DNA of 63,779 bases, filler included, from Reclinomonas americana ATCC 50394 (GCA_048213135.1; 4 parts of 3 records of this genome joined end to end with filler, not necessarily neighbours in it), one strand, 5' to 3'; numbered from the whole stretch's first letter, positions 1 through 63,779 are shown. Numbers and translations: made by a program. Notes: generated by a model from the letters alone, not told the origin.

Positions 1-3000
1 TTGGTGCGTGCGTGCGTGCGTTTTCCGTGACATGGGATCGGCGAAATCTCATAGCCCTTTCCGCTCACTGCAGCGTACGGTGGCGAGCGTGCACCTCCAC
101 ACAAGCGCTATGCGAATTTCTTCGACCCCAACGCACAGATGTTGCGCTACAACGATGCCTGGTTGCTGAGCTGTCGTTGCGTCATGGACATGTTGGCGCC
201 ATCTTTTTTAATACGCATGTCATGTCATGACCGAGCTTCGATCTCGACACGCAGGATCATGGACGTGGACCAAGCTGCCGGAGGCCTTTCAACAGAGCGG
301 GCCACGGCCTATCCGCTGGCACTCGATGGTGTCGATGCCCGAGTCGGAGCAAGTGATTCTCTACGGCGGCAGTGTCGAACCGACCAACTCGGACGAAACG
401 CTCACCTTGTCCAGCATGTTTACGTTGGATGCGGCCGATCTGGAGGTAGGCCATCTACTACCACGCCTTTGTGTTGTTTTCCTCTCTGCTCATCTGACTG
501 CGCGCAGCCGGACAACTCGCCATTAGCACCGGAGGAAAATGGCGTGTCTGCGCCGCCCTCCTCAGTTGCTGCCCCTGCTCCTGCTCCCGCCCCTGCTCCC
601 GCCCCTGCCCCTGCTCCTGCTCCTGCTGCAGCACCAGCTGGCAGCGCCGTGGCAAGAGTCATTGATGACTCTCCCTTGTCGGTGCGTCGATGAAAGATAT
701 CGCACTCTGGTTGCCCGCATTGCTCACACATGCGTGCGGCTCTCTGTGTGCAGCGTGGTGGCGCATCGGCCAGTGAAATCGCATTGGCCAAGCACGTTTC
801 TCCGCCTCCACAAATCGTGGTCGATCAGCCTGACAAGCCAGCAGCTCGACCATTGCTGGTTTGCTGTACATCTTCACTCCTGTATACTCCTGTTCGCTCG
901 CTGAACACGATCGTCGCGTAGCCCGAGTTGGAGGAGGTGGAAGAATCGGATGCGCCGCCGATAATCGCTGTTGCGCCGCCCACCGATCCCACACCAACAC
1001 CAGTGCCCGTGCCAGCCTCCACTGCTGCAGCTCCACCCTCTGCCGATGTGATCAAACCACTACCCACCCTGTCGCAACTCACTGGTATGGACCCGATGCT
1101 GTCGAGCCGCTCGGCAGCCACCGACGGCACGGAAGATGCGGATGAGCCGGTTCGTGCCTTCACGTGCGCATGCATGTCTCTCACTTGTGATCGATTCGGC
1201 TGATGGACCGTGCGTTGACCAGGAACTCTCATCGTCGGACAGCGAACTGTTCCGCCTGTACGACCACCTGTGTTACATTGCGATGGAATACGATCCGACT
1301 GAAGACCTGTTGGAGGTATTGTGGCGTCGTACTCAGCCACTACGCTGTCGGTCTGCGCCTGACCTGTTTTCTGCGTCTGTAGATCCTGCAAGTGGATCGC
1401 TCCCTGCCGTATCGTGATTCAGTGTTCCCGGCCACGGCACGATCAGTGTCGCGGACAGCAGGGACGCCATCTCTTGGTGCGTGCTAGCATTCCATGCGGC
1501 TTGCTGGACGCTCGGTGCAGTACTCATTTGCTTCTCTCTTCTATCTCGTGCAGCCGCTTGCGATCGCTGGGTGCCGGCATCGTCGCTGACCGACGAAAGC
1601 GGACAGCCTCTCACCTTGTTCGGCTCGGTGCCACTGGCCGAGCAGCGTCTGCACAACAACAAGATCGACACGGGCGAGTTGTCGACCGTGATTGTTGGTG
1701 AGCTACGAGCTCACTCTCCTTCTTTCACCGCGAATGCACTCTTATGTTTGTGATCACAGCACTGGCCTCGAGCATCGAGCGACTGCAAGACATGATATTG
1801 GTACCGTCGGAGAGCCGAGCTGGATTGTTGCGTCACAAGGGAGTCCTTTCACACTCGCTCCTCGTCAACCGCCTCACCACATCCACTACAGCTACGTCGT
1901 GCGGTTATGGGTCAACGGTCGGCAAATGTACGTGGTGGTGGACGACATGTTCCCGGCCGACGAGGATGGCGTCCCCATCTCCATCTACTCTGGTTGGTGG
2001 CCTGGTCGTCTCGAACCCTCGCTCCCTTATTATTTGGCACGTGATGGCTAACGACGAGTCGCAGAATACGCTCTGTGGCCGATGGTGTTGGAAAAGGCGT
2101 ACGCCAAGCTGTGTGGTCATTACGAAGCTCTGCGTGTGTCATTCGAACCGCACGATTATGAGCCACCAGCTTCGCCATACACGCTGAGTTGCGTCGCTTG
2201 ATGTGTGCGCCACCGCAAGTTCCATGCACTGCCTTTGCTCATCATCATCATCGTCGTCGTCGTCGGTAGAGCACTCGCCACTTCCGGCTGGTGTCCTCAC
2301 CGTGTACGATTTCGTTTCTGACTTTACTGGATTGCCGGCGCATGAGATGTTGCGCTCGCGAGTCCCAAGTGACCTTCATTTTTCGATCTCATCGCGTGAT
2401 TGTGGTGCGCAGTGAGCTGGGAGAGAGCGCCGAGTCGCGTTTCGACACACTGGACAGAATATTACAGTCGGGGTGAGTCACGCGACGCTGCAGAGGGAGA
2501 GAACCACCCCGAGTGTTGACGTGTCCTTCTCACTTTCACACAGTGGCGTCATTCTGACTCACTGGCGTGACCCGACGGCCGAGGAGATGGCCGATCGGAA
2601 CTTGCCGCCGTTTGACGAGGGCTGGGGCTGCGTGACGCGAGTGCACAGATTACGGGGCGCGCACATGCTGCTCCACGTGGTTCCATTTACGGACAACACT
2701 CGTGAGTGATGTCGCGTTCTGCCATGTTGTGAACGGTATGCTTCAGTCTGACTCTCTCTCTCTCTCTCTCTCACGCACAGCATTCGATGGTCGCTGGTCG
2801 CACACTTCACTGATCTGGGAGGATCTCAAGAGTGACAAGGTTTGCCGCCTCTCTTCACTTTGTAGGACCTCCATCCCCGCACTCACACCATGCATCTTCA
2901 CAGGCGGCACTGCATGTGTCGGACCGCGACTGCGGGGTATGGATGGAGATTGACGAGCTTGCCATGTACTGTGACAAGGTGTTGGTGGCCGCCGAGTCCA

Positions 3001-4376
3001 CCCCCGACATGCCGTACAAGCTGACGATCATGGTACGTGTTGTGCGCAAGCTTGTGTTGATATCGCACGGTTGATGACGCGTTCGGATGTACAGAGTCGC
3101 AACACCGGAAGCATGATGGTGGAGGCCGAGTCGCACTACTTTTTGGAGATTGCCGAGGACTGGACCAAAGTGTATGCGTATCTCATGGCCGGCGATCGAC
3201 GATTCAACTCTTCACGAGCGCTTCGCGTGTTTAAGAAGCCAGATGGTGAGTGTGAATGCGCGCATACGTGTGTACTACCACGGCAACACGCTGACACCAA
3301 CTCGCACCAGGCGTACGTGAGCGCCTGGAGGATTTCGACTCGCTGGAGCTGGCCACCATCAACGTTTGTGCGTCCACCCTTGACCGGCACTGCTTCCTCC
3401 ACTGCTTCCGCCTCCTCATCGTGCCGTGACTTGTCGCAGCCCATGGTCTCGAAGCCGGACTGTATGTCATGATTCCGTTCGTGTCGCAGCGCTTCTCGTC
3501 CTTCCGGCTGGTGGTGTGCTCCGATCGCCCTCTAAAGATACCATTTTGTGTGCTTGTGCTTCATTCCATGTCTGGCTTCGCGGTGCTGACAATTCTGTGA
3601 CGCGTGCACATGTCCAGCTTCCCCGACTCGGTGCTGCCGCAGATGCGAACGCACTTTCGCGCTTGCGATCCATCGGCTGACGGCCGGCTCAAGACAGAGC
3701 AGCTGCAGCAGCTGCTTGCTCGCGTCGGTGCGTGGCGCACGAATATGTGCCAGCAGCTGCAGAGGGAGGACTGAAATATAGGCGTGCTTGTGCATGCATG
3801 CAGGTCAAATATCGACGCCGTCGGAGCTGCGCGAGGCCATTCGCAGCATGGGCCGTGGTCGCGAGATGAGTCTCGACTTTGAGGAGAGCCTCATGTTGCT
3901 CACGAGCATGTGGTTGGTGCGTGCACACGGGATGACAATCGTGCACGAGGTGCTGTATGCTGCTGCTAACCCATGGTTTTCTTGCGCTGCGCAGCCGGAG
4001 GCGGCCATGGAGCACTCACTGCGTCAATCATTCCGAGCCATTGACACGGACGCCAACGGATACATTGAGCGCGAGGAGCTGCGCTTGTTCCTGCTGTCTC
4101 TCAGTCAGCCACTATCGGACACCGAGGTTTGTGACAGACAGGCAGGGGGGAAAGGGAGTGCCGCGTGCCTCATGTCTCACTTGCCGCGTCAACGTCGACA
4201 CAGATCGAACAACTGATCACATTGGCCGATCGCAATGGTTCCTCCCCATTCTTGGTGCTGTTTATTCTACGTTCACTGTGGCTCACCCACTCCTTCACTC
4301 TATCCCCACAGGCGACGGACGCATCGACTACGATGAGTGGGCGTCGAGTCTGCTGGCCGGACCACTGTCCCATTGA
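1..4376 (+). CDS. Kelch-repeat + calpain-like (CysPc, domain III) + calmodulin-like EF-hand protein, about 20 introns, 5' partial; probably catalytically dead
   Basis: Spliced translation gives Kelch-like YNDAWLL/PRPIRWHSM/VILYGG, a Pro/Ala linker, calpain motifs AGFYVVRLWVNGRQMYVVVDDMFP, LWPMVLEKAYAKLCGHYEAL and DFTG, domain-III-like GLYVMIPF, and EF-hands FRAIDTDANGYIEREEL and ADRNGDGRIDYDEW. Stop TGA at 4374-4376. Confidence 0.8.
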
Positions 4377-4471
4377 TATTGATAAAGAGTGAAAGAGAAA
4401 GCCATCCTCCTTCTCCTCCTCCTCCTCCTCCTCCTTCTCCTCTTCTTGCTTGTGCTCCATCATCCACTCGC

Positions 4472-6539
4472 ATGACTCGCGTGGTCACGCTGCTCATTGC
4501 CTGGTGAGCACAAATCCAGTGATCCATACTCCTGAATGAGCTCGCATTCACACACACTGACACAGTCCATTCAACGGTGCGGTGGACGAGTGCACGCTGC
4601 CCTCTGACGCCAAAGTTTCCACTCTGTTGGACCTTGCACGCGGCAAGTTGGCCTCGTCACGCTCCGCTGGTGTGTGAGGAAACATTCCACGCGCCAGTGC
4701 GCTCGCTCATCATTCATCATCTCCTCATCGTGCAGACGCGCTGTCGTATGCCTCGTGGCGATCGGCGTTCGACTACTCACTCACACACCCGACCAGTCAT
4801 GCTCCTCTTGACACGCACGTCACGCTGGAGGAGGCTGGATTGCGTGATCGCGGTTGGTCGAAGCGAGTTGTCTCTCGCTCTCTTCGCATGTTCTTCTGCT
4901 CATTCGTGTGCGCTCGCAGATCTGCTGTTCCTCACGCAGAATGTGCGTGAGACGGCGTTGACAGAGGTCAAGCCGGCTGGGCGATTCCCCACTGAGGACG
5001 ACATTCAACGGGCGACCAGTGCGCTGCCGCCGGCGCCGTCGGCCGTGGAAATGCGCAGAACGGTCTGCATGAGTGGACGTGCGTGTGAGCCAGTGAGTGG
5101 CACTGACCGCCTGCTCCACACCAGAGTCGCTTCTCGGAGGCACTGTGCCGACGCCATCGCGTGGGATCGTACGGGCAGTCGCAACAAATGGCCACCCAAT
5201 TGACATCCAACGAGCTCGCGTCGCTGCTTCCGCGTGTGCCGGCTGCCGCTCTGGCGCAGCTGGTCGAAGTCGGCTTCCCGGACCTGCATTGCCGCAAGGC
5301 ACTGTACATTGCTCGGTGGGCATGCCGTTTTTCGACACTGTTGTGCTTGTGTGAGTGTGTGTGATGTTGCTGAGTGTTTGTGCGTGCGCGCTACGCAGGT
5401 TCCAGGTGGCGGTCGGATTGGAGTGGCTGCTGCGACATGCCGACACACCGGCCGTGCTGAATGCTCCTTTCACACGAGATGAACTGATCGGTATTCTGCG
5501 TGACCTCGGCGTGTCGGTGCCCGTTCGGCTGCCGTCGCCACCGCGTGCACCGTCGCCTCCACCAACACGCACAGTGCCGAGCAGCAACAGCAGCAGTGCC
5601 AGTGGCGGCGGCGGCAATGGCGGTGCCAGCAGTGCGTCGGCTCAGGCTTCTTCGGCCAGCGGAGGAGCAAGTGGATCACCTGCGGTCGACGAAGCAACCA
5701 GCACTGCGACGTTTGTCGCTGAAGAGGTTTTGCAGCCTTGATTCTGGTTCTGTTCTATGGAGAGCGCATCACTCATCTTTGTGTCACTGCCAGGTTCAAC
5801 GACAGCTGGCAGAACTGCAGGCGCAAATGGCGGAGTTGCAACAGCAACAGGAACTCATTCGTCGGCGATCGGCAGCAGCAGCGGCTGCGGAGGCTGCTTC
5901 CGGCGGCTCGAGCGCGGAGATTGCTGCTCGCGAGGCGATGGCGGGCGTGGAATTACGAGCGCGCATCACTACGTTGGTCGAGGCAATTGCGCGCCCACCT
6001 TTTGAGCCCGACGAGCAGGTGTGCAGACAATTTACCGGTAATGTCTGTGTCGCCTGCTTTGCTCACCCTTTGCACGCCACAGTCTCTCCGTGTGCTCACA
6101 TCCATGGGCTTCGATCACGAAAGAGTGCTCGACGCTCTGCGTGCGTCGCAGAATAACTATGAGCGCACGATTGTCATTCTTCTCGAGGATCTGCCAGTTG
6201 AACCAGCTCCACAGGTGACTTGATCGGCAGATTCATTTTTTGATTCAACGCCCTCATCGTCATGGCATTGTACGTGTAGGTGGACCCCGTGGTGCGCATC
6301 TTCCTCGCCCAACCAGCAATGCAGCGCATTCTCAGCGATCCACGTATCGTCCGAGGTTCGATCCTTGTTGTCGAGGCCGTCGACCCTCGCACACAGTCTA
6401 ACTGTGTTTTCGTCCTGACGCAGGATTGCACGAGCTCGTGAGCAACCCGGCCAGTGTCGACCGCCTCATGGGCGACCCGGAAATGTCGGTTGTCTTGCGC
6501 CACATGAGCGACCTGGTGACGCGGCATGAACAATCATGA
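4472..6539 (+). CDS. UBAC1: UBL-UBA-UBA-STI1 protein (UBAC1/KPC2-like), multi-exon
   Basis: Ubiquitin-like LDTHVTLEEAGLRDRDLLFL, UBA1 LAQLVEVGFPDLHCRKAL..GLEWLLRH, UBA2 LTSMGFDHERVLDALRASQNNYERTIVILL, and a C-terminal STI1-like PAMQRILSDPRIVRGLHELVSNP..MGDPE. Confidence 0.7.
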
Positions 6540-8581
6540 AGCGGCGTCGCGCTCATTGACACTGTCGTCATTGTTGTTGCCGTCGTCTCTCGCCAGTTCA
6601 TCCTCCGTCGCCTCTGTGAGCCACCAATGTCCAGCCTCCTGCATGTCGACTTGCTTGTTGGCGCATCCGACCGCTCCGTCGTAGTGCAGTAGCGGCGCTG
6701 ACACTGCGCCGGACGTCGGTCGCAACCAACGCGTCGATGCGACGTCGTCCGGCGAGAACAAGCACAGAGAGACTTTCGGTGTCGGTGTCGTGTTGGCCAG
6801 TGACGACGTTCCCGGCAGCACTTGCATGCTCCACCGCAGCGGTTCCTTGCGCAGCAGCTCGTTCAGCGACTCAGACACGGTCAAATGGGACCAGCGCTGT
6901 CGACCGCGCGAGTTCTGAATGTGGCGAAGTGAGCGCCGCAAGAGCGCAATACTCGCCGGCGTCGGTTGCAAGTGGGCGACGGCAAGCGAGAGAGGGAATA
7001 CACCGGAAGAGGTGAGCGCAGCTGCACTACCCATGGTCCAATCACACTGCTGCGGCACGATCGAGTCCAGTGGGTTGTCTAGCAGCACTGCGTCGTTGTC
7101 CATCAGAAGCACACTGACGCCGCGCTCCAGAATCATGAGCGCCGTCTGCAGACGATAGATCTGCAAGCGACGCTGCAGAGGGGATCCTGCGTACTGCTCC
7201 GGGTCCATTGCATTCAATTCAGTTGCTGCCAGCCAGTTCGTTGGAAAGTGAATAACATCAGGCAGGTGGTGGACGTGTTGTATCAAGTCCTTGGCCGTGT
7301 AGGAGGTTGCAATGTACAGAAAGGTGGCTGACACGTAAGCCTTGCGAACGGAGCACACAGAGTTGGCCATCAACGTCGTATGCACTGGATTGGCTGACCA
7401 CAAGGCAACCAGAGAGGGCTTCCGTGCAAAGAGATCAGCAGGCCATTTGTCGGCGACAGCGACAACAGAATTGCCAGTGAGATCTGGGCACCGACCATTG
7501 TCATCCAGCAGCCACTTGCCCGCATCACGCAGGGCGCGTTCCTTCTCCGCAGCACCCATCGCACGGCCCACGTGCACCACGTGTTCCTGCATCGCAGCCG
7601 CGGACCACACACACAGACGGCATTGACCTGAGTTGCCAGCAGCAGGTGCTTTGCCCGTCTGCGGCAGCAACTGCCACGCAGGCTGTTGCGTAGTCAACCA
7701 GCGGAACAAAAGTTCGTGTGTCCACTGACTGCGGCCGCGCGACGGGTGCGCCACAGCATGCAAAATCCACTTCTCAAACATGGTGGCCGACGGTGTGTGG
7801 TGGCGAATCAACCACACGCCCGGATGTATGTACGGCAGCGGCGACGAGTCGGCTGGCGACCGTCCACGTTGCTGCAACACCCAGTCGCACTTGGCCAAGG
7901 CGGGCCGACGCAGCACCGACCTCTGCAGCATAACATCGCCCAGCACCACATCGGCATCCAGCAACAACACATCGTACCCTCGCCGCAGCAGCAGTGCAGC
8001 CACACGATGTACGGCCACGTGCAAACGATGCCGCGTCGACGTTCCCGGCCACGCCATCGTCGCTTGTGCACCACCTGGCACTGCGTTCACACGCAAGTGC
8101 GAGTATCCGTGAGCGAGTAACTCGGCCGACGCCGACTCATCCAGCGCCACCGGCAACACATTCCCGTCGCCAACACGGTGCAATTGCAACAGCAAGTTGA
8201 GCAGCACTTGCACACACGCACCATCGCTCCACGTGACCATCACGGGCGCCTTGACCAGGTGCAGTCCGTGAATGGCGTCGTCCACGGAACCAAACGCCAC
8301 CGGCGAGGCAGAAGTCTGCATCGCAAAACGAGTGAGCTTGCACATCAACAGACGCATGCGCGCACACACACACACGCACACACACGCACCACCACTGCAG
8401 GCAGCGAGTCCACGGCACCGGCAATGACATTGTCATGTTCGGAAGTGGACGAAGGCGCCGATGTGTGCGTGTGCAGTTGCCACACGGACCACGCGGCGAA
8501 GAGGAGCACGAGCGTACCGAGGAGAATGCGCACGAGTGGACGAGTGCGCCAGGTCATTATGTGTCGACCAAAGCGGCGCAT
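6534..8581 (-). CDS. Type II membrane glycosyltransferase with two tandem nucleotide-diphospho-sugar transferase (GT77-like) domains
   Basis: Exon 1 (8581 or 8557 to 8390) has a signal anchor, ILLGTLVLLFAAWSVW. Exon 2 (8315-6534) has two DxD motifs, LLLRRGYDVLLLDADVVL and MILERGVSVLLMDNDAVLLDNP. Confidence 0.75.
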
Positions 8582-8661
8582 GCACAAGGCAAAGAGAAGC
8601 AAGCAGTGCGGGACGGACACCGCTAGCGACCGAACGAAGGCGGACGCTGGCAACACCGACG

Positions 8662-10518
<1,857 letters not shown>

Positions 10519-10559
10519 AAAATGAAATGCTGGGTGTGTCCTCGCCGTTCCCTTGTGAA

Positions 10560-10763
10560 ATGCAACGCCTTGGCAGGATCACCGCCTCCAACTTGTCTGC
10601 CTTCTTGTGTTGCGACATCCAGGTCATTCTACCCTCACCTCTCACACACCGACGGACGCTCTCACTCTCACACATAACACACTCGTGAACAGACTGCGTT
10701 CAGGTCGCGCATCTACAACATGAGTGCGCTCATGCAGTCGGCGCTCCTGCTGGTCAGTGTGGA

Positions 10764-10797
<34 letters not shown>

Positions 10798-11594
10798 GGC
10801 TGATGTGCTGTCGTTCAGAACAAAGTAGCGACTGTCATGAAAATCCCCGTCGTGTGCACCGAGCACAACAAGAGTTGCGAGTGTGTGATGAAGTGCGCCT
10901 CCTTGTGGCCGTCGGTGAGTGACGCGTACGTGCTGTGCAGAGGTGTTTGGTCCGACGGTCGACGAGATCCAGCTGCCGTCGCATGCGCAAGTCTTCCAGA
11001 AGCTCCGATTCTCCATGTGCTCCTCCGAGACGATGCCGCACCTGCTACGGCCAAGCACCAATGCCTCGCATGTGGTGCTGTATGGCATTGAGGTGCGTTG
11101 CGTGAGTTGTCGGATCGTCGCCGTCTTCCCCAGTGACTGACTGACGTGGTGCGAGACAGACGCACATTTGCGTGCTGCAAACTGCGCTGGAACTGCGCGA
11201 CAAGAACTTTGAGGTGCACATTCCGCTTGACGCAGTCTCCAGTCAGCGGCAATACGATCGGCACGCAGCGATCGAGGTGCGTTTTGCAGCTGACGTCGAT
11301 GGATTTCTCTCGTCTCTGTTCTCATGCCGAATCACGCTGCAGAGACTGAAGGCGATTGGGTGCCACATGACGAGCGTCGAGTCGTTGCTGTTCCAGTTAA
11401 TGGAAACTGCCGAGGTTCGCGCGCGTTTCGCAGTCCTGCTGCTGTTGCTGTCCGTCATTTTGTTTGTGATTCACCAACGGAGAGTTGTGTGTGTTTCCCA
11501 GTCACCATACTTCCGTGATATCATCAAGCTGGTCAAGGAGGTGGATCGTGGCACACACCGGAACTTCCTTGTAGTGGACCCTGTCAATCATTGA
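10560..11594 (+). CDS. Isochorismatase-domain protein (ISOC1/2-like)
   Basis: AFLCCDIQ, IPVVCTEH, FGPTVDEI, KLRFSM, VVLYGIETHICVLQTALEL, DAVSSQR, ESLLFQLM. Six introns. In-frame upstream ATGs exist at 10527 and 10515. Confidence 0.9.
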
Positions 11595-11670
11595 CAGGAG
11601 CAGGAAGGCGTTGTGTGTTGTCGACAAGTGAATCATCTACCTCCAAATTAGGAAGTCGGCGTTGGGCGTC

Positions 11671-14600
11671 ATGTTCAGATCCGGCTCTTCCTTTGTCTTG
11701 CACAAAGTCGCCATCGCGCTCCTTTTGTGTACAGTGCTGGCGGCAGAGGGTAGCGCGCGAGGTCAGCTCACGATCGCTGGTTTGTTTCTGTCTCGCCTCT
11801 GACGCCTCACGCAGACTTTTCGGTCGAACGCCTGGCGACCTTGAGCAGTGTGCTGGACACTCTGGGTGAGTGAGTGAGTGAGTGCTGCCTGGGTCGATTA
11901 TCACTGTCGCAGATGCCTCATGTCGGTCTATCACAGCCACGATCTCGGAAGCCGTGATGCAAACGGACAGCAGTCAGATGTCACGAGTTTGGCCGTACGT
12001 CACCGCCGACGGCTGCCTGTGCGTCCATCGTGAAGGTTACACACCACTCTGCGTGCCACGCACGCCGTTTGCAATGTCTCATGGAGCCTCTGCATGGAGA
12101 GCAGACGCTGCGGTGGTGGACTCGGATCCGCTGCTCGCGTTGCTCCGGCGACCGAGTGTGTTCAGCGTGCGCACTCGACTGCAGCAGGCTGTGCCTGTCA
12201 ATGCCACTCTGCTCGCGCACGACGCAGACTGGTGGTGGAATCCAAGTCTCTCGTGCTATGCAAAATCCTCAGCCTCGTCGCAGTGTTTGCCTGTCCGCTT
12301 GACTGCTGCCTGCCGGCTGCAATGTGCCGGCGACGACAGACGGGTGCTCAGTGACTATTCCGGTGCAGTTGTCCTTGTCTCTGTGTCTCTCCCTCTCGTG
12401 CACATTCTCAGTCGCAGCAAATATGCAGCCGACGCGTTTGCGACCATGTCCACCGCCATGTGGCTCACCAGCAATGTGCTTCACGAATTGCAGCAGCTAG
12501 TCGAGCAGCGTCGGGCGGCAGATGTTCTCTTTGCAGGTGTGATTCGTAGGTCGTACTTGTTGAGCGACCGTCTTGTGCTGACTGCGTCTTCTGCGTGCGT
12601 AGACGACAATCCATCAGCGGAAAGCACGTCTGCGCGGACAGTCGCGCTGATTGCCTCCGTCGCTGGTGTTCTTCGATCGACGTTTTTTAGCGTCGACTTT
12701 GCAGATCCGCTCCTCAGCGCATGCAAGACCGAAATGACGATCGGTTCACTACGAGAGAATGTCGCCACTCTACCGTCGTCGCAACTGGTGGAAGTGTCGA
12801 CGCTGCGTTCGTACCTTCTTTCCTCGGTTCTTCCGCTGTTGGAGAACAACTCGACACTTGCGATCGGTCGGCAACAGGGTGACCACTGCACCACTATTGC
12901 TGTCAATGCTGACTTCGAATCGATGTAGGTCAACCAGAGATACAGGCTGCCAGCACTCAGTTGCACCTATTAATGACGGCAGCGCTGTCGGTACGTCGGT
13001 GGGCGGCCTGTTATGGGCGAAGTTTTTCTCGCTGATTCGATATACGGCGCAGGCTGCGCGGGCGAGGACGGATGCTGTTGTAGGCTTGTTTCGCAATCCC
13101 ACCGTGTCGCTCCTTATGTGTGAGGTGGCAGTTGCGTGCAGCAGCTCTCGCGGGACTCTGTGTCCTCCGTGACATTCATGTGGTGTGTTGCAGCTGTTTT
13201 CGAAAACGGTGACGGCAGCGCTCTACGGACAGGCATTGCTTGCGGTTTTCGATCACGCCGCCATGCCTACAGCCAGCGATGATGCAGCAGAGGACAGGTT
13301 TGTCACTGCTCTCGTCGGCATTGATCGCAAGCAACAGAACCTACGCTCATGTTCATACATGCAGTGTCGATTTGGAATCCGCTGCTTCCGTTGTCGACGA
13401 AGCGGTCACTGGCCTGGCGCAGTCACTGTCCTCTGTCGCCGCTGCTTCGCCGGATCTGCAGAGCCTCAGGCTGTGTCTTGGGCGCGTCATCATCGCCCCC
13501 TCGCGTGTGTCCATGGCCGACTGCGACACCGCGTGGACAGCAGTCACCACAAGTGCGCCGTCGGTGAGGGCTGTGCGCCGACTTTGGCGGCAGGCGAGAT
13601 TCTCTCGATCTCACGTGATCATGAGCATTGCAGGTGGGTTCCGCTGACTGGTTGCTCCCGTCCACACTTGTGGCACGCAACGTCACCCTTGTGCCGAACA
13701 TCACGTCTGCCAACTACACGTCGCTGTCCATCGCCGCACGGCGTTGGTCTCTTTTCAACGAAACACTCCTTTCCGTGGACATTCTCGGTGGGGACACACT
13801 CACCCTATGCGTTGCATCGTCATTCCATCGCCTTATCGTTCATGGCAGCAGATGGTGGTATCATGCTTGGCACGGAGGAGTGCGCATGGCTCTCGGCTGG
13901 CGCCTGTGACACGTGGAGTTTTGCGTATGATGTCACCGTGCAAGTGCCAGTACTACGAATCCCTGCCGCGGCTGAGCCTCCTGCGTATTTATTCTCCAAC
14001 AACGGCATGCACACGGAGGTGCCAGCGTCGATGTGGCACACTATGGCCAACACGGCTGTCACCGCAGCGACACAATGTCCAGACGGCTCATTCGGTGAGT
14101 TTCCCGCGTGCACATCATGTCCCGTAGGATACTACTGCCTGGGCGGCACGAAGAGGTGTGAGCATGTGTGTCGCCTGTCAGTGATCCCTGGCGTGCATGG
14201 CCTCATTCACTCCCATGATGGCCTGACCAGACCGTGCGAGAATGCGCCTGCTGACGGCAGTGCTGCGTACACCACCGCGGGCGAAACTACGTCTCAGTGC
14301 GCCTTTCGCTGCCTCGCTGGTTCGTATTATCGCTCCGGAAATTCCTGCTCTCTTCTGCCACTGGGCATGTACACGGTGGACGGTTCCTCGGCACCCCTGC
14401 TGCCATGCATGGTGCCGCAAGTTGCGTGGTGTGCTTGACTTGTTGTTGCTTGAGTAACTTGGTCGGTGACTCTGTCAAAATCAGAATGTGTCGACTGTTG
14501 TGCCGAGTCACCTCGTTTCGTTTGCGGGCGGTGGCACGATGCACAACGATTCGTCGTCATGTCCACTCGATTACCCGTATGCGCTGGCCACGGTGGCAGA

Positions 14601-17600
14601 CTCGTTGCGTCTGTGGTGTCTCCTTCTTGACGATCTGCACGCGTGCTCACACACTTACCTGTACACACAGACCAAGTTGCCTTCTCGGTGCCGACCAGTT
14701 CACCATGGAGGCGTGGTTTGCATTGAATACTACTCTTCTGTCCGCGCGTGTTTCCCTCTCGGACTCGGTGGCCTTTTCACTGCTCTCGTGCCCCGGTTAC
14801 TGGTATCGCGAGGCAGTGTTGACAATAACTCTGGCAGTATCGCCTTTCACTCACATCTCAATCGCAGGCACTGGTTTCTTGTGTGCAAAGCTGTGTTGCT
14901 GAGCAGTACGCGGCTCAGTTGTCAAGCGAGCTTTGTTGTCATCGACAGTGGCCCGCAACCGTCGGCCGTGTTCAGTGACCCCACAGAAAGTTGCATACCG
15001 TCTGCATGTGCGCGGTTGTTGGCCGCTGGCCATCGCTCATTGGTGGATGCAGTTCCCGTGTCGACATGGAACCATGTGGCAGTGCGCTTCCGGAAATCTG
15101 CTGCCGAGCTTGTGTTCACGCACAACCGTCTGGTCACTGGCGTGCGGTGGTTTCAAGTGACAGACGCATTTCAACAGAGGGTTCGTGTGTGACCAACACC
15201 ACGTTCACTATAGTCTCCTGCGCGTCTCGTTGAGTGCTGTCAGCAGGTGGCAGCCGCCCTGGCATCGCCGATTGACGTGGTGTTTCTAAGCATGGCTGGC
15301 TTCAATATGCGACTCTCGTCGGACCTGGTGGCTCTCGGCCTGCCAACTGTGTCGCTGAAATTTCCCGGCAAGGTTGGCGACTTGATGATGTTTTGTGCGT
15401 GAGTAGTCAATGATACCTCAGACTCAAACGCACCACAGATGAGCGCTATTCGTGTGCTTCCACGGTATGTTCGGCTGGACGACTTGTCCGTGCGATCGAC
15501 TGCCATTGATGTCACACGATGCTCAATTGTTGATCAGTACGGTTTGTGGTAAGACGCTCCAGTGTCCGTGCCCGCCGTCTTCTTGTTCAACGCACACACA
15601 CACAGCCGGCGACCGCTGCACCTGCCCAACCACACTGGCTCACGTCTATCGCAATTCATGCGTCGCTCCGTGTCTGGCTGCACAATCGGTAGCCGTCGAT
15701 GGCGCATGCGCGGTGAGCGGATAGCATCAATACTGCGAATTATGCTCTCACGGGAGACCTCACGAACCTACGATGCAGTGTCCGTCGGCCTCATACTTGG
15801 TGTGGTATCCTGCTTCGCTGGCACTGCCTGCCGATACACTGATCACGGGCCAGTACGTCTACAATGTGCTCGTTTTCCAGGCCACCACCGCGTCTGGCAG
15901 CAGCAGCAGCAGCAGCAGCTTCAGCACCAGTGTGCAGGCTCTGTCGGTGCGCAGTCTGCTGCCTGGCGCGGTACACTGTATCTGCGGCAGGCCATTCATC
16001 GTGTTAGATACAGGTCGTAGACGGCTCATGGGAGCATGTGGAGACCGACGCACTGTGTGTGATTGGGAGTGCCATTGTATCATGCCCTGGACGCGTCGAT
16101 TCCTCAGCAAGTTCACAAGGTACATGCTCAGCAGGTTCGCTCCCTGTGCTGCACTAATTTCTCATTCATTCGCTCGTTGTACAGGATTCCTGCTTGGTCC
16201 CTCGGCGACATTCGGCGTTGTGCTCACCGCCTCCGGTCGGCTTGTGCCTTCGCCAGCAGTGTTGCAGGCCGTGGCGCAGTTCACCATCGGTGGCATCTCG
16301 TTGCGAGCGACGGGAGCCGCGGGGATCTCTGTCAGCGCGCGCATTCTGCAGCTCCCGCTGCCTCCGGCGGCCATTGCAGCCGGTCAATGGCAAGGCTTCA
16401 GTGCGCAGGTGATTGAAGCCAGTAGCGATGCGTTGCCACTTGGCGTGATGATACCAGGTGCAGTGGTGCTGGCTGTTGTGGTCACGACATGTTATTATCA
16501 TTCTGAATCGCTGCTCCTTTGTGTCGCAGACAGCACCGCCAACAACACGACGTGGTCACTGGTGACTCGCACGGAGGGACTGTCGTCTCCCAACGCATCC
16601 TGTTTTCCGTGTCCGACGACCACGGTACGCCTGAATAACTTCGTATCCATAGCTCACTCGCTGCAGTCGTTCATTCGCACACAGGATCGCACAACACCAG
16701 CCTCGCCGCCCTTCACCAGTGTCGCCAGCTGTCCATGTGCAAGTGGTCTCACTCGCAACGCGTCGGCCGCTGATCCGCTTGAGCGTCTCCGTTGCGTAGC
16801 TTCTGCGGGGACGACGCTTGACATTCCCGAGTGGTCCACAGCTGAGCGGTATCAGCGAGTTGCGTGCGACGAGCGCCCTGTGCGTGTGTGTGTGTGTGTG
16901 TGTGGCTTGCTCCGTGTTGTGATCTCACAACCGCAATTCTCTCTGCCGCAGACCAACAGCACAGTGGCCGTTACTGTCGGAAATGATGCCAACGCACTGG
17001 CCGCTGCTGCCTGGCTGCGAGTGACGGTGGCACAGTCAGTGAATGACGCTGCTTCGTTTCCTGTCGCCAGTATGGTGACACGGCCGTGCGGCTCTGCTGT
17101 ACTGCCTTCTGTCACCGCCGTGGGCGACCTGCGTGTCGACTGGTCGCAGACTGTGCGCGTATTGGATGGAACGGGGTCGGTGCTGTTAACTGCAGTGGAT
17201 GATTCCAGGAGCATCTCCGCCTGCCCGCGTCTGCGGCTGCAGCTGCTTGCGTCTGTTCAGCTCACTGCGACTGTCGACGCCGCTGGACGTCGCTCCAGCT
17301 TGGCCTCCGTGCGGTTCGTGATGGTACTCGCAACTCGACGCTCCCACGGCGCTCTTATCTTCTCCGCAGGTCCTTTGCTGTCGCTCCCTGGTCTCCCGCA
17401 CCCGCCGTGTACCCGCTGCCAGCCTCGAACATGTGAGTGGTTTGGTCCAATCATTATTTCCACTTGCAGCGCGCTCACACGTCGTCGTGTTCGGACGCAG
17501 AACGGGCGTGTCGTTGGCGGTGCTGGCCACGCAAGCCTCGAACGTCACCATCTACTACACGGTGGACGATTCACCGGTGACAGTCCCGGCCGACGCAGCC

Positions 17601-18153
17601 GGCAGCAACGATGTACGTGCGGCGACTCAGAACACCACTCGTGTGTACTCTGCGAGCAGTCCACCCGTGGTGTGGCCGGGAGCCGTGTTGCGTGCCGTGT
17701 CTCGTGTGAATGGTTTGGCTGTCAGCGATGAGGTGCGATGGGCGTACCGTACCGACAATTCGACAGTCGTGGTGGTCTCGCCCAACAACAGCACCGCCAC
17801 GTCCACCAACAACAGCACGTCGTCAAACACCGCAGCAACAAGCGCCGACAGGTACTCGCATGCATGAACGTGTGTTTGCGACTCCATACTGACATGCCAC
17901 CAGTGGTGATTTCTGCACGAATCAGCGCACAGGCTGCATCGTTCTGAGCACCGTCAGTGCGGTGGTGCTGGCCGTTCTTCTCGCCGTGCTGCTGGTTCCC
18001 GTCTGCCGCCGTCGGCGGCAACGTCGACAAGCGGGCTACAAACTGCAACCACTTCCAGATCATCAACAGCAACAACAACGGCGGCGGCGGCGACGACGAC
18101 AACAACGACAAAGACCACTACGTGAAGAGCAACAACGGCGATTGGACCAGTAA
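11671..18153 (+). CDS. Large single-pass (type I) cell-surface protein: signal peptide, Cys-rich repeats, LamG-like region, Fn3-associated/chitobiase-C-like domain, TM helix
   Basis: N-terminus MFRSGSSFVLHKVAIALLLCTVLAAEGSAR; CPDGSFGEFPACTSCPVGYYCLGG; FTMEAWF...WNHVAVRF; TIYYTVDDSPV...VLRAVSRVNGLAVSDEV; TM helix VVLAVLLAVLLVPVC followed by RRRRQRR. Internal exon structure only partly resolved, so it could be more than one gene. Confidence 0.55.
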
Positions 18154-18189
18154 AAAGAGCTGCACTCGCAAGCGGCGTTATTACTTGGG

Positions 18190-19209
18190 TTATGATTCGT
18201 CGCCGTACGTTTGCCTGCACACTTCTAACCTCCACTGCTGCACAACGTGGCGGGTGGTTCGCGACCTGTCGGTCTTTTGGAGACCGCTACTCTCCAGATT
18301 GGCTGCCGTCAGCGGTAGCACTGGCTTCGGATTGTCATCGCCGGGATCATCGCTGCTGTCCGGCAGTGGACTGGTGGCCGCCGAGCGCTGCGTCGCGTGC
18401 GTGCTCGCCTGACCACCCAGCTCCTCCTCGGCCTCACAGGCCGCCAGTCCGTCCTCGTCCACCTCGCTGTAGTCGCTGCCGACGGTCACAGCTTCGCTTC
18501 TGGCCGCCGTGGGCGCCATCGACTGCCGCCTCGCGTATTGCTGTGCATACACACACACACACACATATACAGGTGAGCGATCGGCGAGCAAAAGCAGCGC
18601 TTGTCACAGCGACGCCAACCTGCGCAGCCGTTGCATCCTCCGAGTCCTCCACACCCGTAAAGGAGAGTGTCATGCGTCGTGCTTGCCGATCTTTCACAGG
18701 TTTCGGCGCCGCCGCTGGCAAGCCACCTTCACCACCCGCTGCGCTGCCGCCAATCGCTCCCGGCACCATCATATCCGTGGCACTGTCGATACTCGCGTGC
18801 CGCGACGCTGGCTGCTGCTGCTGCTGCTGCTGCTGCTTGCGAGGTCCGGCGACTGGATCATCCTCCACTATGATCACCGTGGTGTTGCCTAGTGAGGAGG
18901 CCGGAAGACCACGCGACTGCCGTCTTGCGGCCTTTTGCGAGGCCGCCGTGGAGAACGCTGTGCACAAACCAATCGAGTTCGGTTTTCTCTTCACATTGAC
19001 ACTTTTTCTCACACAAAAGCACTACAAGAGGGACGTACGAGTGTATGTGCACACGCGAAACAAAAAACACACACACATGTAAGAAAGAGAAATGTGCGGA
19101 TGCCGAAGAGTGGTGTTTGATTTCGATTGGGTGACATGTAACAGAAAAACGGCAACGAACTGTTGTTGATCGTGCCCACAATCTCTGATCTCTCCTCTCT
19201 CTTTCACGC

Positions 19210-19248
<39 letters not shown>

Positions 19249-19374
19249 CGTACTTACACAGAGGCACTCACCGTTGGGACCGAGAGAGGGACGCGATTGT
19301 CGCGACTGGAGCTGTGGTCGTCGTGCCGACAAGGGAGCAACGAGACTTGCCGGCCCTGAGCACCCGCACCCCAT
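18190..19374 (-). CDS. Hypothetical low-complexity protein with N-terminal dual acylation motif MGCGCS, 3 exons
   Basis: ATG at 19374 (MGCGCSGPASL), donor GTGAGT at 19271, acceptor at 18958, and an open frame through to TAA at 18190. Confidence 0.55.
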
Positions 19375-19825
19375 GGCGATTGTCTGTCTGTGTGCTCTTC
19401 ACTCACACACACACGACGAAGAAGGAGAGGTTGACAAAAAGAGAGAGCGAGAATTGTGAGCTTCTCTCGCTCAGCAGCACGATTACAATCAAAAAGCGTC
19501 CGTTTGTTGTGATCCGGGACGAATTTGGCAACAAGTCGCCAAAACTGTCATGCTTGCCTGCTGAGACGGTGGCAATAAAGGTTAGCTCGTCTGCCAAGTC
19601 GTGGGAGGACGGCGCAGTGCCTGCTGATGAGCCTTTAAAAACTAATTCTCCATATAAGAGGGAGAGCGCACTCGTGCCGGAGACAAAATCCGAACGCCAT
19701 ACCGTTTTAATTTTTCTTCCCAAACACACGCACGTGACTTGCTGTGGCGCTCGTGTGTGCAAGCCCAGTGCGGGAGGGGGATCAGAGAGAGAGAGAGGGA
19801 GGTGGAGAGGGGCACGTCAAGCGTG

Positions 19826-22247
19826 TCAGTGACGACGGGCAGCCGAGCGATTGCGCTGCTGCTGGTGCTGTTGATTAGTGAGATCCGCGACATCTTCTGA
19901 GGCGGAGCTCGTCAGCAAAGCGGCGGTCATGGCCAACTCAAACGCTTCGTCGTTGGCACGGCTGTTCGCTGATCCCGACTTGCCACGTTTTCGCTGCGCC
20001 GCCGCCGGCTGTGATACGACCGCACGTATTATTAGCCCGTTGTAACAAAACAGGGGAAAACCAAAGCTGCATCAACATGTCAGACCTTGGACTGCTTGCC
20101 AGTCGCCACTGGCCGCACGGCCGCCGCCGCCGCAGTCGTCTCTGGCGTTGGCGATGGCGAATGGTGCAGTGGCGAGGACGACGATGGTGGTGGTGGTGGC
20201 GGTGGCAGCAGCGGCGGCGGCGGCGGTGGCGACGAGGAAGTCGAGTTTGGCGTCTCCCCACCAGTGGGAGTTGTCGGCGACGAGGCCTCGATCGAATGCT
20301 GCTGCTGCTGCTGCTGCTGCTGTCGGCGACGCACAATCGGAATCGGGCGGCGGCGTGTGCGGCCATCGACAGGCACACGCGGCCGGTTTTCCAGCGTCCC
20401 ATGTCGGCGCTTGTGTTCGTGACAGGCGTTGCAGAGACGCACACGCAGCTGCGTGACTTCGTCCATGTAACCGCGCCACTGCGGAGTCTCGCGAGTACCG
20501 CAGTGAGCACACACGCGGATCTCTCCACTCGCCGCTGCTCCGCCGGCGGCGGCAACCACTGGCGCCACCAGTGTGGCACCGGCCACCGGAATACCGCCGT
20601 CCAGTGGAGACGCCGCGGCGGCCAGCAAAGGCGGCAAGGAGCCAGCAGCAGAGGGCGCACCAAAGCCCAACGCCATGAGCGACGGCGGTGGCGGCGGCGA
20701 TGACGACGACGACGAAGAGGAGATCTGCAACGATCCGGACACACCAACGATCGCCTGCACATGAAAGATTCGCGCGCATGATCGGGGCATATTAGCCAAA
20801 ATCAAGCAGGCAACTCCATAAAAAGTAAAGCACATACCGGTTTCTTTTGGTCAGCTGTTGCCGACGGCGACGACAAGGACGCCGCCGACGAAGAAGCCGA
20901 CGTACGACGCTTGCTTCCACCGCCAGCGTTGCTGCCGCTGGCACCCGACGACGCCGGCGAGGCCGATTTCTTGTGGGAGGCGGATGTGGCGGCGGCGGTG
21001 GCGGCAGCGGCAGAGGCGGCGGCAGCAAAGGCTACGCTGGCCGCGGTATGCGGTGACAGGCACGCGCCACCCTCGGCCCACGAGTAGAAGAAGCCGCCGC
21101 CGAACGGACGAGTGCTGATGGGCGGTGGCGGTGAGAAGGTGACGGCAGAGCTTCCAGACCCTGAGCCGGCTGCCAGCGCCGACGACGCCCCGGCCGACGA
21201 TGGGGATGACAAGGTGGAGGAGGAGTACGATGATGACGACGACGCGCCGTATCCATTCTTGCCGTTGGCAGGACGACCACGACCACGACGGCGAGGAGGC
21301 ACTGGAAACTCTTCGTCCTCGCTGCTCTCCTCCTCCGCCGGTGTCGCGGCGTCACCGTCCCTGTCCTCGTCGACCAACTCCTGATCCTCCTCCATGCCAC
21401 GACGACCACTGTATCCGCGCCCGACACTGTCTACATAGTCGACATCATCCTCGTACCGCGATCCCGTTCGACGCTTGCTGCTGGCGGCGGCAGTGGCAGC
21501 AGAGCCGCCATTGCGCTGCTTACTGGCAGCCGCGCCCCGAGTAGACAATCCACTACCACTGCCACCAAACGGTGACGATGACGATGACGACGACGACGAC
21601 GACAGCTTGGAGGTGGTGTGCGGCTGCGCAGCTCGGGACATGTACACCGACGACGGCAGCGGGCGGGAGGCCGGCGACGAGATATCCGACGGTGGTGGAC
21701 CCACGGGCCGGCCCGCCAGCGAGTGGTACAGCTGCAGGTGCGAAATGCCTGCTCGTGCGTCCAGGTCAGACATCACGCGCCGCTGTAATGTAAAACACCT
21801 CGAAAAACGCAACAGTCGGTGCACAGGTCCGTCTCGTGCAGATTCCGCTCGTCGTAGATCGACAGCACGATGTGCTGCCGGCAGTGGCTGCAGTGTCGGC
21901 GCGTGGAGGGAAACTCAATGGGAGAAAACGCCCGCCGAGCTCCGTGGTGGTGGTGGTGGTGCGACGGCGGAGCCATGAGGCCGCTCATGTGCTGAAACGG
22001 CGACGGACCGGCAGTCGACGACAACGATGCAACTGCCATGGGCAGCGGTGACGAGGCCGCAAGACTGGAGGACGCCGGTCGACCCACACGGTGCACCATG
22101 CTCGACTGTGTAAAAGTAAGATTCGCCAGCGAGGCGACGACTGACAACAGAGCGCGCGGTACGCACCAGAGCCTGGTGATCCTGTAGCGGCGACATGATG
22201 ATCGGCTGTGGCAGCTCGCCACACAACGGACCCGGCAGGCACTCCAT
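19826..22247 (-). CDS. GATA-type zinc-finger transcription factor, low-complexity rich
   Basis: CAHCGTRETPQWRG...LCNAC in ORF 20080-20835, flanked by Ser/Pro/Gln-rich exons. Start codon uncertain. Confidence 0.75.
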
Positions 22248-23932
22248 GACTGCGAGGGAAAAAAAGGCGCGAATGTAAGTGGGGGGTTTGCCATTCACAA
22301 AGATACAGGGTCAGTTTTCCCGAGACACTTGTGCATGCAGCTGATCAAAGTACACGCGGCGATGACGAAGAGTGGGTGGAGAGGCAGGAGGAGAGAGGGA
22401 GAGGGAGGGAGAAAAACGGGACAGAAAATGTACGGGGGTGTTGCGTGTGTGTGTGCGTGAGTTGCGATCATGGCACACATGTGGTCCGTCACGCACCAAC
22501 ACACACGCGCATCGTTGCGTGCTGCAGACACGTGCATGCACACATTGCCATTCTTGCACATCATATCACGCAAAGAGAAGAAGAGGAAGCAAGGGCGGGG
22601 GGCAGGCACGGGGGCAGTGTGTGCGAAGTCGGGCACGTGCGATGATCGTCCCCACTCACAACACACACGCAGAGACACACAAAACGCACACTTCTGCAAC
22701 TCTCTCATTCCCCTCTGGTATGCATGCAAAGAGAGCGCGCACACTATGCTGCATCACTGTGACGAGAAGCAGAGGCACGACGGAAACACACAAACGACCA
22801 CACTTGCAATGCAGGAAAAATAAGACAACACAGCATATCTGACATACACATCTCCTCTGCAATGACACCGCACCACTCTGCACACACACACATGCTCGTG
22901 CACACGAACACCACACACAAGAGCGCAAGAACAAAGTGTGCACGGAAGGAAGAAAGCGCGTTGTGAGGCGGTGACGATCGCGATCACTCACTCACTCTCT
23001 CTCTCTCTCTCNNNNNNNNNNNNNNNNNNNNNNNNNNNNNNNNNNNNNNNNNNNNNNNNNNNNNNNNNNNNNNNNNNNNNNNNNNNNNNNNNNNNNNNNN
23101 NNNNNNNNNNNNNNNNNNNNNNNNNNNNNNNNNNNNNNNNNNNNNNNNNNNNNNNNNNNNNNNNNNNNNNNNNNNNNNNNNNNNNNNNNNNNNNNNNNNN
23201 NNNNNNNNNNNNNNNNNNNNNNNNNNNNNNNNNNNNNNNNNNNNNNNNNNNNNNNNNNNNNNNNNNNNNNNNNNNNNNNNNNNNNNNNNNNNNNNNNNNN
23301 NNNNNNNNNNNNNNNNNNNNNNNNNNNNNNNNNNNNNNNNNNNNNNNNNNNNNNNNNNNNNNNNNNNNNNNNNNNNNNNNNNNNNNNNNNNNNNNNNNNN
23401 NNNNNNNNNNNNNNNNNNNNNNNNNNNNNNNNNNNNNNNNNNNNNNNNNNNNNNNNNNNNNNNNNNNNNNNNNNNNNNNNNNNNNNNNNNNNNNNNNNNN
23501 NNNNNNNNNNNNNNNNNNNNNNNNNNNNNNNNNNNNNNNNNNNNNNNNNNNNNNNNNNNNNNNNNNNNNNNNNNNNNNNNNNNNNNNNNNNNNNNNNNNN
23601 NNNNNNNNNNNNNNNNNNNNNNNNNNNNNNNNNNNNNNNNNNNNNNNNNNNNNNNNNNNNNNNNNNNNNNNNNNNNNNNNNNNNNNNNNNNNNNNNNNNN
23701 NNNNNNNNNNNNNNNNNNNNNNNNNNNNNNNNNNNNNNNNNNNNNNNNNNNNNNNNNNNNNNNNNNNNNNNNNNNNNNNNNNNNNNNNNNNNNNNNNNNN
23801 NNNNNNNNNNNNNNNNNNNNNNNNNNNNNNNNNNNNNNNNNNNNNNNNNNNNNNNNNNNNNNNNNNNNNNNNNNNNNNNNNNNNNNNNNNNNNNNNNNNN
23901 NNNNNNNNNNNNNNNNNNNNNNNNNNNNNNNN

Positions 23933-25245
23933 TGGTGGCGGCGGTGCATCCTCGGCTGGTGCTGCAGCTGGTGGCGGTGGTGGTGGCGGCGGGGATGGTG
24001 GTGCTGCTTGTGCCACTTCCTCCGGCGCTGCTGCAGCAGCGGACTCGGGTTCCTGCTGTTGCTGCGGAGCCTACATCAAACAAAACGCATCAGCTCCGAC
24101 CACGGTTCACTGTGGCTTCTGCTGTTGTTGCAGTTGTGTCACTCACCTCGTCCGTCTCCATCGCCTCCACCACTGCTTCGCTGGCCTCTGCTGCCGCAGT
24201 AGCCACTACACAACAGTAAGGAAGGGAAAGAGAGAAAGAGACATCACAGGGACACACACACACACGGGGAGACGCACCCACAGGCTCGGCAGGCTCCTCT
24301 GGCTGCGCTGCTGCTTCCGCCGGTTGTTCTGCTGCCTGTTCCGGTTGCGCCACCACTTCTGCTGCTTGTGCCACCACCTCTTCTGGCTGCATCACCGCCT
24401 CTTCTGGCTGCGCGACTGCTTCCTCTGGTTGTGCCACTGCTACCTCTTCCGGCTGTGCTGCTGACGGCGGTGGCGGTGGTGGCGGCGGAGTTGGCGCTCG
24501 TGCTGCGGGCGAGGGAGGTCTGACTGCAGCCTCGGCTGCCACAGGCTCAGCACTGCCATCGTCCGCGTCCATCGGCACCGGCTGCTGCTGCTCCTCCTGC
24601 TCCTCCTCCGCCACCTTCTTCTTCTCCTCCTCCTCCTTCGGCTGCTGCTTGCCCTCAGCCTCCTCCTCATCCTCCACTTCCTCGTCCTCTTCCTCCTCCT
24701 CCTGCTCCTCTCCCTNNNNNNNNNNNNNNNNNNNNNNNNNNNNNNNNNNNNNNNNNNNNNNNNNNNNNNNNNNNNNNNNNNNNNNNNNNNNNNNNNNNNN
24801 NNNNNNNNNNNNNNNNNNNNNNNNNNNNNNNNNNNNNNNNNNNNNNNNNNNNNNNNNNNNNNNNNNNNNNNNNNNNNNNNNNNNNNNNNNNNNNNNNNNN
24901 NNNNNNNNNNNNNNNNNNNNNNNNNNNNNNNNNNNNNNNNNNNNNNNNNNNNNNNNNNNNNNNNNNNNNNNNNNNNNNNNNNNNNNNNNNNNNNNNNNNN
25001 NNNNNNNNNNNNNNNNNNNNNNNNNNNNNNNNNNNNNNNNNNNNNNNNNNNNNNNNNNNNNNNNNNNNNNNNNNNNNNNNNNNNNNNNAGACGGAGAGAC
25101 GGAGAGAGAGACGCAACTGCGTGAGGAAAATGACCAGCGTGTCATCCTCGGCGCGCTTGTGCTTGTTCTGTGCCTTGCCACTGAAAAACGCTGCCGTGTT
25201 GCGCACGACCTACACAAACGAGCGATAATCAGATGGAAGCAAACA

Positions 25246-25285
<40 letters not shown>

Positions 25286-25907
25286 AAGCGCGCGTGCGTA
25301 TGTGTAGTGCAAAGGGGATCGAAGTAGAAGAAGAAGAAGGAAAAAGGGGAAAAATTCAAGTGTGCATCTTGTGCATCCCATTTCTCGCCGCAGACAGTGT
25401 CGATGCGTGCGTGGGCGCCACCTGTGCGCCCGCCGGCAATGACCAAGGAAGAACGACACCAAATTCACAAAAAAAGCTGCTCGTGTGCCTTCTCCACCTC
25501 CGTGCACGAGTGATGTGCACAGGTGACCGTGCGTGTGCGTGTGTGTGCGTGTTTTATCGTGGAAGAAAAGATGACACACACACAAACCATTGCAGGCCAC
25601 AGCTTGTTCTGCCATTTGCTGCAACAACGACACCCCGCAATGAGCATCACACTCGCACTCTTACTCATCTCACAGACACACACACACCAGAACACAATGT
25701 CATCCTTGGAGGTGACGTTCGGATCGACCTCCAACACCGACATTCCCCCAACGCTGTGCACTGGTGACAACGACGACGACTGCTTGATAGGTGCACTGAC
25801 GGGACGCGATGCGGGCGTGTCACAAGTTGGATGTCGACTGCTGAGTGTGCGCGCGCACGAAGTGAATGTCGAAGTGTTTGCCGGGACAGAGCGAGCCTTG
25901 CCACAAT
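23933..25907 (-). CDS. PWWP-domain chromatin protein with acidic/Pro-Ala-rich region; partial, interrupted by gaps
   Basis: Spliced DDIVFCKWQNKLWPAMVVRN...DTLVIFL matches the PWWP pattern. Downstream exons carry a Glu-rich tract and AQPEE repeats (24090-24715). Confidence 0.55.
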
Positions 25908-26581
25908 CTGTCCATGGCGGGAAAAATCAAGTGTGTGTGAGAGAGGGAGTGTGTGTGAGCGTGTGTGTGTGTGAGAGAGTGTGTGAGTTGAGTGAGTGAC
26001 ACTCCAGCGATCTGCAACGGTTTCTGATGGAGAGATTAGGTGAGAAAAGTGTGACAAAAGTGTGACAAAAGTGTGAGAGTCCAGCTCTCTCTCTCTCGGC
26101 TCTCTCTCTCTCTCGCTCACACACACACATACACACACACGCTCTCTCTCTCTCTCTCATACTCACGTCTGTTTCTTCTCACTCTTTCTCACTCTCTTTT
26201 GCTCATTCTCACTCTCAGGCGACTCAATGCCGCACTTGCCACGCGTTGATGATGATGAAGAGGTGGATGAGAGCGATGACGAGGAGGAGGAGAATGGAGA
26301 GCGATCGGCGATGAGTTTGGAGGCGATTTTCGAGGCCGAGTTTCGTCTGATTTCCTGTGTCTCTCGCTCTCTCGCTGCGCTTTGCTTGCTGATGGTGGTG
26401 TTGTGATAGGGATGTGCTTAGTCGTGCGCAGTTGAGGCGGCAGCTGCCGTCGTCGCGTCTGCATGCGAATACGATTGCGTCTACGACGCCCAGTGATCCG
26501 GTGAGTTGGCGAAGGGAGAGAGGGAGAGGAGTGTGCGGGAGAAGAGAGAAGAGAGCAGAGCATCTGAGAGAGGTGGAAGAA

Positions 26582-26800
26582 GTGATCGTGAGAAGAGACA
26601 GAGAGGAGTGCGAGAGAAGAGTGTGAGAGGAGAGAAGAGAACGGAGCATGAGAGAGATCGGTGGGAAGGAAGGGATGTTGAAGGAGAGCGAGTGATCGTG
26701 AGAAGAGACAGAACAGAAGTAGAGAGTTCGTCAGCGAGAAGCAGAGAACAGAGCATGAGAGAGATCGGTGGAAAGGAAGGGGCGATGAAGGAGAGCAGAT
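26582..26800. repeat. GA-rich ~110-bp tandem duplication between divergent genes
   Basis: GTGATCGTGAGAAGAGACAGA...GAGCATGAGAGAGATCGGTGG...GAAGGAGAGC occurs twice, starting near 26582 and 26692. Confidence 0.7.
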
Positions 26801-26888
26801 CACATGAGAGCTCGCACTCAGACATCAAGCGTTCTTGCTGGACCGTCTTGCCCATGCTCACCCTTCCCCGCCACAGCTATTCCACACC

Positions 26889-27477
26889 ATGATGCTGGCA
26901 CAGCGTCGTGAAAAGCAGCGGCGCGAGGCCGAGTTGCGCAAGCGCGAACTGCGCATTCGTGAGCAGACCAAGAAGCAACTGCGGTTCGTTGCCTCTTCTG
27001 TGTGCTTCTTTGTGATGATGCCGGTGCTGATGTGTGTGTTTGTGCGTGTGGGCAGGAAAATCGAAGAACACCATCAGTCGCTCCTCAACAAGAAAGTGCG
27101 CCTGCTGGAGAAACTCAAGCAGATTGAGAGTTGTGTGCGATCACCAACCGATCACCAATGCCCGTTATTCACCCGTGCTCCCGATCGATGCAGCGAAAGA
27201 AACGCTGCGTGACACACCGGCGCCGTCATTACGACAGGCGGGGTACATTGCATCGCTCGGCTCCGACTCGCCGGCATTTGATTTCCTGCAGGTGTGTTTG
27301 TTCCACCGTGTCAGTCACTGTATCCATGCGTGCCTCATCCTGCACCAGCGAAACACGACGCGCTTGAGTGCCGAGGACCGGGGCAGAATACAGCAGCGCG
27401 CACGTGAGCGAGTGGGGCGGCGAGTGGCGTCGCTGGCCGAGCAGCTCAAGGACCGCGTGGAAGACGCCACCGTAAAA
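26889..27477 (+). CDS. Coiled-coil protein, 3' truncated by contig end
   Basis: MMLAQRREKQRREAELRKRELRIREQTKKQLR then KIEEHHQSLLNKKVRLLEKLKQIE, with in-phase GT-AG introns. Confidence 0.5.
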
Positions 27478-27577
27478 NNNNNNNNNNNNNNNNNNNNNNN
27501 NNNNNNNNNNNNNNNNNNNNNTTAATTAATTAANNNNNNNNNNNNNNNNNNNNNNNNNNNNNNNNNNNNNNNNNNNN
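27478..27577. other. Artificial contig-join linker N44-TTAATTAATTAA-N44
   Basis: Six-frame-stop palindrome embedded in exactly 100 nt. Identical linkers occur at two other sites. Confidence 0.95.
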
Positions 27578-53612: not shown

Positions 53613-53732
53613 TGTCGATCATTCGCGGTGAGACGCACATGCACAGCGACACAAACAACAACCGCACACAAGCACAAGCACACGAATGCACACACAGACA
53701 CCAACCACGCAAAAGTGCGCACACATACACAC

Positions 53733-53744
53733 ATTTGTTGTCAT
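53733..53744 (-). CDS. First micro-exon (MTTN) of a further WD40 copy cut off by the contig edge
   Basis: ATGACAACAAAT|GTGTGT followed by an intron homologous to those of the other copies. Confidence 0.65.
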
Positions 53745-55810
53745 TCTCCGTGCGCGTGTGTGTGTGTGATTTGCTCGCTCTGGATTGTCACCGTTTCCCG
53801 CCTTTCTTCTCCCGCCTAGCTCTGAGACGTCGTCCATCCCTCGCCACGCTGCAACCAGCACCCCACACAACACACAGTAGTTGGCTCCGATGATGCGCGT
53901 GATCTTTCGAAGACCGACATGAGGCTCGTCGATGCGAAATTGGCAGAATGGACATGCTGGTGGTGGTGGCACAAGGTGGCGCTCCACTCCACCATGCTGC
54001 TGTCCAGCAACACTCCCATTCGACTGACCAGCATTCTCTCTCAGTGAGGACTGGAGCGCTGGGCTGTTTGGATGCGCAGCTGTGGTCCTGTTGTGCTGAT
54101 GCACGGCACACCCGAGAATCCATGGAGTTCCGAGTCGTAGATACCTCACACCTCCTTGGATCGGCCCACAGCAAGGCTGATTAGGGGCACACGAGGATGG
54201 AACAATGAAGAAGGAGAGTCAAAAGGAACAGGAGAGGAACGACCAGCACAGTAGCACGTGCACAGCGATGGACGAGGCAGCTGTGATAGTGAGGCTCGCC
54301 TCCTCTCACCCAATTGCAAGTCACAGTCAATGCCTCGCGCCTTCAATCACACTCACAGTCGGTCGGTGCATTATCTCATGCATGCACTGTGTGGCACGGA
54401 ACCACGTGTCTTCGCATGCCAGTGACGAGTCACTTGCCAGCACGCCTGTCACACAGAATTGAGTCAGCAAATCTCCAATCTCACCAACTTACTCCTCAAC
54501 GCAGATGCAGAACACGTACGCACCAGGCCACGCGCGCGTCTGCAGTCTCCCATGGCCATCACCATCATTACTTGGCGGCGACAGCAGCAACCAAGAAGCG
54601 CACATCATCGATTCGCTCCGACTCGCCAGCCGGGATTGAAAACGATGCACCGACCAGGCCATCCATCGCACATCACGACACACATGTGTACATCCACCCA
54701 GCCACGCTCTCCATGGCATGCACGGCCTTCATGAATGAGGTAAGTGGAAGGGAAGGAGGAAAGAGAGATCAAGACGAACAAGGCCACACACCTGCTTCGT
54801 GCATGGTGGGATGCGAGCGGGGAGCCGACTGAGTGAGGTGATACCGAGTAACGGGCGAGGCACAGCACGTCTGCAATCATTACGGAACGACGAGGAGCAC
54901 GTGCCTCCAAGGTGTCTGCATGTCGGTGCGCAGTGAGCAAAAGGAACGGAGGAAGGAGAGAGAGATCTGCTCTGTCTCAACGACGAACACACCGATCAGC
55001 ATCTGATATCAACACGCGGTTTTGTCAAGAGGCAAGGCGACGGACGGTTCTGCACACACATCCATCCTACGAGAGAGAGAGAGAGAAAGAAAGAGAGAGA
55101 GAGAGAGAGAGAGCAGAGTCAGCATGCAGTCATGCCACTTCGGCATCGACATGCTCCCCATGATGGACTGGCAATCGATGGCAATCGGAACACGGTGAGC
55201 GGACCAGCAGCTCGACCTCGAGCGTGTGCGGCAAAGAGGGGTGGATGACTGGGGAAGCAGATGAGCGCACAAAGGAGAGAGGTGGCGGAGAAAGAGAGAA
55301 TCAACAAAGGACAGAAAAGAGGAAGAGGGGAAAGACATGCATTCTTCAGAGACGGAAGGAGAACATCCGCGGCGCACATGTAAACACTGAGACTGAGAGT
55401 AGTGGCGCCAAGGAGGCATGCATAAAACAAGACGCGAGGGAATAATCATCAGTGACTCGCTTTCCCGAGGCACATGCATACACGACTAAAGATGCACGCA
55501 CAAAGAGACGAAAAAGAGCAAGAGACTCCCAAGTGATCCGTCGAGCTTGCACACAAAATAGAGGTGAGAAAGAGACACGCACACAGAGAGAGACATGCTT
55601 CACGACCGCACAATACACATTCACGTGCACATGACAGGGCAACAAGCACAGAGAACAATTCTGCATCATCCACGTCGACTTCTCTGTCCTCTGTCATCCT
55701 CTCTTCCCCGACCTGCACCCCGCACAACCACCCGCACTCCCGCGCAAGACACGAAAAAACAACTCACGATCGCCAGCAGCCACCGCTCTCCCTTCCTTCG
55801 ACTCACCGAC

Positions 55811-56998
55811 TCAGCATCGGAAAAGGACGACCTCGGCATCTTCGACGATGAAACAGCGCAGAACCAGCTCGGGAAGGCATCTTGAATCTTCTTCTTCCTC
55901 CAGCATGTCCTGCACAGCCCGCATGGCCGAGCGCGCGGCGTCGAGTTCAAGGCGGGCGAGGCCACGCGGCGTGGACCACACTCGCACCGTCTTGTCCTTG
56001 CCACCGGCGCTCACAATGTGCTGACCATCGGGAGAGACGGCCACAGACGATACCCATGAAGTGTGTCCCTCCAACCGTCGCACTTCCTCGCCACTCGCCA
56101 GAGACCACACCCGCACGGTGTTGTCCCCACCCGCACTCACGACATGCTGACCGTCGGGAGAGACGGCGATTGATTGTACGAATGCAGTGTGTCCCTCGAA
56201 ACGTCGCACTTGGTCTCCACTCATCAGCGACCACACTCGCAGGGTGCGGTCCGCACTTCCACTAACAATGTGCTGACCATCAGGAGTAACAGCGACAGAG
56301 TGCACCCATCCAGTGTGTCCCGCCAACCGTCGCACCTCCTCCCCACTCGCCATCAACCACACTCGCACGGTGTTGTCTCCACCGCCGGTCACTATGTGCT
56401 GACCATCAGGAGTGATGGCGACTGACCACACATATCCAGTGTGTCCTTCCAGCCATCGCACCTCCTCCCCACTCGCCAGAGACCACACTCTCACTGTGGT
56501 GTCCCAGCTCCCACTGACAATGTGCTGGCCATCTGGAGTAACAGCGACAGACCACACCTTAACATCGTGTCCCTCCAACCGTCGCTCTTCATCGCCACTC
56601 GCCAGCGACCACACACGTACTGTTTTGTCTTGGCCCCCACTGATAATAAGCTGACCATCATTTGTGACGGCGACAGAGTTCACCCCACCAGCGTGTCCCT
56701 CCAGCCGTCGCACTTCGTCGCCACTCGCCAGAGACCACATTCGAATGATTGCGTCCACACACCCACCAACAATGTGCTTGCCATCGGGAGTGACGGCGAC
56801 TGACTGCACCACAGCGAGACTCTGAATGATCTGTGTCGATCACTCGCGATGAGACGCACACACAACATCAACTTTCGAAGACATGCACAACAACACAAAG
56901 CACACAAACGACAACCGCACACGATGCACAAGCATACGAATGAACGCACAGACACCAACCACGCAAAAGTGCGCACACATTCACACCTTTGTTGCCAT
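55811..56998 (-). CDS. WD40-repeat protein, 7 repeats + conserved C-terminal tail
   Basis: Exon 1 56998-56987 (MATK) and exon 2 56830-55811, with GH..V.SVAVTPDGQHIVSG..D.TVRVW repeats. Confidence 0.92.
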
Positions 56999-59176
56999 TC
57001 CGTGTGTGTGATTTGCTCGCTCACGATTGTCACCGTTTCCCGCCTTTCTTCTCCCGCCTTGCTCCAAGACGCCATCCATCCCTCGCCAGGCTGCGTCCAG
57101 CACCTCACACAACAGACGGTAGTGTGTGAACGATGTGGCTCCGATGATGCGTGTGGGATTTTGAAGACCGATATGAGCCTCGTCGATGCGCAATCGGCAA
57201 AATGGACATGCTGGTGGTGACGACACAAGGTGGCGCTCCACTGCACCGTGCTGCTGTCCAGCGACACTCTCTTTCGACTGACTTGCATTCTCAATCAACG
57301 AGGATCCGCATGTCGTGCTGCTTGGATACGCAGATATGGCTCTGTTGTGTTGATGCCACGGCACACACGAGAATCAATTGTGCAGCGAGTTAGCGACACC
57401 TCACACCTCCTTGGCTCGGCCCACAGCGAAGCTGACGAGGTGCACGTCATGATGGTACGATGAAGAGGGAGAGTCACAGGGGACAGGAGAGGAGCGACCA
57501 GTACAGTAGCACAGCGATGGAAGAGGCAGCGCTGTCGTGAGACTCGCCTCCTCTCACCCAAGTCACAATCGATGCCTCATGCCTTCAATCACACTCACAG
57601 TCGGCCGGTGCATTGTCTCATGCATGCACTGTGTGGCACGGAACCACGTGTCTTCATGCCAGTGACGACTCACTTGCCAGCACGCCTGTCGCACAAAATT
57701 GAGTTAGTCAATCTCCAAGTCTCACCAACTTACTCCTCAACGCAAATGCAGAACACGTACGCACCAGGCCGCGCGCGCGTCTGCAGTCTCCCATGGCCAC
57801 CGTATCATTACCTGGCAGCAACCAAGAAGCGCACATCATCGATCCGCTCTGACTTGCCAACCGGGATCGAGAACGATCCACCGACCAGGCCACCCATCGG
57901 GAAACACGACACGCATGTGTCCACCCATGAGTAGATTGCCGAGCACGCGTCTGCAGTCTTCCATGACCACCAGCGTCATCACTCGACAGAGACGGCGGCA
58001 ACCAAGGTGCGCACATCATCGATCCGCTCCGACTTGCCAGCCGGGATTTAAAAGGATCCACTGACCAGGCCATCCATCGCACAGCACGGCACGCAGGTGT
58101 ACAGCCACCACGCCACACCCTCCATGACATGCACGGCCTGCATGAATGAAGTGAGTGGGAGAAAGAGGAAAGAAAGATCACGCCGAACAAGGCCACACCT
58201 GCTGAGTGCATTGGTGGGATGCGAGTGGGGAGCCGAGTGAGTGAGGTGACGGTCGACAACGGGTAATGCACAGCACGCCTGTCATCGCCACGACATGCTT
58301 TCTATGGTCTCTGCATGTCGGTACACTGTGAGCAAAAGGAATAGAGGAAGGAGAGATATCTGCTCTGTCTCACGTGACGAACACACCGATCAGCATCTGA
58401 TACCAACACGCGTTTGTCAAGAAGCAAGCCAAGAGATGCTCACACAACCATCCTGCAAGGGAGAGAAGGAGCAGAGTCAGTATGCAGGTATGCCACCTCA
58501 CACACTTCGGCATCGGGAAGCTCACCATGATGGACTGGCAGGATGGCAATCGGAACACGGTGAGCAGACCAGCAGCTCGACCTCGAGCGTGTGCGGCAAG
58601 GGGGGCGGATTACTGGGGAATCAGATGAGCGCACAAAGGCAGGGAGATGGCGGAGAAAGAGATAGACTCTGCAGGAGGCAGGAAAAAGAGAGCTGAAAGA
58701 CAGGCATCCTGCAGAGACGGAAGGAGAATGTCCACGGCGCACGTGCACAATGGGAAGCAGAGTATAGCGGTGCCAAGGAGGTGCGAAAAACAAGACGCGA
58801 GGGAAACAGACAACGGCGACTCGCCCTCCTGAGGCACACACATGCACGAATAAGATGCACGCACAACAGACATCACAACGAGACAAAAGAACACAACAGA
58901 CTCCCAAGTGATTCATCGAGCTTGCACACAAAATGGAGGTGAGAAAGAGACACGTAAACAGAGGGAGACGTGCTGCACTACCTCTCTCTCACTCACATGT
59001 TAGGGCACCAAGCACAGAGAACAATTCTGCGTCATCAACAACGAACTCTCTCCTCTCCTCTGTCATCCTCTTCCCCCTCCTGCACCTCGCACAACCACCC
59101 ACTCTCCCTCGCAAGACACGAAAAAACAACTCATATTCTCCAGCAGCCACCTTCTCCCTCCCTTCGACTCACCTTC

Positions 59177-60082
59177 TCAGCACCGAAAAAGGACGACCTC
59201 GGCATCCTCGATGATGAAACAGCGCAGAACCAGCTCGGGAAGGCATCGTGAATCTACTTCTTCCTCCAGCATCTCCTGCACGGCGTGCATGGCCGAGCGC
59301 GCGGCGTCGAGTTCGAGACGAGCGAGGCCACGCGGTGTGGACCACACTCTCAGGGTCTTGTCGTAGCCACCCGCACCCACAATGTGCTGACCATCGCGAG
59401 AGACGGCAACAGATATCACCAGGTGCGTGAGTCCCTCCAACCGCCGCACTTCCTCGCCACTCTCCAGAGACCATACCCGCACGGTGCTGTCCTCGCTCCC
59501 ACTCACGACATGCTGACCATCGGGAGAGACGGCCACACACGACACCCATCCGGTGTGTCCCTCCAACCATCGCTCTTCCTCGCCACTCTCCAAAGACCAT
59601 ACCCGAATGGAGCTGTCCCCGCTCCCGCTCACGATGTGCTGTCCATTTGGGGTGACGGCGACAGACGACACCCAGTCAGTGTGTCCCTCCAGCCGCAGCA
59701 CCTCCTCCCCACTCGCCAGCGACCACACACGTACTGTGTTGTCTCCATCCCCACTCACAATGTGCAGGCCATCGGGAGTGACGGCGACAGACAACACCTC
59801 GCCAGCGTGTCCCCCCAGCCGTCGCACTTCTTCTCCACTCGCCAAAGACCACACTCGAACGGTGCTGTCCAAGCACCCACCGACAATGTGCTTGCTATCG
59901 GGAGTGACGGCGACGGACCGCACCGAAGAAGCGAGACTCTGAATGATCTGCGTCGATCATTCGCGGTGAGACGCACACACACAAACACACAAACGACAAC
60001 CGCACACATGCACGAGCACACGAATGCACGCACAGACACCAACCACGCAAAGGTGCGCATACATTCACACCTTGGTTGTCAT
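59177..60082 (-). CDS. WD40-repeat protein, 5 repeats + conserved tail
   Basis: Exon 1 60082-60071 (MTTK) and exon 2 59947-59177. Confidence 0.9.
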
Positions 60083-62265
60083 TCTCCTGTTTGTGTGTGA
60101 GTGTGTGATTTTGCTCTCGCTCCGGATTGTCACCGTTTCCCGCCTTTCTTCTCCCGCCTTGCTCCGAGACGTCCCGCATCCCTCGCCAGGCTGCAATCAG
60201 CACCCCACACAGCATGCGGTAGTGTGTGAACAATATGGCTCCGATGATGCGTGCGGGCTTTCGAAGACCAACATGTACATGGGACTCGTCGATGGGAAAT
60301 CGGCAAAATGGACATGCGAGGTGGTGGCACGAGGTGAAGCTCCGCTGCACCGTGCTGCTGTTCAGCGACACTCTCTTTCTACTGCCCTGCATTCTCTCTC
60401 AACGAGGACTGGCATGTCATGCTGCTTGGATACGCAGTTGTGGCCCTGGTGTGCTGATGCCACGCCACACCCGTGATTCAATTGAGCAGCGAGTCTTCGA
60501 AACCGCACACCTCCTTGGATCGGCCCACAGCGAAGCTGACGAGGTGCACGTCATGATGGTACGACGAAGAGGGAGAGTCACAGGGAACAGGAGAGGAGAG
60601 ACCAGCACAGCAGATCAGCGATGGACGAGGCAGCTGCTCACAATCAATGCCTCGTGCCTTCAATCACACTCACAGTCGGTCGGTGCATTGTCTCATGCAT
60701 GCACTGTGTGGCACGGAACCACGTGTCTTCGCATGCCAGTGACGAGTCACTTGCCAGCACGCCTGTCACACAGAACTGCGTCAGCAAATCTCCAATCTCA
60801 CCAACTTACTCCTCAACGCAGAAGCAGAACACGCACGCACCAGGCCACGCGCGCGTCTGCAGTCTCCCATGGCCATCACCATCAGTACTTGGCGGCGACA
60901 GCAGCAACCAAGAAGCGCACATCATCGATCCGCTCTGACTTGCCAACCGGGATCGAGAACGATCCACCGACCAGACCACCCATCGGGAAACACGACACGC
61001 ATGTGTCCACCCATGAGTAGATTGCCGAGCACGCGTCTGCAGTCTTCCATGGCCACCAGCATCATCACTCGACAGAGACGGCGGCAGCCAAGGTGCGCAC
61101 ATCATCGATCCGCTCCGACTTGCCAGCCGGGATTTAAAAGGATCCACTGACCAGGCCACCCATCGGGAAACACGACACGCAGGTGTACACCCACTCAGCC
61201 ACGCTCCCCATGGCTGCACGAATGGGGTGAGTGAGAGGGAAGGAGGAGAGATAGGTTACGACGCGAACAAGGCCACACACCTACTGAGTGCATGGTGGGA
61301 TGTGGATGGGGAGCCGAGTGACAGCCGGCGATGGGCGATGCACAGCACGTCTGACATCGTCACGAAACAACAACGAGGAGCACGTGTTTCCAAGGCGTCT
61401 ACATGTCGGTGTACAGTGAGCAAAAGAATGGAGGAAGGAGAGAGATATCTGCTCTGTCTCAACGACGAAACACACCGATCAGCATCTGATGCCAACACGC
61501 GGTTGGTCAAGAGGCAAGCCAAGGGACGGTTTTGCACGCACAATCATCCCGGCAAGGGAGAGGGAGAGTAGAGTCAGCATGCAGGTATGCCACCTCACAC
61601 ACTTCGGCATCGGGAAGCTCACTATGATGGACTTGCAGGATGACAGTCGGCGCATCATGAGCGGACCAGCACGTTCGGCCTCGCAAGTGTATGGGAAGGA
61701 GGGGCGTATTACTGGTGAAGATCATGAGCGCACAAGGAGAAAGTGTGTGAGAGAAAGAGACTCTGCAAGGGACACAAAGGGAGGAACGAAATGACTGGCA
61801 TCCTGCAGAGCCGAAAGGAGAATGTCCACGGCGCACAGGCACAATGGGAAGCAGAGTATAGAGGTGCCAAAGTGGTGCGCAAAAGAAGACGCGAGGAAAT
61901 AAACAACGGTGACTCGCTCTCATGAGGCACGTATATCAGCGACGAAAGATGCACGCACAACAGACATCACAACGAGACGAAAAAGAAATCACAGACTCCA
62001 ATTGATTCATCTCGCTCGCATACACAAACGGAGGTGAGAAAGAGGCAAGCATGCAGAGGAAGACGTGCTCCACGCCGCACAATCACACTCTCATTCACAT
62101 GACAGGGCAACAAGCACAGAGAACAATTCTGCATCATCCACGTCGACTTCTCTCCTCTCGTCAGTCATCCTCTCTTCTTTGCATGATCACCCGCACCCCC
62201 ACACAAGACACGAAAACAAACTCACAATCACCAGTAGCCACCTTTCCTCCCTTCGACTCACCAAC

Positions 62266-63446
62266 TCAGCACCGAAAAAGGACGACCTCGGCATCCTCGA
62301 CGATGAAACAGCGCAGAACCAGCTCGGGAAGACATCGTGAATCTACTTCTTCCTCCTGCATCTCCTGCACAGCCTGCATGGCCGAGCGCGCAGCGTCGAG
62401 TTCGAGATGAGCGAGGCCACGCGGCGTAGACCACACTCGCACGGTCTCGTCGTAGCCACCCGCGCTCACAATGTGCCGACCATCGGGAGAGACGGCCACA
62501 GACGACACCCATGAAGTGTGTCCCTCCAACTGTCGTACTTCCTCCCCGCTCGCCAGAGACCACATCCGAATTGTGCCGTCTCCGCTTCCACTAACAATGT
62601 GCTGACTGTCGGGAGTGATGGCGACAGACTGCACCCATCCAGTGTGTCCCTCCAACCGTCGAACTTCTTCCCCACTCGTCAGTGACCATACCCGCACGGT
62701 GCTGTCCTCGCTCCCACCTACAATGTGCTCACTGTCCGGGGTGACAGCGACGGACATAATCGTACTGGTGTGTAGACATCCCTTCAGCCATCGCACCTCC
62801 TCACCGCTCTGCAGTGACCACACCCGCACAGTGTTATCTCCACCGCCACTCACGATGTGTTGACAATCGGGAGTGACGGCAACAGATGTAACCCATCCAG
62901 TGTGTCCTGCTAATCGTCGCGCCTCCTTTCCACTCGCCAACGACCATACCCGCACTGTGTAATCGTAGCTGCCGCTGATGATGTGCTTACCATCGGGGGT
63001 GACGGCGACAGACGCCACCGCACTGGTGTGTCTCATTTGCCGTCGTACCTCCTCCCCATTCGCCAGCGACCACACTCGAACTGTGTTGTCATAGCTGCCA
63101 CTGACAACGTGGTGGCCATCAGGAGTGACGGCAACAGAGTACACAATGTGAGCGTGTCCATCCAGCCGTCGCACTTCTTCTCCGCTCGCCAGAGACCACA
63201 TTCGAACGGTACTGTCCTCACATCCACCGACAATGTGTTCGCCATCGGGAGTGACGGCGATGGATCGCACCGCAGCGAGACTCCGAATGATCTGTGCCGA
63301 TCACCCGCAGTGAGACGCACGCAGCAGCAATCAAAGACAACATAACAACACAAGAACAACAACCGCACACACGCACGAGCACACGAATGCACGCACAGAC
63401 ACCAACCACGCAAAAGTGCGCACACATTCACCACCTTTGTTGCCAT
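62266..63446 (-). CDS. WD40-repeat protein, 7 repeats + conserved tail
   Basis: Exon 1 63446-63435 (MATK) and exon 2 63291-62266. Confidence 0.92.
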
Positions 63447-63779
63447 TCTCCGTACGTGTGTGTGTGTGTGTGTGTGTGCGATTTGCTCGCTCGGGATTGT
63501 CACTGTTTCCCGCCTTTCTTCCCGCCTTGCTCTGAGACGTCGTTCATCCCTCGCCAGGCTGCAACCAGCACCCCACGCATCATGCGGTGTGTGTGAGCGA
63601 TGCGGTTCCGATGATGCGCGTGATCTTTCGAAGACCGACATGAGGCTCGTCGATGCGAAATTGGCAGAATGGACAAGCAGGGTGGTGGCTCGAGGTGGCG
63701 CTCCACTGCATCGCGCTGCTGTCCAGCGACACTCTCCTTCGACTGCCCTTCATTCTCTCTCAACGAGGACTGGCATGTC

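Follow-up and report, generated by a model that had tools for sequence, protein, structure and literature searches.

Does a tandem array of WD40 genes whose repeats share a scaffold and vary at a few fixed positions constitute a diversifying receptor repertoire, or is it a family of WD40 paralogs of another kind? The original prediction for this locus favored the former, seeing an immune- or effector-like recognition family comparable to the fungal HET-E/HNWD receptors. We analyzed the locus within a window of 63,779 nt, the whole stretch of Reclinomonas americana ATCC 50394 DNA under study (GCA_048213135.1), in which parts of several records are joined by filler. The reading that we prefer, and regard as reasonably probable, is that of tandem, stand-alone, moderately repetitive WD40 propeller paralogs with divergent binding faces and a conserved private tail.

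A tandem array of WD40 genes

The contig bearing the WD40 genes spans 53613-63779 (10167 nt); it is short, unplaced and truncated at both ends. Its parts, together with the linker that precedes it, are listed here.

53513..53612, no strand: linker, N44 + TTAATTAATTAA + N44, the join to an unrelated contig
53613..55810, minus strand: spacer downstream of g1 and upstream flank of an implied fourth copy; homologous to the other spacers, it stops at the contig border, 3 nt short of the acceptor-like CAG
55811..56839, minus strand: g1; the frame opens at the conserved upstream TGA and runs to the stop, with seven WD40 repeats (55943-56824) and a 54-aa tail (55814-55975)
56840..59176, minus strand: spacer that separates g2 from g1 and lies upstream of g1; candidate short first exons with ATG at 56998, 56980, 57079, 57288 and 57311, and a TG-rich intron-like stretch ahead of the acceptor
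57568..57956, no strand: highly conserved spacer block with splice-like signals; homologous blocks at 54326-54658 and 60643-61042
59177..59956, minus strand: g2; five WD40 repeats (59309-59938) and tail (59180-59341), frame intact, no ATG ahead of the tail
59957..62265, minus strand: spacer that separates g3 from g2 and lies upstream of g2; at homologous places it has candidate ATGs (60082, 60064, 60179, 60392 and 60415)
62266..63300, minus strand: g3; seven WD40 repeats (62398-63285) and tail (62269-62430)
63301..63779, minus strand: partial spacer upstream of g3, truncated where the contig and the window end; a single candidate ATG at 63446, where the interval of the original prediction also ends

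All three open frames belong to the WD40 repeat/beta-propeller class, with g1, g2 and g3 containing 7, 5 and 7 copies of a 42-aa repeat. Pfam WD40 (PF00400) matched them in five to seven stretches, with E-values of 5.8e-79, 7.5e-49 and 6.3e-73 and scores of 257.7, 162.5 and 238.6 bits against a gathering cut-off of 27, and Tandem Repeats Finder reported a period of 126 nt (6.6, 4.3 and 6.2 copies, 70-76% matches). The best PDB match was 2ymu, a repetitive WD40 protein of Nostoc (E 3.9e-140); next came designed consensus propellers, PkwA, G-beta, RACK1 and WDR5. A 2-residue insertion separates repeats 4 and 5 of g3, and g2 is shorter than g1 by exactly 252 nt, the equivalent of two repeats. Five blades are unusual for a WD40 protein, and g2 may be a dead copy or reflect an assembly collapse.

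The tandem unit measures 3.1-3.4 kb, and units are 78-83% identical with the spacers included. At least four head-to-tail copies had been predicted; three WD ORFs do stand in tandem, but a fourth is absent from the window and implied only by its upstream flank at 53613-55810. The array comprises at least four units, with its copy number masked by the contig ends. In an identity profile, the conserved spacer block reached 88-99% identity between units, as against 69-89% for the WD repeats, and a 180-nt tandem duplication (57768-58107 and 60852-61193) lies partly inside it. Our best explanation, that of stand-alone WD40 paralogs, leaves these spacer blocks, which are better conserved than the coding repeats, unaccounted for.

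Gene model and upstream regions

No ATG stands at the head of the open frame in g1, g2 or g3, and the only internal candidate in g2 is a GTG. Ahead of the ORF in all copies lies a conserved in-frame TGA followed by an acceptor-like CAG, and for g1 the probable start of the coding exon is 56830 or 56821, just past an acceptor-like AG. The gene model that we consider most likely makes the long ORF the final exon, downstream of a very short exon that would supply the ATG and of a TG-rich intron spanning ~100-470 nt. Ten ATG..GT/AG first-exon models are positionally conserved in units 1-3, each adding only 3-17 codons (multi-exon models were not enumerated). Introns do exist in this genome: in another part of the window, a MYST acetyltransferase gene (9080-10207) is interrupted by three GT..AG introns of ~70-80 nt, one of whose acceptors is preceded by a TG-rich stretch. 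A kinetoplastid source, with trans-splicing in place of introns, had been suggested by GC content and microsatellites, but was rejected on account of the domain fragments and the three introns of the MYST gene; the host is probably a jakobid or a relative. The genome of Andalucia godoyi, as described in the available text of its report, is compact and intron-poor, unlike this window (PMC7050145).

Other coding candidates in the spacers were rejected. For an upstream RING domain, only the last 16 residues of the RING profile match (CPFCR motif, Pfam E 0.04-0.05), and 2-nt indels between copies break the frame; the RING-like stretch is possibly a relic and was left out of the gene. Between units, the frames of the long plus-strand ORFs in the spacers (156-265 aa) are not conserved. 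A six-frame Pfam scan of the spacers, covering 61 ORFs of at least 70 aa, found no domain and nothing better than E 0.005, the leftovers being low-complexity or partial matches. When 240 homologs, including NACHT- and kinase-WD40 proteins, were used in tblastn, none of the 4634 HSPs fell outside the WD ORFs, and Rfam and tRNA scans of the window returned nothing. In line with the expectation that the locus lacks a NACHT domain, the ORFs matched WD and propeller families only, and neither the 61 spacer ORFs nor tblastn yielded a NACHT, although these searches could miss exons that are small or strongly diverged.

Variation is concentrated at four slots per blade

When the 19 repeats were aligned, columns A10, D25, R29, W31 and G36 were invariant. 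The original prediction had described a nearly invariant scaffold with variation at fixed slots; variation is indeed concentrated in slots, but the scaffold is conserved without being nearly invariant, with pairwise repeat identities of 41-90% at the amino-acid level and 54-90% at the nucleotide level. The slots are columns 5, 7, 23 and 26, flanking conserved V6 and D25. Entropy was greatest at column 7 (3.37 bits), followed by columns 5 (3.11), 26 (2.78), 23 (2.39) and 4 (2.25). Among the 13 internal repeats, with each gene's first and last excluded, amino-acid identity was 0.14 at the four slots vs 0.74 elsewhere, and all 19 blades carry distinct four-residue combinations. Every variant quoted in the original prediction is present. 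For GH-x-x-x-V-x-S, AGG/N, DVK/W, TGY/W, TGW/H and TAF/Q are repeats 2, 3, 4, 5 and 6 of g1, and AHI/Y and TSA/A are repeats 2 and 3 of g3; for SG-x-x-D-x-T, GQ/K, SW/T and SA/R occur in g1 and SY/Y and SE/S in g3.

The claim that equivalent top-face positions diversify in HET-E/HNWD also proved sound. Allowing one gap column, columns 5, 7, 23 and 26 are codons 7, 9, 25 and 27 of HET-E/HNWD, which flank codons 8 and 26 and which the accessible part of Paoletti et al. 2007 presents as positively selected and placed on the HET-E top face (PMC1805685). From that published model and the register of the repeats, the slots of this locus are predicted to lie on the propeller top face, and each blade, and each paralog, would as a result offer a different binding surface.

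Repeats of the same gene are 41-76% identical (mean 0.62, maximum 0.76). Internal repeats resemble each other within genes (0.67) about as they do between genes (0.69), and even the two most similar internal repeats differ at 17% of their nucleotides. One-to-one orthology across the paralogs is kept by the first and last repeats and not by the internal ones, a pattern with which old shuffling is compatible, yet which does not demonstrate it. Repeat 2 of g2 was considered as a chimera from unequal crossing over; its mismatches against repeats 2, 3 and 4 of g1 are spread evenly, and it bears no such signature.

Selection on scaffold, tail and slots

Scaffold and tail are under purifying selection. 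Scaffold dN/dS was ~0.26 (0.19-0.29 by counting, 0.25-0.27 by likelihood), tail dN/dS was 0.14-0.25 at dS 0.14-0.30 in all three gene pairs, g2 included, and no stop or frameshift occurs over 259-344 codons despite ~20% nucleotide divergence.

At the slots, the outcome depends on the synonymous rate used for comparison. Counting on the tree gave a dN/dS of 1.52 against the dS of the other codons (65 non-synonymous changes, Poisson P ~0.001) and 1.27 against the slots' own dS, and pairwise counting gave 1.07-1.10. Likelihood with a shared synonymous rate returned an omega of 2.3-2.9 (LRT 26-40, p 3e-7 or less), with 4.5 for column 7 alone (p 3.5e-7, likewise with a shared synonymous rate). With a synonymous rate of their own, the slots had a beta/alpha of 1.7-2.2, which is not significant (p 0.05-0.19). 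The excess of non-synonymous change foreseen at the slots is present relative to the synonymous rate of the family, but does not reach significance relative to that of the slots themselves. Among clear orthologs the signal was uneven, being high at blade 1 and amounting to one non-synonymous change in 11.7 sites for the last blade of g1 vs g3; comparisons involving g2 at these two blades gave dN/dS values above those of g1 vs g3.

As a control, 29 repetitive bacterial WD40 proteins were passed through the same likelihood pipeline with the same four columns. Omega exceeded 1 in 22 of the 29, significantly so in 17, and lay above this locus's value of 2.44 in nine. Because 22 of the 29 controls share it, the omega excess is a property of the repetitive WD40 class, and the slot excess does not single this locus out as a receptor repertoire.

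Comparison with known WD40 systems

The NACHT-WD40 proteins of Podospora anserina (HET-E, HET-D and HNWD, the NWD family) are reportedly the subject of a study by Chevanne and colleagues from 2010. Like the HET-E/HNWD proteins, the genes described here encode a consensus-like WD unit of 42 aa, form several paralogs whose repeat number differs among members (7, 5 and 7), and have the same four hypervariable codons, arranged as two pairs around a conserved residue (top face per the published HET-E model), with a non-synonymous excess at these codons relative to the synonymous rate of the family. Unlike them, the locus has neither NACHT nor an N-terminal effector domain such as HET, and its products would be single, stand-alone propellers of five to seven blades, encoded head to tail with a private C-terminal tail in a protist and not a fungal host. 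The repeats differ in their homogeneity as well, at ~85-100% identity in HNWD vs 41-76% within a gene here. High internal conservation in fungi is given in the available text of Dyrka et al. 2014 as at least 85% identity over at least 100 aa (PMC4986451). The genes of this locus fall far below that threshold, at 0.56-0.60 under the rule of Hu et al. and with the within-gene mean and maximum given above. Nor is there concerted evolution of the HNWD kind, in which repeats are exchanged and become up to 100% identical: no near-identical repeats and no within-gene homogenization were found.

Hu et al. 2017, in the portion available, treat diversity at hotspot sites as general to highly repetitive WD40 proteins and report that only ~2% of fungal and protist WD40s exceed an internal identity of 0.4 (PMC5587647). 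As defined there, a moderately repetitive protein has at least six repeats with all pairwise identities at or above 0.4 and not all at or above 0.7, and a highly repetitive one has identities of at least 0.7 (PMC5587647). By this rule, g1 (0.56) and g3 (0.60), each over six repeats, are moderately and not highly repetitive; g2 scores 0.46 from only five repeats, where the rule asks for at least six. The locus resembles the repetitive WD40s, as far as that text characterizes them, and 2ymu in its consensus-like scaffold, in its diversity at interaction hotspot sites, and in the omega excess that bacterial members show at the same columns. It differs from them in its eukaryotic host, whole-gene tandem duplication, private tail and single propeller, as against 10-17 repeats in many bacterial members.

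WD40 sensors linked to STAND, kinase, TIR or caspase modules in bacteria and basidiomycetes (PkwA, 5yzv) are also alike, with single repeats 50-77% and whole proteins up to 57% identical to those of the locus. These sensors have an N-terminal signaling or NTPase module, whereas none is detectable here, and they lack the tail. The Gcp1-3 WD40 proteins of a paper on the mitochondrial T2SS were rejected as relatives, being Pex7-like with a different repeat type according to the text available (PMC8134430). A limited literature search turned up no account, from jakobids or any other protists, of repetitive stand-alone WD40 genes arranged in tandem.

A private C-terminal tail

The tail, 54 aa counted from STPRG and extending ~43 aa past the last repeat unit, is conserved in g1, g2 and g3. 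None of 42 candidates of near length was a homolog, and none of 212 longer matches covered the tail at meaningful identity. A search of 1.84 billion representatives gave one match (72% identity, E 3.2e-11), the Reclinomonas americana EST EC795383.1 (EukProt EP00694_P005839; P0241), which contains a last repeat and the tail. The EST aligns over 53 of the 54 tail residues and has the same kind of WD repeat ahead of the tail; unlike the genes of the array, it is a 116-aa fragment whose tail bears an insertion and is longer at its end. As the EST holds both last repeat and tail, it shows that a relative is transcribed and that the tail is conserved. No SOCS box of the WSB type was found in the three tails alone (Pfam, E up to 10), the sole match being RRM_1 at E 0.17 in one tail, and an atlas search with the tail reached a best score of 0.77, under any useful level. 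A 24-aa match in metagenome L001 falls within a frame riddled with stops and was set aside as a chance match.

Weighing the explanations

We propose that each unit is one gene for a stand-alone WD40 beta-propeller, with seven blades in two copies and five in the third, followed by the private tail. Purifying selection holds the residues required for folding, and the four residues that flank the conserved V and D of each blade change at or above the synonymous rate. The constant tail presumably gives the paralogs a shared partner or location. The family would grow and change by tandem duplication of the unit and, as the repeat counts suggest, by in-register gain or loss of 126-nt repeats. Judging from sequence, the proteins are most likely interchangeable binding adaptors of differing specificity. 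The same four columns could also belong to a diversifying repertoire for the recognition of non-self or effectors, a HET-E/HNWD-like system without a NOD, in which ongoing positive selection and the shuffling of repeats would give rise to novel specificities and the tail would be the signaling or adaptor end. That the hypervariable positions are HNWD's own four speaks for such a repertoire, as do the slot omega of 2.3-2.9 (shared synonymous rate; 4.5 at column 7), the 19 distinct combinations among 19 blades, repeat numbers of 7, 5 and 7, and the lack of one-to-one orthology for internal repeats with its retention for the first and last. The WD repeats are moreover the most diverged part of the unit, the tandem array sits on a contig that assemblers failed to extend, and the repeats have their nearest sequence relatives among WD40s linked to STAND or kinase modules, some of them named HET-E-1. 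However, 22 of 29 repetitive bacterial WD40s behave alike (17 significantly, nine above 2.44), the slot test drops to p 0.05-0.19 with a slot-specific synonymous rate and to 1.07-1.10 by pairwise counting, and the ortholog signal is uneven, down to the one change in 11.7 sites at the last blade of g1 vs g3. With no near-identical repeats or homogenization within genes, paralogs that are old (dS 0.14-0.30) and not of fast turnover, and no NOD or death domain found, we consider a receptor repertoire unlikely.

The variable slots might instead be the least constrained sites, drifting neutrally, of decaying relics, promoterless or start-less pseudogenes in a satellite-like tandem repeat. ORF heads that lack an ATG and follow a conserved TGA would suit this view, and so would the absence of two repeats and of an internal ATG from g2, a slot dN/dS near 1 by counting, spacers conserved as well as or better than coding repeats, and a RING-like remnant whose frame is broken by 2-nt indels. 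We think decay quite unlikely, given that purifying selection acts in all pairs, those with g2 too, on both scaffold (0.25-0.29) and tail (0.14-0.25), and given 259-344 codons free of stops and frameshifts at ~20% divergence, a transcribed homolog that retains last repeat and tail, and conserved acceptor-like sites ahead of each ORF in a genome where short introns are normal. In a further alternative, the ORF would be the terminal exon of a longer gene with many exons, and an N-terminal effector or NOD would be placed in small exons of the 2.3-kb spacer or too divergent to recognize. The spacer block conserved at 88-99% carries canonical splice-like signals (GTAAGT, CTAAC...CAG), this genome splits domains into small exons, and the Pfam scan took only frames of at least 70 aa. 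Nevertheless, spacer ORFs on both strands are separated between copies by frame-breaking indels, the 4634 HSPs obtained with 240 WD40 relatives, whose N-terminal domains are diverse, all fall inside the WD ORFs, and the spacers have no Pfam match better than E 0.005, those present being low-complexity or partial, which makes a hidden N-terminal module very unlikely in our estimation.

Implications for variable WD40 families

As it stands, the main value of the locus is one of caution: a conserved scaffold, hypervariable slots and omega above 1 are usual in repetitive WD40 proteins, and the slot pattern by itself is no evidence of an immune receptor family. The data that would discriminate are comparisons between alleles or strains at orthologous blades. 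The private tail shared with the Reclinomonas EST provides a small new family marker. We give only a small chance to a NOD-less system of variable binders in this deep-branching protist, with slots kept diverse by selection and by repeat gain and loss and with the tail leading to a common downstream partner. If it were true, such a system would put the sensor module found on STAND NTPases in fungi and bacteria to use in a recognition repertoire with different wiring. Should the paralogs be a selected repertoire, the HET-E-style variable WD40 sensor would extend to a jakobid-like protist in a NOD-free format, and would bear on the age and modularity of variable WD40 sensors.

A tandem array of WD40 genes

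The contig occupying positions 53613-63779 (10167 nt) carries three WD40 genes, all open frames under translation table 11:

55811-56812, minus strand: g1 (stop to stop 55811-56839, 342 codons)
59177-59923, minus strand: g2 (stop to stop 59177-59956, 259 codons)
62266-63270, minus strand: g3 (stop to stop 62266-63300, 344 codons)

PF00400 (WD40) matches g1, g2 and g3 with E-values of 5.8e-79, 7.5e-49 and 6.3e-73. Tandem Repeats Finder gave a period of 126 nt with 6.6, 4.3 and 6.2 copies, respectively (matches 70-76%), and cutting in register yielded 19 units of 42 aa (7, 5 and 7 per gene), with a 54-aa non-WD tail at the end of all three genes. Repeat number differs, g2 being shorter by exactly 252 nt. 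Self-comparison revealed a head-to-tail unit of 3.1-3.4 kb, with units 78-83% identical including intergenic DNA. Positions 53613-55810 are a complete spacer copy that ends 3 nt short of the acceptor-like CAG preceding each WD frame, so a fourth gene would begin where the contig stops. The original prediction of at least four head-to-tail copies therefore holds for the array, through the fourth copy's flank, but the readable WD ORFs number three.

Elsewhere in the window we found the following:

3782-4213, plus strand: EF-hand, partial domain match
5723-6220, plus strand: UBA, partial domain match
6537-8432, minus strand: 632-codon frame with a nucleotide-diphospho-sugar transferase domain (PF03407, E 4.5e-15)
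9080-10207, plus strand: histone acetyltransferase gene of the MYST family (zf-MYST E 5.9e-22, with MOZ_SAS pieces spread over three frames)
11145-11591, plus strand: isochorismatase, partial domain match
29546-30484, minus strand: ADP-ribosylglycohydrolase, partial (E 3.7e-11)
52977-53249, plus strand: leucine-rich-repeat-like frame (LRR_1 E 0.08 only; adjoining frames shifted)

The four partial matches are probably exons of split genes. The Atlas places the 6537-8432 frame next to eukaryotic clusters from its own family, and the leucine-rich-repeat-like frame, which sits at the far end of the preceding contig in the window, has no relation to the WD contig. Since the window's four parts (1-27477, 27578-48012, 48113-53512 and 53613-63779) are joined by three identical linkers (27478-27577, 48013-48112 and 53513-53612; each 44 N, TTAATTAATTAA, 44 N), these other genes are uninformative on synteny of the WD array.

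The WD frames are constrained and may have a short first exon

Three lines drawn from sequence comparison point to function: omega is about 0.26 in the scaffold (the columns outside the variable slots described below), each of the three gene pairs has a tail omega within 0.14-0.25 (dS 0.14-0.30), and the three frames are intact at ~20% divergence. Every WD frame opens just downstream of a conserved TGA, without an ATG; the first internal ATG lies in blade 1, where g2 has GTG. Pfam profiles for MOZ_SAS, zf-MYST, isochorismatase and EF-hand are covered only in part in the window, and the MYST gene is split by three GT..AG introns of ~70-80 nt each, so the genome is intron-bearing. One of these introns has a TG-rich run before its AG, and a similar run with CAG lies upstream of each WD frame.

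We enumerated start models as frame-keeping ATG..GT / AG combinations with a single upstream exon, obtaining 168, 145 and 66 in units 1-3. Ten use common alignment columns in all three units, each adding only 3-17 codons, and none of these brings a domain in its added codons; one starts at ATGs 56998, 60082 and 63446, and the fourth flank has the homologous ATG at 53744. A short first exon before the WD frame is plausible.

In agreement with the earlier statement that the family lacks any NACHT, no N-terminal domain emerged. Pfam gave no credible match among 61 six-frame ORFs of at least 70 aa in 50003-58939, and tblastn with 240 WD40 relatives, many with an N-terminal module such as NACHT, kinase or TIR, gave 4634 HSPs on the WD contig, all of them within the WD ORFs; neither search would pick up small or very divergent exons. 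The spacers do contain a conserved element:

57568-57956: spacer block (homologous blocks at 54326-54658 and 60643-61042)

Its identity between units is 88-99%, compared with 69-89% for the WD repeats and 88-95% for the tail. It has consensus-like splice signals (GTAAGT and CTAAC...CAG), overlaps a 180-nt tandem duplication (57768-58107; 60852-61193), and may consist of small exons or regulatory sequence, or be a mobile fragment or the product of recent gene conversion. Upstream, at 57192-57260 (minus strand) and at its counterparts in the other units, a frame encodes a CPFCR motif; the RING profile match there is limited to the last 16 positions (E 0.04-0.05), indels of 2 nt disrupt the frame in two of the four copies, and it may be a RING finger relic.

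Repeats vary at the HET-E positions

Every variant string quoted in the original prediction was found in the repeats. Across the 19 repeats, Shannon entropy peaks at columns 7 (3.37 bits) and 5 (3.11 bits), with 12 residues each, followed by columns 26 (2.78), 23 (2.39) and 4 (2.25), and A10, D25, R29, W31 and G36 are invariant. The 13 internal repeats have an identity of 0.14 at the four top columns (5, 7, 23 and 26; hereafter slots) versus 0.74 elsewhere. The scaffold, described as nearly invariant, is indeed conserved, but repeat pairs are only 41-90% identical in protein. All 19 four-residue combinations are distinct. WD40 hotspots go by the names R1, R1-2 and D-1.

The proposed analogy to HET-E/HNWD is positionally exact for the codons named in passages of Paoletti et al., 2007 (PMC1805685), which describe strong positive selection on codons 7, 9, 25 and 27, arranged in two pairs that flank purified codons 8 and 26; a homology model of HET-E puts them on the top face, within the d-to-a loop and the b-c turn. 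Because our repeat unit begins two residues further on and column 24 is a gap column, these codons correspond to one pair of columns on either side of V6 (5 and 7) and another on either side of D25 (23 and 26). Passages of Hu et al., 2017 (PMC5587647) treat these positions as general interaction hotspots, a statement made for highly repetitive WD40s.

Slot excess is shared with bacterial WD40 proteins

Pairwise Nei-Gojobori counting, with the five most variable columns as slots, gave dN/dS of 1.07-1.10 there versus 0.19-0.25 in the scaffold; the closest repeat pairs had a slot dN of 0.49-0.63 for a scaffold dS of 0.42-0.43. Parsimony counting on a maximum-likelihood repeat tree, with the four slots taken beforehand from the HNWD paper, placed 65 non-synonymous changes at them. 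Their dN/dS was 1.52 relative to the synonymous rate of the other codons (Poisson P ~0.001) or 1.27 relative to their own, with other codons at 0.29; column 7 alone reached 2.15 (P 0.0014, without correction for the 42 columns). With a purpose-written GY94/MG94 implementation (background omega 0.25-0.27, kappa 3.1-3.5), slot omega was 2.3-2.9 (LRT 26-40) when the family's synonymous rate was shared, and was similar for trees with or without slot columns. Slots given their own synonymous rate had a beta/alpha of 1.7-2.2 (p 0.05-0.19). These models assume no repeat recombination, which inflates such tests. The anticipated non-synonymous excess is present at the slots, though how strong it is varies with the model.

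As a control, we scanned bacterial genome contigs with g1, obtaining 79 loci with 165 ORFs of at least 250 aa, 54 of them with at least six in-register 42-aa repeats. We retained the 29 whose mean internal identity (0.53-0.77) brackets the WD locus, leaving out the 25 outside this band, and applied MG94 with the four columns identical to those used for the WD locus. The 29 include a near-identical pair of 12-repeat WD40 genes (L057 and L061), ~90 kb apart on the same bacterial MAG scaffold of a genome labelled Mycoavidus cysteinexigens. They gave equal control statistics and show that a fungal endosymbiont has a repetitive WD40 gene in duplicate.

Control omega (median 1.74) exceeded 1 in 22 of 29 proteins, with LRT >3.84 in 17 of 29, and nine lay above the WD locus value of 2.44 (16 non-terminal repeats; g1 alone, 3.30; g3 alone, 2.45; internal repeats, 2.12). 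With 22 of 29 controls above 1, slot excess is a general property of repetitive WD40 propellers. It fits blade specialisation after internal duplication, and in the control bacteria may reflect sensor roles there.

These results bear directly on the proposal that the tandem genes are a diversifying immune repertoire. The pattern behind it is real and correctly located, and the structural analogy is apt, but a repeat-level dN/dS excess by itself cannot identify a receptor repertoire and, given the bacterial control, cannot carry that reading, which we consider unlikely. Repeat-number variation and the four variable positions are common to this family and HNWD, but three defining HNWD features fail here, placing the family outside HNWD. 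High internal conservation, defined in passages of Dyrka et al., 2014 (PMC4986451) as at least 85% identity over at least 100 aa, contrasts with a within-gene repeat identity averaging 0.62 (maximum 0.76), and by the rule excerpted from Hu et al. (PMC5587647), g1 (0.56) and g3 (0.60) are 'moderately repetitive'. Internal repeats are 0.69 identical between genes versus 0.67 within genes. Across genes, orthology stays clear for the first repeats, which differ at 16-22% of nucleotides, and for the last, at 10-20%. Best matches of internal repeats (17-28%) are not one-to-one; ancient shuffling is one possible cause, a higher rate of change another. No chimeric repeat was detected in g2 when tested directly. 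The family belongs with repetitive WD40s having variable hotspots, not with HNWD.

A private tail marks a transcribed jakobid family

Whole-protein searching returned 3902 proteins at E <=1e-20 among 8000 candidates scored, bacterial with some fungal and one from EukProt, the best identity being 57% among the 120 matches listed. The closest solved structure is the repetitive Nostoc WD40 protein 2ymu (E 3.9e-140); others are designed consensus propellers, PkwA, G-beta, RACK1, WDR5 and Apaf-1. The tail had no homologs among 42 near-length candidates, no fitting Pfam family and no useful match in an Atlas search, and in 212 longer proteins the matches listed as covering at least three quarters of the query region were only 33-43% identical. 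Index-free phmmer with the tail against 1.84 billion representatives returned exactly one protein (E 3.2e-11, 72% identity), the 116-aa translation of Reclinomonas americana EST EC795383.1 (EukProt). This translation comprises the end of one WD repeat, then a WD repeat, then the tail, and the family is thus transcribed in a jakobid. The organism of the window is itself probably a jakobid or a near relative.

On the best-supported reading, the array encodes a tandem family of WD40 propellers that stand alone, are moderately repetitive and share a conserved tail private to them. Fold and tail are maintained by purifying selection, and four residues per blade, on the top face by the HET-E model, are free, or pushed, to differ. 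Because these residues differ, the paralogs are predicted to bind different things.
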